Assembly: GCA_017499595.2 (NCBI GenBank) | Contig: CM039001.1 | Span: 1,116,001-1,180,000, forward strand | Reading direction: 5' to 3' | Origin: Psilocybe cubensis | Taxonomy: Eukaryota | Length of the DNA: 64,000 nucleotides | Part shown: piece by piece, positions 1 to 64,000 of the stretch | Numbering within the stretch: the first letter of the stretch is position 1 | Layout of the letters: the number at the start of each line of letters is the position of its first letter | The notes under the pieces: model-generated | Databases searched by the model: none | Seen by the model: the letters and a program-made list of their open reading frames with translations, nothing else | Told to the model about the DNA's origin: nothing | Translations under genes and position numbers: made by a program

Positions 1-357
1 AAACAGACATTCTGTGAGAAAGGAACCCGATTTTTACAAGTCCCTTACCATGATCCCATGAATAGATGGATCTTCATTGGCCTCGATGATGGCTTCCTCC
101 ACACCCTCTCCTTCTCCAAGATCGGGCGATGCAGCCGCACCAACTTTTTTTAATACAAAGTTGACGCCTAGCTCATCGCATTGCTTTCTAGTAAACTCAG
201 CATAATTGCTGCTCGGAGCGGCGGTGGTCGCCAAAATCCCAACGAGCTTCGGAGGACGCGAACAAGCTGCCAAAGACGACTTGACCTCGTCGCGAAACGC
301 AGCAGTGATGGGGTCCGCTTTGAGCAGAAGGCCTTTCCTGGCGACAGCTGTGACCAT
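1..357 (-). CDS. MTD1: NAD-dependent methylenetetrahydrofolate dehydrogenase, 5' part (gene continues off the left edge)
   Basis: ATG at 357; MVTAVARKGLLLKADPI...PPKLVGILA...YAEFTRKQC...VEEAIIEANEDPSIHGIMV matches the Mtd1 N-terminus; GTAAGG donor at 48. Confidence 0.85.
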
Positions 358-887
358 CTTGTCGAGAGATAGGTAGATACGTGAATACAGCAACAGTGCA
401 GCAGATTTGGATGAATCCGATTTTAATGAATAGGTTGTGCTAAGTTTGGAAAGCCATGGCTCTGTCCAAATTTTCCTTCTTCCATCTAATCTAATCTCTA
501 ACTAGCACCGCCACTGCGTCATCATTCGCATAGATGTGGGGACAGGGGCTCAACGGCAGAGAAAAGTTCGACCCTGATCCCCAAGTTGCTGCGGGTAGTA
601 GGTCGTGTAGATGGCGCCGCAACCATCGATATCAAGGCCCCATGATCTTAAGGAAAACTCATTGTTATATCGACAGAAAGGATCAACCATGTTTTAAAAG
701 TCATTTATTGCTGAGCTGGGTTTTCAAGGAATGTACTTGAATGCAAGCGTTGTCCAGAAAATGAGATAAACTACTGTACAAATATTCCAACGCAAGTAAG
801 ATGATGGCGAACGTAATGAAAGACAAATCGCCAAAACGAAGTACTCGACGGAGCACATTGATGACAAGACAAACCATGGGCATTCGT

Positions 888-1909
888 TTATGCGCCTGAG
901 TGATGGCTGAACCCGTTGACCTTGACATTGCCGTCTTGGGGAACATCAGAGGCATCGGTTCCACTCTCGTTCATGCTATCTGATTCATCTGGATCGACCT
1001 GATTGCGGATACTCGGAAGAGGAGGAATCGGTGGAATCTCGGACTCTTCGTCCTCGTCGTCGGCCATCAGTGCAGCTGCGCGCTGAACATAATATTAATA
1101 TCATACACAATGCAACCGATAATCGGTGAATCATACCTTCATCGCTTCTGCTTCATTAGAATAATGCCTTCCACGAGCACGAACGAAGTCCGCATGTTTG
1201 GCAGCAGCTAAGACACTCTTAGTACACGTTGAGTAAAGATGCAAGAGCAAGTTCTCACTTTCTTCGTCCATTTCCTCTTCAAATTCGACCTCGCCACCTG
1301 GCGATCTCGAATCTGCCCTAATTGCAATACGGGCGTCATTCGGCAAGTTAAAGCTTGTGCTCCTGCTGGAAGTGCCACTCCCTGATCTTCCAGACATTGA
1401 GGTTCCAGGACGGCCGTTGCTTGAGATAGATGTCCTGCGAGAAGATGGGCCAGAAGTGTCTGCGCCAGTTGGTGAGACAGACATGGTTGGGGACTCGGGA
1501 TGATGATCATGTAGGGGGGACGACGCCGAATACCCCAAGTCGAGGTTCGGGATGTCTAAAAGAATAGTTAGAGATGTCACAGATTCGACAGAGACCATCA
1601 TCACCTCCTTCGATTTCATCGGTTTCAGCGTTATAGCGAACATAAGGCGTTTTGGGCTCAGTAATCTTCATCAAACTGTCCTTCCCAATTTCAGTCAAAG
1701 CAAGATTCTCCTCGTCCCATTGCAAGCTGCTGCAAATGAAGTCAAGATTGACCAGGTAAATCTGCAATACTAGATGAAATATAGATTGAAACTCACTGTC
1801 CGCCAGTGTTTGAAGATTGAGGTGTGTTTTTTAGGATTCCCTTGGGTTTGGGGAGAGACGCAGAACGAGGAAGAGGAGCAACGGGACGTTCTTCGAAAAC
1901 TTCAGACAT
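888..1909 (-). CDS. GLC8: Protein phosphatase 1 inhibitor-2 (IPP-2/Glc8 family)
   Basis: Spliced exons give [26 protein letters not shown] and [16 protein letters not shown], the hallmark inhibitor-2 motifs; TAA at 888-890. Confidence 0.85.
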
Positions 1910-2242
1910 GAGAGCAAATAGTGGCGGTGGGGTTGAGATGCAAAACCGATAGAACACTTAAAGGTACAAGTTCAAACGCGGCGGCTTTAAGCTTAAGTGT
2001 CTTCGAGGTCTGCCCTTTATGGAAACAATTGTCGACACAGCGTATGACGCGTGGTCCCCCACTGACATAGTAACATACAGCAACACATTTATAACTCAAC
2101 TAGTCCCAAGAGAATAATGTTGGACAAAATGCACTACAGCATAATGTGATTTGTATATATTGTATGGTATAGATTTTGCAATATATTGTCATAATGCAGA
2201 TACACAGGCTGGCAAACATTAGCAATTCTTTTGAAGATTTCT

Positions 2243-3335
2243 TCAACTTCGGAGGGTATTGTAGAGGCGATCCCCCTATTAAATACATTCATCAATCCAA
2301 TGCACAGGAACCAAAGAGTCGCTGCCTACTCACTGAATCACCGAGGCCTGGACTGATGATTCCTTCCGAAGTCAACTCATTGTCAACACCTGCAACCCAG
2401 ATCTAACGGATTATATGAGAAATAACACGCGGCGCACACAACATGGGAACCTGCCTCGAGATCTGGAAATTGGGCATGAACGTTCTTCAGCCCAACTTCG
2501 GACGCAAGTACGGAGAGCAATTTCACATTCTTGCCTACCATCTTTGGTGAACAATTGCTGCAGACGAACAAGTACCAACAACACTCACATGGAACACCCC
2601 AGTCAGCAATCATCGTAATTGCAGCAATCGCGGTGCCTCCTGTCGCGATTAGTGGATCAAGAATAAATACTTGATCGACGGGAACAGTGGATGGAAGCTT
2701 GGAATAATCTAAGGAAATGTTCAGATGCGTGCCATCCAGCTGCATCGTGGGCCTTACATTCCACAGGTTGCAGAGTGACTTTCTCCCGGTAGATACCCAG
2801 ATGATAAACAGGGGCTGTACTATACCAAGAACTGATTTAGATTTCGTTGAGTATATTTGAGGGTTTTGCCTTACGGGAAGAGTTTCAACTAGTACATGTG
2901 GGGTGTCAAATTTCAGAGATAGAGCCAGAGTTGAATTGTAGAAACAAATCATACCAGTGCATCTGTCATTCCCAGTCCTGCCCGCAGTATAGGCGTCAAT
3001 CCGATGCGGGGCTTAATTTTGCTGCCAGTGAAATTTGCGACGGGAGTTTGCTATGTTCATATCTTCAAATAAGACAGGTGGGGGTATAAAATTGTGTAGT
3101 GATGAGGCGTACACCATTGAACGAGATTTCTTCCAATGTCCGAGTTGCCTCATACCCCAAAAGTAGACTGATCGTCTCAACTCCCTACAAGAAATCGATG
3201 ATCAATGGCCATTTTGTTGCTTTAATGCGTACATACTTCACGGAATTCTTTGGCACTTGTTGATTCTTGTCGAAGCTTCGAGAGCTCGGCGTTGACGAGT
3301 GGGTGGTTCAGGATGTTCAACTTGCTGGCTGCCAT
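2243..3335 (-). CDS. FUR1: Uracil phosphoribosyltransferase
   Basis: HPLVNAELSKLR, PILRAGLGM, PRPP-binding ILDPLIATGGT, C-terminal SPGLGDS/GDRLYNT; multiple GT-AG introns. Confidence 0.88.
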
Positions 3336-3625
3336 TGGTACCAAATATGCAACGTACAAAATGTGGGTGTCTGTCAACTGAAGGGGGTCGGGAGAAGACT
3401 GCCGTTCAAGCACAAGGGTTTTCTTGTTCGGAACGGCCCTGTCGCCTCGTTTCCCCCCTAATTCACATCAATGTATCAGGTGAACCGAGGCAAGGCAAGC
3501 ATTCGTCATTAACGGAAGATAACCAAAGATAGTGTCCATCCTTGCGATCGGCTACAACGCTCGCCAAATGGTCTTATCTTATCTGAAATTTATGTACGAA
3601 TAGCACCAAATATTACTGTTACTCG

Positions 3626-5028
3626 TCATCGCCGCTTGTATTCGCAAGGTTTCAATAATCTACCCTTTGAAATAAGCTTATTCCACTCGCTTTCACTTTT
3701 ATTTACACGAGGAACTTTCACGAACTCAAACAAAGTAAAGTGCGAGGACCGTGAGTCATCCTAATAATAATGTTGATTTCCAATAATCGAATTATATCAA
3801 CAAAAAAACATACAATGTTCTTTAGCCGGAATCCAATGGAACCAAGCAAGTTTTGGAATTGCTCAATATCTGTAAATCGACTTGTGACTTCAGCAATATG
3901 CAGCTCGCCCCTACAAAGATAATGAGGGTCGAATTTAAACCGAATTGAAGAAATGAAAGGCTTACCCTGGCTTCAAAATTCTCCAAGCCTCACGGACAGA
4001 GTTAAGCCAATTGACGCCCATCAAGCTCAGCGCAAAGACAACAACATCGACGACCTGACCCTCCCCTGAAGATTGCTCGTCTCCAGACCCCTCCGATCCC
4101 GGTAGAGGTATTTTGGTGCAAACATCGGCCTCCACGACGTATTTATTATCGGATACCAGATCGAATGATAGCACGGACAAGCCTTTGGGAAGAAGCTCTT
4201 TTGCAAGAGCCGCATCACCACAACCAAGGTCCGCAATAATGGTCTTTGGTGGATAGGAAGAAAAAAGGGAAGCATAGTGCTCCACAGGGTTTGTAGGCCA
4301 CGATAAAACTTGATGGCGGAAGCCTGTATGGTACTGAAATTTTGTAAATTTTGTGAACGTGTGGTAAGAAAGCTCAAACTTACTTCTTCAAAAACTTGAG
4401 GATCTTCCCGCATCAGTTGATGCGCTGTTTGGCTATCTGACTTGTATAAGTTCTCGTTGATAAGCCTATTATGGACAAATCAGCATATTCTCTAGTGATA
4501 GTTCACGTAGACAAACCTAAACCGCGCACCGTCCAGCTTGTCCCTCATCGCCTTCTGTAAGGCAGTTAGCCCAGTTTTCGAAGACTCATTCTCCTGAATA
4601 GGAATTGTTTTGGGCTTCGAAGGAGAGGAGTCGATATTCGATTTTGATTTAGCCTTTTTGTCCTTCACAGAGTGCACGTCTGTATGTTGTCCTGCTTTCT
4701 TTGACTTAGGAGGAGCCGCCTTCGTTTTTTCAATAGGCTTGATTGCTTGCTGTTCACTAATGTGATCCGTAGTAGAGCCAATGTGTTTACGTTTTTGCTT
4801 CTTCGTCGGTGGTTTATCCTGAAGTTTTGGGGTGATCCCTTTGCCTTTTTGCGTCTGTTCGGGATAAGAGTCGGCCAGTTTTGACATAAGCTTCTCTACG
4901 TTAATAGAAGCTGTTTCAATACTTCGAGTCTGGTCATTTGGGCGCTTGCGTTTTTTCGACAGTTGTAAGGATTGTTCACGGACTGGGGCAGCTGGCACCG
5001 TCCATCCGGGCACAGAAAATAGAGACAT
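3626..5028 (-). CDS. RRP8: 25S rRNA m1A methyltransferase Rrp8
   Basis: Lys-rich N-terminus, KLDGARFR, SAM motif IADLGCGDA, ALSLMGVNW, C-terminal KPCEYKRR*. Confidence 0.92.
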
Positions 5029-5180
5029 TGTTAATAGGCTTTGCTTGCGCTTAGAGAGATATTATTGCTTTATACTGGGACGGATCGTAACGGGATGGCA
5101 AAGAAGACGGTGGGAGGTGAGGAAGTTAGTTCAGCGGGACGCGGTCGCGGCAAGGTGATCCACTGCGAGCTTAAAATGAA

Positions 5181-5188
5181 TCACGTGA
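5181..5188. promoter_or_regulatory. Palindromic E-box TCACGTGA (bHLH/Cbf1-type site) in the RRP8 / ATPase divergent promoter
   Basis: Exact TCACGTGA in intergenic DNA; function inferred. Confidence 0.4.
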
Positions 5189-5589
5189 CTGTCACTGAAC
5201 TTGGAAGGCGTTCAATACGCGTACCCTAGACGAAGACCCTCTGCGTCTTTTGCTACTTTCGGTTTCGGTCTGTACGTGATGTGGAGTGAATACCACCAAT
5301 CAAAGCCATGATATCTACGGCGATGCTGCAAGTAAATTTGGGGTCTCATCAGGTGTGTAATTTTGGCATCAGTAATTTATGAGTTCTCTAATTCCAGCCT
5401 CGAAGTATATGCCTCATGCTGAAAAGGAATGACAACGTAATTCCTCATGCATTCTCAGTTCCTACCATCTGATTAAAAAACTTGCTCAGCACGGTCGCAC
5501 CTCCGATATAAAAAGGTTCGCAACTCTACCTGTGCCCACCTGGAGCAAATCGTAGAACGGTTTCCGACCCCATACACTGCATTGTTATC

Positions 5590-7564
5590 ATGGCGCCTAA
5601 AAGCAAATCAGTTATCCATAACGTCGATGATCTCTCCGATTCTCCTGTATGAACCCAAGTCTTTCATCACTGTGTCAGGCGCTAACCCCACTTTCTTTCC
5701 AAGGGCCACGAAGAATGGCAACTATTGGAAGAATCCGAATCATCCGAATCAGAAATCGAAGATCAAGACGTTATATCTAAACACGATTTAGCAACAGCAC
5801 CTTTAATGACGCGTGAGGCACATTTGCTTACTGTACAGAATGGAGGTGTCGCGCAGTATGGTGTCCTCGGAAGGATACTGTCCATCCAGTATGATATCGT
5901 GTTCCCAACATTGATAAAAAATAGCTTATATTCTTTTAAGGGATAAGGATAAAACCGAAAACATCAATGACCAGCGCTTGTACCTAAATACGGTTCGTGA
6001 GGATGATATACATTATTACCAATTCATTGACCTCTCATTGTAGAACGCGCCTTTCTCTGCGATTGTGTGTGGAGTGCAGGGTATGGATACCGATGCATCA
6101 TAAGTTAAACTGCTGATTGTCCTACAGGATCAGGAAAGTCGCACACAGTTTCGGCTATTTTGGAGAACATGATGATATCCAACTTTCCCGCTATTGGCTC
6201 GCTGGCCAAACCTTTATCTGGTTTGGTACTACACTACGGAGAGGGTGGAGTTAACTCTCTCCCCAATGAAACAGCTTGGCTTTCATCTTCCATTTCATCC
6301 TTTGTCAAGGGTCCACCAGTTGTGGTTTATGTGTCGCGCTCCTCCTTGCAGACCATGCGAACAGTTTACCGACCTCTGGGAGCAAAGATTTTAGTGGAAC
6401 CTCTTGTATTTGAAAACTCGGAACTGGATTCTGCAGCCATCCTCTCTATGATGGCTGTTGGCTCTGTGGACTCTGCGCCATTATATATGCAAATCATATT
6501 GGTAAAGTAAATTTATTCATATCAGCATTTTCATAATCTCTGATACACCCAAAATAGTCAATCCTGCGCGACCTTGGGGAGAACTTTACCTTTTCATCGT
6601 TCTTACAAAATCTTGAAATACATAAACAAAAGTTTAACCCAGCACAGCTCACAGGTTTAGAGCAACGGTTGTCATTGCTCTCTGCGTTTTTAGCGGATCC
6701 AAATTTGACCACGTTCTCTAAGAAAAAAGCGCCAATGACAACTCCCAAAGTCAAACCGTCTCGATTTCAACCAGGTCAACTTACAATCATTGACTTGTCA
6801 GACCCATTCTTGGACACTGCGTCGGCTTGCGGCTTATTTGAGATTCTCGTCCGTCTTTTTGTCCGAGCTAATGTGGGGACTGGCAAAGTTCTAGTTGTCG
6901 ATGAAGCTCATAAAGTTTGTCTTCATTTCTGGGCGGAAATGTCTGACTAACCAATGCCACGACAGTATTTATCTTCAGAAAGGTCATCTACAGGACTAAC
7001 AAAATCTCTCCTGGGTCTGATTCGACAGCAAAGACATCTCGCAATGCGAGTTATTATAAGTACCCAAGGTAAGTGCAAAGACAAATGACTGTATTTAGAG
7101 TCACTAAAGACGGAGTGTAACTAGAGCCGACTGTTGTCCCACCGGTGCTCTTGGACCTGTGTTCTGTGGCCATCCTCCATCGATTTTCGTCTCCTACCTG
7201 GTGGCATCACTTAATCCAGCATGTCCCCACCGACTTCTCACACAGTGATGCTTTTGACAAAGTCGTTAAGTTACAAGTATGTGCTTCATCCAATCTTGTT
7301 TGGGCTTCGTTTTTTGATTATCTGCGTATATACAAAAACCAGACTGGCCATGCGATTGTCCTGGCACCATCTGGAATTGGTTTGTTTGATCTGTCAAAGG
7401 ATGCATCGAGGAAAGGGAAGGAGAAAGTTCCTGAACAATTCACTGAAGATGGGATTGGTGCAAAGGTGTTAGCAAGATTTGGACGTCGTTACCTTATCGT
7501 CAAAACCAGAAAAAGGGTAACCGCAGATGGCGGTGCATCCATTCTGGTCGTTGGCAAGCCATAA
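5590..7564 (+). CDS. P-loop ATPase of the FtsK-HerA/VirB4-like superfamily, function unknown
   Basis: TATAAAAA at 5507; Walker A GVQG|SGKS split by an intron; Walker B VLVVDEAH; LIRQQRH...ISTQ motif; AILHRFSSP; reading frame stays open across the predicted introns. Confidence 0.75.
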
Positions 7565-7740
7565 ATTTCCCTTCAAGAGATGCGCTCACTTGACTTGTAA
7601 TACTGAGCATGACTGTGGCCTGTATGTCTGTCTATCTGTCCTTTATAACTTCTTGGCCTCCCTTCTTGTAATACACCCAATCTGTTTGAACTTGCAAATT
7701 TATTGATACTTTGAATAAATTCCAATATATTTGGTGGGCA

Positions 7741-8203
7741 TCAGTAAACAAACCATCCCTCTACTGTGGCTTTGTTTATGGCACTTTCCCAACCTTGCTG
7801 GTTTACCCACTCCATGATGCTCTCGATCTCATTTTTCCCTAGACGAAGTCCGTTATAAATATGTGGGTACATGTCTTCTTCTCCCACTCCTCCAGGAGCT
7901 TTAAAAATGTCAAAAATGAGTTATATATCGATGTAAACAACTCAAGAATGATTCCATACTTCTTCCTTTACTATTTTCCCATTTGACAACACTTTCTACG
8001 TCCTTGTAGACGATTCTTAGGATAAATACACGTTCTTCATCGGCGAAGAATCTCTTCAAGGTCCCAGGAATTTGCAATGCCGTCGAAAGGTGGAGGAATC
8101 CGTCATTCTTGTCGAGATCGCTGACTGGGAGGGCCTCTGGCAAAAGGTCAGGCGGGGGAGTCGAAGCGGGAACAATCTTGTAAATGTAAGTAGGAGCGAC
8201 CAT
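7741..8203 (-). CDS. DUF952 family protein
   Basis: YIYKI...SDLDKNDGFLHLSTALQIPGTLKRFF...VKWE, one intron, then MYPHIYNGLRLG; these are DUF952 motifs. Confidence 0.85.
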
Positions 8204-8509
8204 GGTAGATATTCAGAATTCCTGGATTACGTATATAAACAGGTGAATTCACCCATTGAACCTTGGAGACAAACCTGACGAAGCAAAGGCGACTGATGAA
8301 ATGGAAGATGATAGTTCGATCAAAAGAGCGATTTATAGAACATTTATTTCCAATTTCAGCCTCAACTATTCTACGGTCGGTACTTTGTGGCACGGCAGCG
8401 ACAGGCAGCAATCAGATTAATCATGATAAGAAACTACATCGAGAAATATATCTCGAGAATATGCAAACGGTAGACAATCATTTAACTGTTGGGATATAAT
8501 ATACCTTGA

Positions 8510-11500
8510 TTATACCTCGGCGATCACCAAATCTCTAAGGATAGGGCGCCCTTTTAATACTCCTCCAGCCGAACTCTTCAAGGAACGAGTGTCGTCCAAT
8601 TTGACTTTCTTTGTTGGGTGACCTTCGGTACCGACAGTTTGCTCTGGTAAGATATTTTCATCCGATTGGCGTCCGTCTCTCTTCGCCAACACCTTGGTGC
8701 AACCACCTAAAATCCTTGCATGAGCTGTGTGCGCATTGGATGGCAGCCGTTGAATCCATCTCTGCGTTTCCATTAGTTCAAAAAACTGCCCTAGAAGAGG
8801 TTCGCGTTCCAGAGTCTTTCTTGAGCCAAAAATGACCAGTTTGCTTCTCGCACGAGTGAAAGATACATTTATTCTCCGCCAATCTTTAACGAGGTCACCA
8901 ACCTAATGCAATAGAAACATGATCAACGACAGTATGAAACAACGAAACTTCTAGTACATACATTGCCCTCGTTATTTGACCTGACGAGTGAGACAATGAC
9001 GCAGTCTTTATCTCGTCCTTGACTTTTATCTGCTGTGAGAACTTCTACGCCCTTTCTTTCCTGTAGTAGATTCTGCAAGATCTTGACTTGTTGCCTATAC
9101 AGTGAGATAACGCCAATCTGCGATTCATCCACTCCACAACGAATTAATGTCTCGATAAATTGGCAGACAAGCTCGGCCTCTGTCGTGTTTTGGACCAAAT
9201 CTCCTACCCTCGATTCGTGAGCAGGAAGGTTGTCTGTATCGACAAATACCGCTTTACATCTAAAAGCCAAGCCATTGTCAAAGTAAATCAGTGTCATCAG
9301 TATGTTATGAATTGCTATATATACCTCTCATCGCACAGCTTTTCTAACCAACAAACATCCGCACCTCGGCATAACACCTTGTTCGATGAATTTTCAATAT
9401 GCGCCGAGTCGTCGTTATGTGCGTTAACATGCAACCTTCCCAGGAACCTTTTGTTTCTCAAAACCAAGCTCCGTTTTGCCACTTCGTCATTTCCACACTG
9501 GAGGCGATCGTTGTAGATCAGTTTATTAGACAGCATCATGATATCTTCGTTCATTCGATATTGGAACCGTAAATCCACCACTGATTCCGGGTACGCTTCA
9601 GACAGACGACGGAACAGAGATACATCCAGACCACCTTTACGGGCATCGGGATTTTTGACCTGAAAAGGGTTGCATGTTTAGATAGCCAGAAAAAATAGAC
9701 TACTAGCTTACAAGAGGGGGTAGCTGAAAGTGATCCCCAACTAAGACAAATACATCTGCAAATTTCAAAGGCCCAAGGCAGGTAGGGAGTGTGATCTGAG
9801 ATGCTTCATCAACTATACAGTAGTCGAACTTGCGGCGAGAGAACAACGGGCTATAAAAGGTTCAGAAAAACAAAGCAACCACAACCAACTATATACGCAC
9901 TTATCAAGCGAAAGACAGGTTGTTGCAACAACAGGTGCATCCATTAATTGCTTCTCGAGTTGTCCGACCGTAGTTGCCATCCTTCGAGCTACAGGACTAA
10001 ATTTTTGTAGCTCGGGGTGAATCTGGGTTAAAAAAAAACCGCTCAGCACCCACATCCCAACATCATTTATTGATAAGAACTAAACCGAACCTTATCCACA
10101 TTTCCGAGCCTTAAGATATTGAATGCACCACCCTTTGCATCCAGTGTCCTCCCATCACCGCCGCTAACTTTCCTCAGAATCGTATCCACGGCAGAGTGAG
10201 TATAGGAGCTTAGTAGGACCGTCTTTCCTCGTGCAACAAATTCCCGAATTAGAGCAGCAATCACTGTCGTTTTGCCAGTACCAGGCATACCCAATATAAG
10301 AGCGTAGTCCTCTGCTGAGAGAACCTTATCCATAGCGTCCAGCTGAGATGTGTTTAGCTGAAGGTCACTCTCCAAGGCCGACTTGGAGTGTAATTGTCTG
10401 GAGACCTTGACGAACTCGTCGTTCGACTTGAAAACTGGTTTTCGAAGGTCTACGACTAGTTCCAACCGCTTTGCATCGCCATCCACATAAAATAGCTGAG
10501 CTAAATTATTCCTCACCCTCGTCATTCCTCCCATGAGCTCGTCTTTGTCGATCCGAAAAATGACATTGGTATCTTCCATGGTTGATATTGCCTGCGTAGA
10601 ATTGTAGGGGGAGGGCAGTGCCTCTCGCCCAAGTCTTGCCTTGATCCCCGGAATGTTCAAGACATGGTCCACACCTACTACAACACTATCGTGTTCTAGT
10701 TCCAGAATAAATCCTCGAGCCAGAGCTATAAGCCGTGGCTCCACAGAAACCGTTATAGCGTCCCCGACAGTTAGGTGTCCATTTATTAGAGTTGCCGAGG
10801 GCCTTGATTTACGGAAGACGTAGGTAAATCGGTGTATTTTTCTTTCCTTTCCGCTGGGTATCGAGTCTTTGTCTTCCAAATTGTCTAGTCGATCGCCAAC
10901 TAAAATCATCTCACTGAAGCACCTCCCCCTTTTCTCCCTTTCCGCTGCCCCTAGTGTCCATAGCTCTCTTTTAAATCGTACCAAATCTTTCTCTTCCAGT
11001 GCCAATAACCTTTCCCATTCCGTGAAGAATTTTGTATGTGTTGGCGTCAAATGACCGGTTTTTGCATCAAAAGTGGACGAGAGGAATGTCGGTATCGGCG
11101 GTTCAAAAGAAGTGGATGACGAATCAGAATGGTGCGGGCGAGCCTTACGAAAGAGCATACAGGCGTCGAGCGCATAACATCGTTTGCATTCCCTTTCATC
11201 GTCAATAGGTGCGGGTAAGAAATACTCTTCCTCTTGCTCGCATTCATGATCCGGAGGGCCCTGTGTTCTAGGCTCGACTTTGCGTATCCTTCTCCACATA
11301 TATGCAGCGAGCTCATTCCGGATATTGACAAGGCCTCTGATTTCATTTCGTCCTCTTGGAATCCTAACAATTTCTCCGTTCTCACTCTGACTATAAAATA
11401 GCAGACCGTCTTGAACGTGCGTTCCATAACGTTCGCTAAGTAGAATCGTATACAACATTGTTTGAGCACGATGCCCCATGCTAGCTAGTATGCGCCCAGT

Positions 11501-12854
11501 TTTGAGTTCGAGGGGAAGTGGGGTTTTTGTGACTACTCGAGACTTGAAAGGTGAGGGAGATGGATCGGAGATGGTCCCAAGTACCGTGGCATCGACCTTG
11601 CCTTTGATACCATATGTAGGTGACCATATGTCTTCTTCAATTTCAAGAATATCTGTGATGGCCAAGAGAGACGGTTCATTGAATGCCGCAGACTGTGTGT
11701 TTGTTAACTCAGCTGTGGACTGTTAGAGAAAAGAACATTAAGATATTTCTCGTCCAATGGTAAATCAATCACTGACTTTGGGCTGGGCGGCGAGGTATTT
11801 GTCTGCAAAGTGCGGAAGTCCTTTCGCCCGATCTTTTACTTCTCTTTTGGCGATGCCTTCTGAAAGACCAAGTTTGACCAGGTCTCCTAGGTTTCCCATA
11901 ATTGCATCGTCAATGCAAGAATTGATGAAATCCTCTTCCCAACGTTGTTCTAACAAACATTTTTGCATAACTTCGTGCAGCATGTTCCCCCATATCAAAG
12001 CCGGTGTAATCTCGGTCGTTGAACGTAACATGTTCGACAGCAAAGGTCTGCGTCTACATTGGGGTGCGCTCGACAGGGCAGTGGCAGTTATCAGGACGTC
12101 CGGATGGAGAATAAGAAGATTTGATCGTGAAGTTATATATATGGAACGTGTATTCGAGGAGGACGAGCCTGAGAAGGCTCCAATCACATTCAGTATGTCA
12201 TCTAAGAAGAAACACGCAAGTCAGTCCCAGATAATACATGAATCATGTTTGAGAAAGCGAAGAATGCATAATGAAGATGAGACTGGCATACCTATACGAA
12301 TGTCGGTGTGATACCAGTCGTCCAGTAAGTGTATTTCGGCGCGGTCACCGTCTGCTAGTACGTTCGCAACTACTATCTACCAGGCAGAGTTGAAATCAAC
12401 ATCGAAATTGTGTGAAATAACAATGTAAAAGGTACCTTCTCCCACCTGCTATCAACATAAGTTTCCGTGACTGATTCAACAACACATCGTGTGCATTCGT
12501 CCGGGATGTAGAGAGGTGGCTTCTATCATAAAATAAGCAGAAAGACGCGTATGAAATCTCAAAGCATACCTTCGTATTTTGTGGGCTCTGGTTAAATTCG
12601 AGCCTTGGAATAGGCCGCGGTATACTCGCGTTGGACTTTTCTTGAGGAGGTTTCACTGGACTAGGGACGAAATCGTCAAGATCCCAATTCTCAGAATTCT
12701 CGAGAAACGCGGTAATGTTGTGGTCATCGGTGGTCGCAACTTTCTTTTTGGAGGGCGAAGGATCTGGAGAGGGTCCTGCCGTCCAGAAGTCGTCATCGAT
12801 GCCCTGCATCAGTTGTGCCATGAATGCAGCTTCTTCCTCCACTGTTGGTGCCAT
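8510..12854 (-). CDS. DNA2: DNA replication helicase/nuclease Dna2
   Basis: [20 protein letters not shown]; nuclease motifs [26 protein letters not shown]; Fe-S cysteines [39 protein letters not shown]. Confidence 0.96.
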
Positions 12855-12890
12855 TGTGGTCTTTGTTGAAGTTGTTATTTAGACTTATTG

Positions 12891-12930
12891 ACGCGTTCGT
12901 GAACGTTCATGGACGCGTTTGTCGACGCGT
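12891..12930. promoter_or_regulatory. Three MluI cell-cycle boxes (ACGCGT) upstream of DNA2
   Basis: ACGCGT at 12891, 12913 and 12925, 37-76 bp upstream of the DNA2 ATG. Confidence 0.7.
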
Positions 12931-13223
12931 TCATTCTTTTGATCGGATGCTATGCCATCAACCACACCCCAGCCCACGCCACCCCTCGGGTATAACATTT
13001 TTATTATTGATGTATTTATAGTAGCTCAGTGTTTAGAGTTCGAATAAAGGATAAAAGTACATGGTTCTTCCTATCGGTTTCGTGTTCGATCTTTCAAGAT
13101 GATCACAAAAGAAATGTGAATGTGAATAAACATGATCCAACCTGAAAATAGTGCACATTGTAGTATTTCTCCACAATGGCGCAGGCTTCAAGTCCAGCCC
13201 TTCCAGACTCAATATTTCTGCGC

Positions 13224-13909
13224 TCATAGGTCATTTTCCCCGTCAAATGCGTCGGGAGGCACTTGACCTTGCATCTGCGTAAGGGCTCCAGAGAGAATGT
13301 ATAGAAAGGGAGCGGTCTTTACTGGCGGTGGTGTTGATTGATATCCAATCTTCAAAGAGCACCGTGGACAGTGGAATCGATACTGCTTCTCGTGTCCGCC
13401 TCCGGACCTGATGAATAAGAGTTATATCAGCCAAAAAGTGCTTTTACAGGGACATGTGAATGTGCACGATATGATACCTTTCTAAGAGGATTGGGTCTTC
13501 AGCAACGGCGTTCAGCTTGAAGACTCTTGCCTTCCCATCGTCGCTATCTTTAGAGCGAATGATAATAGCGTTGTCTGTCTTTCGACGTGGAAGAGAAGCA
13601 AGGCTTTTATCAATAACAAGCTGTGGGCACGGATCCAGATCAGACCGGCAGACAGGCATGAGAGGCGACGGACACGTACGATGAACTCGCCGCATATGCA
13701 ATCTGGACACCATGCGAAGATAATGAGATAGACATCACAATCAGCAACAGTTGCATTCCAGACACGCACAGTAGACACGCAGAGCAGCTGCTGAGCTCGC
13801 GGTTGGCTGGGCTGAAAATATGCATGAGCCGAGTAGAGAGAGATAGAAAGGTGTAGAGCGCACCGTCAGTCGACGACGAGACGGCCGACCTGGATACGAC
13901 CTTGGGCAT
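13224..13909 (-). CDS. STEEP1/CXorf56 (UPF0428)-like protein
   Basis: Five exons give MPKVVSRSAVSS...LRVYYCICGEFILVIDKSLASLPRRKTDNA...HEKQYRFHCPRCSLKIGYQ...FLYILSGAL. Confidence 0.8.
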
Positions 13910-14095
13910 CTGGATGCAAAGGAGAAAACAAGAGAGGCACAGCCGTCTATTCAGCCTGGTGCCTGGGTTAATAGCAGTGTTCCCCACGTGATTCAATAAT
14001 GATCCATTCTTACCCATACCGCCGTCGAAACCTGTGTACTATCCCGAGCTACATTTTGTCCTCTTACCTCCACCCTTCCCAGACCCCGTCGCTAC

Positions 14096-16114
14096 ATGGC
14101 TGAGAAAGATGCTACTGCGCGGCTCCGCAGGGCAGTCAAAGGTCCGTCTTTTGCTCATCGTATTCCTTCCCGGCGCGCTCACCGACCCATCGCTGCTCCA
14201 CCAGAGAATAACCTGTTCCTCGTGAAACGTCTCGTTCAGAGAACCGACATGCGCAATCCAGACACCGCTCCGAAGCGTTATACTTCTCTCGCATGGGCGG
14301 CGGTCCTGGGACATGAAGAGACCTTTGAATTTTTACTCAGCGCTGGCCATGATGACGATGAACTGAGCAGGGTATGTCCAATCCGCGGCCTAGCTTATTT
14401 CACGTCTTTTCATTCACTCTTTTAAGGACTCAGAAAATAACACTATTTTGATGCTGTTAGCAGACCAGAAACCTGCATCATCTGCGACATACGTGTCGGC
14501 GGATTCTGAAGACAAAACTGGCGCCTACTTGCGAATGGCTCGGCTGTATTTCGATCGCTATTCTTGGGTTCTCGACTGGTCAAATGTGCAGGGCAAGACT
14601 GCCCTACACATTGCGGCGCTCAAGGGTAATGAAGAACTTGTTAGGGTGTGCTAATTCGCGTCGGTGTGTTACACTTCGCCAATTCTAACCGATTTGTGCA
14701 GATGCTTTGTGACCTTGGCGCAGACTTTGATTTGGCGGACAATAAAGGGAACACGGCCTTACACTAGTGTGTTCTTTCATTTATCTATGTGGCGTGGTTG
14801 CTGATGTATCATAATGATTGGTAGTGCAAGCTCGTGGGGTCATATTGCTGTTCGTTAATCACTTCCTGGCTATCTGTTGTCCCAAAACTCACTCACAATG
14901 ACTCAGATCGTACAACTTCTCATAGAGCGGGGTTGTCAATTTAATGCCAGGAATAATCAAGGCTTCACTGCATCGGATTATGCCTATTCGTATGTCATTT
15001 TGACCCGATTTTTGGTCTGTTAGGCTGACCGTTTTACGTATTCAGTTACAGCACGAGGGACACCCTTCAAGACACCGCGAGGATACAGTTTGAGAACAAA
15101 AAGAAGGAGAGGAGAAATATATTTGCACAAGCGGCGCAAGCAGCAGCAAGAGGGGGAGATTGGGGAAATAATGCACACAATTCGATCCCTCCACCGGTCC
15201 CTGCCAAAGATTCTTCGCTGGCGTCTAGAATGAGAAGCGGGTCGGGAACAAGTCGCACCACCGCCACTTCAGACAGTGGTGATCCAGAACCTATAATTGC
15301 GGGCCAACTATCGTCATCTCCCTCTCAACCTTCGACTGGATCAAGCTCCGGTTTCTTTGCTCAATCTAACTTATCGCACCACACTCCACATGTCCCGTCT
15401 ATGAGCAGTACGGCGTCAGGTTACCTAGGACCCGTTCAACCAAAAGGTACCACATTAGGCCCTCCAGCCAATCCTGCTTCAGCCTTGTCACCGATTGCTA
15501 ACCGCGTACGGGAACGAGACGCTGACGCCATGGAGAAATATCTCAATCGCAATCGAAGTGGCAGCCAAGGAACTGCTTCCACGGACAATAAATCCCAGAA
15601 CGGATCACACTTTGCGTCAGCTGGGCCCTCAGCCAACGGCGATGATATCACGGCTCTGATGAGTGGATCAATAACACCAAGAAAGTTGCGCCCCTCTGCA
15701 TCAGCTGCGCAGCTAAGGACGACTCAAGTTTCCAGTTCTTCTAGTTCGGGAACGACCATTCCTCAACATGATAGTCGGAATCGTTCCGGCACTGGACCTA
15801 GTAATAATCGAGCAGGATCATCGCCATTTCCGCCCTTAGCTCGATCCTCCTCTATGTCCAAATCCCTCCGTCCCATGGCTAGCGCCGACAGAATACCCTT
15901 TGACACCCGAGACTCGGAATCGTATGCTGGACCATCGAGCCAGTACGCCTCGTTTCCCGAGCCACCTGCCGTAACAGAAGATCAGAGCACGCCGACGAAT
16001 GGGCGTCGTAAAGCCTTTCATATCCTTGGCAAGCCATTGCAATCATTCGACACTTCGACGAACTCCAATGGACATCGGCGAGGGATGTCATCGACCTCCG
16101 TTCGAGGATCGTGA
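14096..16114 (+). CDS. Ankyrin-repeat protein, TORC2 subunit Avo2-like
   Basis: ATARLRRAVK|ENNLFLVKRL, TSLAWAA, GKTALHIAA, GNTALH ankyrin repeats followed by a long Ser-rich tail. Confidence 0.75.
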
Positions 16115-16582
16115 TTGTACTTCACCTCACATGTACTACTACTGCTATCTCACAGCATCCCGTGTATGATTAATTGTGAACAGTTTCTGTCGCCTTCTTG
16201 TACATACATATCGACAACAGTATACGTTAGGTCTTGGACGATTGTTCGGTCTAACCACCCTCGTATTTATTTCGTGTATTTTTACTTTTCTTGTTGAACC
16301 GAAATGTAGTTGCTGTCTAGTTTTGGCTCCTAATTCGAGTTGTGTGTAAATGCTGATCTGATGTGCTTTCTCTCCGAGTAAGGAACCCATTTGGAACGCT
16401 CGAGGCTGGAGAGTAATCGGAGCCATGAGTCAGTTGGCGTAATGCCGGGGCGTGCCGAGGGGTGTTGAAGGTGTTCATGTCGGTTGGAACCTAGTCGGGT
16501 CAAGTTATACATAAGTGTCCATCTTGCATTGCGGATGCCCGTTGCCTCCCCCATAGAAGACGGTTACCTCCTGTAAACCATA

Positions 16583-19166
16583 ATGATACCCCCCGTCGCT
16601 GAAAGTGAGGACCCTACAACTCAGATTCCGTGGCCTGCTGCCCGAGGGCGCGATTTGGACCCCGCAGATGACGTCGACAGCCATCAAAACCGCGAGGCAC
16701 CTACCGCTACTATAACCAGTGGCGACCAGAGGACAGCGAGGGCCGCGTCTCCTAAACGGCGCTTCTCAACATGGGATCTTATAACGTTAAGCATCTCTAT
16801 GGGAGGTGCTCAAATTGCATGGACAGTCGAACTGGGGTGGGTATCCGGGCTAAGGCTGGAGTCCATACTGAACTGGGCTGATATATGACATGTATCTGCC
16901 CCTAGATATGGGACACCGTTTTTGCTTGATCTTGGGCTGAAGGAACACTTGACGTCTCTTGTATGGCTGGCAGGTCCAATTAGTGGGCTTGTAGCTCAGC
17001 CACTCATAGGTATGCTCTCTTTTATATCAACGTGGTAGCGTACTGACTGAGTGATTAACGCCGTTTATCTTAGGGGCCTTATCTGACGCTTCTTCGTCCA
17101 AGTATCGCCGCCGTTTCTGGATTGGTCTATCGACTGTTGCTCTCGTTATATCTACACTTACCCTCGCATACTGCCAGGAAATAGCGGCATTTTGCGTTGA
17201 TGTCCTAGGCGTAGGCGCAGGAGATTGGGCAGAACGGCGACAGAACGTCGTGAGTATATCAATCAGCATGATGCTACTATTCTACCAGAAGTTGGTTCTC
17301 ATTTGTGTTTGTTTCCGACTCGTTAGCTGAAATGGACTGCCATCGGATTCGCCATTGTCTCTTTCTATGTTCTCGACTTCGCTTTGAACGGACTGCAGGC
17401 ATCTCTTCGAAATCTACTGCTTGACGTGACACCTCCTGGGCAGCTCAGTTCTGCCAACGCCTGGCACGGACGCATGACCAATGCTGGAAATATCGTAGGT
17501 TTCGGATTTGGTTAGTCCTGCCCTTTTACCACGACCTATGATATAAATATTCAATGGGTCAATATAGGATTTCTTCCATTAGCAGACCTCCCGATTATTC
17601 GCCTCATAGGTGGAAGCCAATTTAGGAAGTTTTGCATTATTTGCATCGTTATTCTTGTCTCCACAGTATGGATAACCTGCGCTAATCATCATGAGGAAGA
17701 ACGTCCAAAGTCTCACAGGCGCCAAGGGTTTGTATATATTGTTGTTATGAATATAATTATTTTTGAAGGTGTTTGCAGGAATACTATGCGGGAAGTGTTC
17801 AGTAACATTGCTACGTCGGTCAAAAACCTACCCAAACCTATTCGACGTGTCTGTTTTGTTCAACTCTGTGCATTCATGGGCTGGTGGGTTTTGCCATTCA
17901 CTAAATGTAATATCGTTGACCTCATACGTTGACCTCATACGCCTACCCTAGGTTCCCCTTTCTCTTTTACTCGTAGGTTATTTTCTACTTATTTTTGGTT
18001 ACTATATTGAAATCATATTTGTTAGGACGACATACATGGGTCAAATCATGGCTTATGAACAAAATAAAGAGCCAGATGCTGAACTTGCCACTAGGACAGG
18101 TGAACTTGCCATGTTGATCTACAGCGTCGGTATGTGCTGTTCTTGATCTTACGTTTCCATGATGCTAAGTGATATTGGTAGTTGGTGTTTGTGCCGGAAC
18201 AATTCTGCCTCATCTTGCAACTCGCGACCGACGGTTAATGGGCGCTAAAACTGATGTTGACGAAGATGCCGAGATATCACGATTAAGGGCCATGGTGCGC
18301 CAGTGGAGAGTAGATGCTGCTCGCCGAGGACAGGAACTCCATCTTCCTGTCATGCCTTTCCTTTTGCGAAATATCTGGACTGGAGCGCTCCTGTTTTTCA
18401 GTTTGCTCACCTTGTCAACGTTCTTCATCTCCACAGTGGTTCAGGTATGTTTTTCTCCTTCTCAGAATGCCACTTAGTAATATTCAATACATCTAGGCCA
18501 CAATATTTATAAGTCTTGTTGGCATATGCTGGGCAGTTGCTATGTGGGTTCCTTTCGCAATTATCATGGAGGTAAGAAACGTCATGGGATACTGTACTAT
18601 TCCGCCATCAATGATTGATTACATTAGCTTCTCAAAGAGCCTCCTCCCCCAAATCGACGGGTGGTCCCAGACGGTCGACGACCAGTGCATGCGCGCAATA
18701 TTTCAAACCCAGTCCGCCCCAGCTTTACTAGTGAACGACAGCCTTTGATTCGCCGCCGCTCCTTCGACGAGTACGAGAATGCTGTCGACGAAGAAATACT
18801 ACCCGGTGCACCGTTGCCTGGCGGAACTATTCTTGGCATACACAATCTTTCAATTGTTCTTCCTCAGTTGCTGGTAAGTCCTTTTGACGGTCCACTCAAC
18901 TGACTTCTGGTCTGAGAAGCGTTTAGGTGGCTCTAGTAACAAGCATCATTTTCCGTGTAGTGGATGGACCTGAAACACAGAACGCTGCCAATCAATCAGA
19001 TTCATACTATGGCAAAAACGGAGTTGCTTGGGCTCTTCGCTTTGGTGGCCTCTGCACGATCTTAGGCGCTATTCTTGCCCGTCGGGTTCCTCCTACACCT
19101 ACTGAAAAGGCCATGCGCCGACGGCTAGGCGAAATGAAACTTTTGGGAGAGGAGGTTAACCCGTGA
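16583..19166 (+). CDS. MFS sucrose/alpha-glucoside:H+ symporter (Sut1/SLC45-like)
   Basis: GAQIAWTVELGYGTP, VWLAGPISGLVAQPLIG, YRRRFW, DFALNGLQASLRNLLLD, FMGWFPFLFY, GTILGIHNLSIVLPQ. Confidence 0.9.
17915..17940 (+). repeat. Perfect 13-bp tandem duplication (GTTGACCTCATAC x2) inside an MFS intron
   Basis: Direct reading of the sequence. Confidence 0.9.
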
Positions 19167-19348
19167 AAGAGATCATTGTTGTGGGATAGGATTCCTTGTA
19201 CCTTGCTTTGCATATGCTAGAATCTATCAGTAATAATCGTGTTTTGTTTGTTTTTAGGTGTACCATAGTTTCACGGTGGCTAATTAACTGCGGACAATGT
19301 GCAATTTTTTTTGGCTTTTGCATTGATATGGGTTAAGGTCTCTGCCTA

Positions 19349-21925
19349 CTATAAAGTAGGTAGAACATGATTGCTCGAGGCAGTTATAATTACAAAAGCA
19401 AGGTCCCAATTATCGATATCTTGGCTAGATATAATGCGGGATGGTATGTGTGTGACAGGAGGGCACTCTTCACCGAAAATATTCTTTTGTACATTGCTCA
19501 CTGAAGAAATACAGAATATGTGTCATTAGAATATCTATTAAATTGCAGTTAAAACTTATTTACCTGGAACATCGAGGTCTGACCGATAAAAACACCTTAT
19601 AGAGAGAGCTTGCTCCAAAGTCTGGGTGAGACTGGAGACCATTTCACGCAATTCAGTTGCATAACTTTGTTCAAATTCGCCCTTGATGAAAATAACGGCG
19701 CAGGCTGAATGGTCTTCTTTGAAGGTCAATGTTTGCCAGAGAATAGAGCGACCGCTGTCGTAGTTTAATATCCCTGCACAATAGAAGATAAGCCGGTTGT
19801 TGCGACCGCATACATCATACGCACGACAGTCATATAATGGAATGCAACTTTGGAGCATTAGTTCTCCGTCATAATTATCCACTACGTGACACCTTCCGGT
19901 GTGTAGGATCACTTGCTTTTCTACTAGCGCATGCTTAGGCAGATCCTTGACGACTACGAATAGCGTTGGATATTGGCGTGACTATTTTCAAAAAAAAAAA
20001 AACATAAAAAAGCCCCGTCATTCAATAAGATAAGGAAATTACTTTATGTGCAAGGTGGCCTTGTTTAACATGGATAAGGTGATTTGGCTCTGTTATCCAG
20101 TAGATAGCGGAGAGCGTAAACCCCTCCCAACCGCCGCCAGAATTTTCTTTCAAAGCAGTTGCTATACGCTCGACATGCTGGGACGCCAATGCCATTTCCG
20201 TTGACAAGGAGCGAGGTATTGGTAATGCCAATTCGCTTGGAATAAGGCCAATCTGTCCTGATATGAATACACGCTCGCCTGTTGTGATAGCTTGGGAATA
20301 TGGGCCTATGTTTGCTGGTGCCCAGTAACTCAAGCCTTGAACATGGAGCGCTTGTCGATCACGTGGGGATATTTCAGCGTATGCAATGCATTCTAGCCTC
20401 ACGCGAACAGTTTTTGGAAGATCAACACATACACATGCGCGAGCAGGCGGACTGACGCCAAAGAATGTGGAATATACAGCATTTACCGGAAGGAATAAAT
20501 CCATAGACGAAATCATAACATTGATCATTGTACACTGCGATAAATCTGCTCCATATGAAGACAGATGCTCTGCAACTTGTCAGGTAAATATGACATCATA
20601 GTGCGTTTATGCAACTCACCAGCAAGGGTGGTAAAACACTGGGTAACTTCTTCTTCAATTGTCAAGATGCCATCGTCCGGAATATCAGCCTGTACGTTTG
20701 AAACAACAATCCATGGTCCTTTACGCCAACCAAGGGAGGTGGGAAAGTTGACATGGTGAGTAAAAGAACCACCCCATGAGGTGCGTTTATTGGATTCGAT
20801 TTTGTTCAGGGAATCGTTCACAGCTTGTTTGATCGATTCGTATTGATCCTCTAACAGAGTTGGGATAATGGCGACCTGGTTAATTCCATCAGACTTGGAT
20901 TCTAGTTCGGCACCCTTGACTCGAAGAAATGCAACTGTGGCAAAGTCGTTGTCTGAATGGATCACAGTTTCTGTGTCCGTGCTGAGGAAATTGAAATGAA
21001 GTGAGTCGAAGTAAACACAAATTGGAACTAGAAAATTGAATTACAGATTAATGCGATACTTGAATAGGGGACAGTCCAAAGTCAAAGTTTCGTATTCCCC
21101 GCCTTCGCCGCAAATATGAGAGCCGTACAGTGTATTCTGAGACAATATTGACTTGATATTTTTTGCAACCACTGTAGGTACCCACCAGTTTGGAAAGTGT
21201 GGTTCGCATTTGAGAAAGGGTTTTTCCAAGATGATTTTTTGTCAACCCAATCCCTGCTACTTTGATTAAAATCGCTTCCACGCCAGCGTCGATCATCTCA
21301 GAAAGTAAATGTGCTTGATCTCGTTGCCACAAGTAACATAACGTGGTCAAACCCAGGCGACGACAACTATTTTAAAGTGAGTATGTTGCGAGAAAAACTG
21401 AGAGACGACATACACATGTTCGACACGGACTCTCTGATAATTTGAAAGAATAGCGCCAACAGAAACACCTTTGATGTCTGGGTGATGTGCCTATATGATT
21501 TACAATGTCAAAGCTACAGTATTCATTGGTTAAATAAGGAGCAATGACCTTGACAGTAGATAAGAGTTCGAACAAATCCTCAGTCTCGTCACCAACTACG
21601 CCGCTTGCGTTATTCGGTTTCCTTTCACCATACTCTGATCCTTGCTCGATAGCGTGTCCAGTAATTATTCTGCGATACAATGGTACATCTAGTGCACGAG
21701 CAACAAATTCAATTGCGTCTTGACCGACAGTTTGGTAAAGATATGAATCGAGTTCCTCTAACAGGCCATAAATATTATAAGAAGATTTGATGTGGGTTTT
21801 GTCGGACCTTTGCCAGGTTCTGGCCCCAATGAAGCGGCAGCTATAAGATCGTGGCCGTTCTGTGAGCAATGGACGAGGTTATAGCAGCTATCCTTGCCAC
21901 CACTAAGCAAGGCGACGTATTTCAT
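19349..21925 (-). CDS. DPH6: Diphthine--ammonia ligase with C-terminal RidA/YjgF-like domains
   Basis: MKYVALLSGGKDSCYN, SYLYQTVG, GDETEDL, YLWQRDQ, HICGEGGEYETLTLDCPLF, LHVQGLSYWAPANIGPYSQ. Confidence 0.93.
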
Positions 21926-22073
21926 GGTGGAAGTTGAAAACGAGATTGATCATAGAAGAAAAATGATCGCAATGCTCTGATTGGGTAAACAGGGTGTTCA
22001 GGGTCTGCATTCCATTTGTAGTTTTGTAGACCTGACTCGATCTCTCACAAATCTACTTCCTCTTATCTACAAA

Positions 22074-24449
22074 ATGCCGACAGTCAGCGTAGACAAAGCA
22101 GATCTTTGGGCGCGCCTGGGAAGAGAGTACAGTAAGCTATGTTAGTAGATGGTCATCGTTTTATTTTCTGATCATAAGTGACATATAGCGACTGAAGAGT
22201 TCGATAAGTTGTGCTTCGATTATGGACTAGAGCTTGACGAAGATGTGTGTATATCTCAGCTTTGTTCGCGATTATAAACCAATTCTGTTAAAGACTACTG
22301 CAGAGGTGGAGGAGGCGATTAAAAAAGGCTTGCCTGCTGAGCGACCAGTAAGCCACACCTTGTATACTTTACCAGCATCCTGCTCGACTCATCGCACAAA
22401 AGCAATTGAAAATCGAGATCCCTGCCAATAGGTACTTCTTGTACTCAATATGCGAATCTTTTCTGACAGTTAGATTGCTCGTACAGATACGATCTTCTTT
22501 GTATAGAAGGCATCGCTCGTGCTCTGCGTGTTTTTCTACAACTATCGGAAGCACCGAAATACAAACTTGCATACCCTCCATCTGGCGAGGCAGGCCTCTT
22601 GACGGTTACTATAGATAAAGAGGTGAGCTTTATTGTCATTCAAATACACCGATTTCTGATAAATTAATGTAGACAGAAAAAATCAGACCTCTCTTCGCCT
22701 GTGCCGTCCTACGAAACATCAAATTTACTCCAAGCTCCTACGCATCCTTCATAGATCTACAGGACAAACTGCATCAAAATATCTGCAGACGGCGCCAACT
22801 TGTTGCCATTGGAACTCACGATTTGGATACTCTGACACCTCCTTTCCGTTACGAAGCGAGGCCTCCCAAAGACATTAAATTTGCCCCTCTGGGAAAAGAC
22901 AAGAAGTATACCGCGGAAGAGCTGATGACTCTGTATGATGTACGCCACTTAGCCTGACCACTCGCTGATTCATTCCAAAATAACCAGTTAATTTTAGTCG
23001 GAAAAGCATTTGGCTAAATACCTACACATTATCCGTGACTCTCCTGTCTATCCCATTATCTACGATACCAAAGATCAGGTCCTTTCCATGCCTCCTATCA
23101 TTAATTCTGATCACAGCAAAATCACCTTGGACACCCGGAATGTCTTCATCGACGTCACCGCAACTGACCAGACTAAACTGGATATTGTAGTCAACATCGT
23201 CGCGACAATGTTTGCAGAGTATTGTGCGGAACCCTTCACGTCAGTGTATTGAAGTTTCATTAGATTATTTCGGACCGCTAACAACAACCTACAGGATCGA
23301 ACCTGTCAAGGTAGTGTTGCCAAACGGACAAACTCGCATCTGTCCAGATCTCTCGGGACGCGAAATGACCGCGCGCGCCTCATATGTTAATTCATGCACA
23401 GGTCTCTCGCTTTCATCTCAAGAGGTTTCAACACTTCTCACTCGCATGGCCTTGACCACCTCCGTCTCTCCATCCAATCCTGACGAAATTCAGGTGCACA
23501 TTCCTCCAACACGGCCTGACGTTCTGCACGAGTGTGATATCATGGAGGATGCAGCTATTGCATACGGGTTCAATAACCTTCCCGATAAATTCCCTGCGAC
23601 CAGTACAGTCGCACAGCCGTTGGCTATCAGCAAACTGAGCGACGTTATCCGTACTGAATGGGCAATGGCTGGTTGGATTGAAGTTCTCCCTCTCATTTTG
23701 GTAAGAGTAACCATTGCTTGTCATGACTCCCAAGTTGAATTTTAACCTTTATCGCAGTGCTCACACGAGGAGAACTTTGAGTGGCTGAACCATGAAGACG
23801 ACGGGAATACGGCCGTGAAGATCGCCAATCCCAAAAGTCTCGAATTCCAAGTCGTCCGGACGACGCTTGTTCCAGGTCTGCTTAAGACGATTCGCGAGAA
23901 TCGTTCGCATGCTCTGCCGATCAAGATCTTCGAGACATCTGAAGTCGTCTTCAAAGACACCACGCGGGAACGCCAGGCGCGCAATGAGCGCCATGCCGCC
24001 GCTGTTCTCTGTAATAAGTCTGCTGGATTCGAGATTGTGCACGGGATGTTGGATCGTGCAATGAAGATGCTTGAAATTCCTAGGATATCGAGCACCGATT
24101 ACAAGGCGGAGACTGGTTATTATATCAAAGAAACCAGCGGTACGTAACTCATCGTAGAGCCCGGTTACTCATTCTAAACATTGTTTTGTTAGATCCTATG
24201 TATTTCCCAGGACGTGCTGCTAACGTTTTCTACCGACCAGCTCCTGCAAAGAATGGCAAGATTGCGTCCGTCAAAAAGGGTATCGAAGATGCTTTGCACA
24301 TCAGCCACGACCTGAACATTGGAAGCCTTGGCATACTCCACCCTACCGTATTGGAAAAATTCGAAATTGGATTCCCTTGCTCAGCATTGGAATTCACTCT
24401 TGAACCTTTCAAGAAGAAGATGTCAAAAGTGTGGACCAATGAGGATTGA
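22074..24449 (+). CDS. FRS1: Cytosolic phenylalanyl-tRNA synthetase beta subunit
   Basis: [87 protein letters not shown]. Confidence 0.96.
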
Positions 24450-24578
24450 AAAGATAGGGTTACGAAGCAAGATAAACATGTATTAGATGAACACATGTTG
24501 GGTACAAATACATTGCTACCGCGGTACACGTCGTTGCCCCGATATTATTTTAAGTTATTGCCACGTATTACATATGAA

Positions 24579-25439
24579 TCACTGACCACCCCCTCCTCCT
24601 CCTCCTCGCTTTGGCTGCTCAGGTTCTTCAGGACCAGATCCGACCGCTATTGAAATTGTCAATGTGTGCTTTAGAGGAAAAGGGAAAGAATCACAGACCG
24701 AGAACGAGGACTACGGCAACAATATACATCCAGTATTTCTGGATGAACGATTTCTCCGGGACGGGTTTTACGACTTGCCCTTCGGGTGTGAGAGGCGGTG
24801 GTGCTCTAAGCTCAGGTCTAACTAACAGTCAGAGCAATATATCATGTAGACAAGAAAGACCGTACAGAGGAGGTGTTGTTGGCTGTCTCAGTAGAACGGT
24901 CGAGTTCAATCGTTGAACTTTGTTAGAAAAAGCCTTGAGGGATGACGCAGGCGAACTCGTCTTTGACTTGGTTTGCGGACATGAGCCATCGTGAGGTATA
25001 GGTGACACAAAGTAATCAATGGCAAAGGGTGAATTGTCTTGTCCGCTTGGAAGATGAAGTAGAATTGTGTCTGCTGTAGCTTTACTCAGATAGCACTATG
25101 GGGTATTGACTGAGCACAGCACTGTAAGACCGCGGGTCGACCACGTACGGCTTTCACTGACGAGTAGTCCCACAAGGCCTCTGATGAATCGCCCTCATGT
25201 TCCAATGCGACTTGATACAGCACCTCGGCGTCGCGGTCTAAAGTTCGAACGGCGTCCGCGAACGCGGCCAAATCTTGGGCAAAGGTAGGGACGTGCTCTG
25301 CTGTAGCGGTATCGAGGGACACGGTGGACCTCTTGCGATACTGCTGGGAGGGAAGGTCGGGGTGGAAAACACGGTGGTGGAGAACGAGCTCTGCGGCGTT
25401 GGCGACGGAGAGGAAAGCTGCGAGGACTGGGAGCTTCAT
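24579..25439 (-). CDS. EMC10: ER membrane protein complex subunit 10-like
   Basis: Signal peptide MKLPVLAAFLSVANA; C-terminal PEKSFIQKYWMYIVAVVLV transmembrane motif typical of EMC10; Gly-rich tail. Confidence 0.75.
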
Positions 25440-25596
25440 GGTGAGGATCAAGACGAGGCGTGACGGAATCGAGCCGTGTCGAGGCTGGTCGATTGCCATT
25501 GGCCAGAGTGCTTACATCAGCATATGGGGAGTGGTTATTGGCCCTTGCTCAGGAGGGTGCTCTGATTGGGTGATTCTTGCCTCTCTTCTCCAACCA

Positions 25597-26148
25597 ATGG
25601 CCACCGCATACACCCATTCCATCCCGACTCCCCCGTTTTCTCCTCAGAATTACAGAATGCCTGACGAAAATGCAGAGAATCCCCTCAAGTCAACTATCAA
25701 CCTCCTCGACTCTCTCGTCGCCTTCTACCAGCACGAGAGGATGTGGGTTTACCGCACCCGCGCAACCCTCGAGGATGCATTCCAATCCCCGCCTCCACCC
25801 ACAGACGACAGGGCACAGGACAATTTAGATGATATTTCTGCATCTACAAACGACGAAGAGGCGGCCAGATACACTGATGCCCAACTACCAAGTACATCCC
25901 GTGCTCAGTCACAGCAGTCAACTAGGTGGAATCGAAGAAAACGGGGCTTCAAGCTGCGAATCGATGGTATTCGCCACAAGCGGGTCATCTCGACGCAACC
26001 CGTGGGCGATCAGCATTCCGGCCAGCTCCCACCCCGAGAGCATATCTTGCAGATGTTCGAAAAGATGATGGAGTCGAGGATGGAGAGTTGCCAAAGAGTC
26101 AATAAAATGATCCAGGATGCTAACAGAGCTAATCTCCACCAACGATGA
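25597..26148 (+). CDS. Intronless hypothetical protein (183 aa)
   Basis: Single open frame from ATG 25597 with helical blocks LLDSLVAFYQHERMWVYRTR and ILQMFEKMMESRMESCQRVNKMI plus basic RWNRRKRGFKL. Confidence 0.7.
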   Translation: MATAYTHSIPTPPFSPQNYRMPDENAENPLKSTINLLDSLVAFYQHERMWVYRTRATLEDAFQSPPPPTDDRAQDNLDDISASTNDEEAARYTDAQLPSTSRAQSQQSTRWNRRKRGFKLRIDGIRHKRVISTQPVGDQHSGQLPPREHILQMFEKMMESRMESCQRVNKMIQDANRANLHQR

Positions 26149-26873
26149 CCGTAGGTACACCGGATATAACCACGAGAGATGGCATCGCTGACCATCCGTT
26201 TCATATCAGTAGGGTGGCACCACCCTTGACCTGTATTTTACCTCAGTTATTTGAACGACGAGCGAATATTGGCATCTTCTGCGTTCAAATTGTATAAATA
26301 ACCCAGACTCGTTATGTATTTTCTATATGTTTGGATGGAATGCATTGGTTTGCTCTTCATAAACCACGCTCCAGAGAGGTTCGTTGCCCGCGAAAACACG
26401 AGGCCGAGTGTCACCTCAGCACCTGAGCCTAGGCAGTCGGCGACAGTCGAGACTGCAGCCCGCGATTCGTGAGAGACAGACCTATTGACGGGACAATTAA
26501 CACACGGGAAAATGAATAAAGAAATGACACCCACCAATCAGAGAACAGGAACGATAAGCCAGGGCGTATGATTGTCGACGCTGTCTCCGGCAATGTGTTG
26601 TAATTTGTATGCTATAAGCAGTTGGGCCTGTATATGAGTTGGCAGTCAGCACAAGCGTAGGAGATGGTCGAGTTCCAAGTTATATAAAGAGAGGAGAGTT
26701 GAGGCACAAACGCCACCGATAAATAGCAACAAACAAAGGCGGCAGGACTGGATCAGCCAAGAGACAGTTACATACCCACCACAAAACAAACCGTTCGACT
26801 CTTGGATCTCCCGCAGCTGTCTCTTTCGTTCGTTTTTCTTATATTGTCTGTTTAATTTCTATAGAACCATTGT

Positions 26874-28430
26874 ATGGCTCATCGTTATGCGTCGGTGCCA
26901 AACCCCGGTCCTGACCACGAGGTGACTCAGCGGAGGAGGGAGGATGAGATGCAGGCTGCCTTCGACTACTCAGACGACGAAGACGATGACCACAACTCCT
27001 CAGAGGCCCAACCTTTAAACCCTACACCCACCTCTCCTACTAGAACCCACCCACCACCTGCTCAATCTTCACCTGGGACCTACAATTTTGAATCAGTCGA
27101 TTACGACTATCCTCCCCCAGGATCGCCCCCACCACCCTCTGCCGTCGCACTTCCAAATAATTATGGAAACTCCAACGGCTTTATCCCGACTTTCGACGTA
27201 CCGCAGAACCGCGGATCCAGCCGTATGTGGTTCCGACGAGCAGCATCATCAATTCTTCCGGCTTCAGTCCTTACTAGGATTGGAGTACTGCCGCAGCGAC
27301 CATCAGGCCCAGTGGGCGGAGGAACAAACAACGACGGGGTTTTTGCTAATGTAACGGCGAAGCCGACCGCGCCTGTTAGAGTGCAAGATGGTATGTGGGC
27401 ACATATCTATGGTCTGCTTACCATTTCTAACAAATAGCATAGGGGATGATATACACATTGTCCCTGAGGACACAATTCGTGAAGCGCCACCGTCGTATGC
27501 GTCTGCGCAGGCAGACGCCGTCCCACCATATTGGGAGACGACCATACATGCACCCTTTGCCCCAGATTCTGTTGGAGACATGATCATCGATTCGTTACCA
27601 ACTGGCTCTTTGTTCTCGTTTTGCTGGAATCTCCTTGTCTCTATCTCGTTCCAATTTGTTGGCTTCCTGTTGACATATCTACTGCATACCAGCCACGCAG
27701 CTCGACTGGGATCAAGGGCAGGTCTTGGTGTTACTTTGATCCAGTACGGCTTCGCACTGCGCACTCGGCTTGATCAGAATTCAGAGGTCAACACCAATAA
27801 CGATTGGAATTATTGGAATCCAGAATCAACATCTGGCACTGGAACGATTGATTCATCCTCCACCTCTTCAATAGGCAACTTCACTTGGTCATCACCGAAT
27901 GCCAACATTACCGATGAACAGACAAGTGCAATTGTTGCTGATGCCACCACAGAGTGGCTGTCGTTCTTTTTGATGACAGTTGGTAAGCAAAATCTTGTTC
28001 ATCATTTGATTGCCCTTATTCAGATGATATTCTAGGCTGGTTTGTACTATTAACATCATTGCTCGGTTTTTGGAGAGTCAAACGCTGGGAACGAGGTATT
28101 CTCGCCTCTCGACGTGAAAATCAGCCACCTGCGCCTCGGAATGGTCCAGCGATTGGCATAGTCTCTCACCTGGAATCGTCATTTGGGCTGAGAGGTGTCT
28201 CACGCTCAGACTTTTTCCGTCAGGGCTTCGGACTTGGCCCGAGACGGCCTGACGCCGATGAGACGATCCGCGCTGCAGAGGAGGGAGATGCACCACACAG
28301 TGCCGAAGCACAAGAGACTGACCCAATGCTTACACTAGACCCAGCTGATCCTAACAGTCGTGCAGTCATTGAAGCATATGCCAATGAGCAGCGGCTACAA
28401 CGCGATTTGCGTGAAGCGGGATTGCTGTAA
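26874..28430 (+). CDS. BSD2: Bsd2/NDFIP-like Rsp5 adaptor (DUF2370)
   Basis: NDGVFANVTAKP, PPSY PY motif, AVPPYWETT, ISFQFVGFLLTYLLHTSHAARLGSRAGLGVTLIQYG; TATATAAA at 26681. Confidence 0.9.
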
Positions 28431-28732
28431 CAAATATTTTCACGGACACTTTCATCATGATGCTACTATCTTTGAGGATTGTTTACCACGAACCGTTGTT
28501 TGTATCATTATCTATAGTCGCGTATAAGTATACCATTAGCTGGGTCGAAATAACAAGCGTTTTGGCTCCACTCAAGGTTGGCCAGGAACGTGTAAACATT
28601 GCCATTTGCGTTTTCTTTGCCGTATGAAATTATCCTGCCAGCGTGATCATTACACTTATGTATATACTAATCGTTTACCTGATGGCGCATTTAGCCGCTC
28701 CAATCTCTTCCAGTCTCTTCCCCGCTGCTATC

Positions 28733-29347
28733 ATGTCTTTGAAGATACGACAAGCGACTGAGAAGGATGCCCCTTTTCTATCTCAGATATGTTTACGTAC
28801 CGGCGACGCCGGCAAGACCGCAGAGCATCTTCATGACTTCGGGGAGCTTCCAGGATTGGTCTACGCTGTGCCTTATGTCAAGCTGCCCACGACATGGGGT
28901 TTCGTGTTGGAGCGTGAAGGCTCAAATGAAGTAGTCGGATACATTTTAGGGTCTACGGATACTCGTGCCTACGAGAAATACGCATCAGAGCACTGTTGGC
29001 CAGCTCTCGCAGAAAAATATTCGCCTGAGAAGATGGTCAAACCGGCCGATATACATTACGCAAAGCTACTCCACAATATGCATACAGCGCCAGACGCCAA
29101 TATAGCTTTCTCACCTGCCCACTTACACATTGACATTTTGGAGGATTACCAAAAGCAGGGATGGGGTAGGAAACTTATCGCTACCGCTGTGCGTTTTTTG
29201 GCGGAACAGGGTCTGGAAGGAGTTTGGTTGGGTTTGGATCCACGAAATGAGGGCGCTAGAAAATTTTATCAGAGGCTTCGCTTCGTGAACATTGAAGGAG
29301 CGCCAGATGCCAACCAGATGGGGCTCAGGTTCGTAGATTTCGAGTGA
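28733..29347 (+). CDS. GNAT-family acetyltransferase, intronless
   Basis: ICLRTGDAG, GYILG, PAHLHIDIL, acetyl-CoA motif QKQGWGR, N..A..FY. Confidence 0.85.
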   Translation: MSLKIRQATEKDAPFLSQICLRTGDAGKTAEHLHDFGELPGLVYAVPYVKLPTTWGFVLEREGSNEVVGYILGSTDTRAYEKYASEHCWPALAEKYSPEKMVKPADIHYAKLLHNMHTAPDANIAFSPAHLHIDILEDYQKQGWGRKLIATAVRFLAEQGLEGVWLGLDPRNEGARKFYQRLRFVNIEGAPDANQMGLRFVDFE

Positions 29348-29678
29348 CAAAAAGAGAATACTTTTTCTGCTCACGGTTCGCCTACAATTGTCGTGTTATC
29401 GAAGCGTTCTGAAACGGTATTCAATTTAAATGTTCCAAGGTACATATTCCGAGCTAACATGAACGTTTGCGTGATTTTTCCAGCTGGGGTCGTATCGCAA
29501 TACATATTGATTCAGGACGAGTGATTAAACTCGTTTTAGCAATGACTTTCTTCCAACAGTTTGCACTAGGTTCGCACCGTACCCGACGTTTCACCTTTCG
29601 GGTAAGACTAAAGCACGTAGCAACACACTAATGTTGTGTCATTATTGCTTGAAACCCATCCGCGCGAAGCCGCTCACG

Positions 29679-29708
29679 ATATACCAACATATACCAGCAT
29701 ATACCCCA
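29679..29708 (+). repeat. Imperfect 10-bp tandem repeat x3 (ATATACCAAC/ATATACCAGC/ATATACCCCA)
   Basis: Direct reading; lies in the longest intergenic region of the window. Confidence 0.7.
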
Positions 29709-30725
29709 ATTCTTATGTACGATAGTTGACAAGCAATCCCATGCCAGTGGAGGCAAACCTGATATCAAAGTTGGACAGGATGGCTCGCAAACTAACTATA
29801 TATGTTTGACAAGGTTTACGCTATCAATCGCGGCGGACAGGCGAACGTGGAATAGACATCCATGCAGCAGCCGCAGGAATACTAGGTCCCGTAGCAGGAC
29901 TTGACGAAAATGAATTTCGCACCTGCGCCAAAGATGCCCGAGAGAATGCCAGGAATAACCGAATTCTGATTAAGTTTGCGAGGGTATGACGAGTCGGGAG
30001 GAAACTTTGGGAGCGTTGAGTTAGCCATGCATAACAGGACGGAAATCGACACCGTATCATGTTAATTTGTTCCAGTGAGTTTACCATAGTATCATATCGC
30101 CATAATATCTCATCAATGCTTTCGAACTCTTTGCTGCCTCTCCCATGATAATTTTCAAGAAGATCCTACGTAATAACAGAATGATCCCCGTCATCTCATG
30201 GGCCGTCATCATTCAGGGCTCGACCGTCGCCGATTCAAAAGCTGGTTCAAAATACTAGTACTACTGACGGGGGTCAACTACTATGTAAGACTCAAATCGC
30301 GACGATGATGCCCCAACACCTGCTCGATCTCAATCAGTGGGCTTCAGTTAAACCGCGAAAGAGGATTCTAGGGTGAGATTGGTGGACAATAAGAAGTACG
30401 ATGTAAATGAATGAGAGATCACGAGTGGATAAGTCCCTCGCAACAATAGAATATGGGGTTCACCGGCCTAGACTTGGTTCAAAACCAAAAGGATTCAGTG
30501 TCACGTAACATTCATTCGCTTATAGCTGCACATATATGTAACCCTTATGGTATACAAACCTTTGATCGGAGCGACCTTCAACTGGAGAAGAAACCATTTC
30601 CGTTGGCAGCTTCTTTCGCTTGTTTTTTCGTCCCTTCATGACAGAACCGTTTAAAGTCTGAAGGATCGGACCAGGAGGTGTTTTTTTCATACATTTCCAC
30701 ACCCTCTGGCACTCGATTCTGGCAA

Positions 30726-32343
30726 ATGGGTGACTATGATAAAATCATTGGTATGTTCAAGTTGACTGTTCTTGCGAAGTTGGCTCTTCCACTAACTGTG
30801 GTTGTTACGTTGCTAGGTGTCCTACTCATAGGCCTGTTCTGTATGGGTGTCGAACTTTAGGTTTCTTGCATGATGCTTACTTTAGGCTAGTCAATACGTA
30901 TCTTTACGGCCTTGTCACATACCAGTTCATAGTATATCACAACACAAGTATGTTCCATGAGTTTATCTTGATACAATTTCTGCCTACTGATCATCATCAA
31001 TAGAGTTTAACGATAGGCTATGGATCAGGTATACATGACGCACTCGTTCTATAATTTTTGTATATTCAATCCCCATTACCAAGGGCGGTCGTTGGAGGTC
31101 TCTTCGTGTTGGATACGGTACATAGTATAGTGTAAGTGCGATTGGTTATCCAGTCGGTAATGCTTCACCGGCTTAACATTATTTGCAGAGCCGTTTACGC
31201 CGGTTGGGACATGTGGTAATGGCCTCTGCCATATCTGTATATCTCTCCATATCTTGTCTCATTTCATGTTCAGCGTCACAAACTACAACAATCCGGCTAG
31301 TTTGCTATGTGCGTTCTGTATGTTATGTTTCTATGGGTATCCTAATCTCATCGAACCATCAGTTGTTCCCTGGACTATTCCTTTTACAGCGGTAGCCACA
31401 TCGATTGCAGCCTTTGTTACCCAAGGATTCCTAGGCCATCGGTATGTAAAGTTATAGCCTTAAACTGGTCTTATCATTTCTGATACCAAGAAAAAACTCA
31501 GCGTTTACATTCTGACCAAGAGCAAGTACCTATTAGCATTTATTTGGGCGCTGAGCTCCATTGGCCTCATTTTTGGATTCTACTCTGGAATCTATTCTGG
31601 GATTCTGGGAGTGTACGTTTATAGTAAATTCAGTGCGGGGGGAACTATCAGATTAAAGCTTTGTTATCAGAGTCAGCAAATTTGGCCCATTGACCCCTTT
31701 TGTCACGCTTTGGCTAGCCTCTCAGACCGCTGCAGATCTTACTATCACAGGTACGTTGTCCTTCAGTGTGTGTTTGGTGTTTGAAATTAAAGTGGTATCA
31801 TTACTCTAGGTGTTCTCATATATGTGCTAAGTCGCTCCCGCACAGGATTTAGAAGAACCGACACAATTATTAGACGTCTAATGAGAGGCGCCATACAAAC
31901 AGGACTCTTTGTTTCCATATTTGCTCTTGGGGATCTGTTCAGCTTCTTGCTTCTTCGTAAAACAACTAATCTATATGCAATGTTTGCATATCCGATTGGA
32001 CGCATCTATACAAACGTGGGTTTCGTATTTGTCTGTCCAACAAAACTTAGCTAATAATGCAACATCAACCCTAGACACTTCTCGACACCCTGAATGCGCG
32101 GACATCGCTGAAATCAACGAACAACTCCAATGCAGAGACCGCTGATGTAAACCATGCATTTTCTTTTCTAATCTTGTTCATATCTGAGCATACCTTCAGA
32201 CATACAGGCTACAGAATCACTCCACGATTCCGGGACATGCAACGTATTCAGTCAATGTTCAAAAGGAAGTTATTACCGATCTTCCAGACCGCGAACATGA
32301 TTATGATGCCAAGTATCGCCCTGATGCCAAGTACACTGTATGA
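30726..32343 (+). CDS. Multi-pass (~7TM) membrane protein, DUF6534-like, 13 exons
   Basis: Manual splicing gives MGDYDKIIGVLLIGLFFNTYLYG...LDTVHS...QGFLGHRVY...WLASQTAADLTIT...RTGFRRTDTIIRRLMRGAIQTG...RIYTNTLLDTLNAR; 3' end less certain. Confidence 0.78.
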
Positions 32344-32597
32344 TAATCGCTGTTTAGTCCGATATCCGATGTGTATGTAGACAGGACGTAGTCTAGATGT
32401 CCTTGTAAGCTTGGATCCATGGCTTTTGTGCCTGTGGATACGGTATTGTTAATTTATACCTTATTTTTAGCTGCGCGGAACATTGTTATAGTTTAGGCAA
32501 CTGTCTTTCCATTTTTGGGACTACCACGTGCTGGGTGGGCTGACATTTCCCTCTGATCCTCTGATCTTGCTATACACTTTGCTTTACTTGTTGACTC

Positions 32598-34991
32598 ATG
32601 CCCTCATCACCCATGACATCTGCTGAAGCTGACAACAGCGAATCCTCTCATAATGAGCCACGCCGACTTGACCGGCCATTGGCGCCACGCAGAGTAAGCC
32701 TTGTTCCCCTTGGCGCCGGTGGGGGGAGTACTAGTACCATCAATGGCCGTACCGCTCGACCTCGCTCGCAAGCGGAAGGCGATGATATATACAGAAAATA
32801 TTCTCTCTCCTCATACCAGCATCCATACGATATTAGTCCCCCAACCAACGTTCATACTGGGTCGTCTGAACCATCCGAACCTCCTAGTTTCGATTTGTTT
32901 TCTTTCCATAATCGCCCTTCTGCTCGGCCTTCTGACGACACAGTGAGCCCAGAGACTCCTTGGCCTCATTCCGGACCGAAGAGCAATACCCAGGGTATGC
33001 TGTCAAGTATGATGAATTTCTATACTATGGCCAAATCGAGCAGGGCACACGACGACAACGCCATGCGATCGACATTCTCAGACTCTGACTACGAGGATAG
33101 ACCTGGACTCCGACGGGACGACTCTGAATATTCGCAGTGCTCAATTGGCTCTGATATTCTCGAACCTGATGATCCTAGAGTAACTGGCAAAAAATTATCT
33201 CAGATTCACGACCAAGGCGATCTTGAGAAGAATACTTTGCGCCAAATGGACTATAAAACTCGGCGCAAGCACATTCAGCGCATTCGCATCGAGTTCAATG
33301 TATCTTGTACGTCGAATTGACAATGTTCAATCCGAGAGACTCATCGGGCTACTTCTAGCCATGAAAAACAGGCATGAATTCTTGCTGAAGCTTGCTCGGG
33401 CATTGATGACTTTTGGGGCGCCTTCACACAGGATCGAGTCCCAGCTGATCGCAGCTGCCAGAATCTTGGAGGTTGAAGCAGAATTTATTCATTTACCTGG
33501 TATCATCATTTCTTCGTTTGGTGATCAGGACCTTGGGTGTTCTGAGACTCATTTTGTGAAATGCGGTGGAAGGCTCTCCCTTGGGGCTCTTCACAAAGTT
33601 CACCTGATATATCGCTCTGTGGTACATGACGAGATAAGTGCAAAGCAGGCTACTGAACAATTAGAGGCACTGTTGTCCGCCCCGCCACCGTATTCCAAGG
33701 TCTTTCGTTGCTTCCTAGCTTTTTGTCTCGCGGCGTTGATCTGCCCACTTGCCTTTGGGGGATCTTTCGTTGACATGTGGATAGCAGGTTTGGCAGCCTT
33801 TTTTCTGTCCTATTTACAGCTTCAGGTAGCACAGAAAAGTGCATTGTATGCAAATGTATTTGAGTGAGTAAAGCCTCTATGTTTAAAACATCGCTTTTCT
33901 AATTTGCTCATACATAGGATTACAATATCGATTATCGTCTCATTCATTGCAAGAGGGCTCAGCAGCATCCGAAGCCAGATATTCTGCTATACCGCTATAT
34001 CTTCCTCTGGCATCATTGGTATTTTGCCTGGTTACCTTATATGTGAGTGTCTTTTAGGAGTGTTCGACAGCTGTTTTTTGACATCCTGTAGTGAGCAGTT
34101 CTCTTGAGCTGGCTTCAAAGAACATCGTATGTGGGAGCGTCAAAATGGTATACGCGTTGATATACACGCTGTTTCTTGTGGGTCTCTTTTTGAATTAGTC
34201 TAAATGTTTAACTCATTGGACGTCAACATAGGGCTTCGGTTTACAAATAGGAAATGATTTTTACCTCTTGTTCGATCCCACTGCTCGTCGCCATCTTGAT
34301 GAACTTGCCGCAAATCTTAGCTCCACTGTTGTGTTGACCGGATCCTGGCTCTCCGACAATATCACTGACGGTTCTGCGATTCCTCTGAACGGAACTTGGA
34401 CGTTCTCCCATACGGTTATGCCCCAAGAACAGGACATTTATGAAGGATGCTATCGACCGAAACGATTCCCTTGGTACCTTCAACCATTTCCATTTTGGAC
34501 GTCATTTCTCATCGTCCCTTTGTTTTCTACAATCTCTTCCCTTGCCAACTTGCAGCCATTATGGAGTAAGCAGCTGCCTGTAATGGTTATTATATCTTGT
34601 TGCTCTTATGCGTCCAATAAGATTGCCAACCATTATATTTTTAATCGTTCTGACGTTGTGTCAGCTATTGGCGCATTCACGGTGGGGCTGCTCGGCAACA
34701 TATATTCTCGTCGAATGGGGGGAACTGCCTTCACGTCCATGGTAACAGGAGTCCTTTTTCTAGTTCCAGTAAGTCATTCTGTGAACTGACCATAATCACC
34801 GCTCAATCCCGAGTACGTGCTTGTAGTCGGGATTGTCCCAAGCAGGAGGCATCACTGCCAATGGAAACGGGATCGACATTGGGGGGGCCATGATTGCTGT
34901 GACAATTGGGATCACTGTAGGACTTTTCATGAGCCAGGCATTGGTGTACACCTTTGGATCCCGGAAAAACGCTGCAGTCTTCTCTTTCTAA
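32598..34991 (+). CDS. PRM10: Pheromone-regulated membrane protein 10 / ThrE-like (DUF1212)
   Basis: FLLKLARALMTFGAPSHRIESQL, ETHFVK, LELASKNIVCGSVKMVYALIYTLFL, GVLFLVPSGL, ITVGLF. Confidence 0.88.
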
Positions 34992-35120
34992 ATTTACTAC
35001 TGTCGCTGTTTAACTCCTTTCGATTTGACATTGTCCTCTTTGTCGGACCAAATCCCACATCCTGAAACTGAAAGGCTTTAGTCAAATATAAAATTGCATA
35101 CTCTGTACATAGAAACATTT

Positions 35121-37198
35121 CTAGAACATCACAGCAGGAGAGTTTTCGATACCGTCTATTGATACTTTGTGTCCAACAAGTGTTCGTATGTTGTTGATGC
35201 CATAACTATAAAAATTGTTAGGGAAGCGTAGCCATGCTGAACGCTATCCTAGTACGTACCGAATCATAGTCGGCCGTTCGAGACTGAGACCCCACCCATG
35301 CACCCTTACGTCTTTAGGGAAGCCCATAGGCTCCAGCATTTCAGGACGGAACATGCCACTGTTGCCTACTTCTACCCATCTATCTAGCATGGGATGAAAA
35401 GCAAATATTTCGAGGGAAGGCTTGGAAAAAAGTGCTTAGTCAAAGGATCGGGAAAAGGCCAGTCGATAATAACCTTACCTCTGTATATGGATTGTATGCA
35501 GGCTTGAAGCGCACTTTTTCTATACCCATTTTGCGGAAGAAGACCCGCATGAAACCTTTAAACAAGTAAGCAGAACCATTATTTAGATATAAATGATAGG
35601 AAAAGCACCAATCAAGTCAGCTAGTGTCAAATTGCGATCAGCGACAACACCCTCGACTTGATGGAATTCAGCCAAGTGCGTAGCATCCATGGTTTCGTTT
35701 CTGAAGACCCTGTCTATACTGAATAACTTGGCAGGTCGGAAGCCATCGTCGGTCTTGCTAGAACCGGTACCTCCTTCTGTTGAGCCAACGCCATGAGCGA
35801 ATTCTGCACTGTCGTCTTCCGTTTCCTCTCCTCTGCATTTAGCGGCAAGTTTGTAGAGCATGTGAGCCGATGAGGCAGTAGTGTGCGTTCGTAGAAGCAG
35901 CTTGCTGGACTCATCGTGTGACCAAGGGGCCCTGTACCCTGCCGATCCATATCCTCCAAATTCATGAGTAGCAGAAACACGTTTGTAATATTCTTGATTG
36001 GGAGGAAGCGATTCCTTAGGATCTAACATGTTGAATATTAAGTATATGACTATGGTGATGTTTTGTAAATCTTCTTACCAGAAATGTAGAATGTGTCCTG
36101 CAGATCTCTCGCAGGATGTTGTTGGGGTACGAACAAAGCATCAAAGCACCAGAAACCGGATTCAACGAATGATGAAGTCGGCATTTCCGCAAAACTAGTA
36201 TTTATCAGTTCTGACACCATAAAAGGTGAAGGTGGCTTACCCCATCTCCAGGAAAATATTTCTTATTTCTTCTCGAACTTTGAGGAGAGGGTGCAAAGCT
36301 CCTCCCGATGTAGGGATACCTTCAGCCTCAAAATTGTATTTTTTGTAGGTAGATATTTTCCAAGATCCACTGAAGTGAAATGATTCATCAATATACGATG
36401 ATAACTGGCACAGGCGGTGTTGTGCCTTACGATGTTAGCATGTCAACAGTTAAGTCTGTCTCGGGTTTTGCAGTAGATGTGCTGAATTGAGGTCCCTTTT
36501 CAACGGAGAACCACTGCCCCTTTCTAGATCGAAAGTAAGAATCGACACTGAACTAGTGAGTGATACATACTTTTGGGAGACGAGTTTACGTTTACGCAAG
36601 TCAGCCAGGATCTTTTCACCCGCTTTCAGCGTTCCTGTGGACGCAATTTCTTGCAGGTCAAGTTGGGTCGTATCTTTGATCTCAGACACCTGGACGATCA
36701 TAGGGTCAACGAGGATTCAACGATGACAATAGTTGAACACACTATTTTCACCAATCCGTCTCCCTCTTTTCCAATCCAACCGTTTTTGAAGGCTCGGCCC
36801 TGTCCCACTTTTGCAGTTTCTTCGCCTATCTCTTTTTTAAGCTGAGCTGGTGTCATGGGTGCTCCAGATCCTTTGACTGGAAGAACGTTCCAAACCCTTG
36901 CTTCGTGTGAGCCGTCCTTCAAAATCAAGGCTCCTTCAGGCGTAGGGACATGAGTCAAGACTTCGTTTGTTTCATATTTAATCATCTATAGCAGTTTAGT
37001 AGATTATAGGCTATGAAATATGAATGCAGGGCTTACTTCACGACTCAGAAGTGAATTGAGAGCTCCTAGGATAACAATTTGATCCTCACTTGACGTCGCC
37101 GGGGTCGATTGACCAGGTATAGTGAGAGATCGCGTGTCCTTGATAGACGACTGCGATTCCAGAGTATCCAATATGAGTTTCTGTAGCGCTTCCGACAT
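35121..37198 (-). CDS. FRS2: Cytosolic phenylalanyl-tRNA synthetase alpha subunit
   Basis: [100 protein letters not shown]. Confidence 0.96.
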
Positions 37199-37423
37199 TG
37201 TAGATCCCGATGTCGTATACTTTGTGGTACTGAACTTTGTTAGAACTATCTTTTGTGATCGCGACGCTTGACTCGATAATTACAGATCACGTGGCTTGAC
37301 TAAAACTCCCGAATAGGAACCCCATATGAATTCAAGTCAAGTTACCGACTACCGGTAATTCTCCAGACTGCAACTACTTCAACTTCTCCAGCTCGTTTGG
37401 ACATTCGTATCCTGCCATACCAC

Positions 37424-38929
37424 ATGTCGTCTTTGCCCACCGTGCTTGAGGAAGCATGGAACCATGCACAACCAAGGATATCTCAGATTAGGACTTCGTT
37501 GACCTCAGCGGACTCAGGTCGCCCACGGATCATTCGCGTCGGACAACTTGACGCTGAGCTCCTGGATCAAGAGCTAGCACAGCTGCTTCAGGAGCCCATC
37601 AACAAGACATTATCTCTCATTAACGTATGAGACACATCTTTATTCCAGAACAGCTTTTCAACGCCATCAGTCGTCATTTAGGTCGCGTTTCCAGCTTGAA
37701 TTGAATTTATTGATTCAGTTGACGCTTTATAAACTGTCTGTATGGAATACCGGGGCGACATATGGCGCCAGACTCCAAGATCTTCGATATGTGGTCCAAA
37801 ATATCTCCTCAAGTCGTTTAGCTCGTGCGTGCTTGTCATTGTTGTCTCATTTCTTCTAGTCATTTGATACCTGATATTGACGGTAGCGTCGGGATTGCCT
37901 CGTAAAACACTCTTGTTTCATGGCACACTGACCTTGCTTTTACCATACCTTCATAATCGTTTTCGCTCTCATGCACTTTCCAATGCATGGCCAGATGCAC
38001 CATCTTCCGACTATCGCCGCAAGGTGTGGGACGCACTTTGTTCTGTTGAGTCTATATACGGTTTACTAGGACTCGCCAACTTTGTCGCCTTTCTCTGGGG
38101 TGGAAAGTGAGTATTTCCATGATCATCCATATTTTCTGATCGATACATCGCCTCCCAGATATCGCACATTGGCGGATAGGATTTTACGAATGAACCTTGT
38201 ACCATCCAGAAGACTAGTGAAACGCGATGTCAGCTATGAGTTTATGAATAGACAGATGGTCTGGCACGCATTTACTGTATGTAGTTTTCATTTTATTTGC
38301 TTAATTGGTATTCTCTGATAAAATTCAAGGAATTCCTTCTTTTCTTGCTACCTCTAATCAACGCGAGAACCATCCGTCGACGTGTCTATCGCCTGACATC
38401 CCTCTTAACACCTCTTTATTCGATATCGCCTTTCCGAAGCATACTCCAGCTAAAACCAGTCTCCAACGAAAATTCAAACTCTCCTTTGAAACGTGGCAAA
38501 CTATGGTCAATTCCTCAGGATCAATGTGCTATCTGCTTTGAAAACGCTAGATTCAATTTGAACATTTCGGAGCCCACGAATATGTTTACTTCATTAGCCG
38601 CGTCCACTGATGTCCCGTCAGGCGGGCAATCCAACTCAGAACCGCCTACCTATCCCATATACAATCCTTATCAGACTTCATGTGGGCATATTTATTGCTA
38701 TCATTGTGTAGCAGAACGAATGATACGCACTGCCGATGAAGCGGATGACGAGCTTGGCTGGGAGTGTTTAAGGTGTGGAGAAGAGGTGAAAGAAGTTCAT
38801 CGATACGCGGTCGACGTTATCGAAAGCGAAGTCAGCGAAAGTGATTATGAATTCAGTAGTGATCTAGATATGGGTACAGATTTATCGGGCTCCATGGGAA
38901 GCTATAGCGAATCTGGATTTTCGGAATAA
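37424..38929 (+). CDS. PEX2: Peroxin-2 RING E3 ligase
   Basis: RVGQLDAELLDQEL, GATYGARLQ, YRTLADRIL, VSYEFMNRQMVWHAFTEFLLF, C3HC4 RING CAIC...CGHIYCYHC...CLRC. Confidence 0.93.
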
Positions 38930-39043
38930 TAAAATATACAGAAAGATTGCGATTGAGAGGTTCCTTGAAAAATGAACAAAAAAATTCACATAGTACTGAA
39001 CAATGAATGCCAAAATTTGCAGTGAAGGTGTCGTCCAATAAAT

Positions 39044-42000
39044 TTATTGACCACGCGCCAGGGCATCTTGGATTTGCTTTAGTACAGTTGGATCAGCATG
39101 GTCCAGATAGGACTTGAAGTTGGCAGGTCCGCAATTAGCTTCTGCTTCCCTGATTTGAGAACCCACAAACGGAACCAATTGAGTTACGCGAATCGGGTCT
39201 CTATCATAAACCTGAAAATTGAAGACATGAATACAACAAAGCGTTTACAAGGTTATATCGGATCCTCACCGCTTGACGACGACTATACTCCGGGGTACCT
39301 TCAGTCTCACGAAAATACGAAGATGGAGGTTTATCCAATTCCCAGAAGCGATGAAGATTTGTTGGCGATGGTGGTTCACTGCTGATGAAGATCGTGATTT
39401 ATTAAAATTGCCAATGAATGACGTAGCATAGAGCAACTCACTCAGATTCTTGGCGGAGGGCAGCTTGATCTTCAGCTTCTTTGAGCTCTCCAAATACATC
39501 AAGCCACAGGTTGAATATTTCTCCAGAAATCCGCGCAAGTACTTCTACGCGGGCAGTGGAGACTAACACAGCGATTCCCATAGCGGTCAATTTACGATGT
39601 CGTGGTTCGCTCATGTTGTCAAACTAAACAAAATCAACATACAAATCAGATCGATGGCGGTTATCCAATACGACATACCTTCCCCCACCACTGATCCATT
39701 AGAAGATCAATAATGACACTTTCGGCTTGACCTAACACAGCCGAGCTGGCAGAGATGAGTTGAAGAAACATGCCGCGATCAGACATGATTATGCGCGAGA
39801 ATAAGTATATATGTTCTGTGAGGAAAAGTGTGTCTCCCTACGTTTCTCGTCAAATAAAGTCATTCGATTAATAAAATTGACAAACTGATTTGCTCACCTC
39901 TCCCGCAATCAATGTCTTCAACAAATGAGGGAATAAGCCCGATACATGTAAGGGTTCGCCCCAGAGTTCTGAAGGGGCAAGCTGTATAAGAAGGGAGAGT
40001 GACTGCAACAAATCCTTAGCATTCAGTTCAATTATTTTATTGTTAAACGCAGAAAGATAGGCTCTGAAGATTTCAACGGCACTACTCTGAGCAATAAAAT
40101 ATAAGCGCGGACGAAATTTCAACCAAGAGTGGATTCACCTTCAAGATATGGACCGCATCTAGCAGAAAGTATGACTCAATAATCAGTGTAATACTTCCTA
40201 GAAGGTCTAGGTTGGTGGCAAGCAGATTAATCGCTTCAGGGAAGACGTCACGCAAACAAGGGCTCCCGTCAGAACTTGCAACGGTCACGGTATTGCGCAA
40301 AGCGCCAATCCAAAGGTTTAATGCATCGCCATCTAGTTGAGCAATTGACTACTAGGTATGTCAGGAATGAATGATAGACGAGTGTCAAACATAAAATGCT
40401 GACTCCAGGTGACAAACTCTCGCGAAGGAGGGGGACCACTAAAGGCCCCAAAGAACTGGAATGTTCTTTGACAGCCTGTACCATGCATGAAATTTTGCGC
40501 AGTTTTTTTTAGAGAACTGGGCATACCTCCACTAATTTTGTGACTGTATCAAGGAGCGACGCTTTGAACAAAAAGTCACCCTCCGCAGAAACCCCTGCTC
40601 GTCGTAAGAAGAGGAAGCAGAATATCAGGATTGAAAATTTTCTTTACTCACAGAGTTGAGGTATGGGTTCAGTGATAACAGAAATGAAAGGTAACACCTG
40701 GACGCAAAAGTCAGTCGTTTGCAAAATGTTTCAAAATGATATGAGTTACACACCAGAGTACCGGATTGTTGGATCACTGTGTTCAAGCTCTCATCAACCT
40801 TTCTCTTACTTTCAAGTGTTTCTGCCTCAGCCATGATTTGGATTAATTGGGGAATCGCTGTTGCCAAGAATGGTGCAAATCCGTTTGCGTCGAAGCTCAA
40901 TGACTATGTATACAGTGTGGGTCTGTGTTGAGTAAGATTCAAGGAGTGGAAATAGGCAACCTACATCTACACATTCCCGCAATGATGATGCAGCTGTTAA
41001 CCTCACAACAGCGTCAGTTCCAGGACCACGATCCTGGAGAAGGTGAACCAGAATTTCCCATATCTTTGGGTTATTTGGAGATATGCAAGAGTCTGCTACC
41101 CATTTTCCGATTAGCCATGCGATGCGTCGTTTTATGATCGGATAGCTGGATGAAATAAATAGGTAAATCAATGTTATAGTGGAAGATAAAATCATATATT
41201 ACTTTGAGTCAGTTTCGTGAACCTCTGCAATGAAAGTCGTCTGCAACCATGTCTCAAGTTGTATTGCATTCTTGAGACGAATCGCACATCGCCCAATCGC
41301 ACAATACAGTGCTTCTTTCTGAACCACTGAGTCCAAATCTCGGGAGGGCTGGGCTACGTAAAAATTACTACCATTGCTTGATCAGGTAGGCGAGTAAATC
41401 TTACGAGCAATTTGTACGAAGCTTGCGGCCAATAAAGGGACGACAATGTCCGAAAATTGGTTACATAGTTGCATCAAAACTCTTTCTGAGCATGCCTATC
41501 AATGATATCAGGAGAGAACACTTTAAAGAAAACGGATTGATTGATGGACGTACTCTTATTTCATATTCCCACTGGTCATTATCTTTGTCTTCCAGGTTGA
41601 CCCATTCTTCGGGATCAGCCATCCAGCCCTCTAAATCTGCCGTATTGAGAGGCATAAAACGTGTGACAAGCAAACGAACAGCACTCTCGACAAATTGTTG
41701 GGATAAATCTAGCTGATCATCAGGTATAGTTAATATAAGCAAAAAATATGAATTTACTGTTCTTATTGGGAACACCACTTCGTGAAGTAGGGGTCCACTT
41801 GGAAAGGTTGTCTTTGAATAAAACCAGACCTTGAACTAAGAATCTGACGGGATAAAGCGCTTCATCGGAATCTGGCACGATCTGCAGTTAGCATGAAAGA
41901 TAACAATGACTTAGAACAAAAGTGGCATTGTTCACCAGCAATCATATTTTGAGGATACTCAGTTGAATCAACGATTTGCGACCAGTAGTACATAACTATA

Positions 42001-43286
42001 TCACCCGACAGTGAAAGTGAGATGAATCGTTCCGACGAGAGTTGCTGTAAACGGCGGAAAAATTTGCCAAAGGTTCTCAGATGTCTAGTCATAACGGAGA
42101 CCGTGAGGCGGGTTTGTTCGTTTCGTGGAAGTTCATTGTTCATGAGTGACATCACTATTCCCTTTCGTAATGCTGAGAGGGCCTTTACTTGCATGGCAGA
42201 GTTTTTGAAGAGTTCTTCAACCTTTGGTAAACATTAGTCAACGATTTTTAAATACAAGCACGTCTTACCCATGCCAAATTATGTTCGAGTTCCTCTCCTG
42301 ATAATTTCCCAAGTTTGTTCCATAGCCAAACTGCCATCTTAATTAGGCATTTGTACACCAGATGAGATAACAAAATATTGTCGTGAAGGCTTTGCGATGA
42401 GATGTTTTGAGGAGATATATGTTGTGCAGCGAAGGTCGCTGACATTTTGGAGTAGTATCCATAGAGTAGAAGACGGAGTTGTCCAACAATCTGGTTTCCT
42501 TCAGCAAATGTTGAAAAAGGCAGCAAGTAAAGGGTAGACGCACCAGGCCCATTGCTTTAATTCCATTTGGTAGCTTGATACTGGCGAACTCTTTCAAAAT
42601 TTTGTTCAGGAGAGACAAACTTCGTCGCAGTCTAAGAGTATCGCAAGGATCTTCCAATAAGGAGATATACCGTTTTTGAAGGTTACCATCGATAACATTT
42701 ACAAGGTCGTCTAAAAGATTTGGCCTATAAGAAATCAGTCCATCTGAAAGGTAACATATAAAGTATTGATAGCTGACCATTGACCAGGAAAATCGCTGCG
42801 GGCAAGTTTTGCAACGATGATTTGATTGCACTTTGCGATCTAGGAAAGGTCATAATAATCCCAAAATAAAGGCATAAAAAGACTAACAGTATCATCCTCT
42901 TCATCAAGGAACAACAAACACCTTTGACGTATGCGTAGTCGGTGTTCGTCGGAAAGTAACCTTTATACCAAGGCATGAACTAATCGAATGAAAAATTCAT
43001 TAAGAGAAGATACCCACTTTCTTGACCTCCAGTGTTGAGTAACCGTGTTCTTAAGCTGAATCATAGCCTGCTGTCTGATAACCAAGGGGGTTGTTTTACG
43101 GGCTGCGATTTCCTGAAGGGCATCGAATGCACCGAACATGTCGAGCAGTTGTTTGAGACGCTGACTTGACGATTGGATTTGGGACACATCTTGAGAAGAA
43201 GCGCCAACGATGACTTCATAGAGTTCTGTAGGTGATACACTTTGTACATTCACCCCCAATGCTATTGGTCTAGGTACCGATTGCAT
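39044..43286 (-). CDS. KAP120: Importin-beta family karyopherin, importin-11/Kap120-like
   Basis: IBN_N-like RQQAMIQLKNTVTQHWR, LEGWMADPEEW, KEALYCAIG, IIKRRIAWLIGKW, DAVVRLTAA, SEPRHRKLTAMGIAVL. Confidence 0.85.
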
Positions 43287-43541
43287 CGTTGGAAGAGCGA
43301 GCGCTCAAAGCGGACAATGAATGAGGCACGACTGATACTCTTTGATCTTAAATTTGGTCAAGCAATCCGAGGGATGATCTGGGTCCTTGAAGTAAGCAGG
43401 AAGACGGCTTGAATCTCAGAAATTAAAGCGATTCTATAGAGGATTATTGACAGTAGATGTCAGGATGCAAGTCGGATGGACCCTTGAATTAAAGTTACTT
43501 CGCCACTTCTGGATATCTATTGATGGCCCTAACATGCGTAA

Positions 43542-43558
43542 ATAACGCGTCGCGTTAT
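43542..43558. promoter_or_regulatory. MCB-containing inverted repeat ATAACGCG-T-CGCGTTAT upstream of SLX4
   Basis: ACGCGT at 43545 inside a perfect 8-bp inverted repeat. Confidence 0.6.
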
Positions 43559-43721
43559 GATGTTTGCATCTTTGTGACACGATTATTAGTTCAATTGTTG
43601 TCACAGTTAACAATCTTGACTCAGACCATTACATATGCCATTTCGGTGGCAACATATACCATTGCTACGTTGTTTTCTACCTACAACACGTCTGGAAACA
43701 CGTCTGAATACATCATTGGTT

Positions 43722-45816
43722 ATGATGTTAAACGTCGAGAAGAGTACACGTCGATCCCACCAGGATGAAATTATCGAAGACTCAGAACCAGAGCGGGAAT
43801 TGCATCGGAAACGCAAAGCGAAAACGACAGCTAGACGAATAACGTACAATGATTTATCTACCTCTGAAATGGGTCAACAACCTCTTCTCAACCCTCTTCT
43901 CAATGAAGTCATTGAAATTTCTGGTAAGTTATTTCGTCCTTGATGTTGAGAAAATCCATCATTGATGTAGCTGGCTGTAGATTCAGACTCTGAACCGTGC
44001 ATATCTAGCAAAGACATTCCTACAAATGCAGACGCGGAAAATAACACTATCCTCCTGGCGATACCTCCGTCAAACATTCTACGACCAAGTTTGTTATTTA
44101 TTAGTCGTTGTGTTATCCTGACTTAGGCTTATACCAGGGCAAATTTTGTCTACCAATCTTTCTCTTTCATGCATCCAGAAGGAAACTGAAGACTGCCCTG
44201 AAAGCTCAAACCATCCATCCGTCAACCATGAAAGTCGTGATGCCATTAAACCCATTCGCGTTTTGGACCCTAAACGCTTTGCTTACACCAGTACGATATC
44301 AACCAAAAGGAAAGACCTTCCAAATGCTCTACAAACCGCAAGTACCAAAGAAAGACGGTTAACAAAACCTGCGACTTTCGATTTATCGAACGACGATCTG
44401 TCAAAGGTTAACCATTGTGTTTGTTGTCAAGCTTCCTGGACAGTAAGAAAATCTGGGCCCCAGAAGTTGATGCATATCCGAAGCTGTGCCAAGAAACATG
44501 CATTGAAAGAAGAGACCGTTCGTGTTCTATTGCAAACAGAAGTTTCCAAATACGTTGCTCCACTGCACTCCAAGGGCAAATCGAAAGCTAAGGATTCTTC
44601 CGTTGAAGCAGTCTCCTTGACTAGAAAAACATTTCTCGAAGAAGTTTTGGGCGAGGAATCAAAGAAAAAGATCAAAAGCAAGCAGGTCGAAACCACCCTT
44701 GCTGATGTCGGCGCTATGCGCGATAGCATACTGGCTAGGGCGCAAAACATTTTGAATTCTTCATGTCCCAATGTACCCGAGCTCGATATCGGTTCCCCTA
44801 GGGTGGAGCAACCATATTTTTCACCTTTATTGTCACATCAACATCATGAGTCATTATTACCTTTGACTCAACCATTTCTGCGCAGCTCCTTAGCTGACAT
44901 ACACGGTTCTTCGGTTTCACTCTTCAACTCAAATGTATCACCGCCACGTGTCAATCCAATGTACACTGGTACAATACAGCGAGCAATTCACACTACTGCC
45001 TCAGGAACCTATGGGGCCAGTCCGCCCCCAGTGGGTTCAATACAGCCAAGTCATTCTTCCAGTGACGTATGGACTGCCTCATCGAAGTACGTTTTTCAGT
45101 GATAATTAGGCTCACTCGTAGCTACCCCCAACTAATATACCGTCATGTTTTTATTGTTGGATCTGCTTCATCAGGACCATTCGACGCCGCAGCCGTTTAT
45201 CCTTGGAAGTGAAGAGTGATGTATGGACGAATATTGATATGTGAAGCAAATTGTGAACATTTCTTAACAGGCGACTTCGCGAAAGGATCACGTAGCTGAC
45301 CTTGTCGATTCACTCGAAAAGGTTTCGTTGAGTTCTCCATCTCCATCTACAAGTTCTTCTCTGGATAGAGCACCGTCGACACTAGACATTCAAGCAACGA
45401 CGAAGGCACCCAAAAAAGTAAGAAGAGTATCCAAATCGCGTTCCCCTAAATCTTCTGCAAAGAAGAAAAAGAAAGCTGTCGATTTTGGCGCTAAATGGAA
45501 AGCACATATGATAAAATACATTACGCAGGATATTGCCCTTTACCAACGTATTCTACGCTATGAGGTAAGTCTTTTTTATTAGTTGGCCTCTGTCAATGGC
45601 CCTGTTCTCAATAGTCACAACTAGCCGATCCACTTCGATATTTTTCTAGAAATTGCCGCGCTCTATACACCTGTCAATTCGAAGACAAAGCAAAAAACAC
45701 ACATGTTTCTCGATGAACAGGTAAGCTTCTTCCGTCGTTTGACTCTCCTTGCATTAAAATTATTACAGGCAATCCTGACTTACGGGAGAGCTGGCTGGGG
45801 CTCACGCGGTCTGTAA
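43722..45816 (+). CDS. SLX4: Structure-specific endonuclease scaffold Slx4-like protein
   Basis: C-terminal Slx1-binding-like LYQRILRYE|PIHFDIF...FLDEQ|AILTY; SIM-like IIEDSE and VIEISDSD; internal CxxC...HxxxC finger. Confidence 0.72.
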
Positions 45817-45869
45817 ACGACGCCCTACGTAGGAGAAAAAGATTATGTACGAATATATATTACTAATAA

Positions 45870-47899
45870 TCATAGCGCTACTTCGGAGAGGCCAGCAACC
45901 TCTACTACTCCTCCCACTAAATGTAAACTTCCTGTCACCAAAATTTTTACGGGCATCCCAAATTTGGTTTGAGCCTCCTCGACTACTTTGACGGCATTCT
46001 CGATTGAAGGTAAGACATGTATGTGACCTGAAGGGAAAGAAGGAATAAGTTTTGACCATGCTGATGCCAATGCCTGTTGAGTTTTCAATTCGGCAAGTTC
46101 AGAGTCGGATATCGCTTTCGACGTAAGGTCTGCAAGAAGCAACGGTTCAGAATATGCAGTGTATGACACTAATATGTCCTGACCTCCTTTAAAATGGCCA
46201 TCAGCATATGTGACGTTCGCACAAAAAATGACATGATCAAAAAAGGTGGCAATGTCTTCGGAGTCTCTCCGAAATGATGCCAATTGTGTTTCACTCGTTT
46301 CTTTCATTGAACTAAGGAACGATTCGCCCGACCGGCCACTTGTGCAATTGAAAATGAGGAATCTCGGGGATTTGCTAAACGTCATATAAAAACCTGTATC
46401 AAGAATAAAGCAGGCTATACTCACGGTGTAGTTTCAGGGTCCGGAGCTAAGCCTACACCGGGATTAACAAACCACTGCATGCAACATTGTAAGCTTTCGA
46501 CGGTATGAGCGCCATCGAGGTACCAGGTCACTTGGGAACGTTTTGGATCTGGCACAGTTTGGCAACGTCCAGGCCATTTGGTTTGAACCAAACCTGCCTT
46601 GAAGGATTCCGGAAGGCTTTGGTCATCAAAACAGTCTCCTGTTTGTGCTTCCAGGAAACTTTTTGCAAGAGCGACCGCCAGACTAGCATTTTCAACTTGA
46701 TGGATTCCAGCAAGTCCTAAATAAATAATTTAGTATTTTTGTGGGCTTTCGTTTTATTCACAGTGACTGACCTAACTTCAAAGCAGATAGTTCCGGGGTT
46801 GCGGATACAATAGTCATACTTTTGGCCTACATATAGTTGTTAGCTGGATAATACGTTGAAAATAGTTGAATCAAGACCTTTAGCTCCTTTGCGCGAGATT
46901 CAAGCATTATTCTCCCCTCTTCGGGTTGTTTAACAGTAAATGCCGGGACACCTTTCTGAAATCACAGCTTTCAAACCACTGGAATAATTTGGAAATAGTG
47001 TGCCTACCTTGAAAATTCCGCCCTTCTGCCATGCAATTTCGGTCAGAGTCCTTCCAAGTACATTTACGTGATCTATTCCCAGAGCAGTAATGCCAGTGAC
47101 CACAGGAGTGGGGACGATGTTAGTACTATCATAGGTGCCTCCAACGCCAACCTCCAAAACAGTGGCATCAACTTTGTGTTCCATAAAAACATGGAATGCC
47201 ATGAGAGTCATGAACCTAAAATATCCAGGCATTTCAGGCGTAGTTGGAACTTGTCTCTAAAGATTCACATTGGCAATAAAATCATGAACAGTAAACGCAA
47301 CCCACAGTATTGTTGGCTACAAGTCGATCCCAGACTTCAAAGAAGTATTGAGTGAATTCGGCTTCAGACAAAGGAGCGCCGTTGATTCGTATTCTTTCTC
47401 GAACAGCTACCAGATGGGGTGAAGTGTATAAACCTGTCATACGATGTGTCTGGTGTCAAGTGCCGGTTATACGACATGGAAACTTTTAGATTACCTATTT
47501 TCCACCCCGGCTTAGCGCATCTGAGAATGGAGTCTGTAAATGCGCTAGTTGACCCCTTTCCCTTCGTCCCTGTGATATGAATGACGTTCAAGGCGTTGAG
47601 TTGTTGAGGCTGGAAAGTGTCACTTCCGGGGGTGAAAACAATTAAGAGACAAGTCTCACGGAGTATCCTATCCTTCCAAGATATTCAAGCATTTCTGGGA
47701 TAGCAAATGCACTTGAACGACCGCCAGATGCACGAACAGCTTCGAGGGTGGCAGCATTAGATTGAAGAGTATTTAACTGGTCTACGGCATCTCGGTATGT
47801 TTTTGTTGCCATGTATCTGCGGCTCGATAGGAATCCTGTATGGGCTTGATGAAGTGAGTAGTGTATTGATATGGGAAGGTTACGATGGTTCCATCGCAT
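45870..47899 (-). CDS. MET7: Folylpolyglutamate synthase (upstream ATG 47899; downstream ATG 47812)
   Basis: LNTLQSNA, NVIHITGTKGKGST, YTSPHL, YFRFMTLMAF, LEVGVGGTYDSTN, WPGRCQ, YLDGAHT, LVTGSLHLVGG. Confidence 0.94.
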
Positions 47900-48027
47900 T
47901 TCTTATCTGCAAATGTAATAAAAAAAACGCTCAGTCACGATGTCGACATGAAATGTGACTCGACATTACGGCCAGAGCCCAAAGAATTCGAACACTAAAA
48001 TAGTAACCAATCAAAAGTGGGCCTTGC

Positions 48028-48035
48028 GTCACGTG
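48028..48035. promoter_or_regulatory. GTCACGTG E-box (Cbf1-type) with a CCAAT box nearby, in the MET7 / BRCT divergent promoter
   Basis: GTCACGTG at 48028-48035 and CCAAT at 48007; function inferred. Confidence 0.4.
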
Positions 48036-48292
48036 GCCGTTCCTCAATTATCACGGCGCGTCGGACGCTCGCGACGAGTCAACTTGAACCACCTCTGTGC
48101 CTATTCCAATCCATGAACCCCACTGTACCAACACACGCATGACCCTGTTTAACCCATATATTTATTTAATCCCTTTGTCGATTGTTCTTCTCAAGGCCCG
48201 AACGTAACCTTCAAATCATTCATCTTCATCAATTCAATTCAGCTCCACTTTCTGAGCACTTTACTGCACGAACTGTAACCTGTGCAACGATA

Positions 48293-49164
48293 ATGGAGGC
48301 ATACTTTCCAGTTGTTACCAAAGTCAGACCCAAGAGCAAAGGCTCCTCCGACGGATCCATCCGTCCTAACCTTTCACCTGGATGGAGTGAAGATCCGCTC
48401 TCCATTAATTCCAAACGCAAAGATCAATCGGAAATAATCTCACCACAGTACGTCTCTGCTCTAACTATATGTTTCTGTTGATGTATTTATTTCACTTAGA
48501 TCTAAAGACCCTATAACTCTTTCCTCTGTAGATGTCACAAAGGGGTTGTTGACTACCCTGTCCGATGTCTCAAATCCGATCACTCATTCCAACATTTATG
48601 AAAGGACTGGTTAGCGTTTCATGCACCAAATGTGATCCTATTCAAACTTATTGTTGCATCTAGTGCATATTGTATCGTGTTCTACTGGACATCAAGTATC
48701 GGAGGGTCGAAGACACCATGTGGGATACACGGCCAGTCGAACAAAGAAACTTCAAGCACAACGGGATAATGAAAAGGCGGGCACTGAGGTTGGCGTTCTC
48801 AAGAATACCAGAATCTACATTGGAGGGTACCTTGAGAATTCAACAGACATCGAAATGAAACGACTCATCGTTCAAGCCGGCGGTGAGGTTGTGTAAGCAA
48901 ATTCGGTCTAGTCATTCCTTAGACTGCTCTCCTGACTGGCACGAAAATAGCCACTCTGCCTCAAATTGCACCCATATCGTTACTTCCCGGGGCTTAAGTG
49001 GATCGAAGACTGACCGAATTTTGACAAGGAAGGGAAAAAATAATGTGTATGTTGTCAAGCCTGAGTGGGTTCTTGATAGCATCGCAATTGGGAAGCGACG
49101 GTCCGAGCGGACCTATGCGGTAGTGAAAGCCTCCAATGTGTTGGAGGCTTTCATGAAGGCTTAA
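48293..49164 (+). CDS. Small stand-alone BRCT-domain protein
   Basis: Four exons; STGHQ...YTASRTKKLQAQ...LKNTRIYIGGY...MKRLIVQAGG...CTHIVT...VVKPEWVLDSIAIGKR. Confidence 0.82.
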
Positions 49165-49492
49165 GAAGGTATCAAATTCTGGTCGCTTATAGTCGTCGAG
49201 GGTGTATTTTTATGCATTGGTTCTCACCGTAGATGAGTAGTACTATTTATTCCATGTTTTTGAATACTTATGATCTCTTATGATCTTATCCTTACCACAT
49301 GAGCATCGGAATGGGGTTTATAGGAGAATATTTCGTCACTACTATAGGCGATACATGTGGAAATCTAAATCTAGTCTTTCTGATGTGGGGAAAGCCAGCT
49401 CCTTCTATTCAACATCTCTCAATCATGTGGCTAAAAAACAATAATTTACTTGTATAAATATGACCGGTCACTGACCATCTCTGTACCAGACA

Positions 49493-51163
49493 ATGGCGCT
49501 TCTTCGGGGACTAACTTTGTTTCTACTGGGAGTCAGGGTGTCTTCCTTGGTACCATCGAACAGTGCACAGAACAATGTATGCATTCTTACTCATCTTAGG
49601 TTTTTACTCGCTGAATACATGCATGGGGTAGGAATTTAACTCTATTCTCATAGCAGCTCCAGATGGATCTGCACGAGCAGCTTTCATTCCCTTTGGTGCT
49701 ATTGCCACTAATTTCTGGGTCAAGGACAAAGTTTGTTATTTTTCGTTGCAGAAGCGTTTGATTTCAACTCTCTCTTTCAAAACAGCATGGTGTCTTCCGA
49801 GACATCCTACTTGGATTCGATGACCATGTATGTCGCAAAGTTATTGTGTATAAAGCACACGTGTATTGAAAGAAATCGGTAATCTTAGACGTTATATCAA
49901 AGCGATGCAGAAGGACACCCCTACTTTGGTCCAATTGTTGGAAGGTTAGTTCAATCATGACATTCGAATATCATTAGTTCTGAAATTTTGAATATCAGAT
50001 ATGCGAATAGGATCAGAAATGGCACATTCACTATTCCTATAAGCAAAGATGCATCTGGCCCCAACAAGTTTTTTGTACCGAGGAACGAAGGTAACATACA
50101 AAAAAATCGAAAGATATCTACCTTTTCATTCAAGTTGTTGTCCTCATCCAGGCAATAATACACTGCATGGAGGTTTCGATGGGTTTGATCGTCGTGTTTG
50201 GCAGACAACCAAAGTCTCTTCCAGCTCCGTGACCTTCACCCTTGTTGACCCTGCAGGTACTCAAGGTTTCCCTGGAACGGTCCTGACAACAGTAAGTCTT
50301 GCTGATGCTACAGGCTGCCCATTCCTTAATATTTTTGCTAGGTGACGTACACTTTGGAACCAAAATCGACGTGGAACATCAAGATCCATGCAGTTGCTTC
50401 TGCTAAGACACCCATAATGCTGAGTGGACACCATTACTGGAATTTTGAGGCCTATCAGGAATCCCAGGACCTAGTCGGGCATTTTGTCCAGTTCGAATCT
50501 TCAAAATTTGTAGCGACAGATGGTCAATTGATACCAACAGGAAAACTGACCCCTGTAGCTGGTACACCTATGGATTTCAGGAAAGCAAAATCGATTGGCG
50601 CTAGCATTCCTCTTACCGCTCAAGCCCAATTTTGTGGAAGTGGTGTGTCAAAATATCTGCCTAATGATTAAGTCGATCTCGAGCCAGGCTTTCTAAACTA
50701 GGTTGTGTCGGATTTGACAATTGTTGGGTTTTCGATACAGTCGATCAAACCAAGAAGCCAAAATTTTCTATGTGGAGTGTTAATTCTGGTATCAAGTATG
50801 TTTGCAAAGCCCATTTGTGCAGATAATTGTTACTGACGCATTGACTTCAGACTTGACATCTTCACAAATCAACCTGCTGTTCAGGTCCGCAGCTATCTCC
50901 TATCTTAACTTGTCTTACTTTTCTTACGATCGACGCAGGTGTACACTTGCAATGGCATCTTCAATGCATCGCTACCCATCCCCAGAAAAGCGACACAAGG
51001 AGGTCCTAATAACATCTATGCTGACCACTCCTGTGTCGTCATTGAAAATGAAAGTTTGATTGACGCTATCAACAACCCAGAGCTTGGGGTTGATCAAATA
51101 TTCGGGCCAGGTAGACCCTACGATTGGGAGTCAACCTACGTTTTCTCCACAATACAAGATTGA
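49493..51163 (+). CDS. Aldose 1-epimerase (galactose mutarotase-like) with predicted signal peptide
   Basis: TATAAATA at 49453; hydrophobic MALLRGLTLFLLGVRVSS; DILLGFD, YFGPIVGRYANRIRNG, LHGG, GFPG, GHHYWN, LIPTG, GFDNCW, TNQPAVQVYT. Confidence 0.9.
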
Positions 51164-51172
51164 CTGTTATGC

Positions 51173-51760
51173 CTATGTAAACGGTAGTCCATCGTCAATG
51201 TCGAATCTGCTATACAATATGCACATAATGTACAAGCTTAAGGTCCGACGAGAGGAATTCGAGCAGTATAAATGCCACAATAAATGCACGTATGATAGAT
51301 ACAAGCTTTGCAAACTGGCTAAACAGAAAGATGTGTCGAGGATAACAATGAGGTACACAGTTTGATAGTTATTTACGCAAAGCAGAGAAAATAAAAGATA
51401 GAGCCCAATAAACGCTAGACCGAAGCAACCTAAAAATAAGAGGAGGTGAGCTCTCGAGTATCGGTGAAGGGAGATTAGAAGAGTGAAGAATCAGGGCTCC
51501 CAAGCGTAAATAGGGAACCAGGGTAGGTTGTCGTCAATGTGCAAGCACTTGGCCTGGTGCACAGCGTAATTTCATCTTGTAAAGATAGAAAGAAATGCGT
51601 ACTCACAAACAACACCGCACCCCGTTGGAAGACAGTTGAAGAGAAGATGGCCGCCTGCAAATTTTTGTGCACCTTTTTATGGCAGTTCAAAATTCCCACG
51701 GTGCATTTAATCACGTTTAGCAGACAGACCTGGCAGCTACTATTAGTAGCCACAATGATG
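51173..51760 (-). ncRNA. Putative spliced snoRNA host transcript (boundaries approximate)
   Basis: Canonical introns 51729-51655 (GTCTGT...TGCAG) and 51606-51430 (GTGAGT...GCTCAC...TTTAG) flanking a 48-nt exon, on the strand opposite both neighbouring genes. Confidence 0.5.
51487..51582 (-). ncRNA. Intronic box C/D snoRNA, snR40-like (predicted guide for 18S rRNA Gm1271, yeast numbering)
   Basis: Degenerate C box AAGATGA (51578-51572), guide GCTGTGCACCA (51565-51555) complementary to conserved 18S UGGUGCAUGGC, degenerate D' CCAA, C'-like TGACGA, D box CTGA (51494-51491); sits in a GTGAGT...TAG intron 51606-51430. Confidence 0.7.
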
Positions 51761-51888
51761 ATGCAGGCCTGAATGGGACCGTTTGTTCACTACTTCCTCT
51801 TGCTGGCAATCTAAAGCTTACTATCCGAATCATTATTCTAATTGTCTGCATTGCATTATATCACATTCCTTCGTCCTCTTCATTCAAA

Positions 51889-54800
51889 ATGAATCTATTC
51901 ACTCCTAATCATGTAAAGCTCCTCAATTCATGCTATCCTCCAACCTCGTCTCTCCTCACAGCTGGGCCCGAATATTCACCAAATTCACATGAACTTAGCC
52001 GACTGACCTACTATGCGTCAGCACTTTCCTTCATCTTTTAACTTCAATTACTTAATTCGTCGTCTAGGTCAAACCATCCAGGGAAGCTGGCCAAGATTGC
52101 AGGCGAATTAGAGAAGCGTTTGAAGGCAGAATGCAAGAAAGCGAAATCGGGAAATATTCGATCCAGGGCGTACGTTCAGGCATATCTTCCTTCATATTTA
52201 CCGCTCATTTATGTCTGTCAGCTCCTTATTAATATCACTGTCAATATTTCGGTCTCTTGCCACGGAATGCAGAAGGGATATTGCCCTACTGTCTCCTTCT
52301 CTGATTGGATCCGTCGATTATACTTTAGCGTCGCTTTTAATGGATCTTGAAGTTACTGCAAGGGCTGCGACCGTTGTGAGTCCTGTCTTGTCATCTGTAT
52401 AATTTTGTAGCTCTGACGTCAGAGCAGTTCACTGCATGGACCACCTACACGAATGGTCATCTTATTGGAGCTGATAGCAACATGACAAAGGACTATCTGT
52501 CAATATTGAAGCAATTTGCTACCCTAAGCTGTTCAATATCCTCTGACCAGGAAACACAGAATCGGTATGACAGAATTCATTCTTAACTCATTTAGTTCTC
52601 AATGGCATAGATAAAACAGCACACGACTAATAGGTCTTGCTGCCCTGACGGCTGCGTTGAACTCTGAAGCTTTATATAATGATATCGGAAACTTTGGAAC
52701 CCAAGTCTCCATTATCTTGTGTCCTATCATGGTCATTCTCTTTGAGACTCCTCTGTCTACTCTGGACGACCAGTATGTCTGCGGAATCTTGTTGAAGTTT
52801 TGCATATACTAATTCTGGCAAGATTTTCTGCAGTTAAAGATTCCTCCGCTTCTCCATACCTGGCTGAGTTCAGAACAAGACCTGCTTTAGAGCGTCGGGC
52901 GGCGTCAATCCATATCCACGTCGATGGGGACAAAGGACCGTCATCTTCTGACGTTTCTGATGCATCTTTGCACGCACTATTCTCCCTTCTCAACCATGCT
53001 AATGGCGCTCAACTGGGCTATATCATGCAGTCCTCGTTTGACAATTTGGATTCATTGCAGAAGTGGTCCGAATACGATCACTGCTGTTGGTATGCTCAGA
53101 GAGTCGCGGAATGGGCCCAGTACCAATATCGCTATGTCGTCCCCACTTGGCTCGTGGATCGCTTGTTATCCCAACCAGAAAGCCCTGGAAGCACTGTTCT
53201 TTATCAAACCTTGGTGGCTATGGTTACTTCTGTATTCAGCGCTCCGACACCACTCATTAATTTGTCTTCTTCGGACATCATGTCCAATCTGCTGACACTT
53301 ATGCTTCGATGTATTTCTATTAACCCTGAGGACGTCACTCTTCCTGCTTTGGTGGAATGTATATCTTCATTAGGATGTCATGTATATTATTCTGATCAAA
53401 TACAAGACCTGGCGGTAAGGCTGTTTTATAAAATGTGGAATGACCGTAATGCATTTACCGATTGTTTGCAGGGCGAATTGGTCGGTCGGCTTGTTTCCAT
53501 TGAAGTTCAGGGAGTCCTTGGAAGGGACAAGGCCACATCGCTCCAAACCAGGTCATCAGCCATCCGTTGCCTCTTAGAAGGTTTGCTTGGTCTTGTCCGT
53601 GCCGCCAATGCAAACGAGAGAGTCGAATCGGCGGATGAAACCTCTAAAAGATGTTCTCCAGAGCCAAAATCCAGAACATCTCTAGACACCTCTCGCTTAG
53701 AAAGAACAGATGAAAGGGCATCCCGACGCACCAGAGTGCCTCCTGACATCTGGCAAGATACTTTGAGTCTTTTGTGCGATAGCGACCCACTGGTACGAGA
53801 GGAATGTTCTAACGCATTGGTTTATTATATAACCCAAGAAATGCCCAAGCACGGGGAAAGTAGTGAACCCGCAGCAGTGAAGCCTATGCGACGTATTGCC
53901 GACACATTCCGTCATCATGTTGGCGTCCATCCAAGTATTGGGGATTCCGGCAGCAAATTCCTCAATTCTGTGCATGCTTATCTTTACATTCTCGCCACTT
54001 CCCCGACGTTGGGAATATCGCCCTCGGTTGTAGGCAATGCTCGCCTTTCTTCATACGACGATTCTTCTTCCAATGCCCCACCGCCTATCATATCTGATTT
54101 GCACCATGATTTGGGAGAAAACCGTTCTGCACCATCTCCAAGCAGTAATCGCCGTTCTATCGGCGGCCATAATGTCTCAAGAGCTCGAAAGGAATCTTTG
54201 GTTCTCGGCCTTCTAGAGAGAACACCATCTCAGTATACCACTTCTGCCAAGGCCTCAGAGGAAGACTATGCCCACCTTCTAAAGATACTCACAACAATCC
54301 AGTCGCGCATGCCATTGCATGGGTTGCTCACAGGAATACCAATGATCTTGGCGTTGAATGCTGCCTTAAATACCCAAGATATTGATATCAACCTCCTCCA
54401 TCGAATTGTCACAATCAAAACAGTCATTGCTCATGTATGGCTCGTAATAGGACAAGTGTGGAAATTACAAGATCTTGTAAATCTGGCTGAAAAGGTCCGT
54501 TTTACATTATAATTTCAAGTGTAGATGTTGTTGTTGACGTTGGTATATAGGCAATCAAAAATTTGTCTTCTTTTCCAAATAAAGGTACCACTGAAGGTTT
54601 TCCTTTGGACTCGCATACATTGGGAATAGACGTGGATGAGGCATTGAGCCTAGTTACATCCTCACAAGCTGTTCAAGAGGCCTTTGGAATGGATCAAGAA
54701 GGATTGACGAGGAGGGTCATGGTCAAGTGGACCCCAGAACTTGCTCTTCGAGATTGTAAGCTCGATCCTTATCATAACCAGCAACTTCTAATGTTTTACA

Positions 54801-55220
54801 GTTGAGAATTCTTCTGCATATGAGACTACTCTAAGAGGAGACGGCATATCCCCTCTATTAAAAATTTCGCCAGCTCTGATGCACATTGAAAATATTTCTT
54901 TGCAGAGTTTGACTAGATCCACTCGTGGTCTCGGAGTCACTGACCTTAGAGAGGCATTGGAGGGCCGAAGTAGCATGTCGAATCCAGCCCTTGCACGACC
55001 TCCATCTGTTTCCACTCTCGACCATGCATCGTCGTCGTTTATGGGAGGCGATGCACATCTACGGCTCACCCAAACTCGATCCAGGTCACGAGCTGCAAAG
55101 AAGCGCCCGGGCCCTAGTGGTAATGGTGAAGTTCGAGACGTGTTAGCTCGCCTCGGAATCAGTAAGCAAAACAGTAACCTCCTCAAATCAACCTTCCCAG
55201 CTCTTCAAAAATCCAATTAA
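51889..55220 (+). CDS. EFR3: Efr3, plasma-membrane scaffold of the PI4-kinase complex
   Basis: NHVKLLNSCYPP, PNSHELSRLTYYASNHPGKLAKI, WAQYQYRYVV, HVYYSDQIQDL, VTDLREAL. Confidence 0.92.
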
Positions 55221-55508
55221 ACGTATACAAGACTGCACGCAATTTAGACTGTCTTCGTATTCACGGACTTTGTTTAGTATTCTGGACATAGATCACTTTC
55301 TTTCAATGCACTTTGCTATCACTTTCACCTTTTTTATTCGTATAATTTGATACGATCGGCATACCATCTATACCACAGACTATAATATACATGCTGTCAT
55401 TTTCTTTCTACCTCTTATTCCGCGCCATGTTACTCAATCAAAAACCTCCTAATCCGCGGTATCCGTGAGCTATCTACTTCAAGTACCAAGATCTACAGGA
55501 ATACAATT

Positions 55509-57598
55509 TCATACTCGTACAATATCGCGTGGTTTGGGCTGGGGCCCGCGGCCCATAACGGAAGCGGTGTTCGACCATATGGAACAGATTCGATACCATA
55601 TCTTAACTGACCGCCTCTGGAACTTCCAAATTATGGAAAATGTATACAGCGCCAGCAAAACCGCCATGAATAAGATTATGAAAATTGCAAGCACTGTCCA
55701 TGTGGATATTTTACCCCAGGTTCCTTCCGAGGCGTTGACTCCGTGCATGACATATACCACGACGGACACCGTGAAGGTTAAGATGGCCCACACTAGGAGT
55801 GTAGGTGGAAGGCTTAACATGATGGCGTGGCCGTATAGGCCAAGATATCGATGTTGAACATTATGCATATACGTGAACTGAAACAGTAGATGGTTAGACA
55901 CCCTCGATAGTTGTGTAGAGGTAAACCATACAGAGTCTGCTGTTGATGTATTTGCCTGATGTCTCCATATTGAAAAGACACCAACAATGATACTTCCGAG
56001 GGAGGCGAACGTAGAGATTGTCGCTGACACCTGAGCGCCTTCTGGTATCCCTTCTACTGCCAAAAACCCAACAGTGGCTCTAAAAGTGCAATTTCAGGTG
56101 TATGAAAATAAACACCAAGATGGGTACATACGAAAGAAGCACGGTTGACTGTATCACCCAAGCCAAAATTATCAGTTATCGAGAAAGAGGTTGTATATTG
56201 GGGTGCTTACAATGAGTAGGAAATGAGAGTATTCTCGGACCAACCGCTCAATGTAATTTTCCCAATTTTTTTGTACGCTGCTCAGTCGCCCCCGATACTC
56301 ACTTGTCATCTGTAGATCAAATAAATCCAATGATAAAGTTACAGTTAAATAGTCAAAGTTTATACCTTGACATGCGCCCTGTAGGTATGTGGAATGCCAA
56401 AACATAGTACGTTGATGACGAACATCAATATTCCCAAGAGTACAGGTGGAGGTTGATATGCAGCATGGCTGGGGGCCAATTTTTCCCTTCTGAAAGCTTG
56501 AGACTCCTTCTGGGTCAATTGTCCCCAGTTCTCAGCGTCGCGATAACTGCACACTTCTCGTAAAAGCCAAGCTAAAAACACAGTCTTTGCTATTGACTTT
56601 TCGTTTTCTGGACCTGGATTACAGAAGTTTTGCAGTAAGTTATTGTATTTGAACCATACCCAGAGAAACGTACGGGATATCTCTTTAACAACACGAGAGA
56701 GTTCTTCACACTCCAGCTTGGAGAATGGGACGGTACTTCTTTGGCCAGAGATAAGGTTATCTGTCTGTAACATGAGATTTTATATGAGCAATATTCTGTC
56801 TTGAAAATTTGACAGGCATCGTACATAGAACCAGGTCAAGGAGTCGAACGCGTCTTCTATCGCTCTGGGTGGTGTTGTGACATGAGAAGGATGGTTCCAA
56901 AGATAATTCCAGTAAAGGCGGCGACATCTGTTTACTGTATCCGCACAGAGTATGGTTTAGTTAACGTGTTCATGGTCAAAAGAAATTATTTCGAACATCT
57001 TTGAGGTCCCAACAGGCAGGAATTATCACCCATGACATCTGCAATTTCATAGGAAGCAACACAGTGCTTGTGGTTGATTGTAAGATTGAAAGTAGCGATT
57101 CCTCCGTTGTTTCCTTTGAATTTGTCTGCGATCTTTTGGGCTTGCACATGAAGGTGGACCTCCATCCCTTCCGTCAGTTCTGACAATGGGTAGCCCAGGT
57201 AGCTTTGTCTTGTTATCTCAAGGATACCAGGAAGACGTATATTGTGATCGGCGACAACTTTCAGTGTATGGTTGTAGAAATAGACCCAGCCCTTGGTGTT
57301 ACGATCAAGCAGGGTCAGTAGAGACCAAGGCGCTTAGTATACGCATACCTGAGGGTGGACACACATTGTCCAACCTTCAGGAATAGCCAACGTTTCTTCC
57401 TGAATGGTCGAGAAGCAGCGATCATCTCTGACGAACTTGACTTCAATATAAGAATTTCCAGATTATCATATTGTTCACTTACACACCACCAAGAGAAAAG
57501 AGGGTACTAGAGCGAGACACATCGTCCATTTTGGCACCCAATGTGGGCTCTCCGCTGTAAGTGTATGGTGGAGAGAAGCCCGGAGCAGGATCTGACAT
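55509..57598 (-). CDS. Hypothetical membrane protein with N-terminal WW-like domain and C-terminal transmembrane helices
   Basis: Spliced IPEGWTMCVHPQ|GWVYFYN; YWNYLWNHPSH; W..YIERLVREYSHFLLI|STVLL; AIMLSLPPTLLVWAILTF. Confidence 0.72.
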
Positions 57599-57963
57599 TC
57601 TGACTACGAACAAGTGATGGTTTCTCAAAGAATGTCAATGAGAGGCAAATCAAGTTGTATCTAATTTTGGAGCACATTGACACAAGGAAAGCGCGATGGC
57701 GATGCTGCTACACCCGTGTATATAGGAAAATCGCGTTCTCTGACCTTGGCAAACGAGCACTCACTGTCGTATTCAGTGAGACCGTCAAATTAGCCTCGCA
57801 GATAAAACAGAGAAAAGCATGTATTTAGCAGAGTACTTGTGTAGTGCAGTTTGGGTGCGGTCAGTCCAAGTTAGGTCACTGGTCCTGAGCCTTGAAATGG
57901 TGACACAGCCACATAAGTGACTGAACAAGAAGCGCGTCTCAATCTTGTTGATCATCCCTCACC

Positions 57964-60091
57964 ATGAGTTTCTTCGGCAACAACACAGGTGGTGGTATCT
58001 TTGGCAATGCCGCCAACAACTCCAACACTTCCAACGCTACAACGACGCCCAATATTTTTGGAGGTGAGCGCATTACGTTTGCAACTATACTAGCACCGAC
58101 TTACCGTTTGAATAACGCCTGCAGGTGGCACTGGCGGTGGCATATTTGGTGGTGGCGCGTCATCAAATACAACTGGTGGAAACATATTTGGAGGTGCGAG
58201 CAACACGCAGCCAAGTACACCAGCGCCTAGCGGTGGTTTATTTGGAGGAGGTGCGAATACGACTACAACACCTGCGCCCGCAACTGGTGGACTGTTCGGC
58301 AACACTCAAAACAATACCACATCCACTCCAGCACAACCAGCTAGCCTATTCAGCGTGAATAACCCCAATCCCCCTGCTGCTGGTACCGGTTTGTTTGGCT
58401 CAACAAACACTACGACGCCTGCCCCTGCGGCATCCACAGGAGGGTTATTTGGAAGTACCACAACCAATACAACACCTTCAACTGGCGGTATTTTCGGGGC
58501 AGCAAACAATACATCAAATCCTACCACAACTACATCAGCTAATGCCTCATCTGCCGCTCCCGCATCACTTTTTAGCGTGAAACCTGGGCAGAGCCGTTGA
58601 GTGCCATTTTCAATTTCACTTTCACTTTTCTATTATTTATCTATAACATCTTCAGTGTTCGGTCAACCCAGTACCACTACCCCAACTAACACGGCTGGAA
58701 CACCAGCTACATCTTCCGCTGCACCTGCCGCTGGTGGAATTTTTGGTCTGCCCCCCAAACCTGCGACCACTGGTGCTACCCCCACCGCAAATCTTTTTGG
58801 CCAGAAGCCTACTACGACTCCGGAAGCATCCAATGCCAACAAGGATACACCTGCGCCTGCTAGTAAGCAACCCAGTTTCTACACCCTCTCCAAGTATTTT
58901 CTGACTGTAGTTAAAGCATCTAATATATTTGGTGCATTCGGCGCAAATAAAACTACATCTGCCCCTACCCGTGAGAAGCGCATACAAGCATTTTTCTTTT
59001 TGTCGTTACTGAATCTTGAAATTCAGCAGGGGGTGGTTTATTTGGTGGATCTAGTAGCAAAGAGGGCGAAAAAAAGGACTCTGCTGCTCCAGGTAGGTTT
59101 TGTCTGAAAAAATCGTCCCTCGTAAAGCTTACACTTCTATCAGCCGCACCATCGCCTTTCGGTCTTTTTGGAGGTTCCAAACCAGCTGAAAAGAAGGAGG
59201 AGACACCAACTTCGACGACTGAAAAGAAAGACGCTCCTGGTAGGCGTTACTTAGCCTTGCAAGATATTTATGGACAAAAACTGAAATGAATGCTGTAAGC
59301 CACAAATACCACGGCAGCTACCGCGTCCATTGCTATTGCACCTCCATCAATGCTGAGAGGCAAATCCCTTGAAGAAATTGTCAATAGGTGGACTTCAGAC
59401 CTGGAAACCCACAAGGCTGCCTTCAACAAATACGCTGCAGAAGTAGCCGTTTGGGATCGTGCTTTGATTGAAAACGGCAACAATGTAAGAATGGGTATAT
59501 ATTCTTCTGTGACTCTGTTACTCAGATATTGTATGTTAGATTGCTGCCCTCTACAGCCACATTCTAGCCGCTGAAAGGCAACAAAATGACATTAACGAAT
59601 CGCTCGATCATATCGAGCAGCAGCAGAAGGATCTTGCTTCTACCTTGGACGCGTACGAGAAAATCTCGCAAGACATACTTGGTGGTCAACTCAGAACGCT
59701 CGACACCGGCCCTGCCGACAACGAGCGTGATCAAAAGTAAGCTTGTTTTCCTTCCTTTATGTTCTGATCGCCTTTATAATGCATAAAAACCAGTTACATG
59801 CTCGCAACGGACCTTCATACCCATCTTGACGACCTATCAGGCTCCCTTACACAAATGATCGAGTCAGTAAATGCTCTTTCAATAGCCTCGAAACCAACCG
59901 ATTCGGCGGACGACCCCATGTCGCAAATCTCGCAGATTCTGAGTAGCCATCTGGAGAGTCTGCAGTGGATAGATGGTGCTGTTCGCGAGGTCGAGAACAA
60001 AACTAACGAGGTGGAACAACGTATCAAGGAATCGGGGCATAATTTGTCAGGTCCTGGAAATAAATCAAGAGGATTTGGCCTTAATCGTTAG
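57964..60091 (+). CDS. NSP1: FG-nucleoporin Nsp1/Nup62
   Basis: GGLFG/GGIFG/NIFG repeats; LRGKSLEEIVNRW...VAVWDRALIENG coiled coil; QILSSHLESLQWID. Confidence 0.93.
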
Positions 60092-60289
60092 TTTAGTACT
60101 CCCATCTTGTATCTTGCAAACCTGTATAGCCTTATCGCTTCCATTATCATCTTTTGTTGTCTTGTTTCGAAAATATGTATTCTTACAAAATTACGACAAT
60201 GCACGTAAAACGATGCGAGTAAGTATTGCTAATTGAGTACAGTGGTATGCAGTAAATAAAAATGAACAAGACAAGAAATTGGAAGGCGT

Positions 60290-63200
60290 CTACAACACAC
60301 TGTATCTGCCCATCGTAGCTGTTGGATTACGCATCTCTGCTTGCAAGGCAGCTGCTGAAGCTTCGATGAGCAACCTTTTGATTTCCCTGACGGCTTGCTC
60401 GACCTTAAATTGTCGGTATCAGCAACATTGTTCGTTGGTTGACAACTGGTCAGACTTACCCTGAATTCCTCATTAGATTCAATGAGAAGATGAAGTTTGG
60501 GGGGTCCTTCAGGAGGGGGTTCCTTTCCATGTTCATAGTAGATACCCTTATTGGTAACCGAAGCACCAGTCATATCGATGAGCTGCAGGTAAATTTTCAG
60601 TAAATGCGTACTTCAAGCAGATTTTGAAGAGAACACGAACCTGTACCATGGTCTCCTTGTTAGTAACACGCCAACGAGCTTTTTGAGGATAATCGTTGAT
60701 GGGTATGATGGCATGGAAATCGGTTGAATCGGGGTTCGCCTTTCGAGAAGCGCCAGATTCTTCTGCCTGCAGCTGGGACTGTAACACCAACTTGGACGCG
60801 CGCATTTGGGCATTGAGTTTTGCGACAACACTGAGAGCTTGTTTGTGCGCGGCAGTGTCCTTGCCGGCCCTTGCGGCGGCTTCTTCTGCTGCACGCATCT
60901 GGCTTTGGATTTTCTCTTCCTCTTTGGCATGGGCGAGCCTGCGTGCAGCCGCAACAGCACCGCCAACTCCGAGGAGACCCTTTGATGAATCGGGAGCAGG
61001 GCCACGTTTGATCTCGACTTTGAAGTTTCCAAAGGTCATGTCATCAGTGCTCGCGGCGACAGCCTTCACCGCCACTTCTTCTGCAGAAGATATCTTCTCT
61101 TCTTCGGCGCCAGTAGGTTCACCGTAGGCCTTGCGCTCGGCCTTTTCTCTGGCGTCGCGCTCCTTGTCCAACCTATCGAGACCCTTGCCACCAAACCCAG
61201 AACCGGCAGCTTGAGCCTTTCCGGATTTAACTTTGTCCAAGAATCCTGAGGTTCAAGATAAACACAAGTAATCGAACAATAGAATATAGCAGAAACTCAC
61301 CATTGGATAGATCTTCAAGGTCTTTCGGTACCGTAACGTTACTAGCTTTGAGAGCACGATAAATATCAACCGAATATCGTTCTTGCTCGGGGGTAACAAA
61401 AGTAACGCAAGTTCCTTTGTTGCCCGCACGGCCTGTTCGTCCTGCGCGATGGACATAATCTTCCATGTGATTGGGACAATCATAGTTGATGACTAGTTTG
61501 AGTTGCTTAACATCCAAACCACGGGCAGCAACGGAAGTAGCAATGACAATGGGGACAACTCCAGATTTGAAATCTGCGATGGTTGAATCGCGGTCGACCT
61601 GGTCTTTGCCGCCGTGCAAGGACATGCACAGGTAACCCTTGCGCATAAGCTCACGAAGCAGATTATCAGCAGCCTCTTGGCGATCGACAAACACTAACGT
61701 TCTGCATTCCGGGTCCTCGTTATACATCTGGCCCAATATCTCGAGTAACCTATTGAACTTTGTCTCCTCCGAGCGCACCTCGACGATTTGTTCGATTTCG
61801 GCTGCGACAACAGAACGTCCACCCACAGTAATCTCGAGTGGTTTTCGGAGAATTTTTCGGGCAAGCGAGTCCATTTGCTTTGGGAATGTGGCCGAAAAGA
61901 GTACCGTTTGTCTGTCAGGCCGTATGTTATTGACGATTTTCATCACCTGGGGTTCGAACCCCATGTCAAACATACGATCAGCCTCATCCAATACGACATA
62001 AGTAACCCTCTTCAGGTTGGTAACGCGTCCTGAATTTGCAGTCAAAAGGTCAATCATGCGACCAGGGGTACAGACGATAATTTCCGCCCCCTTTTTAAGT
62101 TCCGCGATCTGATCTTTGATAGGAGAACCTCCATAAGCGCAAACAGCCTGACATCATTGTTGTAAGTAAAGAGAAGGGTGGACTTTGATTAGGAATTACT
62201 CACCCGTAGATTAAGAACCTTCAAGAAGGGCTTGCACTCTCGATGAATCTGGACAGCTAATTCACGAGTCGGAGTCATGATAACTGCAAGAGGACCTTCC
62301 ATTTGTTCTAAAGGTCGTTGATCTTTAATGTGACGGAATAAAGGCAGCAAAAATGCTATAGTTTTTCCTGAACCCGTTTTAGCCACGCCAATAACATCAC
62401 GCCCTGACATGATTGCCGGTATGGCCTGCGCCTGGATCGAAGTAGGGGCTGTGTAGTTGAGCCTTTTAATTACCTCAAGACTAATTTGAAATACTCAGAA
62501 GATGAAAGGGAACATAACGCGGATACATACCAATTAGCAGGTAGACCAAAATGACTCCATTTCGTGACCGGTTTCGGACAATCGAGACCACGGATTTTGA
62601 TACCATCAAGTTCAAGTCGGAGAAGTTCAGCATCGTCCTCCGACATAGCTGCGATATCTGGCGGAGGCACGTAGAACTCTTTACGAAATGGCTCGTAATG
62701 GACTCGAGAGTGATCAACGGTAGCCAGTTCTTTCTTTTTGGCCTTTTTGGCTGCAAGAGCGAGAATATCTTCGGGGTTGAGCTCAGTGGCGTCGAGTTCA
62801 TCAGGCACAGCAGTTTCAGTTTCATCCTCAGCGCCATCTTCAGCCATCCTTTCATCGAGCCTTATTCTTGAGCGACCACCCGTTGACTGGGCAAACTTCT
62901 GCATATCTTGCATATTGACTTTCTTGACCTCCTGTTTAACCTCATTCATAAACGCGTCCAACGGGTCCTCTTCTTCTTCCTCAACTTCCATTGCGTCCTT
63001 GGCTTTGGCTTTCAGGGCTTGGTCCATGCGATTCGCCTCTTCATCGTCGTCGTCAACTTCTAAATCGCCGACCCCCGCTTCATCTTCCACCATGGTCATG
63101 TCAATCGCTGGCATGTCGCCCAATGTTTCGAGTTTTCGTTTTGATTCTACAGAGTCATCTAGAGCAGTGACGAGGGCCTTGGAAGGGTTTGCAAAGTCTG

Positions 63201-63825
63201 GCTTAAGAGGGAGTCCTTTAAGGCCCAAACCATTAAGAGCAGAACGATTTAATTGACCGGGAGCCTTTGTAGTGGCCGCGGGAGGTACCGCTGGTGCTGA
63301 GAATGGATCAAGTGGTGTGAAATCATGCGTACATGTGATATGTATTCAAAACTCACCAGGCATGGATTTGCCCGCCAGAGCCATGGCTTTGGCTTTGGCT
63401 TCATCGAGAGCTTTCTTTGCCTCACGCTCTTTTTTCCAAGCCTCAAGCTTGGCTCTTTTTGCCCTGATCTTTTCGTCCTCTGGAGGGGGCGTTGCAACTG
63501 GCTCTGCTGGTGCTGCCGGACGGGGTGGAGAAGGTCTTCGTTCGCGAGAGCGAGAGCGTCTTCTATCGTCTCTATACGAGTCTCTTCGTCTGTCGTCGCG
63601 ATATCTGTCATCCCGGTATCTGTCCCTGTCTTTGTCTCTATGACGGTCGCGGTCGCGGTCCCTGTCTCTGTCTCTGTCCCGGTCGTCGTCGTATCTTGAC
63701 CGTCCATTGGAGGACCGCTGGGTGCTGCTGCGCCTAGTTGGCGACGGAGAGCGAGGTGAGCGATGGGATTGTCTTACCCTTTTGTTTGGCGTCTCTGGAG
63801 AGATGGATCTATCTCTGCGAGCCAT
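60290..63825 (-). CDS. PRP5: DEAD-box pre-mRNA splicing helicase Prp5/DDX46
   Basis: RS/RD-rich N-terminus, [62 protein letters not shown]. Confidence 0.96.
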
Positions 63826-64000
63826 GTGTTTTGAAAGAGGTAGTGGTGAGAAGGAGGAGGTGGAGGTGAACAAGTCACTTGTGACAGGTCACCCTGGCCG
63901 CCAAATTCGTATTTGCTCATGTTTACTCTGATGGCTCTTAGGGGCGCGTTGATCGGCTATGGGCTACGAGTCGCTGACTTGGTCAGACAACTCTCCACTC

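What the first reader, a model, noticed from the sequence alone, without database searches (positions are those of the whole stretch)
51430..51606. Hidden intronic snR40-like box C/D snoRNA between the mutarotase gene and EFR3
Seen: a 177-nt minus-strand intron, about three times the typical intron length here. It contains, in order, AAGATGA, GCTGTGCACCA-GG-CCAA, TGACGA, a GGTTCCC/GGGAGCC hairpin and CTGA. The 11-nt guide pairs, with two G-U wobbles, to the conserved 18S segment UGGUGCAUGGC. Taking CCAA as the D' box, the fifth-nucleotide rule targets the G equivalent to yeast Gm1271. From memory, yeast snR40 carries the same wobble guide; that needs verifying. The C and D' boxes are non-canonical, so annotation pipelines would likely miss it.
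Basis: partly seen in the sequence, partly recalled or inferred. Interest (0 to 1): 0.8.

Follow-up and report, generated by a model that had tools for sequence, protein, structure and literature searches.

The report
Mushroom rRNA methylation guide RNA
This is an ordinary small nucleolar RNA, related to yeast snR40, that most likely guides two sugar methylations in 18S ribosomal RNA; its only unusual part is a conserved hairpin where yeast carries a second guide.

Summary
The snoRNA is real. All motifs are present. Rfam snR40 and Afu_190 match only below their cut-offs. Three homologous copies on 2 of 118 metagenome loci keep the boxes, a donor 29-46 nt before box C, and 3' elements that were not in the search pattern. 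Yeast snR40 methylates both with one guide. The yeast 25S Um898 guide is absent here. It sits on another snoRNA of this genome, beside an snR50-type guide, matching Cryptococcus 'snR50-snR40l'. In its place is a conserved hairpin whose loop may dock on 18S near G562 (12 of 500, post hoc; not significant rRNA-wide). Splicing is inferred, not seen: the RNA contig across the interval is unspliced. Intronic snoRNAs in non-coding hosts are the fungal norm. The scan noted a similar snR40-like RNA in another genome. Low interest.

The parts
51488..51582 (-). box C/D snoRNA, about 90-95 nt (88 nt from box C to box D); ends estimated
51572..51578 (-). box C, AAGAUGA (U2>A). The three homologous copies have canonical RUGAUGA at the aligned place
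51553..51565 (-). D' antisense guide. C51557, fifth before D', faces own-18S G564 (yeast G562; 9+4 bp, one bulged U) and G1276 (yeast G1271; 11 bp, 2 G-U)
51549..51552 (-). box D', CCAA (CCGA, CUAU, CGCG in the homologues; first C invariant)
51531..51537 (-). box C', UUGACGA (4 of 7 invariant over four copies)
51518..51523 (-). CCCUGG, invariant in all four copies; no supported target
51495..51519 (-). 7-bp hairpin directly before box D, in place of a D guide. The 11-nt loop (51512-51502) has UACGCU invariant and is complementary to own-18S 596-603
51491..51494 (-). box D, CUGA
51430..51606 (-). candidate host intron, GTGAGT...TAG, 177 nt; branch-like CTCAC at 51450-51446; splicing inferred
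   Evidence: homologous introns 194-211 nt; no joint
51286..51627 (-). extent of a separate, unspliced RNA-type contig covering the snoRNA: putative short non-coding host transcript (strand inferred, contigs carry no strand)
   Evidence: run X2 record 4
51674..51681 (-). TATA-like CATAAAAA about 70 nt before the donor, in the gap shared with the divergent EFR3 gene (inferred promoter element)
   Evidence: sequence
50342..51163 (+). last exons of the aldose 1-epimerase (mutarotase) gene, convergent neighbour; stop ends at 51163
   Evidence: PF01263 E 1.4e-15
51889..54400 (+). 5' part of the EFR3 gene, divergent neighbour; ATG at 51889
   Evidence: PF21072 E 1.7e-4, below cut-off, on one exon

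Best explanation
A box C/D methylation-guide snoRNA: the 18S half of yeast snR40. A short non-coding RNA polymerase II transcript, divergent from EFR3, carries it in a 177-nt intron (inferred). After splicing and trimming, the ~90-nt RNA binds Snu13, Nop56, Nop58 and fibrillarin (inferred from the family). Its single D' guide pairs in turn with two places in 18S pre-rRNA and puts the same C, five before D', opposite G564 (yeast G562, helix 18) or G1276 (yeast G1271, helix 34), directing 2'-O-methylation of both. The pairings are shown on this genome's rRNA; the methylations are inferred from yeast. The two G-U pairs at the helix-34 site are Watson-Crick pairs at the helix-18 site, so the guide is a compromise between two targets. 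Box D guides no known site: yeast's Um898 guide is carried by a different snoRNA in this genome.
For: Rfam snR40 and Afu_190 are the only two matches in 2 kb. The top two sites of the four-copy D' guide over 18S, 5.8S, 25S, U2, U5 and U6 are these two (-20.8 and -19.1, next -15.6 kcal/mol), and 0 of 90 column shuffles reach either value. Homologues on 2 of 118 metagenome loci (three copies) keep C', CCCUGG, the loop and the hairpin, none of which was in the search pattern: 19 of 47 positions invariant from C' to D against 4 of 80 in the flanks. Each copy lies 29-46 nt after GTGAG(T/C) and 68-77 nt before a YAG (here 28 and 61). Yeast snR40 uses one guide, C27, for Gm562 and Gm1271 (deletion and point mutants, PMC4344503). 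A perfect 13-bp Um898 guide plus a G867-register guide lies in L172, G000:C1.
Against: Below both Rfam cut-offs (26.6 of 50; 14.6 of 35 bits). Box C and box D' are non-consensus, and no terminal stem is predicted. No splice joint; the one contig across the whole interval is unspliced. The single window guide alone is not better than its shuffles (50 of 300). Conservation of the guide itself is partly circular because it was the search pattern. Only three genomes are sampled, and this genome's rRNA stood in for the rRNA of the other two. No small-RNA or methylation data.
Confidence: 0.85

Rival explanations
1. Same snoRNA, but not intron-derived: it is cut from its own unspliced transcript (51627 to about 51286), and the GT...AG ends are unused or rarely used.
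For: Contig X2-4 spans the interval unspliced, and no joint is seen in either RNA-type run.
Against: The contig holds only 21 nt before the donor, too little to bridge a joint (31 are needed), and contigs drop rare forms. Donor and acceptor spacing is kept in all three homologous copies, two of them in tandem with a short exon between. 45 of 55 Neurospora box C/D snoRNAs are intronic (PMC2780460).
Confidence: 0.15
2. The RNA guides only one of the two sites, most likely G562, as predicted for Neurospora CD43 and Aspergillus Afu-190; the other pairing is a leftover.
For: The helix-18 site pairs better (-21.2 against -19.1). Nc CD43 and Afu-190 are each listed with that single target.
Against: The bulged U, which costs energy at helix 18 but is needed at helix 34, is kept in 3 of 4 copies and in the Rfam snR40 consensus; the Afu_190 consensus lacks it. 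The fourth copy has a change that favours helix 34.
Confidence: 0.2
3. The 3' half is a real second guide for 25S rRNA: the loop and 3' arm open and pair with 25S 1334-1348, putting G51499 (five before box D) opposite C1338.
For: Best 25S site for 3 of 4 copies (-19.9, -18.3, -15.5) and best mean site overall (-15.3).
Against: 23 of 90 shuffles do as well. There is a purine-purine mismatch at position 4 before box D in those three copies. L024 does not fit (-8.1) and instead has a perfect 10-bp match to a different 25S site. The segment is paired in a conserved hairpin. No equivalent site is in the Neurospora table.
Confidence: 0.12
4. Chance motifs or a decayed copy in an intergenic or 3'-UTR region, with no function.
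For: Sub-threshold Rfam scores; non-consensus box C; the mutarotase contig of X1 reaches 51553.
Against: Conserved in two other genomes without shared neighbours. It is the only such locus among 5 guide-pattern matches in this genome. The L172 snoRNA also has A at box C position 2.
Confidence: 0.04

Closest known systems
Saccharomyces cerevisiae snR40 (Rfam RF01201, clan CL00054; CD_43 of the fungal snoRNAome)
   Same: The 12-nt D' guide is identical to the Rfam consensus and in the same D'+5 register. Both 18S targets, G562 and G1271, are pairable. The dual target is predicted for 67 of 90 fungal members (PMC5824354) and proven in yeast (PMC4344503).
   Different: No Um898 guide at box D; a hairpin stands there instead. 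Box C is AAGAUGA and D' is CCAA. 26.6 bits against a cut-off of 50. Apparently intronic in a non-coding host.
Neurospora crassa Nc CD43 (S. pombe snR80) and Aspergillus fumigatus Afu-190 (RF01498)
   Same: Single D' guide to the G562-equivalent (Gm559, Gm557). CD43 is 96 nt and intronic. This is the closest match in architecture.
   Different: The Afu_190 consensus lacks the bulged U, so it fits helix 18 without a gap. Score 14.6 against a cut-off of 35. No matching 3' hairpin is visible in the Afu_190 consensus. I did not see the CD43 sequence.
Cryptococcus 'snR50-snR40l' and snoRNAs in introns of non-coding hosts (bioRxiv 10.1101/2024.10.08.617225)
   Same: Spliced non-coding hosts whose only conserved part is the intronic snoRNA. 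The name implies the Um898 guide joined to the snR50 guide (my reading of the name), which is the arrangement found here in L172.
   Different: The main text names only that RNA. The Cryptococcus 18S-half counterpart and its 3' half were not visible to me.
'Extra base-pairing' elements of box C/D snoRNAs (PMC3116282)
   Same: Conserved 4-11 nt complements near the methylation site, placed in the second guide region when there is only one guide, or in a loop (snR70); mutation lowers methylation 2-5 fold.
   Different: Here the candidate sits in the loop of a hairpin abutting box D and would pair 25-32 nt downstream of the guide-paired stretch rather than next to it; untested.
Human SNORD32A/U32A and Arabidopsis snoR21
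   Same: They guide the G1271-equivalent site (Gm1328, Gm1272; table in PMC3511168).
   Different: The same table lists U32a also for 28S Am1511. No sequence comparison was made here.

Membership tests
box C/D methylation-guide snoRNA | box C near the 5' end and box D (CUGA) near the 3' end, 70-120 nt apart | tested here: met
   AAGAUGA (one change, GAUGA core intact; canonical in 3 of 3 homologues) and CUGA, 88 nt span
box C/D methylation-guide snoRNA | internal D' and C' boxes | tested here: met
   CCAA and UUGACGA in conserved register; divergent C'/D' boxes are normal (PMC3116282)
box C/D methylation-guide snoRNA | antisense element of 10 nt or more to rRNA just before D or D', target at position 5 | tested here: met
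   11 bp to 18S 1274-1284 and 9+4 bp to 559-571; 0 of 90 shuffles
box C/D methylation-guide snoRNA | stable small RNA bound by Snu13, Nop56, Nop58 and fibrillarin; target methylated | not testable with these tools
   only contigs of long-RNA type were available
Rfam RF01201 snR40 | score at or above the gathering cut-off (50 bits) | tested here: not met
   26.6 bits; homologues 21.2 and 21.0
Rfam RF01201 snR40 | D' guide for 18S Gm1271 and Gm562 | tested here: met
Rfam RF01201 snR40 | D guide for 25S Um898 | tested here: not met
   absent here; present as a perfect 13-bp guide on the L172 snoRNA
Rfam RF01498 Afu_190 | score at or above 35 bits | tested here: not met
   14.6 bits here, 22.8 for L019a
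intron-encoded snoRNA in a non-coding host | host intron is spliced | tested here: inconclusive
   splice signals conserved in 4 of 4 copies; no joint and one unspliced contig with only 21 nt of first exon
intron-encoded snoRNA in a non-coding host | exons are not conserved and carry no conserved ORF | tested here: inconclusive
   blastn of L019 and L024 against the window hit only the snoRNA, and tblastn hit nothing. The joined exons have no ATG-led frame before the last ~30 nt examined, though one frame is open for about 99 codons.
acetylation guides snR4/snR45 (U13 type) | two guide segments flanking a looped-out CCG cytosine | tested here: not met
   the D' guide fits the D'+5 methylation rule; no second segment with support flanks the helix-34 CCG

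The most novel reading that the evidence does not exclude
In these fungi the snR40 lineage lost its 25S guide to another snoRNA and turned the box-D half into a docking hairpin. The invariant UACGCU loop would seed pairing on 18S 596-603 (yeast 594-601, just past helix 18). The 3' arm would then leave its own stem and pair with 18S 588-592, helping to open helix 18 so that the D' guide can reach G562. That would be a hairpin-gated form of 'extra base-pairing', and it could bias one shared guide between its two targets.
Probability: 0.3. Interest if true: 0.5.

Novelty: new member of a known kind. Interest (0 to 1): 0.25.

Why it matters
Mostly an annotation gain: a real snoRNA that Rfam's thresholds miss, in a group where Rfam-based surveys find few (seven in a Pleurotus genome, PMC5040776). 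It extends the one-guide, two-target design of snR40 to a mushroom-type fungus (lineage inferred, not tested). It also gives a clean case of guide reshuffling, with yeast snR40's two halves on two separate RNAs in one genome. Such reshuffling is already described for fungi (PMC2780460 abstract). Deleting snR40 in yeast has no growth, processing or drug phenotype (PMC4344503), so the stakes are small. The open point is the conserved hairpin loop: if it docks on 18S, this RNA would be a simple system for asking how one guide chooses between two sites.

Tried and rejected
Rfam at gathering thresholds: 0 matches in the window. Sequencing runs: no holder is on record as RNA; X1 and X2 are guessed RNA, both from one study, but show 15 GT-AG joints. 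No listed X1 or X2 piece covers 51628-51752; this is not used as evidence. Depth figures are not used. More homologues: 0 of 41 and 0 of 13 viral-contig matches have the anatomy; 0 matches in prokaryote genome contigs; 116 of 118 metagenome matches are chance, with model R1 giving at most 14.5 bits outside its own training copies. Synteny: L019 and L024 share no protein match with the window; L024 neighbours an EF-hand gene. An 11-bp match of CCUGGUUCCCU to 18S 734-744 was dropped: it is not next to a D box and is not among the top five shared sites. CCCUGG has no supported target (12 of 60 rRNA-wide; 310 of 500 near the targets). The loop alone is not significant rRNA-wide (30 of 60). U2, U5, U6 and 5.8S gave no leading site for any block; U1, U4, U3 and tRNAs were not tested. 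Hairpin covariation is not significant on its own (69 of 500 shuffles). Supplements of PMC5824354 could not be read; they, the supplements of PMC3116282 (not requested) and the COALISPR documentation may already hold basidiomycete members and their 3' halves.

Full report
Setting. The window is G000:C4:1116001-1180000 of a 46.6-Mb genome in 21 contigs. Its short introns and rRNA suggest a mushroom-type basidiomycete; that is my inference and was not tested. The element lies on the minus strand between the stop of an aldose 1-epimerase gene (51163, + strand; PF01263) and the ATG of an EFR3 gene (51889, + strand; PF21072 below cut-off on one exon; coordinates). It is therefore convergent with the first gene and divergent from the second, and lies in an intron of neither.

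Observation. The GT...AG interval is 177 nt, 3.2 times the 55-nt median of the 15 neighbouring introns seen as joints in contigs of two RNA-type runs. Rfam finds nothing in the window at gathering thresholds. In E-value mode on 2 kb it gives exactly two matches, both here: snR40 (26.6 bits, cut-off 50, E 0.019) and Afu_190 (14.6 bits, cut-off 35). The locus is also the best RF01201 match in the genome (E 0.168; 61 of 1902 candidates scored). The 12-nt guide alone could be chance in 64 kb (21 of 100 shuffles), so the case rests on conservation and target fit.

Homologues. Two have the full anatomy, L019 and L024, and L019 holds a second copy in the next intron that the pattern had not matched. 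Over the four copies, 38 of 88 positions from box C to box D are invariant, against 4 of 80 in the intron flanks. In the half from C' to D, which was not in the pattern, 19 of 47 are invariant. All three homologous copies have a canonical box C, so AAGAUGA is the true box C here; L019b has a degenerate box D. Neighbouring genes are not shared. This is three genomes only, and two of the copies are paralogues.

Targets. I fetched this genome's 18S, 25S, U2, U5 and U6; 5.8S came with the 18S locus. For the four-copy D' guide, the two best sites over all of them are 18S 559-571 (mean -20.8 kcal/mol) and 18S 1274-1284 (-19.1); the next is -15.6. No column shuffle of 90 reached either value. With CCAA as D', the fifth base, C51557, faces G564 at the first site and G1276 at the second. 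These map to yeast G562 and G1271 by offsets from U578 and C1280; the sequence context of those two anchors is recalled. Yeast snR40 methylates both through one guide base, shown by deletion, complementation and point mutants (PMC4344503, parts 2-4 of 5 read). The double fit is predicted for 67 of 90 fungal members (PMC5824354, passages and section 29). The two guide Gs that wobble at helix 34 make G-C pairs at helix 18, and the U bulged at helix 18 is needed at helix 34. The guide thus looks like a compromise between two targets (inference). The single window guide by itself does not beat its shuffles (50 of 300).

The missing second guide. Yeast snR40 also guides 25S Um898 from box D. The site is intact in this genome, but this RNA has no guide for it. 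A pattern search found 3 matches in the genome. One, L172 (G000:C1, about 3167407-3167490), sits in a 154-nt GT...AG interval with a perfect 13-bp Um898 guide before CUGA and a 10-bp D' guide whose fifth base faces 25S G894, the yeast G867 equivalent by my offset. That G867 is the snR50 site is recalled. A Cryptococcus RNA is named 'snR50-snR40l' in bioRxiv 10.1101/2024.10.08.617225 (passages and section 21 read), which fits this pairing. So yeast snR40's functions are split over two RNAs here. One-guide relatives are in print: Neurospora CD43 (96 nt, intronic, 18S Gm559; PMC2780460, parts 1-2 of 6) and Aspergillus Afu-190 (Gm557; PMC2377427, one passage).

The 3' half. After C' come an invariant CCCUGG and a 7-bp hairpin ending at box D. 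RNAalifold finds this stem unaided; 26 of 27 cells pair and two pairs change on both sides. With four sequences that is not significant against shuffles (69 of 500), though it exceeds all six slid controls. The loop keeps UACGCU unchanged. Across all rRNA and snRNA, the best shared sites of loop plus 3' arm are 25S 1334-1348 and 18S 586-603, and neither beats shuffles (23 and 21 of 90). PMC3116282 (passages and section 8) reports that single-guide snoRNAs often carry 4-11 nt of extra complementarity near the target in the second guide region. Restricting the search to 50 nt around the two targets, the loop's best site is 18S 596-603: 8 bp in three copies, 6 bp in this one; 12 of 500 shuffles for the loop, 1 of 500 for loop plus arm, 310 of 500 for CCCUGG. 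This test came after I had seen the match, and three blocks were tried, so it is a lead. The 25S alternative has a mismatch next to the would-be target and fails in L024.

Is it an intron? In all four copies GTGAG(T/C) lies 28-46 nt before box C and a YAG lies 61-77 nt after box D. In L019 two copies sit in consecutive GT...AG intervals. Against this, one search shows no joint here, and contig X2-4 runs from 51286 to 51627 unspliced. That contig has only 21 nt before the donor, short of the 31 needed to bridge a joint, so the test is weak. It does show a separate RNA-type contig over the element; X1's mutarotase contig reaches 51553, and contigs carry no strand. Non-coding spliced hosts are known: 45 of 55 Neurospora box C/D snoRNAs are intronic, and Cryptococcus has hosts conserved only in the intron. 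I put the intron at about 0.8.

Mechanism: shown and inferred. Shown: boxes, conservation, pairing to both 18S sites in register, absence of the Um898 guide and its presence elsewhere, and an RNA-type contig over the locus. Inferred: Pol II host and splicing, trimming to about 90 nt, snoRNP assembly, methylation of G564 and G1276, and any role of the loop. In yeast, snR40's helix-34 site overlaps those of snR55 and the acetylation guide snR4, and Kre33 hybrids were seen at both snR40 sites (PMC5464676, passages); nothing here tests that.

Novelty. It works like snR40's D' half and is a box C/D guide RNA on every sequence feature tested. It does not meet the RF01201 cut-off and lacks the Um898 guide, so I file it as an 18S-only snR40/CD43-type orthologue rather than an RF01201 member. 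Seven literature searches listed no paper on this RNA in Agaricomycetes or on the hairpin loop. A Pleurotus survey does not name snR40 in its main text (PMC5040776, passages). The fungal snoRNAome covers Basidiomycota and its supplements were not readable, so members may well be on record. PMC6171561 and PMC3511168 were seen as passages only. Earlier notes of this scan describe an snR40-like intronic RNA in another genome and a five-intron snoRNA host in this one; I did not check them.

Verdict. Real, conserved and mostly ordinary: new member of a known kind, interest 0.25. The most novel reading left open is the docking hairpin (probability 0.3, interest 0.5 if true).

Noticed in passing
L172:1434-1517 + (G000:C1, about 3167407-3167490): Second box C/D snoRNA in a 154-nt GT...AG interval: box C AAGACGA, a D' guide in register for 25S G894 (yeast G867, snR50 site recalled) and a perfect 13-bp D guide for 25S U925 (yeast Um898). 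Matches the Cryptococcus name snR50-snR40l, but here it is not interrupted by an intron of its own.
   Followed up: partly
L172:1607-1764 +: The next GT...AG interval (158 nt) holds another box C/D candidate with a guide complementary to this genome's U6 at 48-57; sub-threshold Rfam match to snoU6-53 (19 bits, cut-off 36). L172 looks like a two-intron non-coding snoRNA host with a TATA-like run upstream.
   Followed up: partly
L019:1167-1261 and 1424-1530 -: Two tandem copies in consecutive introns. The second has a degenerate box D and a guide change that favours the G1271 site over G562 (-19.8 against -18.1): possible decay or division of labour.
   Followed up: partly
L024, about 1441-1450 -: The 10 nt before box D pair perfectly with this genome's 25S 2638-2647; not shared by the other three copies. 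Possibly a lineage-specific D guide, or chance.
   Followed up: no
window:51628-51888: About 260 bp between the end of the host contig and the EFR3 ATG; EFR3 contigs begin at 51753-51756. Likely a compact divergent promoter with a TATA-like run at 51681-51674 on the minus strand.
   Followed up: no
window:51164-51553: The X1 mutarotase contig runs about 390 nt past the stop codon into the snoRNA: either a long 3' UTR antisense to the host, or merging of convergent transcripts in an unstranded assembly.
   Followed up: no
window:51538-51552 -: A weak stem can form between D' and C' here and in the homologues (-2.6 to -3.5 kcal/mol) although the sequences differ; such stems are usual for C'/D' motifs.
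   Followed up: partly
G000:C13:2240294-2242142: One of the three 18S copies scores 1521 bits against 1826 for the other two and is 42 nt longer: a divergent or poorly assembled rDNA unit.
   Followed up: no
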